This document shows positions 1 to 64,000 of a DNA stretch of 64,000 nucleotides, in pieces (within the stretch, counting starts at the first letter, position 1; every line of letters begins with the position of its first letter). A program made the position numbers and the translations under genes. Origin of the DNA: Macrostomum lignano (taxonomy: Eukaryota); NCBI GenBank assembly GCA_002269645.1, contig NIVC01000350.1:310001-374000 (forward strand). Reading direction: 5' to 3'. The notes below the pieces were generated by a model that worked only from the letters and a program-made list of their open reading frames with translations, did no database searches and was not told the DNA's origin.

Positions 1-225
<225 letters not shown>

Positions 226-661
226 CAATTACATATACGTAATTGCTTACTTATAGTAACATAAACCGCCTAGTGCAGTATGCGGTAATTTAGACAAACT
301 ATATCCTTTTCCACACAAACATGATTGTATAATTGAACGCAAGGGACAAAAAGGTCTAAGTTCGATTTCCAAGTTGCATTAAAGTTAAGACATTACATAA
401 TTTTTTATGCAGATATTATTTCCCACATTGTCTATGGCAAACAAACTGGTGACAGAAAATATTGAAGCGAATTGCACTTTTAAAATAGACAGAAAGTTGC
501 TCGCTAACTGGTCTTGGCTATAGACTAAATGACTAGCGTACAGAAAAGTAAAAAATGTTTTTGAGCAAGCTAAAGAGAAAGGCACTGCTGCATGGTTGCT
601 ATTGAATCTGTTATTCCGCCAAGATAGAGAATTCACTGACAGAAGCGAAGACAGACACAAA

Positions 662-2585
662 ATGGTTCTGCTAATCCGAGGCAAGCCCGTGTCCTCCGAA
701 ATCCTGTCCAACCCTGAGCAGGTGTACATGCTAATCAGTTCAAACATGGCCTTAGTCACCGCTGCCAACCAGCTCAAGAGCATGGCCGTGAAGAGGTTCA
801 CGGGCCAGCAGGACGGCTTGTTGTACCTTCACCAGCGCGAGATGGCTGTCGTGAGCTCCTGTGATCCCTGCGTCAGAACTCTGGGCAGCGATGGAGCCAC
901 CAGCTGCCTTGTCCTCGTGCTCAGGCGCATCTCAAATGGCGACACCTGCATGCTGAAATATGACGGCTGCGGAGCTGGCGCCTTCATCAAGGTAAGCCGC
1001 ATCTGCTATTTGCTGTCTGCATCAAGACTCACTAGACTATAATTTCTCTTCATTACTTCCTTGACCTCACTAAGACTCTCTTGACGTTCTCCCATACCTC
1101 CCCTGACACTCCCCTACCTCCCTGACACTCCCCCACCTCCCCTGACAATCCCCTACCTCCTCTGACACTCCCCTACCTCCCCTGACACTCCCCCACCTCC
1201 CCTGACTCTCCCCTACCTCCCCTACCTCCCCTGACACTCTCCTACCTCCCCTGACACTCCCCCACCTCCCCTGACTCTCCCCTACCTCCCCTGACACTCC
1301 CCACCTCCCCTGACACTCCCCACCTCCCCTGACACTCCCCCACCTCCTCTGACACTCCCCTACCTCCCCTGACACTCCCCCACCTCCCCTGACACTCCCC
1401 CACCTCCCCTGACACTCCCCCACCTCCCCTGACACTCCCCTACCTCCCCTGACACTCCCCCACCTCCCCTGACACTCCCCCACCTCTCCTGACACTCCCG
1501 TACCTCCCTGACACTGCGGCGCTCTATCCGCGACTCAACCTCCGCCCACCCGCAGACCTGCATCGAACGCATGCTTCGCCAGTCGCCGCTACAGCCGCTG
1601 AGCCGTCAAAGCCGCCTCGGACTCCAGCTGGACGCCCACCTGGTCGGCGGCTTTCAGGACCCGGCGCTGGAAACGATGCGCCTCACCGGCGACCTCTTGC
1701 TGGCGATGCAGTCCTCGCCGTTTGAGTTTCATCTGCGCACTGCCTGCGTGGCTCACGTCAACAGCCGCGTCATTGACGACACGGCCTACCCCATCATCCA
1801 GGTGGGGATCAAAGGGATCAATTTGGCGTAGTTGTTTCCGTTTTTTAACCTCCGTCACGGTCATTTCCGGTTCTTCATTGACCTCCGTCACAGCCAAATC
1901 TGGTTCTTCATTGACTTCCGTCACGGACATTTTCGGTTCTTTATTGACCTCCGTCACAGCCATTTCCGGTTCTTCATTGACCTCCGTCACAGCCGTTTCC
2001 GGTTCTTCATTGACCTCCGTCACAGCCATTTCTGGTTCTTCATTGACTTCCGTCGCAGCCAGTTCCGGTCACGCGCCGTCCTCCAATTAATTATTCCAGG
2101 GCGTCGCCTTCTGCGTGCGCCGAGCTCGCCTGACACCGGCCGAGTTCGAGGACCGCGGGCCCTGGGCGGCCCTGCGCGGCGCCCGCTTCCTGAGCAGCCA
2201 GTCGGGCCCGGCCTGCGTGTACGACTCGGGCCTGCCGCAGCGCCTCGTCATCGAGCCGTTCTCCTACCGGCAGCCGCAGGCGGGCGGGCTGTCGCTGGAC
2301 TTTCTGATCAGCATGCCAGACGACAAGCTGGTGAAGTTCTTCAGCCCCTGCCCGGCCCAGGAGCGCCCATCCGCCTACACCAAGCAGCTGCGCGACACTC
2401 TGCGCTTCGTGCGCGACCATCGGCTGCCTTTGGGCGAAGTTTTCGGCCGCGGCAGCATCGAGGAGATCCTGCGGCCCTGGCAGCAGCCGCAGCTTCAACA
2501 ACAGCAACAGCAGCAGCAGCAGCAGCAGCAAGCCGGACCTGTCGTGGCGGCCATCGAGCTGCCGAAAGAGGCAATCGCCAGTTGA
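662..2585 (+). CDS. NTAN1: Protein N-terminal asparagine amidohydrolase (N-degron pathway), 3 exons, about 353 aa
   Basis: Exons 662-991, 1556-1801 and 2100-2585 join in phase 0 via GT-AG introns. Motifs LLYLHQREMAV, LGSDGATSC, HLVGGFQD, YPIIQ|GVAF and EFEDRGP match recalled NTAN1 motifs (LLYVQQRELAV, LGSDDATTC, HLVGGFSD, SFQDRGP). C-terminal polyQ. Confidence 0.9.
1090..1512. repeat. About 20-bp C-rich minisatellite (CCCCTGACACTCCCCCACCT) in NTAN1 intron 1
   Basis: About 20 tandem units filling most of intron 992-1555. Confidence 0.93.
1848..2068. repeat. 33-bp minisatellite in NTAN1 intron 2
   Basis: ACCTCCGTCACAGCCATTTCCGGTTCTTCATTG, about 6.5 copies; gives the 11-aa periodic spurious ORF. 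Confidence 0.92.
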
Positions 2586-3039
2586 GCTCTCTTCAATGAT
2601 CAAATTTATTATCAGAACACGATGAAAAACTCACGACAAACTTCTTTTTGTAGTTGCCCGACGGTTGATCTTTGTTTCTTTTGCAACGAGTTTTTCTTAG
2701 TAATTTCGCTTTAGAAATTTTTGCACAGGTAATTGTCACCCTGAACACAGGTATCTTCTCTGAGGGAGAGATGAGTTGCACTGCTTCAAGCTCTGCTGGT
2801 TGATTCTTTAAAAATACTTGACAGTAATAATTACACAGTTTGCAATACGGCTCTATGATCAGAACTGTTTTCTGTTTTCACATTTATCAACTGGCCTCAT
2901 TTATCAGCATTCCCTGTGAGCTTTGGGATCAAAGCTTCCTCTTGACAGATGGCATTTCAGTAACTTCCCGTAATCCAGGGCCTAACTTACCTCCTCCTTT
3001 GATGTTGGGCCTACCAGAAATAGTCAGTTGGGCCATGGC

Positions 3040-3417
3040 ATCTCAGCAACTCCCCCGTGAGACTGAGACTGAGCATCTCAGCAACTCTCCCGTGAGACTG
3101 AGCATCTCAGCAACTCTTCCGTGAGACTGAGCATCTCAGCAACTCTCCCGTGAGACTGAGCATCTCAGCAACTCTCCCGTGAGACTGAGCATCTCAGCAA
3201 CTCTCCCGTGAGACTGAGCATCTCAGCAACTCCCCCGTGAGACTGAGCATCTCAGCAACTCCCCCGTGAGACTGAGCATCTCAGCAACTCCCCCCGACCA
3301 TGAGACTGAGCATCTCAGCAACTCCCCCCGACCATGAGACTGAGCATCTCAGCAACTCCCCCCGACCATGAGACTGAGCATCTCAGCAACTCAGCCCGTG
3401 AGACTGAGCATCTCAGC
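3040..3417. repeat. 29-33-bp minisatellite (GAGACTGAGCATCTCAGCAACTCTCCCGT)
   Basis: About 12 tandem units; core CATCTCAGCAA(C/T)TC is shared with the array at 25010-26010. Confidence 0.92.
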
Positions 3418-4084
3418 TTTGTCTATGGGAAGGTAGAGACATTGAGAATTCAGCGCTTCCAATCTTACCTATGCATTTTTACAGAGGTAAAAATCGTTCT
3501 CTAATGAGATTCAATTAAACGATTATCACGAGTGTAGCGTTCTAGTTTGTACTTTAGTCGATCATGAACTGACATGCTAAGGGATACTAGGCTGAAACTA
3601 GGCTGAATGGGAGAACTTATTAGATTTTCCAACGCGAGTCGTTATTTTTGCTATCAACTGATCGGTTGGGGATCTATTCGAGCGAGTGAGCTCTGCCAGA
3701 AATACGGAAGAGGGGAGAGATGAATAGATTAACTATGATGCAAGGCGTGCGTGCAGCACACACGAGTTCGATATCCTTTCTTCTTTCTCTTGCTGGACTC
3801 TTAGATTGGGATGGGTTCAAAGTTTCCCGGAAAATAACTTTTCTGGAAAAATTACGAGACTAAACACAGCATTCAAGCTTTTATTCTGCGCTCGTAAGCT
3901 CACTTCTAAAAGAAGTAGTCTTAGTATACAGTAGTTATAGTCCAACCAAGTGCAATACGCTGAAATACGGAATAATAGAGCTGCACTGGGATCGCGAGGG
4001 TAGGAAATGAGAAAAGCTGCAACAGTATACAAGCGTAGTTTAGATCTGAAGTGGAAAGGGAGAAAAAATTTGGTTACATCAAGG

Positions 4085-4905
4085 TAGATCGGGATTAGTT
4101 TTGGACTAGATCGGGATTAGATTAGGATTAGAGTTAGATTAGAGTGGGATTAGATCAGGATTAGATCAGGATTAGATCAGGATTAGATCGGATTAGACTG
4201 TAATTAGATCTAAATTAGATCATATTAGATTGGGATTAGATTAGGATTAGAGTTAGATTAGAGTTGGATTAGATCAGGATTAGATCAGGATTAGATCAGG
4301 ATTAGATCAGGATTAGATCGGATTAGACTGTAATTAGATACAGGGACTACTCAAACACCGGGACGGGAAACTAAAATTTTTTACGAGGCTGGCTGGCAAT
4401 TATTTGCATTAGAGAGATGCTGTGTTACTTTGTTGTCTATGGTTATTTTCTGCTGCTGAAAAAAAACCAGCCTCGTAAAAAATTCCCAGTCTCCCGTCCC
4501 GGTGTTTGAGTAGTCCCTGATTAGATATAAATTAAATCATATTAGATTGGGATTAGATTAGGATTAGAGTTAGATTAGAGTTGGATTAGATCAGGATTAG
4601 ATCGGGATTAGATCGGATTAGACTGTAATTAGATCTGGATTAGATGATATTAGATTGGGATTAGATTAGGATTAAAGTTAGATTAGAGTTGGATTAGATC
4701 AGGATTAGATCGGGATTAGATCGGATTAGACTGTAATTAGATCTAGATCTAGATTGGGATTAGATTGGGATTATATCGGAATATACTGGGATTTGATTGG
4801 AATTAGATTGGGATTAGATTGGGATTAGATTGGGATTAGATTGGGATTAGATTGGGATTAGATTGGGATTAGAGTTGGATTAGATCGGGATTAGATCGGG
4901 ATTAG
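4085..4905. repeat. GATTA(GA)-based degenerate satellite with higher-order blocks, interrupted by a MITE
   Basis: Recurrent ATTAGA/GGATTAGATC units; a block of roughly 110 bp recurs several times. Confidence 0.88.
4341..4519. mobile_element. hAT-type MITE (179 bp)
   Basis: 28-bp perfect TIR CAGGGACTACTCAAACACCGGGACGGGA, about 52 bp imperfect. 8-bp TSD ATTAGATA at 4333-4340 and 4520-4527. CAGGG ends plus an 8-bp TSD are typical of hAT. Confidence 0.9.
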
Positions 4906-5599
4906 GAGAGAGACTAGAAAAGGTGCCTAGACAAAGAGTTTAAAGATTAGTATCATAGCAGAATTACAAAACAAAGAGTCTAAAGCCAGAACGGACAATT
5001 TTTTAATCTCCCCTTATCGAAGGGAAGAAGAACACAAGGAAAAGATGTGCATGAGTGGGGGTAGTAGCTCAGATACGTATTTAATAAATATTCGACTTGC
5101 AGGTAAATGCAAATAATTTACAAAGCCAATCAGATAATTTTGGTGTAAGAGGGGGTTGAAATATTTGCTTGTTAAAACAGTTGACAACCGCGACAGCTCA
5201 TGCGACAGACGCAAACAATGAAAAATATAAACTCGCAGACAAGAGAACAAAAGAGCTTCAAAGGCGGACGAACTCAGGCAGACAGGCGAATGGCAGCACA
5301 GAAAAGTATAGCAAAAATTCAGCGTGAAATATTGAAGCAGATTAACAAAAAATATCATTTCTAACATGGCTTGCAGCAGTTGTGTTATTCTTAATCCGGA
5401 AACAGAGAACATTTATATTGTGTCTGCTTCTCGTATTCAAGGCAAGAAGAACGAAAAAATGAATTTGAAGAAATCAAATACAAATTGCTTGCATGCTGAA
5501 ATTCTACTGGCAGATTGAATTAATTGCTTCAGGGTCCGGCGGAAGTGATGGGGCTGTGTCAGGAGGGTCAGTGGGTGCTATAGTTGATCTATGTTTCAG

Positions 5600-6102
5600 T
5601 GGGATCACTATCTGTGTCAATAGGATCGCTATCTGTGTCAGTAGGATCGCTATCTGTGTCAGTAGGATCGCTATCTGTGTCAGTAGGATCGCCATCTGTG
5701 TCAGTAGGATCGCTATCTGTGTCAGTAGGATCGCTATCTGTGTCAGTAGGATCGCTATCTGTGTCAGTAGGATCGCTATCTGTGTCAATAGGATCGCTAT
5801 CTGTGTCAGTAGGATCGCTATCTGTGTCAATAGGATCGCTATCTGTGTCAGTAGGATCGCTATCTGTGTCAGTAGGATCGCTATCTGTGTCAATAGGATC
5901 GCTATCTGTGTCAGTAGGATCGCTATCTGTGTCAATAGGATCGCTATCTGTGTCAGTAGGATCACTAGCTGTCAGTAGGATCACTATCTGTGTCAGTAGG
6001 ATCACTATCTATCAGTAGGATCACTATCTGTGTCAGTAGGATCACTATCTGTGTCAGTAGGATCACTATCTGTGTCAGTAGGATCAGTATCTGTGTCAGT
6101 AG
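5600..6102. repeat. 21-bp minisatellite (TCTGTGTCAGTAGGATCGCTA)
   Basis: About 23 tandem units; 7-aa periodic ORFs in four frames. Confidence 0.95.
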
Positions 6103-6382
6103 GAGCTAGAATAGTTATATCTGTCCATAGGAAATACATCCGGGAAATGTATTTCCCGCTTAAGGATTATAAAGTCTGTTTCTGTGTCAGGTAGACTTGC
6201 CGCTGTGTCAGTGGACCCTAAGACCATTTTCTCATATCCGCAGGCAGCACAGCAGCGTTTTGAAATCAAACAGAATGGCATGCAGTAGACGCGAGCTCGA
6301 TTCAGTTACAGTTGGAGGGCACAGTCCGACAAATAAAGATGGCAAGGAGAAATTGCCAGACCGAGACACCACCGCAAACTGC

Positions 6383-7264
6383 TCAGTCGCTTATGCCAGC
6401 TGCAACTGAGACTGTGGCGTTCTCAAGCACCGGCTGCTGATGCTGCTGCGGCTGACGGCCGCCCTTGTCTTTGAGCTGCGCCTTCCGAACTGGAAAATTG
6501 GCGGGCCGAGTGCAGCACCTCTGACCTGCCTCTATGTGTGTTTATCTGCCTCTCTGTGTGTTTATCTGCCTCTCTGTGTGTTTATCTGCCTCTCTGTGTG
6601 TTTATATGCCTCCCTGTGTTTTATCTGCCTGTCTGTGTGTTTACCCGCCTCTCTGTGTGTTTATCTGCCTCTCTGTGTGTTTATCTGCCCCTCTGTGTGT
6701 TTATCTGCCCCTCTGTGTGTTTATAAGCCTCTCTGTGTTTATCTGCCTCTCTGTGTGCTTATCTGCCTCTCTGTGTGTTTGTATGCCTCTCTGTGTGTTT
6801 GTCTGCCTCTCTGTGTTTGTCTGCCTCTCTGTGTGTTTGTCTGCCTCTCTGTGTGTTTATCTGCCTCTCTGTGTGTTTATCTGCCTCTCTGTGTTTGTCT
6901 GCCTCTCTGTGTGTTTATCTGCCTCTCTGTGTGTTTATCTCCTCTCTGTGTGTTTATCTGCCTCTCTGTGTGTTTGTCTGCCTCTCTGTGTTTATCTGCC
7001 TCTCTGTGTGTTTATCTGCCTCTCTGTGTTTATCTGCCTCTCTGTGTGTTTATCTGCCTCTGTGTGTTTATCTGCCTCTCTGTGTGTTTATCTGCCTCTC
7101 TGTGTGTTTATCTGCCTCTCTGTGTTTATCTGCCTCTCTGTGTGTTTGTCTGCCTCTCTGTGTTTATCTGCCTCTCTGTGTTTATCTGCCTCTCTGTGTG
7201 TTTGTCTGCCTCTCTATGTGTTTATCTGCCCCTCTGTGTGTTTATCTGCCTCTCTGTGTGTTTA

Positions 7265-7348
<84 letters not shown>

Positions 7349-7817
7349 TTTATCTGTTGACACCCCTCTCAGCCACAATGAGCCGCAAGCCTCGCTCACC
7401 CAGATCATCGATGTGGTCAGACATGGACAGCGTGACGCCAACCAGGATGACGCACATGGCCAGCAGCACGAAGGCCACCGCCATGACCACTCTGGCGATC
7501 CGCTTCTGCTTGGCCGTCGGCGGGCTGTCCTCGGAGTCGATCACCACTGTTGGCGGGTCCGGCGTCAGCAGTTCGTCGCCATCGGACCCATCGCCCAGCT
7601 TGCCGCTGCTGCCGCCATTCAGCAGCTCCAGCGGCGAGATGGGCGCGAGCTCGACTCCCAGGCTGAGTCTGGTCTCCCGGTCCGTGTTGTGCGACGTTGC
7701 CGCGTTTCCGTCGCCACTGCCGCCGCCGCCGCCTTTGGTTTTGGACTGCATCGGCTCTGTCTCTGTTGAGCTGTGCGCGAGAAGAGCAGGATGGGATTGT
7801 CTGGTTGAGTCTGCCAA
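6383..7817 (-). CDS. Uncharacterised single-pass membrane protein (long N-terminal low-complexity region, one TM helix, SDHIDDLVRK motif)
   Basis: Exon 7400-7817 (acceptor CAG at 7818-7820; first ATG at 7751) joins exon 6383-6489 via a phase-1 GT-AG intron, giving ...RIARVVMAVAFVLLAMCVILVGVTLSMSDHIDDL|VRKAQLK...AAGISD*. Strong GC3 codon bias. Confidence 0.72.
6525..7352. repeat. 18-20-bp minisatellite (TCTGCCTCTCTGTGTGTTTA) followed by (CT)n, filling intron 6490-7399
   Basis: Directly visible tandem units. Confidence 0.95.
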
Positions 7818-8749
7818 CTGTGGGTCTGCTTAAATACAGTCTGACAAGCTGAGCCAGTGAGTGACGGACAGCAGTGCTCAGTTTGGAAATGGGCTTAGAG
7901 AAAGCGTTGAGAAATTATTGGAGGGAGAAGGCGGAAAGAAGGGAGGCTGCAATCAGCAGATTGGCTGGTGCTGCTGCTTCTAGGGGAGACCCCCTCTCTC
8001 TCCGCCCTGAGCGAATGATCCTCATTATGAGCCCGTTCCCCAGCGATCGCATTCTTGCATGGCTGCGCTATACGCTGCGCTTCCTTAGCCCTGTAGCTGA
8101 AAATTCCGTCACAGAAGTGTGAAACCGGCCAGACAGGGCGGGATCGATGCGAGCTTTAGTGGTGGGTGGCGATGGGGCAGAACTTTCTGTCTCTCCCTGT
8201 GTCGCTTGGTTCCGCTCGGTTCCAGGCAGTGCTGTGTGAGCGCGTGTTGTTTTAAGACAGCCAGAGCTTCCTCCTCAGGCGACCCCGCGGCTGAGCGGAT
8301 TTAGAGCAGGGCTGAGTGGATAATGCCTGCCGTATCTGCCGCCTGCCAGCTAGGCGGGAGCTGATCTTGGTCATGGAGATCTGGAACTATCCCCCCCTCC
8401 ACGGAGCTTTAGATGTCCTTGTCTGGGCATTATATTCGTATTAACGCTCAGGCTCTCAGTGTAGCCAACCTGCTGTATGCAAATTTATTGGCCGGAGAGA
8501 ATGAGGCAACGGGGGCAGTCGGACATTTTATGATCCGCAGGGCCCCGGGCCGGGTCAAGAGAGCTCCTCGATTCGAGGAATTCTCTTCGGTTAGCCATGG
8601 CAATGAAACAAAATCAATCTCTGTCCTCCCGCCGGATAGAGCAGCTGCGTGCCGCTGGCTGGGCTGGGGGGAGAGAAAAGCACAACAGGCTGATCGCAAT
8701 CTCCACTTCAATACTCTGTCCAGATTGAAATCTCGCAAAGGTGGGGCAG

Positions 8750-9435
8750 TATAGGATAGGATATTGTAGAATAGGATAGGGTAGGATAGGACAGTATAGA
8801 ATAGGATGGCATAGGATTGGATATTGTAGAATAGGATAGGATAGGATAGGATAGGGTAGGATAGGATATGATAAGATAGAATAGGAAAGGATAGGATAGG
8901 ATAGGACAGGATAGGGTAGGATAGGATATGATAAGATAGAATAGGATAGGATAGGATAGGGTAGGATAGGATATGATAAGATAGAATAGGAAAGGATAGG
9001 ATAGGATAGGATAGGATAGGATAGGATAGGATAGGATATGACAGGATAGGATAGGGTGGGATAGGATAGGATATTGTAGAATAGGACAGGATAGGATAGG
9101 ATAGGATATTGTAGAATAGGACAGGATAGGATAGGATAGGATATTGTAGAATAGGATAGGATAGGATATTGTAGAATAGGACAGGATAGGATAGGATAGG
9201 ATATTGTAGAATAGGATAGGATAGGATAGGACAGGATAGGATAGGATAGGATATTGTAGAATAGGATAGGATAGGATATGACAGGATAGGACAGGATAGG
9301 ATAGGACAGGATAGGATAGGATATGACAGGATAGGACAGGATAGGATAGGACAGGATAGGATAGGATAGGACAGGATAGGATAGGATGGGATGGGATAGG
9401 ATATTGTAAAAATAGGAAGGATAGGATAGGATAAG
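8750..9435. repeat. (ATAGG)n pentanucleotide satellite with variants
   Basis: Directly visible. Confidence 0.95.
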
Positions 9436-10014
9436 TAGGACAGCCCGCAGATATGCGCTAAAAATGCAAAAGCAATTTTGCCAGCAGAAAAATCTAATTC
9501 CCCCTAGAAGCAGGAAAAAATGAGGCAAGTGTCAGACAGGCATCGGCCGGATCGCGAGCGGCTCGAAGGTGCAGCAGAGAGGCGGCGCCGTTCGGGTCTC
9601 CGAGGATTTCGGGAGCATGAGAGCTGAAGGAGTAACCAGAGCTGGGCTCTTGCCTAAGGCACTAATTCTCCTTTCGCGTGTCATTTCATTTTTGCCGCTC
9701 CTACAAAGAAGCGCCGAAGGCTGTAAAAGGCGGAGCAGCAGCAGCAGCCGCCAGGTCCTTAGAGACTCCTGCGGCATCATCATTTTCCGGGTAAGTGAAA
9801 AAATCCCAGTCAGAAGGAACGGCGCCAGCAAAAATAGCACGGACGGAAGGAAGTCTCTGCAGAAGACTCGATTGAAGAGAGCGAGATAGAGAGACTCCGG
9901 CTCCTTTCTGCAGGCAAGAATTAATGCCAGCCACCGGAGTGCAAGATGGCTGCTAAAGAAAGATTTCAGTGTATGTACGGAGGCTCGCGTGGATACTCTC
10001 TACATCGTAGGTCA

Positions 10015-11875
10015 ATCCATTCTATCCATATTCCTTAATCAGTAGGCTACAGTCATAGATTAGCAATCCATTCTATTCCTTAATCCGTAGGCTACAGTCA
10101 TAGATTAGCAATCCATTCTATTCCTTAATCAGTAGGCTACAGTCATAGATTAGCAATCCATTCTATTCCTTAATCCGTAGGCTATAGTCATAGATTAGCA
10201 ATCCATTCTATTCCTTAATCAGTAGGCTACTGTCACAGATTAGCAATCCATTCTATTCCTTAATCCGTAGGCTACAGTCACAGATTAGCAATCCATTCTA
10301 TTCCTTAATCCATAGGCTATAGTCACAGATTAGCAATCCATTCTATTCCTTAATCCGTAGGCTGTAGTCACAGATTAGCAATCCATTCTATTCCTTAATC
10401 CGTAGGCTATAGTCACAGATTAGCAATCCATTCTATTCCTTAATCCGTAGGCTATAGTCACAGATTAGCAATCCATTCTATTCCTTAATCTGTAGGCTGT
10501 AGTCACAGATTAGCAATCCATTCTATTCCTTAATCTGTAGGCTGTAGTCACAGATTAGCAATCCATTCTATTCCTTAATCCGTAGGCTATAGTCACAGAT
10601 TAGCAATCCATTCTATTCCTTAATCCGCAGGCTATAGTCACAGATTAGCAATCCATTCTATTCCTTAATCCGTAGGTTATAGTCACAGATTAGCAATCCA
10701 TTCTATTCCTTAATCCGTAGGCTGTAGTCACAGATTAGCAATCCATTCTATTCCTTAATCCGTAGGCTATAGTCACAGATTAGCAATCCATTCTATTCCT
10801 TAATCCGTAGGCTATAGTCACAGATTAGCAATCCATTCTATTCCTTAATCTGTAGGCTGTAGTCACAGATTAGCAATCCATTCTATTCCTTAATCCGTAG
10901 GCTATAGTCACAGATTAGCAATCCATTCTATTCCTTAATCCGCAGGCTATAGTCACAGATTAGCAATCCATTCTATTCCTTAATCCGTAGGCTGTAGTCA
11001 CAGATTAGCAATCCATTCTATTCCTTAATCTGTAGGCTATAGTCACAGATTAGCAATCCATTCTATTCCTTAATCTGTAGGCTGTAGTCACAGATTAGCA
11101 ATCCATTCTATTCCTTAATCCGTAGGCTATAGTCACAGATTAGCAATCCATTCTATTCCTTAATCCGTAGGCTATAGTCACAGATTAGCAATCCATTCTA
11201 TTCCTTAATCAGTAGGCTACAGTCATAGATTAGCAATCCATTCTATTCCTTAATCCGTAGGCTACAGTCACAGATTAGCAATCCATTCTATTCCTTAATC
11301 CATAGGCTATAGTCACAGATTAGCAATCCATTCTATTCCTTAATCCGTAGGCTGTAGTCACAGATTAGCAATCCATTCTATTCCTTAATCCGTAGGCTAT
11401 AGTCACAGATTAGCAATCCATTCTATTCCTTAATCTGTAGGCTGTAGTCACAGATTAGCAATCCATTCTATTCCTTAATCCGTAGGCTATAGTCACAGAT
11501 TAGCAATCCATTCTATTCCTTAATCCATAGGCTATAGTCACAGATTAGCAATCCATTCTATTCCTTAATCCATAGGTTATAGTCACAGATTAGCAATCCA
11601 TTCTATTCCTTAATCCGTAGGCTATAGTCACAGATTAGCAATCCATTCTATTCCTTAATCCGTAGGCTATAGTCACAGATTAGCAATCCATTCTATTCCT
11701 TAATCCATAGGTTATAGTCACAGATTAGCAATCCATTCTATTCCTTAATCCGTAGGCTATAGTCACAGATTAGCAATCCATTCTATTCCTTAATCCGTAG
11801 GTTATAGTCACAGATTAGCAATCCATTCTATTCCTTAATCTGTAGGCTATAGTCTAGGTTAGCAATCCAGGCTAT
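10015..11875 (+). repeat. 45-bp tandem satellite array A
   Basis: GATTAGCAATCCATTCTATTCCTTAATCCGTAGGCTATAGTCACA, about 41 copies. Confidence 0.97.
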
Positions 11876-12315
11876 TCCTAGTTTGGCTTGACATTCCATC
11901 TTGACAAAATCAAGTTGTTAAGACGCTGCCCTGTGGAGGCTGAGGCGGTGGAGTCAACAATCCCTGACTTATTTCATCCCATGCACCCCAGCGCCCCGGG
12001 GATGAATAATTAGTGCCGCATTGACTGCTGGATTTCGCATTCCAGATTAATTAAGTTAGGATTGGGGAACCCATCAAATTGCGGCGCAGAGCCCATGTGA
12101 CAGGTTTATTGCGTTCATGGAGACTTCTCTGAGCTGCACAGGAGCCGCGTCAGAAACTCGCGTGGTTGCCGGCTTTTTGAGCTGAGTTCGAAATTTAATT
12201 TCCAGGCGAGTTTGTTTGACATGGAGGGACTGGAGAGCTGGAGTGATGCTGATAAATGATGAAGCTCTTGCGGGCATGCTGCTCAGGACACTGGCTGCCC
12301 TCAAGTGCCTCAAGC

Positions 12316-12982
<667 letters not shown>

Positions 12983-13554
12983 GATTGGACATAGCGGTGA
13001 CCGCTCACTACTATAGTAGGATCGCGTGCTTCAAATCTCAAGAAGATTTTTTCCGGCCAAAAGAGAGAAAACTCTTCGCTGGTTGAAGTCGAGCTTGGGA
13101 CATAAATCATTATCGTTCGTGTGGCTTGCATAATGCTAAATTAATTATACGATAGCTTAAAATCCCACGAGACGGAGAATATCCCATCTGAATTCCACTC
13201 CACGCAGCACTTTTCTCCCTTGTCTTTCTTCTACCGCTGTCTTCTCTCGGTAGCAGAGAGAACACAGGTTGCTTTGCCGGTTGACCCTTCTGAGGAGTTC
13301 CGCATTTCAATCCTTGCTTGGGCCTGGATGAAGCGGCTAATTAATAATTCATGAGCGACATAAAGCGGCACATGAAAACTTATTTTCTTTGGCATAAGCA
13401 TACTCAACTCTGCTTGAAATGCCTGCTTGCCCGAGAGCGGATCTTCAGGGCAAAAATGGATTTTTTGTACTTTGGGCAGGTCTTCTGTGAGCGCTGGGTG
13501 ATGATTGCGGTAAATGGATTGTTACTTCACAGCTCGCGGATGTTGGAGTACAGT

Positions 13555-15465
13555 GGATTGCTAATCTAGTCTACATCATGGATACAGGAATAGAATGGAT
13601 TGCTAATCTAGCCTACATCATGGATACAGGAATAGAATGGATTGCTAATCTAGCCTACATCATGGATGCAGGGATAGAATGGATTGCTAATCTAGCCTAC
13701 ATCATGGATGCAGGAACAGAATGGATTGCTAATCTAGCCTACATCATGGATACAGGAATAGAATGGATTGCTAATCTAGCCTACATCATGGATACAGGAA
13801 TAGAATGGATTGCTAATCTAGTCTACATCATGGATGCAGGGATAGAATGGATTGCTAATCTAGCCTACATCATGAATACAGGAATAGAATGGATTGCTAA
13901 TCTAGCCTACATCATGGATGCAGGGATAGAATGGATTGCTAATCTAGCCTACATCATGGATGCAGGAACAGAATGGATTGCTAATCTAGCCTACATCATG
14001 GATACAGGAATAGAATGGATTGCTAATCTAGCCTACATCATGGATACAGGAATAGAATGGATTGCTAATCTAGCCTACATCGTGGATGCAGGAATAGAAT
14101 GGATTGCTAATCTAGCCTACATCATGGATGAAGGAGTAGAATGGATTGCTAATCTAGCCTACATCATGGATGAAGGAATAGAATGGATTGCTAATCTAGC
14201 CTACATCATGGATGAAGGAGTAGAATGGATTGCTAATCTAGCCTACATCATGGATGCAGGAATAGAATGGATTGCTAATCTAGCCTACATCGTGGATGCA
14301 GGAATAGAATGGATTGCTAATCTAGCCTACATCATGGATGAAGGAGTAGAATGGATTGCTAATATAGCCTACATCATGGATGAAGGAATAGAATGGATTG
14401 CTAATCTAGCCTACATCATGGATGAAGGAGTAGAATGGATTGCTAATCTAGCCTACATCATGGATGAAGGAATAGAATGGATTGCTAATCTAGCCTACAT
14501 CATGGATGAAGGAATAGAATGGATTGCTAATCTAGCCTACATCATAGATGAAGGAATAGAATGGATTGCTAATCTAGCCTACATCATAGATGAAGGAATA
14601 GAATGGATTGCTAATCTAGCCTACATCATGGATGAAGGAATAGAATGGATTGCTAATCTAGCCTACATCATAGATGAAGGAATATATTGGATTGCTAATC
14701 TAGCCTACATCATAGATGAAGGAATAGAATGGATTGCTAATCTAGCCTACATCATGGATGCAGGGATAGAATGGATTGCTAATCTAGCCTACATCATAGA
14801 TGAAGGAATAGAATGGATTGCTAATCTAGCCTACATCATGGATGCAGAAATAGAATGGATTGCTAATCTAGCCTACATCATAGATGAAGGAATAGAATGG
14901 ATTGCTAATCTAGCCTACATCATGGATGCAGGGATAGAATGGATTGCTAATCTAGCCTACATCATGGATGCAGGGATAGAATGGATTGCTAATCTAGCCT
15001 ACATCATAGATGCAGGAATAGAATGGATTGCTAATCTAGCCTACATCATGGATGCAGGAATAGAATGGATTGCTAATCTAGCCTACATCATGGATGCAGG
15101 AATAGGAGGGATTGCTAATCTAGCCTACATCATAGATGCAGGGATAGAATGAATTGCTAATCTAGCCTACATCATGGATGCAGGAATAGAATGGATTGCT
15201 AATCTAGCCTACATCATGGATGTATAAATAGAAAGGATTGCTAATCTAGCCTACATCATGGATGAAGGAATAGAATGGATTGCTAATCTAGCCTACATCA
15301 TGGATGCAGGAATAGAATGGATTGCTAATCTAGCCTACATAATGGATGCAGGAATAGAATGGATTGCTAATCTAGCCTACATCATGGATGCAGGAATAGA
15401 ATGGATTGCTAATCTAGCCTGCATCATGGATGAAGGAATAGAATGGATTGCTAATCTAGTCTACA
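13555..15465 (-). repeat. 42-bp tandem satellite array B, related to array A and inverted relative to it
   Basis: Reverse-complement unit GATTAGCAATCCATTCTATTCCTGCATCCATGATGTAGGCTA, about 45 copies. Confidence 0.97.
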
Positions 15466-18400
15466 TGCAACCTAAATGGAGAAATTATTTATAGCAGCTT
15501 GCTAGTCTAATCCATGCAAATTTTACCTAGTGTTGGTTTGTTTATATTTTGTAGTTTTTTTGCCTGACATTAGGGCCTCAATTGGGATCTGTGTGCCAGC
15601 TAGTGGAGCTTTCATGATTTTCGTCAGTCAGGAAAAATATGATTGCATTGTGCTACTCACCAGAGTTTATAATTCAATGCGTCTCGTAGCGCTGCTGTTC
15701 CTATCTTAAAATTTTTCCAGTTTCTCTTCGCTGTCAGCAACTCTCGGCGCGAGAGGTTTGCCGGGATAAAATTCTAGCAGGCGGCAACTGCAGCAGCCCC
15801 GCCCTGCTCCTCCGGGTGGCGGGAGTTGACTGGCCTTCGCGTGGAACTATTGTTCCTTCGGATGGCTTGAAGACAATGAGGCAGAATTAGGCTTATTGTT
15901 GTGCCAAACTCCGGCAGCTTCTGTGTTTTAAGGAAGGCAGCGTAACTAAGGCTCGCCTCTAAGCCCGAGCAATAGAAGAAGACTGCTGAGAGCCATGGGG
16001 AGGCAACTGCAGCTGCTGGCAGCTGGGTGAATAGGATGAGGGGGACTGCAATTGCTTTATGGCTATTGCTGCTGCTGTTGCTGCTTCTGACAATGATGTT
16101 GAGGATAGACAGATGGAGGCTTGGGGGAAGCGGGGTAAGATGCAATCAAGGTCTTTCCTGAGGGGACCGGCAGTTTGGTTGGACTGGAGATGGGGAGGTG
16201 TGACGCAGTTTGCAGTTTTGGCAATTCTTGCAGTTAAACGGTGGAGAAGGACATGGGGGGTTGGGAGTGAGGGGTAGGGGTGGGGAGAGACAGAAACAGA
16301 GACAGAAAAGTGTAGTTGGGAGGGGGAAGAAGGTAAAGTCAGGGTGCCATGCAAATTGGGGATGCTGCAGGTCTAACTCTCTCGGGCTGAGAGTACTGAG
16401 GACTCGCCTGTCGGGGGTATGGGAGGCCAGCCAGCCCCCGGCTGAGGAGGAAAAAGGGGAGAAGGTAGTGCGGGTAGGTACAAGCTCAGGCCGGTTGGAG
16501 AAGGCGGCAAGGCTTTGGCTATGGTTTTGGCCAGAAAGTGCGGGGCCGGTAGGGGACATGAGCAGGCGGGCAGGAGGAGGCAGACAGGGGGGGGGGGCGG
16601 ATCCTGCTTAGCATGCATGCAGCTAGCAACCCGCGATGCAGCTAGTTAGGGAACCATTTATAAGCTTTTTTCGGGCTACTCATTTTCTGTTTTAGCCTGG
16701 CAGGTCAAAGAATGGTTAGCTAGGGATATAAGGAGTCTACGAGTCAATGGCTTTTTCTGACAGCTAAGTGCACTCAAGGGCGCTTAAAGTTTGCTTTCAA
16801 ATTTTTAGACTGAACAAAAAATGGAGGAGCAAAATGTCATCATGAACAACTGGAGTAGAATGAATGACGCTGCACTCGGTTTTCTTAGAAATTAGCCGAG
16901 GTTTAGCCATAGACAAATTCAGTTGAGATAATTCGCACTAGAAAAATTCGTTTGTTCGTTGCTGCATGGAAAGTCGATATTTAATCCTGGTTTCTATGAG
17001 AGCGGTTGCTGCTGGCGTCATTCAAGTTATGCTGGTGTCTATGGCCGAACCATCAACTTGCTTGCCTTTTTATTCGTTGATTCCAGATGCACTGGCGATT
17101 GTACCATGACCTTTTGCCTTTTAATGCCATAGACTACACTTAAGCCCGCTTGCAGTAAAGAAATACCGTAATTAGCGGGCAGTTAATGGTAGATTATATA
17201 GTATGTTACGGAGTTAAATAATGGCCATAACACGAGTGCGCTTCGCCAGCGATTCTCGCCGCACCGGCTTAACGCCGTAACATACTATAAAATTGCATTT
17301 TATATATAGCATACTAGTAGCCAATTATAATCATTTTATCTGGCCATTAGATACAAGATCGGTCATTACTTAATGCTACTAAAATTTGGCACCCAGTCGA
17401 CCATAGACAAACTTGAAGGCCTTGGTGCAGTGGGCCACAGACAAAGATTTAGGCCTTGATGACGCGACTGAAAAGTGCCATTCCAGCATCTGTTACAAAA
17501 AGCGATAGACTGGAAATAAAATTTACAGCCACAAAATATCAATTTCACTGAGTCAACAACTAAGCAGTTTCTACCGATCGAGGAAGCAGATCTGGAAAAA
17601 GTCAAGGCGTACTTTGATAGAACCGCAGCCGAAACTCTTACAGGACGAGGTGGTATTCACCATTAGCTCGTATCTATATTCTACGTGAGAGAGGACAAGA
17701 ACACCTTAAATATTTGAAACAGCAGGGAGCATTGGTTGCAGGTACCGACTCCGACAGACAAGAGTACTGTGAACTACCACCACTACCAACTAAGAACCAA
17801 TCGAGTGACCTAGCCAAGTGCAAAGACGACAGAACGAAGAAGGCGCGCATCTACGGAGAGCATCGTCAACTGACTGCTCTGTATGAGAGGTCTTTACCTA
17901 CATAGGTGAAAAAACGGCTGCTTTTTTCCGAAGCCTCTTTTGAACGATTCAGAAGGCAGGTTCCGTTTTTCTACGAATCAAGCACGCGGAGTTTTTTGTT
18001 TATTGTTTGTTTATGTTTTCAAGTTCACTTGTTATGTAATAAATAATATGAAAATAAATTGTCTATGGTCGAAATGTATTTTCAGCGTTAAGCAATAACA
18101 AAATGGTGCGTGTCATTGTAATACTCTTGCGTATATGTACAATGACATTTAACGCCCGATTATTCTGTCCCACTTTGTCAAGGACAAAAATGTCTATGGC
18201 ACAATAATAGTAATACCCATGCTTTAAGGGCGTTAATGGGAAATCCTCGGACTATTCCTTACCCGCGGCTCATTTCTAAGAAAAACGGATGTAGTGTCAT
18301 TAGACTTCAAATTTCTATAAGTCAAATGTCTATAAGATGAATCATATCTATCTGGCAAGAAGCTGACACTGTCACCGGCTTGAAAAGAGCTTTTTAGGTT

Positions 18401-18614
18401 TGAACTGAACTACTGCAAGTAATGGTAGGGCGAACTGGCGAACAACATATACTGACAACTTGTTTTAGTTTCCTGCGCTTTAGTTGGCCATTCGAGGTCG
18501 GGAATTTCTGTTAAACTCGTAAAGCTGCCCGTAGGTCCATTGAAATTTTGATAGACTTTTTGACAGATTGTTTATTCCGACAAATGATTCTTTCGCTCTC
18601 ATATATTGCTAAAT

Positions 18615-18825
18615 TGTGTTGTTGTTGTTGTTGTTGTTGTTTTTATTGCTTTTTACTGTTTTTGTTACTGCTTTTGTTGTTGTTTCTTTTGGTGTTGTTG
18701 TTGTGGCTGTTGTTACTATTGTTTTTGCAGTTGTATTTTTTCAGTTGCTTTTGTTGCTGTTGTTCTTTTTGTTGTTATTATTATTATTATTATTGTTGTT
18801 GTTGTTGTTGTTGTTGTTGTTTTTT
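18615..18825. repeat. Degenerate (TTG)n/(TTA)n microsatellite
   Basis: Directly visible. Confidence 0.9.
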
Positions 18826-18997
18826 AATGTTGAAATCGCTACTACTGTTGAGCAGTAATGAACAGATGAAATTTTTAGAAAAACATCACAATTTTAAAGC
18901 GTATAATTGAATAATCAAAAAAGGCGCACGAGCTCAAAGAAGCGGAACATCAAACTTAAGATTTGATTGCTTCAAGCCCTAGCAACTGCCCAGCTAG

Positions 18998-20544
18998 TCA
19001 GCCGGCGCCTGCCCGCAGGCTGAGCTGCGACAGCGAGTCGATGAAGCGGCGCACGCTGCCGCCGGCCAGCTGCTCCATGCGTTCGCGCTCCTCCGCCATC
19101 CGCAGGCGCCGCTCGGTCTCCGTTAGTCGGCGCGCCGTGTCCGGCGGATCCGTTGAGGCCCGCGCCAGCTTGGCGCCACCGCCGTGGCCGGTCGAGCGGC
19201 AGTTCGATGCGTCGACCAGGCGGCCCCGCCCGCCGTTGCGCCGCTGACAGCACCGGCGGCCGGCGGTAGCAGCGGCAGAAAGTCGCGGCCGGTTCGCAGA
19301 GCCGCCGACAGATCTTCTTCTTCTTCTTCTTCTTCTTCTTCTTCGTCGTCACTGTCGGAGGTCGCTTGCGCCGGCTGTGGCGCCCGTGTCCTCGCCGTCA
19401 GGTAGGCTGGTAGGTCGCCCCGCGAGCGGCCCAGCCTGCGCTCAGCGGCCCGAATCAGCCGAGCCGAGTTGAAGCCGCCGCCGACGCCAGCGCCGCAGGT
19501 GCAAGCGGAGGCCGGCAGCCGCAGCCGGCCGGCCCTGTCCAGCTTGGCGAGCTCCGCGCGCTCGTCCGGGCGCAGGTGCGTGCGCCTCTGAGCGGTGGCG
19601 CACCGTCTGAGCAGACGATGCCGCCGCTGTTGAGCCATCTGTAGGTCGGTGTTCAGACACCTGGCGGCGTACCTTTTGTCGGCCTCGAGTCTGTCTACCG
19701 TCTGCTGCAACAGTCGGCGCTCTTTGGCGTTGGCGCGGCTGGCTGCCACCTCGGCAACAGTGAATCCGCGGCGAAGCTGCATAGCGCCGCCGGCCTGCAT
19801 GCGAAAGTCGCGATCGTCCCTGTGGGGGAGTTTTCGGTAGTAGTTAGGCTGGGTTAGCTGCGATAGCTGGGTTGGATGCTGGGTGGGTGCGGAGTGGGGT
19901 GGGTGCGGAGTGGGGTGGGTGCACGAGGGAGATGGTTGCAGAGTGGTTTGGGTGCGGAACGGATTGAGTGTGGAGTGGTGTGGGTGCGGAATGAAGAGGG
20001 TGCTGAGTGAGGAGGGTGTGGAGTGACCTAATCCGGGTCTACACGTTTTGAGGATTTTAATGCGTGTACAGCGGCTTTTTCTTACAATGATAAGATTCGA
20101 TTCTCATCATCAGGCAGTGGGCAATGCACATACTCTGTGCATTAGGCATTGAACATCAGGAATCGAACCCGTGGCCCTCAGGAATCGAACCCGTGGCCCT
20201 CAGGAATCGAACCCGTGGCCCTCAGGAATCGAACCCGTGGCCCTCAGGAATCGAACCCGTGGCCCTCAGGAATCGAACCCGTGGCCCTCAGGAATCGAAC
20301 CCGTGGCCCTCAGGAATCGAACCCGTGGCCCTCAGGAATCGAACCCATGGCCCTCAGGAATCGAACCCGTGGCCCTCAGGAATCGAACCCATGGACAGCT
20401 TAAATGCGTGAACCAGACGCGTTGCCAAGAGGTTACCAGTTTTAATCAGCATCAGAACCCTTGCACAGACAAATCAACCAATCAGATGGCGACTCACTTC
20501 GGATTGTAAGCGATCTCAATCTGCTCATATTCATAGTCGATCAT
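18998..20544 (-). CDS. Coiled-coil protein, weakly CCDC190-like N-terminus; apparent frameshift in exon 2
   Basis: Exon 20498-20544 (MIDYEYEQIEIAYNP) joins the exon starting at 19819 via a phase-2 GT-AG intron: K-DDRDFRMQAGG...RANAKERRLLQQTVDRLEADKRYAARCLNTDLQ. The main frame stops at 19123. A second frame with strong codon bias (ETERRLRMAEERERMEQL...SVRRFIDSLSQL) ends at 18998. Confidence 0.62.
20157..20393 (-). repeat. 22-bp tandem array, each unit carrying a tRNA T-arm/B-box motif GGTTCGATTCC
   Basis: Unit AGGGCCACGGGTTCGATTCCTG on the minus strand, 11 copies, inside intron 19820-20497. Confidence 0.9.
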
Positions 20545-21167
20545 TGAAGTTTTTTGCAAATCTCAGCCTAACTTGGCTGAGCTGGACTCGAAGACAGAGT
20601 TCGTCAGGTTTGTGTCAGAGAATGACGCAGAGCTGCTGAGAAACAGCTACTATATACTTATGAATTAAAGACCTGTGAGAAGGCCTTAGCTGGCTGAAGA
20701 TTTGCCTTGTCTATCCTGCAATCGCAGTCTTTTCCGCTAGCAATGAGACTCATTACTTCAATAGTAAGCGGTCTCGAGTGCCTACACGGGCCCCTACAAG
20801 CTGTACACAGTTGAGAACAAATCTCAGCAGACAGTTAATTGGCAGGTAGTGGAATTGCACCGCTCACAGCCCCCCCTCTATTCAAGAAGATAATTGGACA
20901 CAAAAAGTATATTTTATTATCTTCCAAAATCTGCATGCTAGTAGTTTACATTCTGGTTAGTGTGTGAACCAGCTGTGCACTTTCCGCTGCCCCCCCCCCT
21001 CGAGGCAGACATTCGCGCAACAATCTATGGATTCAAAACACTATATTAAAAAAACAACACTTTTTCGGGGTTATCGGTTGCGTTGTCATGACAACGATTT
21101 AATTAACGCATCGGAGGCTAAAAATATTAATCAATCGGGAGATAGATATTTTTCTGTACAAAAGGGT

Positions 21168-21960
21168 GTGTAATCCTTGTGTCATCCGTGTGTCATCCTT
21201 GTGTCATCCTTGTGTCATCCTTGTGTCATCCTTGTGTCATCCTTGTGTCATCCGTGTGTCATCCTTGTGTCATCCTTGTGTCATCCTTGTGTCATCCTTG
21301 TGTCATCCTTGTGTCATCCTTGTGTCATCCTTGTGTCATCCTTGTGTCATCCTTGTGTCATCCGTGTGTCATCCTTGTGTCATCCTTGTGTCATCCTTGT
21401 GTCATCCTTGTGTCATCCTTGTGTCATCCTTGTGTCATCCTTGTGTCATCCTTGTGTCATCCTTGTGTCATCCGTGTGTCATCCTTGTGTCATCCTTGTG
21501 TCATCCTTGTGTCATCCTTGTGTCATCCTTGTGTCATCCGTGTGTCATCCTTGTGTCATCCTTGTGTCATCCGTGTGTCATCCTTGTGTCATCCTTGTGT
21601 CATCCTTGTGTCATCCTTGTGTCATCCTTGTGTCATCCTTGTGTCATCCGTGTGTCATCCTTGTGTCATCCTTGTGTCATCCTTGTGTCATCCTTGTGTC
21701 ATCCTTGTGTCATCCTTGTGTCATCCTTGTGTCATCCTTGTGTCATCCTTGTGTCATCCTTGTGTCATCCTTGTGTCATCCTTGTGTCATCCTTGTGTCA
21801 TCCGTGTGTCATCCTTGTGTCATCCTTGTGTCATCCTTGTGTCATCCTTGTGTCATCCTTGTGTCATCCTTGTGTCATCCTTGTGTCATCCGTGTGTCAT
21901 CCTTGTGTCATCCTTGTGTCATCCTTGTGTCATCCTTGTGTCATCCTTGTGTCATCCGTG
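21168..21960. repeat. 11-bp minisatellite (TGTGTCATCCT) running into a splice acceptor
   Basis: About 72 units ending at GTGTTGCAG (21966). Confidence 0.96.
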
Positions 21961-21966
21961 TTGCAG

Positions 21967-22916
21967 AAAAAGGCAACAGCAAAGCGGACGGGGATGCCAG
22001 CAATGATTCGGCCGGTTGCAGCGAGTCCAAAAGGACCGCGGCGGCTGGGGCTGCGGCGGACGGACAGCCGGGGCGGGACAAGCTGCCCCAGCTGGTGAGG
22101 CAGCGGCGAATGACTGTGAGGCAAGGGCGCGTTCATGGCTACCTTTTGATTCTGTCAGAGCTCGGGTAAAAGGAATTTCTCATCATAAGAAATTCCCCAT
22201 CATAGAAATTTCTCATCGTAGAAATACCCCATCATAGATTTCACCGTCATAGAAATTCCCCATCATAGAATTCACCATCATAGAAATTTCTCATCTTAGA
22301 AATTCCCCATCATAGAATTCACCATTATAGAAATTCCCCATCCTATAAATTCCCCATCCTATAAATTCCCCATCCTATAAATTCCCCATCCTATAAAGTC
22401 CCAATCCTATAAATTCCCCATAATAAAAATTCCCTATCATAGAAATTCCCCATCCCAGAAGATTCTACATCTTCTGCACTCTCTTAGGCAAGCAAACCTT
22501 GCAAAGCAGCAGCAGTCGCCGCAGCAACGGCAGAAGCAGCAGCAGAAGCAGCAATCGGCAACAGCAGAAGCGGTGGGCCGGCCGGCATGGCACAATCCTG
22601 GCCACGTGGACCTCGTCAGCGCCAGTTGGCGCCGGGACCAGCTGGCTGGACAACGCGCTGCTCCGCGCCCGCATCGACGCCGCCTTCAAGCGCATCGACG
22701 ACCTTCCAGGAGCTGCGTAGTCGGACAAGCCGAGCCGAGGTTGAGCTGCTGGAGCTTCAGCCGGTGCGCGCGAATGTCGCCGAGCATCGCGACAGGCTGG
22801 CGGAGCACCGCGAGCAGCTGAGCGGCGCGTTGGAGTCGCTGTCCGGCATGCAGGCGGAGCTGAAGCGCTGCAGCTCGAGCACCAGCGGGAGACACAGCGG
22901 GAGTCAGACGGTCTGA
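21967..22916 (+). CDS. Putative orphan coiled-coil gene, reading frame ambiguous or frameshifted
   Basis: Exon 21967-22094 (CAG|...|GTGAGG) and an exon from 22488 (TTAG|). Segments WLDNALLRARIDAAFKRIDDL and QELRSRTSRAEVELLELQPVRANVAEHRDRLAEHREQL are both strongly codon-biased but lie one base apart in frame near 22705. Confidence 0.45.
22175..22460. repeat. About 16-bp minisatellite (AGAAATTCCCCATCAT) filling intron 22095-22487
   Basis: Directly visible degenerate units. Confidence 0.88.
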
Positions 22917-23050
22917 CATCATGACACCCGCACCTACTGACACCCACACCTACTGACACCCACACCTACTGACACCCACACCTACTGACACCCACACCTA
23001 CTGACACCCACACCTACTGACACCCACACCTACTGACACCCACACCTACT
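22917..23050. repeat. 16-bp minisatellite (GACACCCACACCTACT) starting at the stop codon
   Basis: About 8 units. Confidence 0.9.
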
Positions 23051-23129
23051 GAAATCAAGACCTACTACACCCATACATCCTACTAACACCAAGACCCTTA
23101 TACCCTGAAATCCTGGCACACTAAAATTC

Positions 23130-23728
23130 CGACACTCTGAAATCCTGACACTCTGAACTCCTGACACTCTGAAATCCTGACACTCTGAAATCCTGACACT
23201 TTGAAATCCTGACACTCTGAAATCCTGACACTCTGAAATCCTGACACTCTGAAATCCTGACACTCTGAAATCCTGACACTCTGAAATCCTGACACTCTGA
23301 AATCCTGACACTCTGAAATCCTGACACTCTGAAATCCTGACACTCTGAAATCCTGACACTCTGAAATCCTGACACTCTGAAATCCTGACACTCTGAAATC
23401 CTGACACTCTGAAATCCTGACGCTCTGAAATCCTGACACTCTGAAATCCTGACACTCTGAAATCCTGACACTCTGAAATCCTGACACTCTGAAATCCTGA
23501 CACTCTGAAATCCTGACACTCTGAAATCCTGACACTCTGAAATCCTGACACTCTGAAATCCTGACACTCTGAAATCCTGACACTCTGAAATCCTGACACT
23601 CTGAAATCCTGACACTCTGAAATCCTGACACTCTGAAATCCTGACGCTCTGAAATCCTGACACTCTGAAATCCTGACGCTCTGAAATCCTGACACTCTGA
23701 AATCCTGACACTCTGAAATCCTGACACT
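23130..23728. repeat. 16-bp minisatellite (TCTGAAATCCTGACAC)
   Basis: About 37 near-perfect units. Confidence 0.96.
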
Positions 23729-23746
23729 AAGGACTACTAGACTAGA

Positions 23747-24569
23747 AGGACGCAACACTCGCAAATCGTGCAAAATTAGTTGAAGGCCGATTATTAAAAT
23801 GTCTGTATCTCCGAATCCGTTAGATGTAGAACGTTAATTTTTTTAACAAATTGTTCAGAATTTTGTCCCCTACCAAGTAAGTCAGTTAGTTTAGCTTCCC
23901 ACTAGATTTAGATGCAAGAAAATCCTCTACAATGGAGATACCCTATTTTTGGGCGCATGGTAGCGATTCAAATCTAAAAAAACAAGGAAGCAAAATTAAT
24001 AAAATAGCCGAAAATCTTGAGCGCATTTTTTGTGAATACACTCTTATAGTTTCATTAGTGACGTTTCTGAAAATATATCGGAGTCTGGAGATCATATACA
24101 GAACCCGCATAGTTTGGTCTATATCCTTTAAAATCTTTCTCACAATATGGTCAGTCAGAAAAAAATGAGAGTAGAAAAAGCCAAACACCACAAAGTAATC
24201 AATAAAAAATAAGTTTGTTAAGGCAGTTAGGGTTATGAATAGCTAGAAATCAAATAGGTCTAGGCCTATAAAGTCTAATTTATTACTAGGTTTCCAGTAG
24301 ATAAACCTTTGTCCTTAGTAGTCATAGGCCTAGCCTAGTCAATGTAAAAAAACGGTAAATGACCTAATAATATGACTAAACCACAAAATAATATAATTTA
24401 GCTAAGTGTTTCTGGTTACATACTGCAAAATTATGGAAATTAGTAGCCCTACGCTTCCTCAAACAGCAAATTATGTTGAAAATCATGCAATTCGTCGATC
24501 TCACTAATGTATACGAGAACGAAAATCGGCCTTCAACTATTTTTACACGAATCGAGAGTGTTGCGTCCT
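23747..24569. mobile_element. Non-autonomous DNA transposon (823 bp); AGG termini and a 4-bp TSD, Kolobok-like (tentative)
   Basis: About 47-bp imperfect TIRs AGGACGCAACACTC...TAGTTGAAGGCCGATT at both ends; TAGA flanks both sides (23743-23746, 24570-24573); no transposase ORF. Confidence 0.75.
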
Positions 24570-25009
24570 TAGATAACGAAGTGTTCCTAGTGGTCCTTGC
24601 CTAACACCCTGAGCATCGTATGGACGGGATAACATCATGTGATATTAATCTTTCTAACAACAATTAAATACTATCATATCGATTTCTGTGTGCACTGCTT
24701 AATATCGACCTTGGATTATTCGTAAATTTAAGCCTTTATGTCACGTGACTCGATTTTGGTGTTGATAATTATCTTATTGCACTACTTGTCTCTAAGTAGT
24801 TATTGTTAATTCTACATAAAAACCGTTACTATTCTAATAAATTTTCCATGCATTCAAAAAACTGAACAAGGAAGATTGATTTTGCATCATATTTTAGGCA
24901 AAACTAGCAATCTACGCCCCTTTGTGGAGGAAACAAATAATGTAATAATTTTTTAAATAAACTACACATGGCTTCTATTCTCAGCCTTTATATCTTAGCA
25001 AGTCCCCCC

Positions 25010-26010
25010 AAGCCTTGCCGTCTCAGCGATTCCCCCCCCCACCCCAAGACTTTACATCTCAGCAATTCTCCCCCAAGACTTTACATCTCAGCAATTCCTC
25101 CCCAAGACTTTACATCTCAGCAATTCTCCCAAGACTTTACATCTCAGCAATTCTCCCAAGACTTTACATCTCAGCAATTCCCCCAAGACTTTACATCTCA
25201 GCAATTCCTCCCGTAAGCCTTGAAATCTCAGCAATTCACCCCCAAGACTTTAAATCCCAGCAATTCTCCCCCAAAGACTTTATATCTCAGCAATTCCCCC
25301 CCAAGCCTCTACATCTCAGCAATTCCCCCCCAAGCCTCTACATCTCAGCAATTCCCCCCCAAGCCTCTACATCTCAGCAATTCCCCCAGTAAGCCTTTAC
25401 ATCTCAGCAATTCCCCCCCAAGCCTTTACATCTCAGCAATTCCCCCAGTAAGCCTTTACATCTCAGCAATTCCCCCAGTAAGCCTTTACATCTCAGCAAT
25501 TCCCCCAGTAAGCCTTTACATCTCAGCAATTCCCCCCAAGCCTTTACATCTCAGCAATTCCCCCCAAGACTTTACATCTCAGCAATTCCTCCCGTAAGCC
25601 TTGAAATCTCAGCAATTCCCCCCCAAGACTTTAAATCCCAGCAATTCTCCCCCAAAGACTTTATATCTCAGCAATTCCCCCCCAAGCCTCTACATCTCAG
25701 CAATTCCCCCCAAGCCTCTACATCTCAGCAATTCCCCCCAAGCCTCTACATCTCAGCAATTCCCCCCCAAGCCTCTACATCTCAGCAATTCCCCCAGTAA
25801 GCCTTTACATCTCAGCAATTCCCCCAGTAAGCCTTTACATCTCAGCAATTCCCCCCCAAGCCTTTACATCTCAGCAATTCCCCCAGTAAGCCTTTACATC
25901 TCAGCAATTCCCCCAGTAAGCCTTTACATCTCAGCAATTCCCCCAGTAAGCCTTTACATCTTAGCAATTCCCCCCCAAGCCTTTACATCTCAGCAATTCC
26001 CCCAGCAAGC
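25010..26010. repeat. About 26-28-bp minisatellite (TTTACATCTCAGCAATTCCCCCAAG(A/C)C)
   Basis: About 35 variable units; an internal block (about 25200-25400) is duplicated at about 25580-25800. Confidence 0.93.
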
Positions 26011-26429
26011 CTTTAGCCTTCCTGATTAGCCTGACTCTTCTTTGAAAAAATAATGTGCAGAAAAAAAGAGCTAAACTGTCACATTATTACTTCTATTAGT
26101 TGTTTAACAAATGTATAGTGCAGTTATTAGGCAGGTGGCTGGGGAGAATTTTTGCACTTAAAAACTTCACTTTGAGCTCAGTCTGATAGTAGAAGCTATC
26201 GATTTTTTATAGCTCCCCTGACTGACCCGCATCGTTGCCAAGGCATTACCGGTACTGGCCGGTTGGCCTCCCAATGCCCACTGCCATTTATAGGATGCAG
26301 AAGATGCCCATGTGTGTTTTGGTCCGGGATGTGGCGAACTAAATGTAGCATCTGGCGTGGAAGCTGAGGTTCGCTGTTTGTTTCAACCAATAAGAATGAC
26401 TGCTTTCGTATCGTTTGGAATGTAATGCA

Positions 26430-27035
26430 ACCATAACCCTAACCCTAACCATAACCCTAACCCTAACCCTAACCATAACCCTAGCCATAACCCTAATCAT
26501 AACCCTAACCATAACCCTAATCATAACCCTAACCATAACCCTAACCATAACCCTAACCATAACCCTAATCATAACCCTAACCATAACCCTAACCATAACC
26601 CTAGCCATAACCCTAGCCATAACCCTAATCATAACCCTAACCATAACCCTAACCATAACCCTAATCATAACCCTAACCATAACCCTAATCATAACCCTAA
26701 CCATAACCCTAACCATAACCCTAACCATAACCCTAATCATAACCCTAACCATAACCCTAACCATAACCCTAGCCATAACCCTAGCCATAACCCTAATCAT
26801 AACCCTAACCATAACCCTAACCATAACCCTAATCATAACCCTAACCATAACCCTAATCATAACCCTAACCATAACCCTAACCATAACCCTAACCATAACC
26901 CTAACCATAACCCTAACCATAACCCTAATCATAACCCTAACCATAACCCTAACCATAACCCTAATCATAACCCTAACCATAACCCTAACCATAACCCTAA
27001 CCATAACCCTAACCATAACCCTAACCATAACCTAA
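26430..27035. repeat. Telomere-like 12-mer array (CCCTAA alternating with CCATAA/TCATAA)
   Basis: CCATAACCCTAA, about 50 units; minus strand reads TTAGGG-TTATGG. Confidence 0.93.
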
Positions 27036-27429
27036 GTTGGTTAAATATGAGCTAGATACACCAATCGATACATCGAGGCTAGTGTTAGTGGCACGAGCTG
27101 CATATTCACTTATCAGAACTACTCGTACCACTTACCGATAGATGAAATTCGGAACACTTTGAGCTTGTGTGCCCTCTTGACCAGTTTCCAGTCCAGATGT
27201 CTAGAACTGTAGTACTCCATGGCTGGGAGGGGAGATGGGGAGCTTATCCAGCTGCCTCAGCAGCATCAGTTGGTTAGGATTAATAAATTGTTGAGCTGCA
27301 TGCCTGCTGAATAGCAAAGTGAAACACAAAAAACTCTTTCTGAGCGGTCATTCCGGTGAGTCTTCAGCTGTTCACTCATGCTCTCGTATCATACTTTTCT
27401 CTGCTATTGTCTTCTTGTGTTAAACGCGC

Positions 27430-27720
27430 ATTTTCATGTTCTCGTAATGTTCAATAGGGATGCTCTTATGTTCTCGTAATGTTCAATAAGGATGCTTTCA
27501 TGTTCTCGTAATGTTTTAAATGGATGCTCTTATGTTCTCGTAATGTTCAATAAGGATGCTCTTATGTTCTCGTAATGTTCAATAAGGATGCTTTCATGTT
27601 CTCGTAATGTTTTAAATGGATGCTTTCATGTTCTCGTAATGTTCAATATGGATGCTTTCATGTTCTCGTAAATGTTTATATGAATACTTTTTGTGTTAGC
27701 TTTCAATACGGATGCTTTCA
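27430..27720. repeat. About 32-bp AT-rich minisatellite (TGCTCTTATGTTCTCGTAATGTTCAATAAGGA)
   Basis: About 8 units, lying between the donor GTGAGT at 27356 and the acceptor near 27740. Confidence 0.88.
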
Positions 27721-27765
27721 AAACCTGGAATTCAAACAGCAGAAAAGCTCTCGGGCAAAGCAGGC

Positions 27766-28482
27766 ATGGCCTCAACCGCATCAACTGGTAACCCGGGAGG
27801 TGCCAGCAGTGGCCAGCAGCAGCAGAAGCCTCAGCAGAAGCCAAGGCCACAGCTGCAGCACCGGACCAGCAGCCTCTCCAAAGCCGGAACCAACGGGAAG
27901 CTGCTGCCCGCCATTTCCTCGTCAGGCGAGGGCGGCGCCGCCGCAGATGGCGAAAGAGCGCCGCAGGAGAACAGCAAAAACGGAAGTGGGCGGCCGCCAG
28001 CCGAGATCTACAACCCGTTCGTGAACAGGCGGCTGGTTGCCATCGAACGCCACGTTGGCGGCCTCGGCAAAGCGACGGACGCCGTCCGAGCGGAGGCGGC
28101 CAAAGCGGCCAAAGTGACGGCGAGGCTGGAAAAAATTGATAGCGAAATCCCGGACGCCCGCCTGCGGCTGGCCCGGCTGGCCAAGCTTGACGGGAAACAA
28201 ACGGAAGCTAAACCGGAAGCTAAACCGGAAGCTAAATCGGAAGATAATCCGGAAGTTCAATCGGAAGCCAATACTGCAGACAAACCGGATGCAGAGCAAT
28301 TATCGCAGTTTATCTCTCGTTTATCCGCAGCCGAGGCAGCCACCCGGCTGCTGTCGGAACGTCTGACAGCGCTAGCGGATCTGGCCACCTCCCCGGGGAA
28401 GCTGGAGATGGAGCAGCAGAACCTGGTGAGGCAGCGAATTCTAGCCAAGAAAAAGGCCCGCAATGCGCAGCGCCGGCCATGA
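27766..28482 (+). CDS. Orphan coiled-coil protein, about 238 aa
   Basis: Open GC-rich frame MASTAST...EIYNPFVNRRLVAIERHVGGL...QFISRLSAAEAATRLLSERLTALADL; probable 5' UTR intron 27356 to about 27740. Confidence 0.62.
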   Translation: MASTASTGNPGGASSGQQQQKPQQKPRPQLQHRTSSLSKAGTNGKLLPAISSSGEGGAAADGERAPQENSKNGSGRPPAEIYNPFVNRRLVAIERHVGGLGKATDAVRAEAAKAAKVTARLEKIDSEIPDARLRLARLAKLDGKQTEAKPEAKPEAKSEDNPEVQSEANTADKPDAEQLSQFISRLSAAEAATRLLSERLTALADLATSPGKLEMEQQNLVRQRILAKKKARNAQRRP

Positions 28483-28805
28483 ACTGAGCGGCAGCAGCAG
28501 ATGACCAACTCAAATACAAAATCTGCTTACTTTAAATTTGAATTCGGCCGTCAAAAATCTTAAATCTACGTACAACTAATCTACCCTGGATGCCCAGCTA
28601 TACAAGCTTTGTTTAAATGTTCCCCAAAATGAACGGACGTTTTTGTTATCTTTTAATAAAGTAATTAATAAAACTGAGGGCCATAAATAAAGCAACTTGA
28701 GTATTGAACTTGAAATATTCCAAACCCTATCATCCCAAAGACCCTAGCCCCATACCACAGAGGCTATTCCAGACAATCCATGGACATCTGAAGTAGAAGG
28801 CCAGA

Positions 28806-29013
28806 CGCTACACTCGATTCTCTTAGAAATACGCTGGAGGCCGGCAAGGAACACATGTTTGTCGTATCACCTGTAGATTTATATAGAAACCGATTTTGTC
28901 TATGGCAAAACCCCATTCTCTAGATGTAGCAAAAGAATTCACTAGCGATACGAATAAACGTTACCATATCGGCCTCCATGCAGCTCATTTCGAAGAAAAT
29001 CGAGTGTACGGCG
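28806..29013. mobile_element. Short inverted-repeat element (MITE-like), family shared with 46302-46553
   Basis: TACACTCGATT(C/T)TCTT(A/C)GAAAT... inverted at both ends; internal CGATTTTGTCTATGG and TTCTCTAGATGTAG also occur, reversed, in the 46.3 kb copy. Confidence 0.7.
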
Positions 29014-31369
29014 TGTATTTCTTCTTCAGTTGCTTGAATCTACCAAAAACTCTACTCCGAACCCTACCCGAATTACCCAAAGCTCGATCTACTATACCCC
29101 TAACTCTATCGAAGCTCTGCCCCAACCCAATCTTTACTCTAAACTGAAACCTACCGACCGAAGTCCACCCTCATCGGACCTTAACACTATTCCCGAACCA
29201 TTTTTTAAAAATCCATATAATATAACCCGAATTCAAACATGGTAGGGCTCCGAATATCACGACGAAATTTCATTACTAATACATCCTATTGAAATTAATA
29301 ATTTCAAGAATGTTCCGAGTTCTGTACGAAATGATCTTTACTGATAGCTACCCGATAAAAATTAATAATTCGTTTAGAAATTTGTTTTAATGCACCGGAA
29401 ATTCGGTATAAGATACGCGCACACGAAATTTCAATCTCGCGTTCGCCCGGACCCCCGGTTTGGCCCCGGTTTCGTATTGGCTCATGTTTAGCCCGGTCTC
29501 TTGTGTTTGAAGAGTAGACAGCTACTTAGGGTAGAATAAAAAACTATCGAGCGTTAAGAATAGCCTTAGCCTTAGTAGCTTAGACCCATTTCCTCTAGCT
29601 ACCGCAGATCTAAGTTATTTAGGATAAGTGTCGCCGGAAATAGGGCCTGCAGTTCTGACTAGACAATTTAAGAGTTCGGGGACAATTAGCCCATTAGGAA
29701 TTGTGTCAGACGCCGAGTCATTCCCGGTTAAAAGTCCGGAGACGTTTAGCCTACTTTTGAATAAACAGGTAGTGATCGAGTCACGGCGAGGCATTTATCC
29801 TGTCTCCGCTTAGAGTTCAGGCAAGATAATTAGCCGATTTTCCAGGTCTTTGTCAGGTCTGTTCTTTTTCCAAAATTCCAGTTTAGGCCAGGAGCCTCTA
29901 CTCGTAGTACGAAGTCAAAAATATTTTAAACCTTTACATTTGGTGGCATTAGGTCGGATTTAAAGCCGGAACGTCACCATCCTTTTACGAGCTACCCCCG
30001 TTACAATTGTTGAGCAGCGGTGAAATTCCGATTCCGTTTGCGAGTTGGAGACTTTTTTACAATTGGTGGTATAGCAAGGGTGGGATTTTAAGTTCCTGTT
30101 TACCCACCGACTTTGAGGTCTAAAATAAATACAATTTATCAGTTTAATTGTTTTATTTTTATTTTTCAATTTCATTTATTAACTTACTTCCTAATTTAGT
30201 CCCTTAGTTTCATTTTTTATAATTAATTTATTTTTTATTTAATTTCCTAATTTCCTTTCTTTGTTTTATTTTGTTGATTTGATTTTTTAATTTCATTTTT
30301 AATTTGCTTTATTTATTTCTTGATTTCATTTTCAAGTCCTGGTTCGTTTGTTTTTGAATAATTGTTACTACTAACTTGCCGGCTTTAGTTTTACGCAAAG
30401 TAAAAAAATGTAAATAATCAAACAAAAAGTCAAAGGGTTAAATTCCTTAGGACTGTAGAGTAGGGACTGCAGGCAATATTTGCTTGTATATTAAGCGTAC
30501 GGAGTCGCTCTGTTTAGCTTAAAATCGTATTGGTTATTGGCTACTAAAAGAAAACAAAAAACGAAAATAATCCAAACTTAAAACGGAGGCTGAGTTACAC
30601 ACAAATTGAGAAGAATATACTGTAGCTAATAAGCTAAGTCTAAAATGCTTGGAATTGAATATTTTATAACGACTTGTTTTGGCGTGAAATGGTGCAACAG
30701 AAAGCTGATACAAACTATTTTTGGGAAGAAATTCAATATAAAAGTTATACTACTCTACTAAAAGTAGCCATAGAAGCTAACTAGCTATGGCGCTATGGGC
30801 TATTTTTTGGCTTGGGTAGTAAAATTTAAAATGAAAGCAAGTCTGACGAGCAATTAACTGCAAAATATAAAACGCATGCACCCAGTGATTCGAATGGGTT
30901 TTACAAAATAATACAGCAATTAAGTAGAAATTTTTATCACAAACCAATGCTGGATAGACGAAAAATTGTAATAGCATTTCACGTTCCACATTTGTTGTCA
31001 TGGCGACTAAAATTAGCTGAAATTATTTAAGGCTAGCTTGACCGGTCGCCAACCCTCGACTTTGAGAGCAAATTCCAGGAAAATAAAATAATTTTTAAAA
31101 ATTAAAGCAAAGCGACAATGGGCGACGAGAAATTTTTTTAGAAATGATGGCATATTGCTAAATTCTGACGTCAAGCTGATAATTGGCCACTGATAGTAAT
31201 AAATGCGATTGAATTGTCTCCGGAGTGAAGCCAGTTATAAAAAGTACCTGCGTCTAATTGACTGGCATTGAGAAAAGAGAATTTGAAAAAGGAAATAAAA
31301 TCGCTGCTCCCCTTCCCTCTCACCAGCTGCGTACTGTCCGAAAAAAATGAATTATTTATCTCTGAAGAC

Positions 31370-32797
31370 TCACTGGCAGACTTCGTTCCACCGCTGGGCG
31401 CCCACGAACTCCAGGCCGGGCACCGGCGCCTGCGGCTCCGCGTGGAAAATCGCCGGAAAATGGAAGCCTCCGGGCGGCGGGCACGGCACCTGAGCGCCGC
31501 CGCCGCCGCTGCCGTAGCCACCAATGCCGTTGGAAATGCCGCCTCCACCGCTGCCACCGCCGCGAGATGCAGCGGCTGCGGCCGCGGCCACCGCCGCAGC
31601 GTGCAAGGCGTAGGGGCTCATCAGGCAGTCGGCCGGGGCGGCTGGACCGCCGAACATCGCTGGCGGCATGGCGGCGTGCGGCATCGGATAGGCGAAGCCG
31701 CCTCCGCCGCCGAGCTGCTGCTGCTGCTGCTGCTGTTGCTGCTGATGATGCAGATGATGCTGCAGTGGGTGCGGGTGGCCGTAGTACGCGGCAGCCGGGT
31801 AGTACACTGGCGGCTGCTGCGGCGGAGGTGCCTGCTGGTGGTGGCTCACCTGCTGCGACGGCTGCGGCTGCGGCGGCTGCGGCTGCTGAGACGTCCCGCC
31901 GTTCAAATTCGCTGCGGCCGCAGCGGCGGCGGCGGCGGCTGCGGCGGCGGACTGGCCAGCGGCGGCCAGTTTGATGGCGGCAGCGGCGCCTGGCGAGAAC
32001 GGCGAGCCGGTGAACTTCTGCTGCTCCTGCTTGGCCTTCACCTTGGACATCTCCTCCTTGCTGAGCGCCTTCTTCACGTCGGCCCGCGAGGAACCGATGC
32101 TGTGCGGCTTGTACAGGATGCACTTGTCCACGGGGTCGTAGTCGTCGAATGTGACAAAGCCGAAGCCGCGACTCTCGCCAGTTTCCTTCCAGGTCATGAC
32201 CTCGGCCTCTTCCACGTTGCCGAACTGGCCAAAGTAGTCGCGCAGGTCTTCCGAGGTCACATCCTTCTTCAGCGCGCCAACGAAGAGCTTCTTGACGGTC
32301 ATGTGCGCCTCCGGCTTGTCAGAATCTTCGCGCGGCATCGCCCGCTTCGTCTCCACCTGCTTGCCGCCCAGCACATGCGGCCTGGCAGCCTGCGCGGCGT
32401 CCACCATCTCGGGCTCGCGGTAGGTGACAAAGCCGAACCCGCGCGACCGGCCAGTCTTGTTGTCCTTCATCACCACGACGTCCGTGATTTCGCCGAAGTC
32501 GGCGAAGAATTCGTTCAGCTGGTCGTCGCTGACGAAAGGCGCCAGGCCGCCGACGAAGAGCTTACGAAGCTGCTCGGATCGGCGACGCTCTTCGTCCACC
32601 TGCTGGAAGCAGACCGTGGCGCTGCCGGCGCTGCCGCTGGTGCCACCGACGGCCCCGGACGCGCCGCCTCCGCCGCTTCCGCTTCCGCTGCCGCCCCCGC
32701 CGCCGGCTGCACCGCTGCCGCTGTGACTGTCGCTTGAATCGCCGCGAATCTGGCTGATGTCGCTTAACGATGAAGTCGACGCTGGACTGGCGGTCAT
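31370..32797 (-). CDS. hnRNP A1/A2-family RNA-binding protein with two RRMs, single coding exon, 475 aa
   Basis: RNP2 KLFVGGL and KLFVGAL; RNP1 RGFGFVTY and RGFGFVTF; linker VETKRAMPREDS...AHMTVKK characteristic of hnRNP A1/Hrb98DE; low-complexity Q/P/H/A/G tail. Confidence 0.92.
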   Translation of the reverse strand: MTASPASTSSLSDISQIRGDSSDSHSGSGAAGGGGGSGSGSGGGGASGAVGGTSGSAGSATVCFQQVDEERRRSEQLRKLFVGGLAPFVSDDQLNEFFADFGEITDVVVMKDNKTGRSRGFGFVTYREPEMVDAAQAARPHVLGGKQVETKRAMPREDSDKPEAHMTVKKLFVGALKKDVTSEDLRDYFGQFGNVEEAEVMTWKETGESRGFGFVTFDDYDPVDKCILYKPHSIGSSRADVKKALSKEEMSKVKAKQEQQKFTGSPFSPGAAAAIKLAAAGQSAAAAAAAAAAAAANLNGGTSQQPQPPQPQPSQQVSHHQQAPPPQQPPVYYPAAAYYGHPHPLQHHLHHQQQQQQQQQQLGGGGGFAYPMPHAAMPPAMFGGPAAPADCLMSPYALHAAAVAAAAAAASRGGGSGGGGISNGIGGYGSGGGGAQVPCPPPGGFHFPAIFHAEPQAPVPGLEFVGAQRWNEVCQ

Positions 32798-33414
32798 CTT
32801 GCTTTGAAGTCAAGTAAGATTGTCGATTCCAAAAAGTAGTAAACAAATTCTGCGCTCAGCTCAGGCAACTTGAAGATAACGGCAAGGCTCGAATGCGTAG
32901 GTACAATTTAAGGCCCCTAATTAGCAGCGAAATTTTGCCTAGGAATGGAAGAGTTGCCTTGCGTTGAAGATGAAACACTAAAACTGCGATTGCTAGCTAG
33001 GGGCTTGAGGAGGGCTCTGAGCTGCTGCCTGGCACTGGGGGCTTTGGCTCGCTAGTAGAGTTCTGCTTGGGCCCTTTCGCCGGCGGACCGCCGCTAGTTC
33101 AGCCATAGACTATGGGAGCGACAGGCTGCGAGCAAGATGTCTAAGGCCTGCTTTGTTTGTTGGCTCGGACTTGGCTTAAAGCTCGACGCAAGAAGCCGCC
33201 CATTCTTGCACTTTTCCCGAATTTTGAGCGGGTGGCTTGGCTTGCGAAATGGCATTGACTCTTGCGCCAGAATTGCTTTTGCGTCAGTCAAGTTAAAGTG
33301 CGTCTTGAACTTTAATGCATATTCTTATCTGCAGTGCAGTCTGTCTGTGCAAAGTCTTGCATAAATTTGAAGCTATAGTTTAGTCTCACGTTGTACTTCT
33401 CTGGCAAGTACAAG

Positions 33415-34335
33415 TTGTAATTCACATCTTTGGCAACTTCTCATTCACATCTTTCGCAACTTCTCATTCACATCTTTTGCAACTTCTCATTCACATCTTT
33501 GGGAACTCATTATTCATATCTTTGGCAACTTCTCATTCACATCTTTGGGAACTCATTATTCATATCTTTGGCAACTTCTCATTCACATCTTTGGGAACTC
33601 ATTATTCACATCTTTCGCAACTTCTCATTCACATCTTTGGGAACTCATTATTCATATCTTTGGCAACTTCTCATTCACATCTTTGGGAACTCATTATTCA
33701 TATCTTTGGCAACTTGTAATTCACATCTTTGGCAACTCATTATTCAAATCTTTGGCAACTCATTATTCACATCTCTGGCAACTTCTCATTCACATCTTTG
33801 GGAACTCATTATTCACATCTTTGGGAACTTCTCATTCACATCTTTGGGAACTCATTATTCACATCTTTGGCAACTCATTATTCAAATCTTTGGCAACTCA
33901 TTATTCACATCTCTGGCAACTTCTCATTCACATCTTTGGGAACTCATTATTCACATCTTTGGCAACTTCTCATTCACATCTTTGGCAACTGATTATTCAC
34001 ATCTTTGGCAACTCATTATTCATATATTTGGCAACTCATTATTCACATCTCTGGCAACTTCTCATTCACATCTTTGGGAACTCATTATTCACATCTTTGG
34101 CAACTTCTCATTCACATCTTTGGGAACTCATTATTCACATCTTTGGCAACTTCTCATTCACATCTTTGGGAACTCATTATTCACATCTTTGGGAACTCAT
34201 TATTCACATATTTGGCAACTCATTATTCACATCTTTGGCAACTCAGTATTCACATATTTGGGAACTCATTATTCACATATTTGGGAACTCATTATTCACA
34301 TCTTTGGGAACTCATTATTCACATCTTTGGCAACT
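33415..34335. repeat. 23-bp minisatellite with two variants (TTTGGCAACTCATTATTCACATC / TTTGGCAACTTCTCATTCACATC)
   Basis: About 40 units. Confidence 0.95.
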
Positions 34336-35032
34336 CCTTTTCCCAACTTAGCACAAAATCACTATCAGAATACGAGTACTGATCAGCGATCAGTATTCAC
34401 AAAAAAATTGTTAGAGTTCTACCGAAAACGAAAAAATACTCGTAGCTGAGCTATTTTACCTGTAAGGTAATCAAATGAATCAAAGTAGTCATGTATTTAT
34501 GCTTTGTTTCTGAGAAAATACAAGTACATTATAAAACTAGCAATCGAGTGACTCGAAATAAAGAACTAAAATTAATAAAAATTGTGATCAACTTCTTTAT
34601 TTCCAGTCGCAACATCAAAGCAACTTATTAGATTAGATCGAGAGTCGAATCCAGCTCTTCATAATCGTGCAACGATTAGTTAGTTACAAAGGCCGGGTCA
34701 CTTATTTGCATTATTTCTTGTCTGAAACTGTCTGGTTGAAAAACAATGCGATTACTCATCATTGAATCCTCAATTAGGAAGTCAGGGCCGATGTTACATC
34801 CTGTGTGAGCGTGTGTATGAGTGCGTGTCTGTGTAAAAAGTCAGCAAAATGGGCAGAATTGGTTGTGGGACAATGTCACCGAAATTATCGCAATAGAATA
34901 TTGGCTGCCGCATATGGGAGGCAGCGGGCCACGCGCGTGTCAATTCCTGTTTGTCTGAACTTGTTTATTAGAAGTGCAATTTCTAAGAAAAATAGCCTTT
35001 CGAAAATTGTAGGGTGCTGCATCAGCGTGGCT

Positions 35033-38000
35033 TCACTGCTTCCTTGCACACGGCGGCGGGTTCAGTTGAGCGAATACGTTTGTCTCAAATAGCACGGATA
35101 CAGTGATGAAGAGCAGGTATAGCAGTAGGCAGGCTAGGCCCAGCTTCTTGTCCAGCTTCATCTTATTGGCGTACACGGATGTGAGCAGCAGCAGCACGGT
35201 GGACAGCAGCACCACTGATGAGTAGGTCAGGCCGGCCGAACTGATTGACACCGCGCCGCCCGGACTGCTGCGAACTGCCACGCCGATGAACCAGGGCAGC
35301 CCGAGGCCCAGCAGGATGTCGAATACGTTGCTGCCGACGCTGTTGGACACCGCCATGTCTCCAAAGCCTGCGGGCAAGTGTTGTATTTTAATAGAGGTTC
35401 CTGATGAAGCAATGCTCAATTGAGAGCAAGAAAGAAATTCATGAGAATTTTTATAAAAAAACTCATTAAGAGGATTTGGGAAGATGAACATTCAAAAAAG
35501 GGAGAATTCGGGAAGGGGAATATTCGTGAGAGGGAAGATTCGGGAAGGGGAAGATTCGTGAGAGGGAAGATTCGGGAAGGGGAAGATTCGGGAAGGGGAA
35601 GATTCGGGAAGTGGAAGATTCGGGAAGGGGAGGATTTGGGGAGTGGAAGATTCGGGGAGGGGAAGATTCGGGAAGGGGAAGATTCGGGAAGGGGAGGATT
35701 CGTGAGAGAGAAGATTCGGGGAGGGAGGATTCGGGAACGGGAAGATTCGGGAAGGGGAAGATTCGGGAAGGGGATAATTCGGGAAGGGGAAGATTCGGGA
35801 AGGGGAAGATTCGGGAAGGGAAGATTCGGGAAGGGGAAGATTCGGGAAGGGGAGGATTCGTGAGAGGGAAGATTCAGGAAGGGGAAGATTCGGGAAGGGG
35901 AGGATTCGGGAAGGGGAGGATTCGGGAAGGGGAGGATTTGGGAAGTGGAAGATTCGGGGAGGGGAGGATTCGGGAAGGGGAGGATTTGGGAAGTAGAAGA
36001 TTCGGGAAGGGGAGGATTTGGGAAGTAGAAGATTCGGGAAGGGGAGGATTTGGGAAGGGGAGGATTCGGGAAGGGGAAGATTCGGGTAGTGGAAGATTCG
36101 GGAAGGGGAGGATTTGGGGAGTGGAAGATTCGGGGAGGGGAAGATTCGGGAAGGGGAGGATTCGTGAGAGAGAAGATTCGGGGAGGGGAGGATTCGGGAA
36201 CGGGAAGATTCGGGAAGGGGAGGATTTGGGAAGGGGAAGATTCGGGAAGGGGAAGATTCGGGAAGTGGAAGATTCGGGAAGGGGAAGATTCGGGAAGGGG
36301 AAAATTCGGGAAGGGGAGGATTTGGGAAGGGGAGGATTCGGGAAGGGGAAGATTCGGGAAGGGGAAGATTCGGGAAGGGGAAGATTCGGGAAGGGGAGGA
36401 TTCGGGAAGGGGAAGATTCGGGAAGGGGAGGATTCGGGAAGGGGAAAATTCGGGAAGGGGAGGATTCGGGAAGGGGAGGATTCGGGAAGGGGAGGATTTG
36501 GGAAGGGGAGGATTCGGGAAGGGGAAGATTCGGGAAGGGGAGGATTCGGGAAGGGGAAGATTCTGGAAGGGGAAGATTCGGGGAGGGGAAGATTCGGGGA
36601 GGGGAAGATTCGGGAAGGGGAAGATTTGGAAAAGGGAAGAATATGAGGGTAGCTCGTAAGACTCGCCGAGGGAAAGACTTGGTATTCGAGGGATTTGGGG
36701 CGGATTCGGGGGAGATAGAAATGCACTCTTACCATCCCTAGCAACGAACACACTGGCCAGGGCATCCGGGACAGATGTACCGGCTGCCAGTATGGTGAGC
36801 CCCATCACTGTATCCGGTATGCCCAGGGTGTCGCCTGAAATTCACAATGGACGCGTCATTATTAAAGCGAGTCTGTTGTTGTTTTTAGGTGATTATCAGT
36901 CTGATTATCGGAGTTAGTTACCTGATGTTTGCAGGTGATTATCAGAGTTATTGATTATCGAGGTGGTTATCAAGATGATAATCAAAGTGAGTATTAGGGT
37001 GAGTATCAAAGTGATTATTATGGTCATTAGAAAGAGAATCACCAAGGTGATTACCAAAGTGAGTCATCAAGGTGATTATTATAGTGATAATCAATTATCA
37101 GGGTGATTATCAAGGTGAGTCATCAAGGTGATTATTATAGTGATAATCAATTATCAGGGTGATTATCAAGGTGAGTCATCAAGGTGATTATTATAGTGAT
37201 AATCAATTATCAGGGTGATTATCAAGGTGAGTCATCAAGGTGATTATTATAGTGATAATCAATTATCAGGGTGATTATCAAGGTGAGTCATCAAGGTGAT
37301 TATTATAGTGATAATCAATTATCAGTTTGATTATCAAGGTGAGTCATCAAGGTGATTATTATAGTGATAATCAATTATCAGTTTGATTATCAAGGTGAGT
37401 CATCAAGGTGATTATTATAGTGATAATCAATTATCAGTGTGATTATCCAGGTGATTCGCACCTATCGTGCAGACCATCCACACCAGCAAGTAGCTCATCC
37501 CACCAATCCACAGGATGCTGTTCAGCAGAGTCAGGAAGAACATCTGCCTCCAGCGGCCGGGCCTCCGACAATCCGGAATGGTTGCCATGAACAGCAGCGT
37601 CCATGGCAACGTGGCGCACCAGTACGCTCGATGGAGCCACCCGCTGGGAAACTCCAGCGGAGATTCGTAGCCTGGAGTTGTTCGCGCTCTGGTCACTCAA
37701 CGATTTATGCAGTCTTGTCACTACTTAATCACGATCACAGCTTCTTGTCACTACCTAATCACGATCACACCTTTCTTGTCACCATCTAATTTCGATTGCG
37801 CCTTTCTTGTCACTCCCAATTCAACCCAGCTGCCTTATAACTCTGAATGCAAATACATAGTCCTCTAGGCCTCTCTTGTCACTCCCTAATCATGATCAAG
37901 GCTCTCTTCTTGTCAATCCCTAATCATGATCAGGGTTCTCTTCTTGTCTAATCATGATCAGGGTTCTCTCCTTGTCACTCCCTAATCATGATTAGGGCTC

Positions 38001-39522
38001 TCTTCTTGTCACTCCCTAATCATGATCAAGGCTCTCTTCTTGTCAATCCCTAATCATGATCAGGGTTCGCTTCTTGTCTAATCATGATCAGGGTTCTCTT
38101 CTTGTCTAATCATGATCAGGGTTCTCTCCTTGTCACTCCCTAATCATGATTAGGGCTCTCTTCTTGTCACTCCCTAATCATGATTAGGGCTCTCTTCTTG
38201 TCACTCCCTAATAATGATTAGGGCTCTCTTCTCGTCACTCCCTAATCATGATTAGGGCTCTCTTCTTCTCCCTCCCTAATCATGATCAGGGTTCTCTCCT
38301 TGTCACTCCCTACTCATGATTAGGGCTTTCTTCTTGTCACTCTCTAATCATGATCAGGGTTTTCTTCTTGTCACTTCACTCCCTAAGTCATTCCAGCTGC
38401 CTTTTCACTCCATAATTCATAATGACGGATAAAGCTGGTGAACGAACCTGCGGACACCTCAATGCCCATTCCGTCAGCTGGCTGCTGAAGGTCGACTTCA
38501 GTCATCTGCACCGCGGTAGCAGCCGCCGCCGATGGTGAGGATGAGCAGCCATCCAGCAGCGGCCTCGTCACCTCCGAGGACGAGTTGCCAGCAGCGAAAT
38601 CGGAGTCGTCAAGCTCCTCTGCCTGCTCGTCTTCTGTAGAAGGTTGGTTGGACAGAGCTTACCGTGTACTTTTTCTCTTTGATTAACAGTTGCCTAGAAA
38701 ATGCACATATTTATTTCCAGGTGTGAGTTCGGTATGTGCGAGGTTAGCAGCATGCTTAAGCGTCTATGTGCGTCTAAAAGACTCTCGCGCCGCGACCCCT
38801 GGTTCGATCTCCCACCAACCCAGGTCCCGCAGGTGCCAATAGGCAGCTCCTGTTTTCCCGCTCATCGCCGAACGCTTGGCCGCCGGCGGCCCGAAGTCCT
38901 GCAAGCTGACCAGCCCGGAAGCCGCCGCTGGGCCGCCCCGGTGCGACCCGTTGCTGCTGGCGGCCGCTGCTTTGGCCGCTGGACCGCCGGCCTTGCGCAG
39001 CCGCTGGTTGCCGCCAGTTGCCAGGTTGGGCCAGCGCTCCGCGATCCACTGGTCGATGCTCTCGTTAAAGTACATGATGACTATGTACATGGCGTACAGC
39101 ATGAGGAGGGCGGCAGCCTCGTACCTGGTGACCGGTTGGGGTGGGGGACGGCTCACCTTCTTTGTCACCTATTTTCTTATAGCCATTCATCCAAGTAGAG
39201 TAGATTAGCAATCCATTCTATTCCTGCATCCATGATGTAGGCTAGATTAGCAATCCATTCTATTTAATCGTTCATGAACGCCAGACACTCACCAGTGCAC
39301 TTTCTCATCGTAGATGACTAGAATGAGGCTGACCACGCTGAGACTGTAATAGCTGCAGTCTCGAACTATTGGCCACCAAGATAGAAATATTATCTGCAAT
39401 AGTTTTTACAATTTTTATGGTTGAATAAAAACACCAACTGTTAAAAAGTACACTACCTTACTTGTACTTCAGAAATATGTACTCTTAACTCCGGCAATCC
39501 ATTTGCACTACTTTCAATCCTC

Positions 39523-39567
<45 letters not shown>

Positions 39568-42500
39568 TGTCTCCTTCCGTCTTTGTGCGTCCCTACTCCA
39601 GTCTCTCCTGCGATTTCCTTCTCCATCCCTTTCTCTCTCCATCTCTTTTATCCCTCCGGGGCAGAGCCTCCGATATTAATGCTGGTTGGCTTCAGTTTTC
39701 AAATTCCTGTAGCCTCTGATCCAGGATGCAGCTGCGAACTCATGATCCAGTCTCCTTTCCTCCTGGTCCTGCAGCACTTATTTACTCTAAACTACTCTGT
39801 CTCTACTCAGTATCGACTCTATCTCTCCCTTGCATCTACTCTTTCTCTGCACCCACTCTCTCCCCTGCATCTACTCTTTCTCTGCATCTACTCTGTGCCC
39901 TGCATCTACTCTCTCCCCTGCATCTACTCTGTGCCCTGCATCTACTCTCTGCCCTGCATCTACTCTCTGCCCTGCATCTACTCTGTGCCCTGCATCTACT
40001 CTCTGCCCTGCATCTACTCTCTCCCCTGCATCTACTCTCTCCCCTGCATCTACTCTCTGCCCTGCATCTACTCTCTGCCCTGCATCTACTCTGTGCCCTG
40101 CATCTACTCTCTGCCCTGCATCTACTCTGTGCCCTGCATCTACTCTCTGCCCTGCATCCGCTCTCCCTTCCCTCACCTGAGTAGCAAAAAGGCCGCACAG
40201 GCTGACAATGAACAGCAGGTTAAACACGGCGCTCCCCACAATGGTGCTGACACCGACGTCACTCTGCGTGAGAAACACCCCGATGACGGAGGTGAACAGC
40301 TCCGGTGCCGAGCTGCCCGCCGCCATGAAGGTGGCACCGGCAACGTCCGGTTTCAGGTGCAGCACTGGGGGTGGATATTAGCCGTGTTTGAGCTTTCTGA
40401 GCAGATTTTTCGGGTCTTTGAGTTGAGGTGGACTTCTGAGAGTCTATGTGGATTTACATGTGGGCCTTGGTGGAATTCTCTCAGGTCTACGTAAATTTTG
40501 GTAGATCTATAGGTAGATTTCATTGGGTCAGAGTGGATTTATGTGAGCTTGGGTCGGTTTAAGCGAGGCGAAATGGATTCATGAGGGACCGGGTGGACTA
40601 GGTGGATTCGTGTGGATATGAGCTGAATTATGTTGGTTTAAGAAGGATTTGTGTGATTCAGTCTCGGTGGATTCGTGTGGGTCTTAGGATTCATGTGGGT
40701 CTCGGTGGATTCATGTGGGTCTCGGTGGATTCGTGTGGGTCTCGGGATTCATGTGGGTCTCGGTGGATTCATGTGGGTCTCGGTGGATTCGTGTGGGTCT
40801 CGGTAGATTCGTGTGGGTCTCGGGATTCATGTGGGTCTCGGTGGATTCATGTGGACCAGGGTTAGAATTGCTTGCTCACCTTCGCACAGCACCTCCAGCG
40901 ACGCCACAAAATAGTCGTCGCAGACGATGGCGAGGCCGGCAAACAGCCACAGTGCGGCGAGGCCGTGCAGCGCCACGGCGCCGCGCCGCTTGTCAGCCAA
41001 GCTGAACAGATCGGGCGGGAAGGTCTCGATGGAGCGGGGGGTGCAGGCGTTGCTGGGGGCCAGCTGCGGCAGGCTGAGCAGGCGGCGACTGCCCAGCGAG
41101 GTGACGGCTTCGAGACTGCCATCGCCTCCTGTGAAGTGATGGGGATATTATCATCTGCAGATCATTTTCCGACAGTTATAATTTCCCTCGGGGGTAATTT
41201 ACCTCAGGGATAATTTAGCTCAGGGATAATTTACCTCATGGATAATTAACCTCAGGGATAATGTACCTCAGGGATAATGTACCTCAGGGATAATGTACCT
41301 CAGGGATAATGTACCTCAGGGATAATGTACCTCAGGGATAATTTAGCTCAGAGATAGCTTACCCCACGAATCAAGTCGCCAGCCCTCCGGACCGTCGAGA
41401 TATTCGACGATTCTGCCAGAAGGTCGGATTTTTCCCATAAGCGCCAGTGTATTCAGTACACCCTTGTGCGCCAATCAGCACTGCGCCTCAGTGCAGCCTT
41501 GCCAAGTCTCCAAATTTCATCAGCACGTCGACCACATGTGTCTGCATCAGCTCTGACTTCGTTGGTTACTGGCCTTCACCCAGGCGGAGCTTCTGGACCT
41601 TCAACAGGTGCTATCGGGTGACTGGAAAATCTGATGCAAATTTCTCGAGTTTCGCTGATCAAGACTCGACGGTGGGCAAACTCAACTGCTGGACATCCTC
41701 AGCTAGTCTCTCAAACATTTAGTCATCACCCCGATGCTGTCGGCACCTTCAACAGATGGCACCAGGTGACTATGTACACCCTGTAGCTTGATAAGAAAAA
41801 TCACAACAGTGTCCATACTGCCTGTCACCTGGTGCCACCTGTTGAAGGTCCAGAAGCTCCACCCGGGTGAAAGCCAGTTATCAACGAAGTCAGAGCTGAT
41901 GCAGACACATGTGGTCGATGTACTGATGAAATTTAGAGACTTGGCAAGGCTGCACTGAGGCGCGGTGCTGATTGGCGCACAAGGATGTACTGAATCCACT
42001 GGCGCTTATGGGAAAAGTCCGACCTTCGGGGAGAATCGTCGAATATCTCGACAGTCCGAAGGGCTGGCAACTTGGTCTTGTTTGAGAAGGTGCGCAACAA
42101 AGGGTTAGTTCGAGTTCTTGGAATTTCGTGTGCCTGCGTTGCTCCGTTCCGGCGCAGCAAAACAATTATCAGGGGGATTCCCCCCTTTGTAGTTGGACGT
42201 GGGGAAATGGCTTGGTATTCCTACTGTTCCAATTGGACCCAATAAATACGCTCGTATTATAAATTTTGTAAAACCTGATGCCGAGACTCGAAGGCACTTA
42301 TCAATTGTGTGTAAACTGTAAAACTACATTCAGTCAGCTTACACAGTTTTATGAAAATGCAGGGTTCTGCGTGTTTGATCTGCTGCTCCTCAGCCCCCAA
42401 TCCAGAAAAACCGTGACTCCTGAAGAACGACTTGATTGTCAGATCAGACGACTGTTACAGCTACTAATCGATTTTCTTTGCCTCGAGAAAATTTTGTCCC

Positions 42501-43115
42501 CATAATTTATTTCCATGGCTAGTCAGTTTGTCTCTCAGTTTTAGGAAGAGAATTCTTCTTCTAAAAGTTATTTTGCCCAGGGAATCGATATAACATACGA
42601 TAACTTACAATTAGCCAGCAAACAGTGGCTTTTAAATGACGACAAGTATTTTGTTAAAACCTTCGAATTTGTCTGAACTACACTAAACCTAATCACTCGA
42701 AGAACACACCTAATTATCTGCTTCTTTATCTTCCTTGTTAAAGTACAGCAACATGGCTCCGGTCAGGTCATAACCAGGTAGCAACATCGCTCCGGTCAGG
42801 TCATAACCAGGTAGCAACATCGCTCCGGTCAGATCATAACCAGGTAGCAACATGGCTCCGGTCAGATCCTAACCAGGTAGCAACATCGCTCCGGTCAGGT
42901 CATAACCAGGTAGCAACATCGCTCCGGTCAGGTCATAACCAGGTAGCAATCGAAGCAATTAACTCACCCGCCAATCGAGCAGTTGCTAGGCCATCAATCG
43001 CCATGGCAACAGCGAACCAGCCGGTTACTCCGACTGACGCAACCGTGGCTACGGCAGTCGCCGCTGCGGTTCGCCATCTGCGTTGCCGTCGCGTTAGTTT
43101 TTTAATAGTTGCCAT
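35033..43115 (-). CDS. K+-dependent Na+/Ca2+ exchanger (SLC24/NCKX family, NCKX3/4-like)
   Basis: Exons 42968-43115, 40880-41128, 40177-40364, 39293-39393, 39124 down to about 38.8-38.9k (donor unresolved), possibly 38663-38693, 38448-38633, 37462-37671, 36733-36834 and 35033-35367, with phases consistent where resolved. Motifs [10 protein letters not shown], alpha-1 [17 protein letters not shown]...GSAVFN, alpha-2 LAAGTSVPD...[14 protein letters not shown] (Asp of the K+-dependent type). Confidence 0.92.
35495..36640. repeat. 16-bp G-rich minisatellite (ATTCGGGAAGGGGAAG) in the last NCKX intron
   Basis: About 70 units with GGG/GGGG tracts. Confidence 0.95.
36940..37450. repeat. 56-bp minisatellite built on GTGATTAT/ATCAAGG, NCKX intron
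   Basis: Period 56 (for example TGATAATCAA at 37085 and 37141). Confidence 0.9.
37725..38380. repeat. About 34-bp minisatellite (CTTGTCACTCCCTAATCATGATYAGGGYTCTCTT), NCKX intron
   Basis: Directly visible units. Confidence 0.9.
39830..40160. repeat. 18-bp minisatellite (CCCTGCATCTACTCTCTG), NCKX intron
   Basis: 6-aa periodic ORFs; the array abuts the donor at 40176. Confidence 0.93.
40660..40850. repeat. 20-bp minisatellite (GGGTCTCGGTGGATTCATGT), NCKX intron
   Basis: About 9 units. Confidence 0.88.
41190..41350. repeat. 16-bp minisatellite (ATGTACCTCAGGGATA), NCKX intron 1
   Basis: About 9 units. Confidence 0.87.
41372..42074. repeat. Long inverted repeat: about 254-bp arms (41372-41625 and 41821-42074) with a spacer of about 195 bp
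   Basis: ORFs 41447+ and 41999- translate to nearly the same peptide; arm identity is roughly 90% by eye. Confidence 0.92.
42748..42950. repeat. 33-bp minisatellite (GCAACATCGCTCCGGTCAGGTCATAACCAGGTA) next to the NCKX exon 1 donor
   Basis: About 6 units. Confidence 0.9.
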
Positions 43116-43701
43116 GACAACGGTCGAAAATCCGAGACGACTCAGAACTCGACGTTGATGCCGATGTCTGTAAGTTTAAAATCCAGAGCGATGCAGCGGA
43201 TGAGAAGCTGCAACGAGGTGCAGTAAACAAGCTCAAAGCAATTAAACAGGGTCTCCTCTGAGTAGCTGACGAGTCAACTCAGAGAAATGTGTCAAACTGG
43301 ACTGATCGACCCCGACCCAGCCACTCTCCTGAGCATTCAGCTCAGTTGTCTCTATTTGGCTAAACGTCTGCGGAGGTGGGGTGGGCAGTGGCGGAAGGGG
43401 GGTAGGGGAAGCGGATTCGGGCGAATGGAAAAGCTGAAATTTAAATACCCCAGTTTTGTAGCAGGAGGGGGAGGAGAGAAGAGAGAATTGGCGGTTTCCC
43501 GTCTCTGTTTTTCCCATACGGAGGTGGAGGCAGAGCAGAAAGAACAGAATAGCGAGCATTTGGGAAACTCGCAAATTTCAGGGTTGGAACGCTTCAATAG
43601 AAATATTGACAGAGCAATGAATTTTCTAACTGCAAGCGTCGATGTATTACTTGTACAGCGGACTGTCTTCAGTGTTCACATACGGAGCATTCTGGTGGTT
43701 T

Positions 43702-43920
43702 CCCGCTAGCTCACTCAAGGTGCACACACGGATGCGTCACATCCCTGATTCCCGCTAGCTCACTCGAGGTGCACACACGGATGCGTCACATCCCTGATTC
43801 CCGCTAGCTCACTCGAGGTGCACACACGGATGCGTCACATCCCTGATTCCCGCTAGCTCACTCGAGGTGCACACACGGATGCGTCACAACCCTGATTCCC
43901 GCTAGCTCACTCGAGGTGCA
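43702..43920. repeat. 49-bp tandem repeat
   Basis: CCCGCTAGCTCACTCGAGGTGCACACACGGATGCGTCACATCCCTGATT, about 4.4 copies. Confidence 0.92.
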
Positions 43921-44869
43921 CTCTCACAGAGTCTCATTTTGTCACTGGCTACACACCCAAGAAAACTCATGGATATTAACAAGAGTGCAAATTGCAAAAA
44001 TCAATGTAGCATTGATTAGCTAGTTGCTTCAGTTTACATGATTGTGCCCAGATTATACACTCTGGCTACATAATGACGCAGGCTTATCTTTGCCAATTAG
44101 ATAAGCATTAGCGGCCTCGCCCAGAGGTCTAAAACTGTACTAATGCAAAAGTTCCACTGCAGTTTTGGCAAACGTTTCTCTATGCGCAATTTTGCAAACG
44201 GCCCCTTTGGATACTGTACCTCAACAGCTTACTAACTATCTTTAGTCACAAACTCAAAATTCCACACAAAATCAACTTCAAATAATATTTTAGCAAATGT
44301 AATTAGCGAATGAAAATGCACTTTAATCGCTTACCACACAACATCGATGGATTCTGTCATTCTAGCAACGCGTCCTCCCAGCTTCTGATTCTTTGCTGTA
44401 CCTGCAGGCCATCTTTAAAGCAGCAAGGCTAAAGCTATGGAAGAGACGCTGGCAGACACACCTCACCTCGCAGTTTGCTTTGCTATTGGCAGAATAAATA
44501 TAGAGCTGCCAGCTTCTGTGCGCACAATGAAAGCAATCTGCATGAAGCCACTTTCTTGCCCGTGTGTCTTTTTCATCTTCTTTATACAGACTCTATTTTT
44601 CAGACTGTCCACCCTGTCCACCCACAGGGTCGGATCGGAGCCAATAGCGTCTGGCTTAGTGCAAACAGCTTGCAGTGGAGTTTTTCGAGACTGTGGGTGG
44701 TTATTTGAAAATGCGTCAATAAGATTTTAGATCTCAGAAAAAATCTTTTTTTTTCTTTGCTTCCGGCTTGAGCTCCAGGATGTGTTTCTCATTTATTGTC
44801 AGTTTTTATCGAAAAAACTTTCGAAGGGCCAGAACAGATACAGAACCTAGCGCATGGCTGCGGGCCTGC

Positions 44870-45885
<1,016 letters not shown>

Positions 45886-45889
45886 GAAA

Positions 45890-45990
45890 AGAGACGCAAA
45901 CCTTGAGCGGTCCGCATTGCTATTGTGAAGTTTCAACGGACCCGAGGGCCGGATGGAGAGGCTTTACGGGCCGGAGTTTGCCGACCCCGG
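45890..45990 (-). mobile_element. hAT (Charlie-like) element terminus fused to a (CT)n tract
   Basis: Minus strand CCGGGGTCGGCAAACTCCGGCCCGTAAAGCCTCTCCATCCGGCCCTCGGGTCC...; closely matches 53289-53390. Confidence 0.68.
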
Positions 45991-46301
45991 CTCCATATTT
46001 AATGGGCAGTCAAAACTGGATCGAACCGGTCAGCTGACAGAACAGGCGGGCGACAGGCGAAGAGAGAGACCAGAGGGGCGCAGTCCACAGAAATGACAGT
46101 TTTTTATTGTGCACTGTTCGACGCTTATTTTAACCGAAAGTCTGCGCACTGAGACCCTCTTTAGTTTCGGACACGAGGCCGCTTCAAACGATTTAAGCTT
46201 TAGGAGGTTAAGAGCCAAGCTTTAAATCTACCAAGTTCGACCGGAGTTGCATGAGAAGTGCAGTAATAACCAACCCCCCCCCCTGCCAAGCAGCATCTAC
46301 A

Positions 46302-46553
46302 CACTACACTCGGTCTTCTTAGAAATGAGCTGCAGGCCCGTAAAAAACATACGCCGTATTTATCGTTTTATCTCCAGTACATTTGATGCGCTCTACATCT
46401 AGAGAACGCATGGCGCCGAATGAGTTTTTCCCATAGACAAAATCGGTCGAGATAACTCCAGTTTCTCGAGAGCGTATAAATATACTGGCGATTCGGTAAA
46501 TACACTTTCCTTACGAGCCTCCAGCTCATTTCTAAAAAATATCGAGTTTCACT
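46302..46553. mobile_element. Short inverted-repeat element, same family as 28806-29013, opposite orientation
   Basis: AGAAATGAGCTGCAGGCCCGTAA at 46321 pairs with TTACGAGCCTCCAGCTCATTTCT at 46511; central CCATAGACAAAATCGG. Confidence 0.7.
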
Positions 46554-46599
46554 TCCTTCTACTTCAGTTGTCCATGGATAGAGTCTGGAATAGGGTTTA

Positions 46600-47105
46600 G
46601 GTAGAGCTAGGGTTGGGCCTGGGGTAGGGTTTGGGGTAGAGTTGGGTTTAGCTTGCTAAGGTTGCTAGAGTTTGGAGTAGTTTTAGTAGAAGTTGGATTA
46701 GAGTTTGGGGTTTAGTTAAGGGTAGATTTGAGGTAGGCTTTGTGGTTGGCTTTGGGGTAGGGTTCGGAATAGGATTCTGGATAGGATTTGGGATAAGGCT
46801 TGGAGTAGGGTTTGGGGTAGAGTTTGGAGTAGGTTTAGGGTTAGGGTTTCAGGTAGGGTTTGGAGTAGGTTTAGGGTTAGGGTTTCAGGTAGGGTTTAAG
46901 ATAGGGTTTGGGATAGGGTTTGGGATAGGGTTTGGAGTAGGGTTTGAAGTAGGGTTTGAAGTAGGGTTTGAAGTAGGGTTTCAGGTAGGGTTTTGAGGTA
47001 GGATTTGGAGTAGGGTTTGGAGTAGGTTTTGAAATAGGATTTGGGGTAGGGTTTCAGGTAGGGTTTGGAGTAGGATTTGGGGTAGGGTTTCAGGTAGGGT
47101 TTATG
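46600..47105. repeat. Degenerate G-rich 12-mer array (GGGTTTGGAGTA), telomere-like
   Basis: Directly visible; includes TTAGGG units. Confidence 0.85.
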
Positions 47106-47829
47106 ACTACAGTTGGATAAATTTTAACATAGGGATAGCACTCAATGCCGTTAATAAATACGAGCAATCCATTGAGTAGGTACGAGCGTACAATGTTTCA
47201 GTTGAACAATCTGGACAAAAGTTCTGAAAGATTTGGTAAATAAATAATCTAGATAATTTCTTGTTCAAAACTCAGGCGCCTGTTGCCGGCTTAATGATAG
47301 CAAAAATATTTGTTTTAACCAGCAGTTCAATTTAATATAACAAAAAGGTAATACAACTTACTAAGATATCAAAGATAATAAAAACGTATATAAAAACACT
47401 TTCCGAAGGCTGTGGACGGATTTAAAAAAAATAAATATCTCAATTACAGCAATTTTTAAAGACAGATTGAGGGCAGATTTAACAAGATAAAACATACAAT
47501 ACGTATAAATATCAAGTCATATTAAAACACAATACAGTACTCATGCAGAAAAAATAGGTATACTCACAAACAACTCATTTTTGGTACATTGGATTTTCTC
47601 TTTGAAATTTATAGCAATTTTTAATTTTTCCAAGAAATCCCTGTTAGCGACAAGCTGATTTCATGAAAAGTTGTTTGCTGTATCCGCTGAGAAATTTTGT
47701 TTATAGTAAAGCAACAAAGTGTGGAATGCAATAGAATACTTGAGTATGACTTGAGTATTAACAAAATAAAACAGCAAGTTCAAAATAGCATCAAATAGGT
47801 CATCAGATCCGTCTGACTGCTAATTAACC

Positions 47830-47893
47830 AGATAATCAGCCAACCAGTCAGTCAATCAATCAGTCAATAAACCAGTTAATCAATCAATCAGTT

Positions 47894-47968
<75 letters not shown>

Positions 47969-48320
47969 CAATCAATCAATCAATAAACCAGTTAATCAAT
48001 CAATCAATCAATCAATCAAACAATCAATCAATCAATCGATTAATAAATGAACCAATCAATCAACAAATCAATCAGTCAATCGATCAGTCCATCAATAAAT
48101 AAATAAATAAATAAATCAATTAATCAATCAATCAATCAATAAATAAATAAATAAATCAATCAATCAATTAATCAATCAATCAATTAATTAATCAATCAAT
48201 CAGTTAATCAGTCAATCAACCAATCAATCAATTAATTGATCAATAAATCAGTCAATCAATCAATCAATCAATCAATCGATCAATCAATCGAGGAATCAAT
48301 ACTTAAATCAATTTATCAAT
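47830..48320. repeat. (ATCA)n microsatellite abutting the TIR gene stop codon
   Basis: Directly visible. Confidence 0.93.
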
Positions 48321-51300
48321 CAAAGCCGCTCCAACGCTTCCACAAAGTCGTACAGCTGGTGGAAGAGCGTCAGCCGCAGGCTCTTTTCCAGCAGCCTGTA
48401 AAACGCCTCAGGCGCTTGACTCTTCATCTTGAGCAGGAAGAGCAGATGCCGGCCCTCCAGCTTGAAGGGCTCGAGGTGGCTGGGCAGCTTGTTCTCCAGC
48501 AGCCAGTTCAACACCTCCTCGCTGGTCCACTTCGTGTAGGCGGGTTCCGGCGGCGGCCGCGGCTTCGGCGGAGTCGCCGTCTGCACCGGCTGAGTCACAG
48601 GCGCAATGGACTCATCCGGAGACTTGAGCACACTCTGCTTCAGGTAGCCCACTAGTTTAGCAAAGCTCTCTTCCTTGTTGCGACTGAAGTTGTAATAGAG
48701 CTGAGTGCCCATGATGAAGCCTAGCCAGCCGTCAGGCTTGTACTTGTGCTCCAGCAGCAGCGGCACCAGCTGCTTCCGCCGCCTCACCGCGTACTCGGCC
48801 TCTGCGAGATTTACCGTTTTAAATGGGGGGGGGGTGATTATGATAAGATGCCACAAAAAAATATTAAAACCTTATAAAATAGTTTTTCTTCTTTAAATTT
48901 TTTTCAATAATCATAAAAAATCAGACATCATCCGCCCCCCCCCCAGACTAAGGCATCATCCCCCCCCAGAATCAGGCATCATTCCGTCCCCCCCCCAGAA
49001 TCAGGCATCATCCGCCCCCCCGGAATCAGGCATCATCCGCCCCCCCAGAATCAGGCATCATCCCCCCCAGAATCAGGCATCATTCCGCCCCCCCCAGACT
49101 AAGGCATCATCCCCCCCAGAATCAGGCATCATTCCGTCCCCCCCCCAGAATCAGGCATCATCCGCCCCCCGGAATCAGGCATCATCCGCCCCCCCAGAAT
49201 CAGGCATCATCCCCCCCCCAGAATCAGGCATCATTCCGTCCCCCCCCCAGAATCAGGCATCATCCGCCCCCCCCCCGGAATCAGGCATCATCCGCCCCCC
49301 AGAATCAAGCATCATTCGCCCCCCCAGAATTGGCATCATCCGCCCCCCAGAATCAGGCATCATCCGCCCCCCCCCCAGAATCAGGCATCATCCGCCCCCC
49401 CCAGAATTTGGCATCATCCGCCCCCCAGAATCAAGCATCATCCGCCCCCCCAGAATCAAGCATCATCCGCCCCCCAGAATTGGCATCATCCGCCCCCAGC
49501 GTCCCCAGAATCAGACATCATCCGCCCCCCAGAATCAGGCATCATCCGCCCCCCAGAATCAGACATCATCCGCCCCCTCAGAATCAGGCATCATCCGCCC
49601 TAGAATCAGGCATCATCCGCCCCCCAGAATCAGGCATCATCCGCCCCCAGAATCAGGCATCATCCGCCCCCAGAATCAGACATCATCCCCCCCCAGAATC
49701 AGGCATCATCATCAGGCATCATCCGCCCCAGAATCAGGCATCATCCGCCCCCAGAATCAGAATCAGCCCCAAACTGCGCACCCATGCGGCAGAAGTCGCT
49801 CTCCTTGTAGCCCTTGCAGACGCACATGAGCACAGCTGCCGAGCCTTCGACAGCCTTGGCCATGCAATCTAGCGTGGAGTCCTGCATCTGCTCGAAGTCG
49901 ACCCATACCTGTTAAATAATATAAAAAAATAGACTGGATTACTGGGGGGTAAGATAGGAAGGCTAGTCTTGTTCTAAAAATACATTAAAACGCTTCAATT
50001 TATGACTTTCTACTGAACTGATCAAGTAGCTTCTTACACGCAAATTAGCTGAGTGGCCTAGCAAGTTAGCTATTATAGTATCTATATTGACACCTGAAGT
50101 TTTCGTGTCAGTATATAGACTGTGCTTATATAAAAAATCGAACTAACAAATATAATTATTAGTGGAAGAGCCCCGGCTAGGGGCTGAGACGCTATAATTA
50201 TTAGTTATAATCTTATCATAATAAATAATAATCAGTATATAGACTGTGCTCAAAAACAAGCCCAAGACAGGCTCTACACAGAAGTCTTCTGTAGTCATTA
50301 GCAACCCGGATTTCCAAGGAGAACAAGCAATAAAACTCGCCTTGAAATTTTGCTCCTTCAACTGAGGACAGATCCAGCGAACAAACTCGCCGCTGCTGTG
50401 CTGATGATAGCTGATCATCACGTGACCTGCGGTTTCGCCGGCTGAACCCGGCGCCTGCGGCTGGGCAACTGCGGCTGCGCTTGCACCAGTGGGTTGTGGT
50501 GGTGGCGGTTTTGCCGCTGACGATCCGGTCGGGGGCGGCGCTGAGGGCGGCGGCGGCGGCGCCGGTGGCAGATCAGTTGACTGGCCCAGCTGGAGATTCT
50601 GCTTGACTGACCGTTGCCTTGGCAACGGCACATCGCGGAGATCGCCTCGCTCGTCTGTGCACAAGCGCAAGTTAATTAGGCTGGATTGGTGAATTCTCTT
50701 ATTAAGCACTGAAAACTATCTACTATTGATGCATTAGTATAGAAAGTAAGTAGTATAAAAGTAAGTAGTATAAATCTTCTGTCAAGAGATTTGTTACCAG
50801 CTCGAGAATTAAAGAGTTGATATCGAATCACCTGCTAAAGGTATTTAGCCACCTGATAAAGGTATTTAGCCACCTGATAAAGGTATTTAGACACCTGCTA
50901 AAGATATTTAGACACCTGCTAAAGATATTTAGACACCTGCTAAAGGTATTTAGACACCTGCTAAAGATATTTAGACACCTGCTAAAGGTATTTAGACACC
51001 TTCTAAAAGTATTTAGACACCTGCTAAAGATATTTAGACACCTTTTAAAAGTATTTAGACACCTGCTAAAGATATTTAGACACCTGCTAAAGGTATTTAG
51101 ACACCTGCTAAAGATATTTAGACACCTGCTAAAGGTATTTAGACACCCACTAAAGGTATTTAGACACCTGCTTAAGGTATTTAGACACCTGCTTAAGGTA
51201 TGTAGCCACCTGTCAAAGGTATTTCTAATACACCTGCTAATTGAATATAGTTATCTGAATGCTGTTAAAGCTAAGCTTCTCATTTGCTGAAAGGAATCGG

Positions 51301-51762
51301 AAATAAAATTTGCCATGGCAATCAAAACCCTCACTGTCATCGTCGGGAATGAAGGGCCCATCCGTGGTGTACACCTCCTCCGTATTGTATTGAATCGCCT
51401 CCAAGTCCCTGTTGGATTTCCACTGCGGATTGGAGCGCAGACTCCGCAGCTCCGGGCCGCAGATTTCTTTGATATTCGACGAGCAGGCCGAGTTGAAAGA
51501 CATCGACAAGATGATCTTCAGCGCCATGGAGACCTCGTCGCTGCGCTCGGGCGGCGACTGCAGCATGTCGGACAGCACAGGCAGAATTTTACACTCGAGC
51601 AGGATGTCCTTGTTGTCCTCGTTCTTTGTGAACTGGTAAGCGCCTGGCTTAGAGGTTTTTTGTAGTTTGCTATGATGTTATTTATTTGATCTTTTTTACT
51701 ACTAATAGTAGCTTGATGCAAAATTGCGATTAATAAAAAATGAGATTGAAAGAGAGAGAGAG

Positions 51763-51832
<70 letters not shown>

Positions 51833-52027
51833 ATGAGTTGAGATCTAGTGAGAGAGAGTGAGAGAGAATGAGTTGAGACCTAGTGAGAGAGAGTGAAAGA
51901 GAATGAGTTGAGACCTAGTGAGAGAGAGTGAGAGAGAATGAGTTGAGATATAGAAAGAGAGCGGGAGAAAGAGAGAGAGAGAAAAAAAGAGAGAGACCTA
52001 GAGAGAGAGAGATTTAGAGAGAGAGAA

Positions 52028-52074
<47 letters not shown>

Positions 52075-53182
52075 GAGAGAGAGAGAGAGAGAGAGAGGAA
52101 AGAGAGAGAGAGAGAGAGAGAGAGCTTGTGAGCGAGTGAAAGTAAGATGAAAGGAGATCGAATGAGACGGGCTAAGATGAAGTAAGATGAAGTGAGATGA
52201 AGGAGTGAGATTGATTGAGATAAAGTGAGATGTAGTGAGATCAGGCAGCTGAACTCGGACCAAACCAGCACTCACACTTGGCCAGCTCGATCACGTGATA
52301 GCCGTTAGACCGCCTGGAAGAGTGCCGATGCGCGGAGCTGAGGTTTTCGACTAAGAAGGTCACCAGCGATTTCTCGTTAATGAGCAGCCGGCTGGCTTCC
52401 TCCTCGTTGCAGCTGAAGACCAGCACCAGGTAGGCGGAGAAGCGGAATCGATCACTGCCGGATTTCAAATACGGCTGGGCGGTGTCAACAAAGTGATAGT
52501 CGACCAGGTTGAAGAAGATCTCGCTGTTGCCCTTGAACAACATGTTGTACACCACGCTGAGACTCTGCCTCAGTCGTTTATTGACTAGGTCGGGCAGCTT
52601 ATCGGCCAGGTGATCATCCGCCCAGTCTCTCTGCATCTCTGAGCACAGTTTGAGCACCCACTGATTCTTCGACAGGGCCAGGGCGAACTGCTCACTCTGG
52701 TCCGAGTAGTTCTGGCACAGAGTCATCACGTAGGACATCAGGTTGAGCGGCTCCTTCTTGATGGCGCCGTCCGGGTGAGTGAAGTGGGTCTTCCGCTCTG
52801 CCTCGAAGGCCTCGTAGGCCAGCTGGCAGAGCCTCTCCATCAGGCCGTCGGCTTCGACCACGGCGACCGCCTTCTGCTCGCGCAGTTCAACAATTTCCGC
52901 CTCGCTTAGGCGCGAAGATTTGATGTAATAGTTCTGCGTGAGCTTCAGCACCTGGTTGCGGAACTTCGCTGTCTCCGTTTCGCCGTCAACCAGGTACTGC
53001 TGGACTTTGCTGATGGAGTCCAGGTTCCGGTTGAGGGTGTTCCGCTTCAGCGACTCCAGACTGGCCTGTGGGTCCGCCTCCGCATCGGCATCCGCCTTCG
53101 ACGTCTGCTCCGGCCTGAGCACTTCCTCGGCCTCGGAGTCCGACATGATGCCGTCCGTGGTGGTGGTGCGAGCGTGGTTCAT
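48320..53182 (-). CDS. ARM-like / TIR (TIR_2 type) / SAM-like domain protein, 5 coding exons, about 712 aa
   Basis: Exons 52276-53182, 51335-51643, 50341-50654, 49782-49908 and 48320-48801 give one open frame (one GC-AG intron). TIR: HVMISYHQ...KVWVDFEQMQDSTLDCMAKAVEGSAAVLMCVCKGYKESDFCRM-E-AEYA...LVPLLLE...PDGWLGFIMG. SAM-like: KWTSEEVLNWL. The N-terminal helical region has ARM-like segments (VVYNM, KNEDNKDILL). Confidence 0.88.
48925..49765. repeat. About 24-bp minisatellite (CAGAATCAGGCATCATCCGCCCCC) in TIR gene intron 4
   Basis: About 33 units with variable poly-C. Confidence 0.93.
50825..51240. repeat. 21-bp minisatellite (TAAAGGTATTTAGACACCTGC) in TIR gene intron 2
   Basis: About 19 units. 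Confidence 0.93.
51750..52250. repeat. (GA)n-rich microsatellite in TIR gene intron 1
   Basis: Directly visible. Confidence 0.92.
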
Positions 53183-53288
53183 GGCTGCGGATGGGGGATT
53201 TAGGTGGGTTTGACTGCACGTGAGGAAGTGAAACTTCAATTCTTCGACAATATTGGGTGGCCAGTTTAGCGCAAAAAATAAACTACGG

Positions 53289-53565
53289 CAGGGGTGGCCA
53301 ACTCCGGCCCGCAAAGCCTCTCTATCCGGCCCTCGGGTCCTCTGAAACTTTACAATAGCATCCAGCCCACTCAGGGTTTGCCTCTTCTGAGTTCCCTCTC
53401 CACTCTTCTCTCTTTTCTCTCCTCTCTCTTCTCCTCTCTCCTCTCCACTCTCTATTTCTCTCTCCACTCTCCGCTTCTCTCCTCTCTCCTCTTATCTCAT
53501 CTCATCTCCTCTATCCTCTCCTCTCCTCTCTTCATTTTTCTCTCCTCTCCTCTCTCCTCTCATCT
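53289..53565 (+). mobile_element. hAT (Charlie-like) element terminus followed by a (CT)-rich tract
   Basis: CAGGGGTGGCCAACTCCGGCCCGCAAAGCCTCTCTATCCGGCCCTCGGGTCC...; matches 45890-45990 on the other strand. Confidence 0.7.
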
Positions 53566-53889
53566 TCAGCAGGTCATCAAATTGGATCAGGGACTGCAGC
53601 AGGTGAAAATAAAAGATAATTTAAGTTTTAAAATGTATATGAACCCTAAGGGTATGTTATTAAATCGAACAGGATCGTATAAAATGACTAAAATTCTAGC
53701 AACATGGCCAACATAAAGAAAAAATAAATATAAAAAATATGAAACTGACCTGCTATATTTATATTTTTATGTCGGGAATTTTCGAAACTTCAACATATCT
53801 GATAAAATACTACTCTTAGCATAAAACATGCCCAAAATGAAATGTATTTTCAACACAACACAACACTGTACAGTTGCAATATCTGATTG

Positions 53890-54255
53890 GCTCTTTTTTA
53901 TCTCCACGCGAGCCTCCAGTGCCACTCAGTTTCTCTTTCCTTACCCTGATTTTGATTGGCCCTTCATTCTTATTTCTGCCCCAGTGCCACTCTGTCTCTC
54001 TTTCCTTACCCTCATTTAGATTGGCCCTTCATTCTTATCTCTGCCCCAGTCCCACTCTGTCTCTCTTTCCTTACCCTCATTTATATTGGCCCTTCATTCT
54101 TATCTCTGCCCCAGTGCCACTCCGTCTCTCTTTCCTTACCTTCATTTAGATTGGCCCTTCATTCTTATCTCTGCCCCAGTGCCACTCCGTCTCTCTTTCC
54201 TTACCCTCATTTTGATTGGCCCTTTATTCTTATCTCTGCCCCAGTGCCACTCCGT
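53890..54255. repeat. 65-bp tandem repeat
   Basis: TTGGCCCTTC recurs at 53956, 54021 and 54086 (period 65). Confidence 0.92.
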
Positions 54256-54919
54256 TTTCAGCTACTTGTACACCACACCACTCACCACCCATTCTCTTGC
54301 AGTCAAACCCATTAAACTAACTCTACGAGCTACCATAAATTACTTTCTTTCTTCTTACCTTAACTAAAACCACCACAACTAAGCCACTTATCTTAAAAAA
54401 CTAGACTCTCAAATATACTCGTAGTAAAAGATTGCTTAAAACAACAATTTCTTAAAAATATTTTAATTTCTGGTCTAAAAGAAACACAACAGTGACACAT
54501 TAAAAAATCACAAAATACGAGCGTAATTATCAAATAATGCAAATTCAATGCCAGTACTGATTTTCAAAGTGCAGGCACTAATACTGTATGAATTTTTTGT
54601 CGATTGCGGGGAGACAAAACGACACTTATCAGCCACTATTAACTCGCTTTTCGAAAGTAAAATGGCCGTTACTGAAAAGTAGCGAGCACAGAATTTAACA
54701 ATCAGGTTTTAAAAGCTAACAGTTTTTGCTTAATATTAAAAAATTTAATATAGTCTTAGAAATTTTCTAAAAGAGAAAAGATCTTATTCGCTTTGACAAA
54801 AACGCAAACAATAAAAAATAATATAGAAGCAGTTGAGATTACTCGAGACTAATAGCAAAACGTTACAATAATTATTTTGCCGTTTATGTTTTGTATACAC
54901 CACCTGACCGTCTACAGCT

Positions 54920-55540
54920 CTCTGTCTAACCCTCATCTCTATACCAGCTCTCTCAGTTTAACCCTCACCTCTATACCAGCTCTCTCAGTCTAACCCTCAC
55001 CTCTATACCAGCTCTCTCAGTTTAACCCTCACCTCTATACCAGCTCTCTCAGTTTAACCCTCACCTCTGTACCAGCTCTCTCAGTCTAACCCTCACCTCT
55101 ATACCAGCTCTCTCAGTCTAACCTTCACCTCTATACCAGCTCTCTCAGTCTAACCCTCACCTCTATACCAGCTCTCTCAGTTTAACCCTCACCTCTGTAC
55201 CAGCTCTCTCAGTTTAACCCTCACCTCTATACCAGCTCTCTCAGTCTAACCCTCACCTCTATACCAGCTCTCTCAGTCTAACCCTCACCTCTATACCAGC
55301 TCTCTCAGTTTAACCCTCACCTCTGTACCAGCTCTCTCAGTCTAACCCTCACCTCTATACCAGCTCTCTCAGTCTAACCTTCACCTCTATACCAGCTCTC
55401 TCAGTCTAACCCTCACCTCTGTACCAGCTCTCTCAGTTTAACCCTCACCTCTGTACCAGCTCTCTCAGTCTAACCCTCACCTCTATACCAGCTCTCTCAG
55501 TCTAACCCTCACCTCTATACCAGCTCTCTCAGTCTAAACC
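54920..55540. repeat. 32-bp minisatellite (CTCTCTCAGTYTAACCCTCACCTCTATACCAG)
   Basis: About 19 units immediately downstream of the MBLAC2 stop. Confidence 0.94.
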
Positions 55541-55557
55541 AGCCCGAACCAATCGAG

Positions 55558-56466
55558 TCAAGCCCGAGATCCCTCCAGACAGGAGCGCACGCAGCCGCAG
55601 CAGCAGGCGTAGCGCAAGCAGGCGGCGCAGCCGTCATTAGAATTCCTGGCCTTCAGATAGGCGCAGTAGATGAGGCGGCTGATGCAGCTGCCCAACAGGT
55701 AGCCGGGCCGGCTGGATCTGGCCAGGTAGGCCGACAGCAGGTGGCGCAGCTCGTTAGGCCCGAACGGATCGAAGTGTCCGGGACAGACCAGCCGGACTCG
55801 AACTCCAGCAAACGCCGGCAGCTGCGCCGGTACTGCGCCACGCTGCTGCCAGGTAGAATGTCTCTGTCCGACAAGTACACCGTGGCTGAACAGGAGTCCG
55901 CTGCGCTCGAGCGCCACGCTGCCCGTGGCCCGGACAGTGCAGCACTCGGACGCAGCGGCCGCCGCCGAGGTCAAATGTGTGACCGTCCTGCAGTTGCAGC
56001 TTGGGCTGGGCTGGCCGCAGCTGGTAGGGCGGCACAGCTCGCTGCGCGGCACGAAGGTCACGCAGACGTACTGATCACCGGCTGTGAGAGCGGCGGCCTC
56101 GTTGGCGTGGATGGCGGTCAGGGGGAACTGGTGCAGGCCGCCGGCGTGGTCAAAGTGCGCGTGAGTAGCCACAGCGGTCAGCGGCCTGTCGGGCGTCTGA
56201 GGCGCCAAGCCAGCCGAGCGAAGGTAGGCGGGCAGGTCCCACAGACCCAGGCCGGTGTCCACCAGCAGGTCGGAGTCGGGGCCGCGGATCAGCCAGATGT
56301 TTGCCCGATTGCTGGACACAAACTGGCGCTCCCGGATCTGATAGACGCCCGGGTGCACCTCCGAGTGGAGAAAATCGTCCTCACAGTTTCGGTCACTGAT
56401 GGCCGGACTCGCCGGCGCCGGGGTCGGCGGCGAGGTTGGCACACGTTGCTGAAGTGTGTCAGGCAT
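55558..56466 (-). CDS. MBLAC2: Metallo-beta-lactamase domain protein 2 (acyl-CoA thioesterase) with internal frameshifts; may be a pseudogene or an assembly error
   Basis: NRANIWLIRG, LVDTGLG, AVATHAHFDHAGG (HxHxDH) and VCPGHFDPFG match recalled MBLAC2 motifs. LQDGHTFDLGGGRCVRVLHCPGH and VYLSDRDILPGSSVAQY lie in other frames. Confidence 0.85.
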   Translation of the reverse strand: MPDTLQQRVPTSPPTPAPASPAISDRNCEDDFLHSEVHPGVYQIRERQFVSSNRANIWLIRGPDSDLLVDTGLGLWDLPAYLRSAGLAPQTPDRPLTAVATHAHFDHAGGLHQFPLTAIHANEAAALTAGDQYVCVTFVPRSELCRPTSCGQPSPSCNCRTVTHLTSAAAAASECCTVRATGSVALERSGLLFSHGVLVGQRHSTWQQRGAVPAQLPAFAGVRVRLVCPGHFDPFGPNELRHLLSAYLARSSRPGYLLGSCISRLIYCAYLKARNSNDGCAACLRYACCCGCVRSCLEGSRA

Positions 56467-56479
56467 ATCTGTCCAGATG

Positions 56480-57590
56480 GAATCGGGAGAGAGGGAATTG
56501 GGAGAAAGGGGAGAAAGAGAATTGGGAGAATGGGGAGGGAATCGGGAGAATGGGGAGGGAATCGGGAGAATGGGGAGGGAATCGGGAGAATGGGGAGGGA
56601 ATCGAGAGAATGGGAAGGGAATCGAGAGAATGGGGAGGGAATCGGGAGAATGGGGAGGGAATCGGGAGAATGGGGAGGGAATCGGGAGAATGGGGAGGGA
56701 ATCGGGAGAATGGGGAGGGAATCGGAAGAATGGAGAGGGAATCGGGAGAATGGGGAGGGAATCGGGAGAATGGGGAGGGAATCGGGAGAATGGGGAGGGA
56801 ATCGGGAGAATGGGGAGGGAATCGGAAGAATGGAGAGGGAATCGGGAGAATGGGGAGGGAATCGGGAGAATGGGGATGGAATCGGGAGAATGGGGAGGGA
56901 ATCGGGAGAATGGGGATGGAATCGGGAGAATGGGGAGGGAATCGGGAGAATGGGGATGGAATCGGGAGAATGGGGAGGGAATCGGGAGAATGGGGAGGGA
57001 ATCGGGAGAATGGGGAGGGAATCGGGAAAATGGGGAGGGAATCGGGAGAATGGGGAGGGAATCGGAGAATGGGGAGGGAATCGGGAAATGGGGAGGGAAT
57101 TAGGAGAATGGGGAGGGAATCGAGAGAATGGAAAGGGAATCGGGAGAATGGGGAGGAAATCGAGAGAATGGGAAGGGAATCGAGAGAATGGGGAGGGAAT
57201 CGGGAGAATGGGGAGGGAATCGAGAGAATGGGGAGGGAATCGGGAGAATGGGGAGGGAATCGGGAGAATGGGGAGGGAATCGGGAGAATGGGGAGGGAAT
57301 CGGGAGAATGGGGAGGGAATCGGGAGAATGGGGAGGGAATCGGGAGAATGGGGAGGGAATTAGGAGAATGGGGAGGGAATCGAGAGAATGGGGAGGGAAT
57401 CGGGAGAATGGGGAGGGAATCGGGAAAATGGGGAGGGAATCGGGAGAATGGGGAGGGAATCGGAAGAATGGGGAAGGAATCGAGAGAATGGGGAGGGAAT
57501 CGGGAGAATGGGGAGGGAATCGGGAGAATGGGGAGGGAATCGGGAGAATGGGGAGGGAATCGGGAGAATGGGGATGGAATCGGGATAGTA
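56480..57590. repeat. 20-bp purine-rich minisatellite (GGGAATCGGGAGAATGGGGA) upstream of the MBLAC2 ATG
   Basis: About 54 units abutting the acceptor at 56469. Confidence 0.96.
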
Positions 57591-60500
57591 GGGAGAATGG
57601 AGAGGGAGGGTATTGGAAGAATGACAAGGGACAGGAAAACGGGGAATGGGAAACAGAATAGACTCAGGGAGAATGAGGAAAACGGCGACACAAGGTCCTG
57701 CAGCTACATGCATGACGCGTCTATATTCGCAACTCAGTGCGCAATTATACCTAGCACTTGCCCTCTGTCGAGAAGTCTTGTCTCTTCCCATATCACCTGT
57801 GAGCAGCAGTCGGCGAGGCCGCAGCTTAGCGCATATAATTATTCGGCATGGAGAGAGGGGAGCAGGTGGATGGCGAAATCAACGGGTTGCAGCCTCGAAA
57901 GCTGGCTTAGATAAGAAATCTGAACAGCGGGCAGAGTTTTGTACTTTTAGGCAGTTGCCCGCTGCACGCGCGGCAATGGGCGCGGCGCCCTCTCTGGACA
58001 CTGAGACATCTGCAGTGATTCTGCGAAGCCTCTCAGCAAGCCCTCCTCCCTATCCTTCCCTGTTTCATTTCTCTCTGCTCAGTTAGCTACAGCATCTTGA
58101 TACAAGGAAAGGTAAGGAAAAATATGGAGACAAGATTGGTTAGAACAAACACATCTTGATACCTTTTTGTGTCGTTGGCTGTGATAAACAACACCTTTTG
58201 GTATATAGCTACTTGATTTTTCTTTGTTTGATGTTAAAGGCTTTCAATATATTGTGTATACAAAATGCATAAAGATTTGATAAAACTTGCTAGTTAGGTT
58301 TGCTAATTCTAATTATTATCTATGCAATCAAAGTGGTTTGAAACAAAATATCTTCAAAATACAACCTGCCTTGAATGCTTATTGCTTAAATATATTAAAT
58401 TTTTGTTCTAGAACTTTGAATATTCTGTGAGAAGCTAATTTCTGCAGAATGAATAATTGAAAAATTAAAACAGATTAGCACTGCAACAAATGCATAAATT
58501 TACCTTTAAAAGACTCAATTTAGTTTTTTCTAGTATTTTATGTCTTTCCTTACAATTCAAAATTAGCATATGCTGCATGTAAAAAAAAACAAATAGTAAG
58601 TCTAAAAGAGGTGCATTGAATGATAAGTCAAATAAATTTAATTTAGTAAAATCTATTCTTACCAATCATAATTTTAGACAAAAAAATCAAGGTTGTCTAG
58701 AGACTAGAATCAAAAACTCTTTAACTTCTAATAAAGGTCAAAAGTATTTCATAGTTCTCATGAGATTATACAAACTTTTTTGAAAGGCAATCTTTTCAAA
58801 TATCTACTTTTTAATCTTATAAAGAAAATCGATACTATAATGTTATATTTAGCTCGTAGTAGGAATAATAATTCACTGATAATAATCTATCTATTAAGAC
58901 AAAAATTGAAAGTTTTCCGGAAATTACAAAAATTCTTGAAGTAGAAGAGACTAAATTAAAACATCCAAAAGTAATAAACAATGTACAAGAAAGCAATTGT
59001 CGTTGCTTAGTGCCAACCGCTAACGATTAATTAAGTAGAGCTTAGTTTAGTTGAAAAAAACAAGAATATAAAACGTGTAACGTGAACTGTGAGGTAAAGC
59101 TTAGGGCACTAAAATATATACTAAATATTTAATCTTATTTACTAAAGTACAATCATTCTTCGACTCAGCTGACAGCTCATGCATCCTGATTCGTATAACC
59201 TGGTTCGAATCACGGAATAAACTTTGCATACACGATAAAGTTAAAACAGGTCGTAACTGCGACAACAGAATGAACTTTAAGAATTACAACAAAAACAAAC
59301 AATTTATAGCTTTTAATTATCGAACGTATGTCAGTTTTTAAGCTGGTGTTTTATATTAGCTAAGAAATAGCTGAAGTGTAACAAAAGAAGCGGTTTTTAC
59401 AGTTTATTAGTATTCATCACAAATTTCGTGCTTTCAAAGAAATGAGACAATTTATAGCAAAATCTTACAAATGTTCAGTGGGTTAAGAACACTAAAAGTG
59501 TACAGTATAGCCTAGGTAAAGAATTGTATTTTCCATGTTTGTTGTACTAGACTAACATTATTAGATTGAATAAAGATTGGCATAAGTTTATCATACTCAA
59601 TACTATAATTTATATAGTCTTTATTTTCCAAAAGTAAACTTTTTTTACAATTTTAATCATTTGCTAAGTTGAAATGTTTTGGAAAGTTTTTCTTGTAATT
59701 TGTGAAGCAAAAATATTTTGTCAATAATTTATAATTTTAGCTTGCTTTCAATAAACCTTGTATTTAGAAAGTTTCAATATATGGATATCATAGTCACTAC
59801 TAAGTTTTGGTTACTTTTAGGTATGGTTGAAATCATCATATTCTAAATTGTCATATGATGACAACTTGGCCAATCCATAAGACTTTAACGTTTGAATATG
59901 ACAAATTGGTCAATTTTTTTAGAAATTAAACAAAATTAAAAAATATATACAACCCTAGAATAAATTAAAATATTTTTAATAGCTAAGCCTAAGGCTAAGG
60001 AATAGCATTCTTGACTCTAAAGTTTAAAAATACATCTGCTATTCAATAAGCCTTGAATATTCAGTTTGATTATTAACTTTAATATATGAATTAGTCTAAG
60101 GCTTTGCATCTTTTAAGTGAATGGTATAAATGTAATTTAAAGTTGAAAATCATTTTGCTAGCAAATAAAAACATGTTGCTACTAGGAAAGCTAAGATCCT
60201 TGCGCAGATAATGAATAGGCCTAGGCCTATAATGTGACAGTTTAGTGAATGTAGCATTGTCTAATGCTGAGACAATGATGATTTAGATAATTTAGTTGTT
60301 TTTTTTGTAACCCACAAATGACAATCTAACAATCTTGAATAAGAGTACTTTGGCTAGAGCCTTGGTTTCCTTTGGCCTAGCTTAATTAATAATTAGTATT
60401 TTTTGATAACTAATATCAGTGTCTTTCTTTTTTACCTAATTTTGAATTGATTTAAATTGCATATAAACTAAATCCACAAACTTAAAAAAATTGAAGAATC

Positions 60501-60756
60501 TTGAAAATGGTATTAAAAACTTTATAATCCTTGCATTTTTACTTAGTAACACAATAAAAATCAAAATAATATCTACTATTGTTTATAGTAAAATAGAGAC
60601 CTTATTCTATACTTATGGCCAAGTAGTATAATTAGTGATAATATTTGCTAATATTTATAAGATTAAAGTTCTAAAGAGATTTTTCAAGTACAGTTAAGCT
60701 TTTTTTGAAAATCTTTAAAATTCATGTTATACCTGCAGTAACAATAATCTGCAGTC

Positions 60757-62755
60757 ATGATCTCTGCTTTTGAGGTAGCTCAGTTTGTTAATGATGAGCA
60801 ATCATGGCGTGAGCTAGCTGACCCAAGAAAATTTCCACTTCCACCTGACTTGGAGCCTGAGTGTGAGCTTGATATCAGGTATAATGAGCTGGTTTATTGA
60901 TTATTTTGCTTTTAATTTGTGTTTATTTGGGTTGATACCCCTAAACTTATAGTTGTGCCACTGACCTGCCTAAGGACAGATCCCTAATGCAATGGGAAAG
61001 ATAACCTAGGTACCAATTAAGACTTAAGAGTGTTAAAGATTTCATTTTTGGTGCTAGGGTCGCCTAGTTGGGTGTCATTATGGAATAATTGAATGTTAGG
61101 AGTGTCTAATTATGTTTTACCACCTAATTAGGCGTCAGAGATACTTGATTGGTTGTCAGTGATGCCTAATTGGCTGTCAGAGATACTTGATTGGATGTCA
61201 GTGATGCCTAATTGGGTGTCAGAGATACTTGATTGGATGTCAGTGATGCCTAATTGGGTGTCAGAGATACTTGATTGGATGTCAGTGATGCCTAATTGGG
61301 TGTCAGAGATACTTGATTGGATGTCAGTGATGCCTAATTAGGCGTCAGAGATACTTGATTGGATGTCAGTGATGCCTAATTGGGTGTCAGAGATACTTGA
61401 TTGGATGTCAGTGATGCCTAATTAGGCGTCAGAGATACTTGATTGGATGTCAGTGATGCCTAATTGGGTGTCAGAGATACGTGATTGGATGTCAGTGATG
61501 TCTAATTGGGCGTCAGAGATACTTGATTGGATGTCAGTGATGCCTAATTGGGTGTCAGAGATACTTGATTGGATGTCAGTGATGCCTAATTAGGCGTCAG
61601 AGATACTTGATTGGATGTCAGTGATGCCTAATTGGCTATCAAGGATGTCTGATTAAGTTGTCTTGGTTGGGTTGCCTAAGTGGGTGACAGGGCTCGGGTG
61701 TACAGATTCCTTGCCACTAAGAATGGCGTGCACACCGTATACTCAGAACTGGATAGTTGAGTACTACCTAATAGACTAATATTCTTTTTATTCTTCCAAT
61801 GCCCCCTCCCCGAGCAGACCCAGCCAAAGAGTCCCGGAGCCAACTCTGCTCCTAGTAGAGTTCGACCAGATTGTTGGCCAGAATATCCTGCTGACTCAGC
61901 CGACTCTGGCAACCTCTGCAGTTGACCGCCTGAACGAGTCACTGCAGGTTGTGTTTGGCGTCAATTATCAGGAGGCGACAGCCATGTCGCATTTCAGCAT
62001 TGTGCCAGAGAGCACTTCGGTATTTCCGGACATCGAATTCCCTACCTATGTGAGTCGCTAACATCTTAACTATTCGACTTTCATTTTTATTGTTTGTAAA
62101 ACATGAAGGGCTGTGAGTCTAACAGAAGTCAAATCGTGCGTGACAATGGGGGGTCCGCTGAAGGATCCAGGTGGGTTTAGCAATGGACCTTAGAGTAGAG
62201 AGGGTTGTAGCCTATTGAATAGAGCGTCGGACTCACGACTCAACCCAATTGGAACAACTGGTGTCCTTGATGTGTGTGGCGACCCCCCCCCCCCCAGTCC
62301 TTGGACTGAACAGCCGTACGCAGCCTTCAGATGCGCCGCGCAATAGCTGCGGCTGAGCTGTCGGTTGCACATCTGCCCATCAGGGCAGGTGTAATCAATG
62401 TTATTACTATTATTACTAGAGTAGAACAATGGTTTCAAGAGTTCCCAATAAATAAAATCGCCAGGCCCGCTACTTCACCGTGTACGATGTGGAAGGAAGG
62501 GGTCTCGTACGCAACTGTTGCCTCTGCTTTCTTGCCTGCTCAGCTCAGTGAGTCATCATCAAATTCGAATTGTGCTCAACAGCTATCTTCTTATTGTTAA
62601 TTAAGGCTTATTGTATTTTTTCAGCCAACTTTACAAATACATGGATTGTATGGAGGCTCAACTAACAAAACTGTTCGACAGGCTGACTACACAAAATCTC
62701 ACTATGTTTTGGCGTGCTCTGCACTCCAGGCTGCGAAATCTACAATATACTAGAG
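60757..62755 (+). CDS. SMCR8: SMCR8 (longin/DENN subunit of the C9orf72 complex), first four exons; gene continues past the window
   Basis: Exons 60757-60878, 61818-62049, 62465-62547 and 62625-62755 join in phase: MISAFEVAQF..., LLLVEFDQIVGQNILLTQP, VFGVNYQ, RYFTVYDVEGRGLVRNCCLCF, QNLTMFWRALHSRLRNLQYTR. These parallel recalled human SMCR8 segments (MISAPDVVAF, FILISEFSEQVGPQPLLTIP, MSVDYQ, HHLTLYDLEARGFVRPFCMAY, GNRKAFAGELEKKLKDLDYTR). Confidence 0.85.
61130..61640. repeat. 42-bp minisatellite in SMCR8 intron 1
   Basis: GTCAGAGATACTTGATTGGATGTCAGTGATGCCTAATTGGGT, about 12 copies. Confidence 0.94.
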
Positions 62756-62811
62756 GTATGGCCCATTCATAATAGTTGGGTCATAATAGTTTACGATAGT
62801 GCAAATCAGTT

Positions 62812-64000
62812 GGATTCTGAGATGCTGAGCACAGTTCTCATATTGGGATTCTTAGATTCTGAGCACAGTTCTCTTATTGGGATTCTTAGATTCTGAGCAC
62901 AGTTCTCTTATTGGGATTCTTAGATTCTGAGCACAGTTCTCATATTTTTGAGCACAGTTCTCATATTGGCATTCTTAGATTCCGAGCACAGTTCTCATAT
63001 TGGCATTCTTAGATTCTGAGCACAGTTCTCATATTGGCATTCTTAGATTCCGAGCACAGTTCTCTTATTGGGATTCTTAGATTCTGAGCACAGTTCTCTT
63101 ATTGGGATTCTTAGATTCTGAGCACAGTTCTCATATTTTTGAGCACAGTTCTCATATTGGCATTCTTAGATTCCGAGCACAGTTCTCATATTGGCATTCT
63201 TAGATTCTGAGCACAGTTCTCATATTGGCATTCTTAGATTCCGAGCACAGTTCTCTTATTGGCATTCTTAGATTCTGAGCACAGTTCTCATATTGGGATT
63301 CTTAGATTCTGAGCCCAGTTCTCATATTTCTGAGCACAGTTCTCATATTCGGATTCTTATATTCTGAGCACAGTTCTCATATTGGGATTCTTAGATTCTG
63401 AGCACAGTTCTCATATTGGGATTCTTAGATTCTGAGCCCAGTTCTCATATTTCTGAGCACAGTTCTCATATTCGGATTCTTATATTCTGAGCACAGTTCT
63501 CATATTGGGATTCTTAGATTCTGAGCACAGTTCTCATATTGGGATTCTTAGATTCTGAGCACAGTTCTCATATTGGGATTCTTAGATTCTGAGCACAGTT
63601 CTCATATTTCTGAGCACAGTTCTCATATTGGGATTCTTAGATTCTGAGCACAGTTCTCATATTAATATTCTTAAATTCTGAGCACAGTTCTCATATTCGG
63701 ATTCTTATATTCTGAGCACAATTCTCATATTGGGATTCTTAGATTCTGAGCACAGTTCTCATATTGGGATTCTTAGATTCTGAGCACAGTTCTCATATTT
63801 CTGAGCACAGTTCTCATATTGGGATTCTTAGATTCTGAGCACAGTTCTCATATTGGGATTCTTAAATTCTGAGCACAGTTCTCATATTTCTGAGCACAGT
63901 TCTCATATTGGGATTCTTAAATTCTGAGCACAGTTCTCATATTGGGATTCTTAGATTCTGAGCACAGTTCTCATATTTCTGAGCACAGTTCTCATATTGG
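62812..64000. repeat. 34-bp minisatellite with truncated variants of about 20 bp in SMCR8 intron 4
   Basis: TTCTGAGCACAGTTCTCATATTGGGATTCTTAGA, running to the window end. Confidence 0.95.

What the first reader, a model, noticed from the sequence alone, without database searches (positions are those of the whole stretch)
48320..53182. Intact ARM-TIR-SAM protein with the TIR catalytic glutamate: candidate NAD+-cleaving immune or degeneration effector in a non-SARM1 domain order
Seen: five exons splice into an uninterrupted frame of about 712 aa. It has a helical ARM-like N-terminus, a Pro-rich linker, a complete TIR domain and a C-terminal SAM-like domain. The TIR alphaC motif reads CRM-E-AEYA, with the Glu codon split by the last intron. 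Established: this Glu is catalytic in SARM1, plant TIRs and bacterial Thoeris TIRs, and SARM1 is ordered ARM-SAM-SAM-TIR. Inference: this is a sensor (ARM), enzyme (TIR), oligomeriser (SAM) protein with shuffled order. Similar TIR_2 proteins are expanded in invertebrates but are largely uncharacterised biochemically.
Basis: partly seen in the sequence, partly recalled or inferred. Interest (0 to 1): 0.75.

Follow-up and report, generated by a model that had tools for sequence, protein, structure and literature searches.

The report
Flatworm ARM-TIR-SAM gene, conserved family member
This is an intact five-exon gene of the flatworm Macrostomum lignano encoding an armadillo-repeat, TIR and SAM domain protein that keeps the glutamate TIR enzymes need to cleave NAD+, but it belongs to a large, already catalogued animal family whose function is still unproven.

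Summary
Five minus-strand exons (53182-48320) splice into a 712-aa open frame, and intron 4 splits the codon of Glu553.

- **Domains:** Pfam gives a full-length TIR_2 match (E=1.8e-20). A 66-member family profile shows the N-terminus is a true armadillo-repeat domain (Vac8 E=1e-34). The C-terminus matches only SAM domains. An alignment-based AlphaFold model (pLDDT 83.6) shows three folded domains joined by disordered linkers.
- **Catalytic residue:** Glu553 aligns to the catalytic Glu of human SARM1 (E642), plant L6 and ROQ1, and several animal TIRs shown to be active. It is kept in 65 of 66 family members.
- **Not unusual:** The window is Macrostomum lignano. A 99%-identical duplicate locus is already annotated from RNA-seq as a hypothetical protein. 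The same ARM-TIR-SAM order occurs in molluscs, annelids, brachiopods, echinoderms, hemichordates, amphioxus, tunicates and lungfish.
- **Prior tests:** A 2026 preprint catalogued this TIR cluster. It tested four isolated TIRs from it in E. coli and scored none of them active, while neighbouring clusters were active.

The SARM1-like NADase switch therefore remains a plausible but unproven reading. It is a new member of a known kind, of moderate interest.

The parts
52276..53182 (-). Exon 1 (ATG at 53182-53180; residues 1-302 plus the first base of codon 303): N-terminal tail and most of the ARM-repeat domain
   Evidence: The AF2 model is helical-repeat from about residue 26.
51335..51643 (-). 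Exon 2 (residues 303-405): last ARM repeats and the start of the disordered linker
   Evidence: The weak single-sequence Pfam Arm hit lies at residues 310-336. The family motif ..LAxNDxNK..GxLPxL.. lies here.
50341..50654 (-). Exon 3 (residues 406-510): Pro/Ala-rich disordered linker and the first third of the TIR domain (GHVMISY...NFK). It ends at a GC donor.
   Evidence: The GC donor is also present in duplicate locus L001.
49782..49908 (-). Exon 4 (residues 511-552 plus the first base of the Glu553 codon): TIR beta-B, BB loop, alpha-B, beta-C and the start of alpha-C (VWVD...CRM)
48320..48801 (-). Exon 5 (last two bases of the Glu553 codon to stop TGA 48322-48320): rest of the TIR domain, second Pro-rich linker, and the C-terminal SAM domain
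51369..53107 (-). ARM-repeat domain, residues about 26-394 (spans intron 1)
   Evidence: - Family profile against PDB: Vac8 1.3e-34, beta-catenin 3e-19, ODAD2/ARMC4 3.5e-26.
- Pfam Arm hits in 39 of 66 members.
- AF2 pLDDT above 90.
- Foldseek matches designed ARM proteins at about 5e-7.
48611..50439 (-). TIR domain, residues about 478-616 (spans introns 3 and 4)
   Evidence: - Pfam TIR_2 1.8e-20, full length.
- Profile hits to the TIRs of RPS4, Cat1 and TIR-1/SARM1.
- The AF2 model has alternating strands and helices.
48800..49782 (-). Glu553 codon, G (49782) + AG (48801-48800), interrupted by the 980-nt phase-1 intron 4 (49781-48802)
   Evidence: - Aligns to hSARM1 E642, L6 E135, ROQ1 E86 and the catalytic Glu of active animal TIRs.
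- Glu is present in 65 of 66 family members.
- The intron sits at the same position in amphioxus, limpet and a Macrostomum paralogue.
48323..48559 (-). SAM domain, residues about 634-712
   Evidence: - Family profile A3 hits only SAM domains in PDB: TEL/ETV6 fusions 4e-9, liprin-beta 4.3e-7, Shank2 1.8e-4, SMS1 3.7e-4, SARM1 SAM 6.6e-3.
- SAM_1/2/3 Pfam hits in about 20 of 66 members.
- AF2 gives a five-helix bundle with pLDDT above 90.

Best explanation
**What it is.** This is an intact gene of the free-living flatworm Macrostomum lignano, and very probably an expressed one. It is one of two near-identical duplicate loci. It encodes a cytosolic 712-aa protein with an armadillo-repeat domain, a disordered Pro-rich linker, a TIR_2 domain and a C-terminal SAM domain. 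It belongs to a conserved bilaterian ARM-TIR-SAM family that is separate from SARM1.

**Most likely mechanism (inferred, not shown).** The TIR domain is a latent NAD+-cleaving enzyme, a glycohydrolase or ADP-ribosyl cyclase that uses Glu553. It becomes active only when TIR domains are brought together. The C-terminal SAM domain would supply the self-association. The ARM domain would act as the ligand- or partner-binding regulatory module, possibly autoinhibitory. The output would be a (c)ADPR-type signal or local NAD+ loss in an immune, stress or cell-death pathway. That logic is analogous to SARM1 but was assembled independently.

**Confidence.** The identification of the gene and its family is near certain. 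The stated confidence of 0.45 refers to the enzymatic mechanism.
For: **Shown.**
- The open frame is intact and the splice sites are canonical.
- The exon junctions are identical to an RNA-seq-derived GenBank model of the 99%-identical duplicate.
- Exons are 99.7% identical between the duplicates, against 92-98% in the flanks.
- TIR_2 matches at 1.8e-20.
- ARM and SAM are established by family profiles and by an AF2 model with pLDDT 83.6 and pTM 0.76.
- The order ARM then TIR then SAM holds in 66 of 66 full-length homologues.
- Glu553 lies in the column of hSARM1 E642, L6 E135, ROQ1 E86 and five experimentally active animal TIRs.
- Glu is kept in 65 of 66 members, within a near-invariant motif S-x-N-C-R-x-E-A-E-Y.
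- No signal peptide or transmembrane helix is evident in the model.

**Context.**
- Most non-TLR animal TIRs keep this Glu, and 12 of 61 tested made cADPR in a Glu-dependent way (preprint 10.64898/2026.04.20.719644).
- The nearest active relatives are 32-34% identical to this TIR. They are the oyster A0A8W8J0Z4 (cADPR), the Latimeria H2ZXV5 (NAD+ depletion) and a Clupea TIR (cADPR). They share the (N/S/Y)-C-x-x-E motif and lack the Trp of WxxxE.
- The closest SAM matches include polymer-forming SAMs such as TEL and Shank.
Against: - No biochemical or expression data exist for this protein.
- Four isolated TIR domains from the same TIR cluster gave no cADPR isomer and no NAD+ depletion in E. 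coli (Table S4 rows 149-152). They came from Branchiostoma (50% identical to this TIR), Lepisosteus, Phallusia and Chlamydomonas. That assay also missed the known enzymes RUN1 and RPP1, and the constructs lacked the SAM domain.
- This protein has Phe549 where SARM1 and plant TIRs have the Trp of WxxxE. It has Asp520 where 57 of 66 family members have the BB-loop Gly, the position aligned to hSARM1 G601.
- The whole TIR is highly conserved, so conservation of the Glu alone does not separate catalysis from a conserved binding surface.
- The roles assigned to ARM and SAM rest on analogy only.
Confidence: 0.45

Rival explanations
1. The protein is a non-enzymatic scaffold or adaptor. The TIR domain serves only for TIR-TIR assembly with other TIR proteins such as a MyD88-like protein. 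The ARM domain recruits partners, and the SAM domain builds a signalling platform. The Glu is kept for structural or binding reasons.
For: - Four isolated TIRs of the same cluster were inactive in E. coli.
- Invertebrate ARM-TIR proteins are usually discussed in the literature as candidate adaptors (PMC9334734; PMC6321704).
- The classic WxxxE Trp and the BB-loop Gly are absent in this protein.
- The entire TIR surface is strongly conserved.
Against: - Flatworms are reported to lack canonical TLRs and IL-1R (PMC7958881; PMC7075850), so the usual upstream partner is missing.
- Adaptor and receptor TIRs generally lose the Glu, whereas this family keeps it in 65 of 66 members.
- Active animal TIRs share the same N/S-C-x-x-E motif without the Trp.
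- The E. coli screen gives false negatives for known enzymes.
Confidence: 0.33
2. The TIR is an enzyme, but not an NAD+ depleter. It would make a specific small-molecule signal (a cADPR isomer or another ADPR-derived nucleotide), or it would act on nucleic acids as some plant TIRs do. A dedicated downstream receptor would read the product.
For: - Most active animal TIRs in the 2026 screen produced cADPR without depleting NAD+.
- The TIR is closer in sequence to those TIR_2 domains than to SARM1.
Against: - No product is known for any member of this cluster.
- No candidate receptor was identified. The neighbouring genes (a metallo-beta-lactamase-fold protein and a Na/Ca exchanger) give no operon-like clue in a eukaryote.
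Confidence: 0.15
3. The locus is a decaying or non-functional duplicate produced by the recent chromosome duplication in M. lignano.
For: - The window is one of two collinear copies.
- The DV1 line carries large duplications (PMC5730564).
- Three of the six substitutions between the copies are non-synonymous, and there is one in-frame codon indel.
Against: - There is no stop, frameshift or broken splice site in 2139 nt.
- Exons are far more conserved than flanks.
- Two of the three replacements and the indel fall in the disordered linker.
Confidence: 0.04

Closest known systems
Conserved metazoan ARM-TIR(-SAM) proteins. These are TIR cluster 'A0A0B7AZE4_1' of preprint 10.64898/2026.04.20.719644 and the 'ARM-TIR' class of mollusc immunome surveys (PMC9334734). 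Examples are Lottia XP_009045941, Branchiostoma XP_019613750, Lingula XP_013385107, Protopterus XP_043933463, and the M. lignano paralogues A0A1I8GCB8 and A0A1I8H3D3.
   Same: - Same three domains in the same order, and similar length (about 600-750 aa).
- TIR 42-55% identical.
- Same S-x-N-C-R-x-E-A-E-Y motif.
- Same phase-1 intron inside the Glu codon.
   Different: - This protein has a longer Pro-rich linker.
- Its ARM domain is more divergent, so single-sequence Pfam Arm is sub-threshold.
- It has Phe549 instead of Asn/Ser and Asp520 instead of the BB-loop Gly.
SARM1 / dSarm / C. elegans TIR-1
   Same: - It contains ARM, SAM and TIR domains and is cytosolic.
- The catalytic Glu sits at the equivalent alpha-C position.
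- Foldseek finds full-length hSARM1 (7anw, E=1.3e-6), but at the level of individual domains.
   Different: - The order is ARM-TIR-SAM with one SAM, not ARM-SAM-SAM-TIR.
- The TIR belongs to a different cluster: 24% identity, 21.5 bits against 120-216 bits for its own relatives.
- It has no WxxxE Trp.
- The global TM-score is only 0.26, with rmsd 28 A.
- The ARM and SAM domains are not specifically SARM1-like.
Experimentally active animal TIR_2 domains: Magallana gigas A0A8W8J0Z4 (cADPR), Latimeria H2ZXV5 (NAD+ depletion), Clupea A0A6P8EVF3 (cADPR)
   Same: - They share the TIR_2 signature HxMxSY...VWxD...C-x-x-E...P..GWL.
- They are 32-34% identical to this TIR.
- The Glu is aligned, and there is no Trp at position -4.
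   Different: - They fall in different 40% clusters.
- The Latimeria and Clupea proteins are short (236-296 aa) and lack ARM and SAM.
- Activity is shown for them and not for this cluster.
Plant TIR-only / TNL TIR domains and prokaryotic Thoeris or CRISPR-associated TIRs (RPS4, L6, ROQ1, Cat1)
   Same: The TIR fold and the catalytic Glu column match. The best PDB sequence hits are RPS4 (1.9e-5) and Cat1 (9e-5).
   Different: Identity is below 23%. Partner domains differ (NB-LRR, CARF and others), and these TIRs carry the WxxxE Trp.

Membership tests
Metazoan ARM-TIR-SAM family (TIR cluster A0A0B7AZE4_1) | N-terminal armadillo-repeat domain | tested here: met
   - The family profile hits Vac8 at 1.3e-34 and beta-catenin at 3e-19.
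- This protein aligns over residues about 60-400.
- AF2 gives a helical repeat with pLDDT above 90, and Foldseek matches designed ARM proteins.
- Single-sequence Pfam Arm is only 0.019.
Metazoan ARM-TIR-SAM family (TIR cluster A0A0B7AZE4_1) | Central TIR_2 domain at least 40% identical to cluster members, with the motif S-x-N-C-R-x-E-A-E-Y | tested here: met
   TIR_2 matches at 1.8e-20. Identity is 50% to the B. lanceolatum TIR and 54% to M. lignano P0007. The motif here reads SDFCRMEAEY.
Metazoan ARM-TIR-SAM family (TIR cluster A0A0B7AZE4_1) | C-terminal SAM domain after the TIR | tested here: met
   Profile A3 hits only SAM domains. 110 of 154 top homologues match this C-terminal segment by BLASTP. 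AF2 gives a helical bundle at 634-712.
Metazoan ARM-TIR-SAM family (TIR cluster A0A0B7AZE4_1) | Shared gene structure: a phase-1 intron in the catalytic Glu codon | tested here: met
   The split G|GT...AG|A(G/A) is identical in the window, L001, L004 (M. lignano paralogue), L003 (Lottia) and L002 (Branchiostoma).
SARM1 / TIR-1 orthologues | Domain order ARM - SAM - SAM - TIR | tested here: not met
   The order here is ARM - TIR - SAM with a single SAM.
SARM1 / TIR-1 orthologues | TIR belongs to the SARM1 clade | tested here: not met
   hSARM1 scores 21.5 bits on the family TIR HMM, against 120-216 bits for TIR_2 relatives, with 24% identity. The preprint places SARM1 in a different cluster, T1J6E6_2.
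SARM1 / TIR-1 orthologues | Allosteric NMN/NAD+ pocket in the ARM domain and an octameric SAM ring | not testable with these tools
   The ARM domain shows no specific sequence homology to the SARM1 ARM. The oligomeric state needs experiment or multimer modelling.
Catalytic (NAD+-cleaving) TIR domains | Glutamate on helix alpha-C at the catalytic position | tested here: met
   Glu553 is aligned to hSARM1 E642, L6 E135, ROQ1 E86 and the active animal TIRs.
Catalytic (NAD+-cleaving) TIR domains | Trp four residues before the Glu (WxxxE) | tested here: not met
   This protein has Phe549, and the family has Asn or Ser. The active Latimeria, Clupea, Adineta and oyster TIRs also lack the Trp, so it is not strictly required.
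Catalytic (NAD+-cleaving) TIR domains | Glu-dependent NAD+ turnover or cADPR-isomer production | not testable with these tools
   There is no assay for this protein. Four cluster relatives were negative as isolated TIRs in E. coli.
TLR / IL-1R receptors and MyD88-type adaptors | LRR or Ig ectodomain with a transmembrane segment, or a death domain, next to the TIR | tested here: not met
   Pfam finds only TIR_2, Arm and SAM. The AF2 model has no transmembrane helix and no death fold.

The most novel reading that the evidence does not exclude
The ARM-TIR-SAM family may be an ancient NAD+-cleaving switch that arose independently of SARM1. Its TIR would be silent as a monomer, which would explain the negative screens of isolated TIRs. 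It would fire only when the C-terminal SAM domain polymerises after the ARM domain senses a ligand. The TIR cluster also includes green-algal and picozoan proteins, so the module would predate animals. It would survive in spiralians, ambulacrarians, amphioxus, tunicates and basal fishes, and none of the 30 named family members is a tetrapod, which could reflect loss there.
Probability: 0.2. Interest if true: 0.7.

Novelty: new member of a known kind. Interest (0 to 1): 0.35.

Why it matters
If the family proves to be a SAM-gated NADase, animals would have a second regulated TIR enzyme architecture, built independently of SARM1. It would be present in chordates as far as lungfish and gar. It would also explain why screens of isolated TIR domains miss activity.

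M. lignano has working transgenesis and RNAi, so the family could be studied in vivo in an animal that lacks canonical Toll-like receptors. As it stands, though, this locus adds one more member to an already catalogued, uncharacterised family and brings no new principle.

Tried and rejected
- **Word-indexed protein searches.** Searches with the full protein and with the 66-sequence family alignment were swamped by low-complexity Pro-rich words. They returned only 1-2 hits. The exhaustive HMMER search was needed instead.
- **Single-sequence AlphaFold** gave pLDDT 41 and was discarded. The usable model came from alignment A2. It was built on the 99%-identical paralogue P0001, because the spliced window protein was not accepted as input.
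- **Gerdol et al. 2017**, which defines the 'ecTIR-DC' families, is not held. I could not establish which ecTIR-DC number, if any, corresponds to ARM-TIR-SAM. The only ecTIR-DC family described in held papers with ARM repeats (family 6: ARM-Death-TIR-TIR) is a different architecture.
- **'Shuffled SARM1' was rejected.** None of the three domains is specifically closest to its SARM1 counterpart.
- **Pseudogene or chance ORF was rejected**.
- **ORFs on the + strand** inside the locus (49330-49872 and 50817-51290) lie entirely in tandem repeats and were dismissed.
- **Rfam and tRNA scans** of the window found nothing.
- **Not possible here.** I could not inspect the inter-domain contacts or PAE of the model, so ARM-TIR autoinhibitory docking is untested. 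Whether M. lignano also has a canonical SARM1 could not be determined, because the preprint table is truncated.

Full report
**1. The observation.**
The feature lies on the minus strand. Translating all frames of 48250-53260 gave five open segments that join at consensus splice sites.
- The exons are 53182-52276, 51643-51335, 50654-50341, 49908-49782 and 48801-48320. Together they give a 2139-nt CDS of 712 codons plus TGA, with no internal stop.
- Introns 1, 2 and 4 are GT-AG. Intron 3 has a GC donor (AAG|GCGAGT).
- ATG 53182 is the first in-frame ATG after an upstream stop.
- The motif CRM-E-AEYA is present, and intron 4 splits the Glu553 codon as G|AG.

**2. Organism and evidence that the model is real.**
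A protein search returned one near-identical hit: 99% identity over 709 aa to 'hypothetical protein BOX15_Mlig009876g2, partial [Macrostomum lignano]'.
- That protein is encoded on contig NIVC01001008.1 of assembly GCA_002269645.1.
- The window is collinear with that locus from about 40056 to 60579. Flanks and introns are 92-98% identical and the exons are 99.7% identical: six substitutions and one in-frame codon indel.
- The window is therefore the second copy of a recently duplicated region. This fits the 180 Mb of duplicated blocks at 95% identity or more that were reported for this genome (PMC5730564).
- The same paper states that the GenBank annotation was derived from a genome-guided RNA-seq transcriptome.
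- The exon coordinates I derived independently from the window, transferred to the duplicate, reproduce the deposited protein exactly, including the GC-AG intron. This is indirect transcript support for every junction. It does not say which copy is expressed.

**3. Domains.**
On the single sequence, Pfam gives a full-length TIR_2 match (E=1.8e-20, residues 484-603, profile 1-122/122). It gives only sub-threshold Arm (0.019) and SAM_1 (0.05) hits.

An exhaustive HMMER search of 1.84 billion representatives found 3728 relatives, 178 of them at E<=1e-30. Most of the best hits are 550-750 aa long and match both the N-terminal region and a contiguous TIR-plus-C-terminus stretch.
- By BLASTP of the three regions separately, 75 of the 154 sequences on hand (the best hits plus the few found earlier) match all three. 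In the 66 of these that are of typical full length (520-800 aa), the order is always N-domain, then TIR, then C-domain.
- I aligned these 66 sequences as alignment A2.
- Scanning every member against Pfam gives TIR_2 in 66 of 66, Arm in 39 of 66, ARM_ARMC5 in 39 of 66, and SAM_1/2/3 in about 20 of 66.
- The A2 profile against PDB sequences hits armadillo proteins very strongly: Vac8 1.3e-34, ODAD2/ARMC4 3.5e-26, beta-catenin 3e-19.
- A profile of the C-terminal 78 residues (A3) hits only SAM domains: TEL/ETV6 fusions 4e-9, liprin-beta 4.3e-7, Shank2 1.8e-4, SMS1 3.7e-4, SARM1 SAM 6.6e-3.

AlphaFold2 on the single sequence failed (pLDDT 41). With A2 as the alignment it gave pLDDT 83.6 and pTM 0.76.
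- Three domains are confident: a helical repeat at 24-391, an alpha/beta domain at 475-613 and a helical bundle at 631-709, in paralogue numbering.
- The linkers 392-474 and 614-630 are disordered.
- Foldseek against the PDB returns designed armadillo proteins (about 5e-7). It also returns full-length human SARM1 (7anw, 1.3e-6), but with TM 0.26 and rmsd 28 A. This means shared domain types rather than a shared arrangement.

**4. The catalytic glutamate.**
- phmmer and profile alignments to plant RPS4 and to the CRISPR-associated Cat1 TIR place Glu553 on the Glu of their C-x-x-E-L motif.
- I built an HMM of the family TIR and aligned TIR sequences printed in Table S4 of preprint 10.64898/2026.04.20.719644.
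- The residue in the Glu553 column is exactly the tabulated catalytic residue of human SARM1 (E642), flax L6 (E135) and ROQ1 (E86). The same holds for five animal TIRs scored active there: oyster E439, Latimeria E74, Clupea E74, Adineta E440 and B. lanceolatum E183.
- Within the family, the Glu is present in 65 of 66 sequences, with one Gln. It sits in a near-invariant S-x-N-C-R-x-E-A-E-Y block.

Two departures are worth recording.
- The position four residues upstream, which is Trp in SARM1 and plant TIRs, is Asn or Ser in the family and Phe549 here.
- The BB-loop Gly, present in 57 of 66 members and aligned to hSARM1 G601, is Asp520 here.

The active Latimeria, Clupea, Adineta and oyster TIRs also lack the Trp, and the oyster TIR also lacks the Gly. 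Neither departure therefore excludes catalysis.

**5. Distribution and what was already known.**
Named members of the family come from the following taxa:
- M. lignano paralogues;
- gastropods (Lottia, Haliotis, Gigantopelta, Batillaria, Bulinus, Littorina);
- bivalves (Pecten, Argopecten, Mytilus, Mercenaria, Dreissena);
- the brachiopod Lingula;
- annelids (Owenia, Dimorphilus);
- the crinoid Antedon;
- the hemichordate Ptychodera;
- amphioxus;
- the tunicate Phallusia;
- the lungfish Protopterus.

All are 'uncharacterized'. One UniRef entry carries an automatic 'ADP-ribosyl cyclase' name.

Mollusc immunome surveys list 'ARM-TIR' proteins as a class of unknown function (PMC9334734).

The 2026 preprint clusters the M. 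lignano paralogues A0A1I8GCB8 and A0A1I8H3D3 with Lingula, Mizuhopecten, Arion, Branchiostoma, Lepisosteus and Phallusia. The green algae Chlamydomonas, Gonium and Ostreococcus fall in the same cluster. This is one 40%-identity TIR cluster (representative A0A0B7AZE4_1). All members are scored 'GLU' at the catalytic position and carry an N-terminal TPR-clan repeat region.

Four isolated TIR domains from that cluster were expressed in E. coli (rows 149-152). None was scored active for cADPR, 2'cADPR, 3'cADPR or NAD+ depletion.
- In the same table, related clusters are active: rows 145, 146 and 153.
- The known enzymes RUN1 and RPP1 are also blank, so the assay has false negatives.
- SARM1 sits in a different cluster.

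**6. Gene-structure conservation.**
The phase-1 intron inside the catalytic Glu codon is at the identical position in five genes: the window gene, its duplicate, an M. lignano paralogue, the Lottia gene and the Branchiostoma gene (G|GT...AG|AG, or |AA in Lottia). The intron position is thus shared by spiralians and a chordate. This confirms common descent of these genes.

**7. Mechanism.**
What is shown:
- The gene is intact and belongs to a conserved family.
- Its annotated duplicate has an RNA-seq-derived model with the same junctions. Which copy is transcribed was not tested.
- The three domains are ARM, TIR and SAM.
- The catalytic-position Glu is conserved.

What is inferred:
- By analogy with SARM1, plant and bacterial TIR enzymes, TIR catalysis needs TIR-TIR assembly. 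This rests on established knowledge rather than a test here.
- A C-terminal SAM domain is a plausible assembly module.
- An ARM domain is a plausible ligand- or partner-binding and autoinhibitory module.

This would also explain why isolated TIRs of the cluster were silent. I rate the enzyme reading at about 0.45, a non-catalytic scaffold at about 0.33, a signal-only enzyme variant at about 0.15, and a dead duplicate at about 0.04.

The adaptor reading is weakened by the reported absence of TLR and IL-1R in flatworms and by retention of the Glu. It is strengthened by the negative screen.

**8. Comparison and novelty.**
The protein works, at best, like SARM1, but it is not a member of that family. 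The domain order, the TIR clade, and the ARM and SAM affinities all fail the membership test. It is a clear member of the ARM-TIR-SAM family.

The specific locus is a duplicate of an already annotated hypothetical gene. The family has been catalogued and partly screened. I therefore file it as a new member of a known kind, with moderate interest. It is a good experimental candidate in a tractable flatworm, but it is not a surprise.

**9. Surroundings.**
- The introns and the 3' flank consist largely of tandem repeats, which is typical of this genome.
- The neighbours are a metallo-beta-lactamase-fold ORF (55558-56466, minus strand) upstream and, by synteny with L001, a Na/Ca-exchanger gene downstream.
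- No RNA family or tRNA was found in the window.

Noticed in passing
window 48800-49782; L001 14027-15013; L002 9384-9802; L003 3237-3512; L004 2995-3646: The phase-1 intron that splits the catalytic Glu codon sits at exactly the same position in five genes: the flatworm gene, its duplicate, a flatworm paralogue, the limpet Lottia and the amphioxus Branchiostoma. It is an ancient intron position inside the active-site codon.
   Followed up: yes
window 50339-50340 (donor of intron 3): Intron 3 uses a non-canonical GC donor (AAG|GCGAGT). The same GC-AG intron is in the duplicate locus and is used by the transcript-based annotation.
   Followed up: yes
window 47848-48323, 48939-49710, 50829-51224, 51751-52124, 53392-53567: Every intron and both flanks are dominated by tandem repeats. 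These are (TCAA)x119 overlapping the stop codon, a 24-bp unit x31 in intron 4, a 21-bp unit x19 in intron 2, (AG)n in intron 1, and CT-rich repeats upstream of the ATG. Intron lengths differ between the two duplicate loci mainly through repeat copy number (680 vs 890 nt and 432 vs 857 nt).
   Followed up: partly
window 40056-60579 vs L001 (NIVC01001008.1:137859-163350): The window is a collinear duplicate of another M. lignano contig. Flanks are 92-98% identical and exons 99.7% identical. This is consistent with the recent large-scale duplication described for the DV1 line.
   Followed up: partly
window 55558-56466 (-): A single-exon 302-aa ORF with a metallo-beta-lactamase-fold domain (Pfam Lactamase_B, 3.6e-10) lies about 2.4 kb upstream of the TIR gene. 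It is conserved at the same place in the duplicate locus, where the precomputed hits also list a faint Anti-Pycsar_Apyc1 match.
   Followed up: no
window 31370-32797 (-): A 475-aa ORF with two RNA-recognition motifs (RRM_1, 1.6e-34), probably a single large exon of an RNA-binding protein gene.
   Followed up: no
window 13578-15152 (+): A 524-aa ORF gives odd, repeat-driven Pfam matches (SepF, EGF_MSP1_1), none of which forms a significant individual stretch. It is probably translated low-complexity or repeat sequence rather than a gene.
   Followed up: no
window 49879-49881 (Asp520) and 49794-49792 (Phe549): This protein departs from its own family at two sites near the active site. It has Asp in place of the BB-loop Gly (57 of 66 members) and Phe in place of Asn/Ser four residues before the Glu. 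The duplicate copy also has Asn instead of Asp at residue 548.
   Followed up: partly
related proteins, not in the window (preprint Table S2; P0012): The same 40%-identity TIR cluster contains green-algal proteins (Chlamydomonas, Gonium, Ostreococcus) with an N-terminal repeat region. A 1925-aa Picozoa protein has a 46-49% identical TIR. This suggests either a pre-metazoan origin or horizontal transfer.
   Followed up: no
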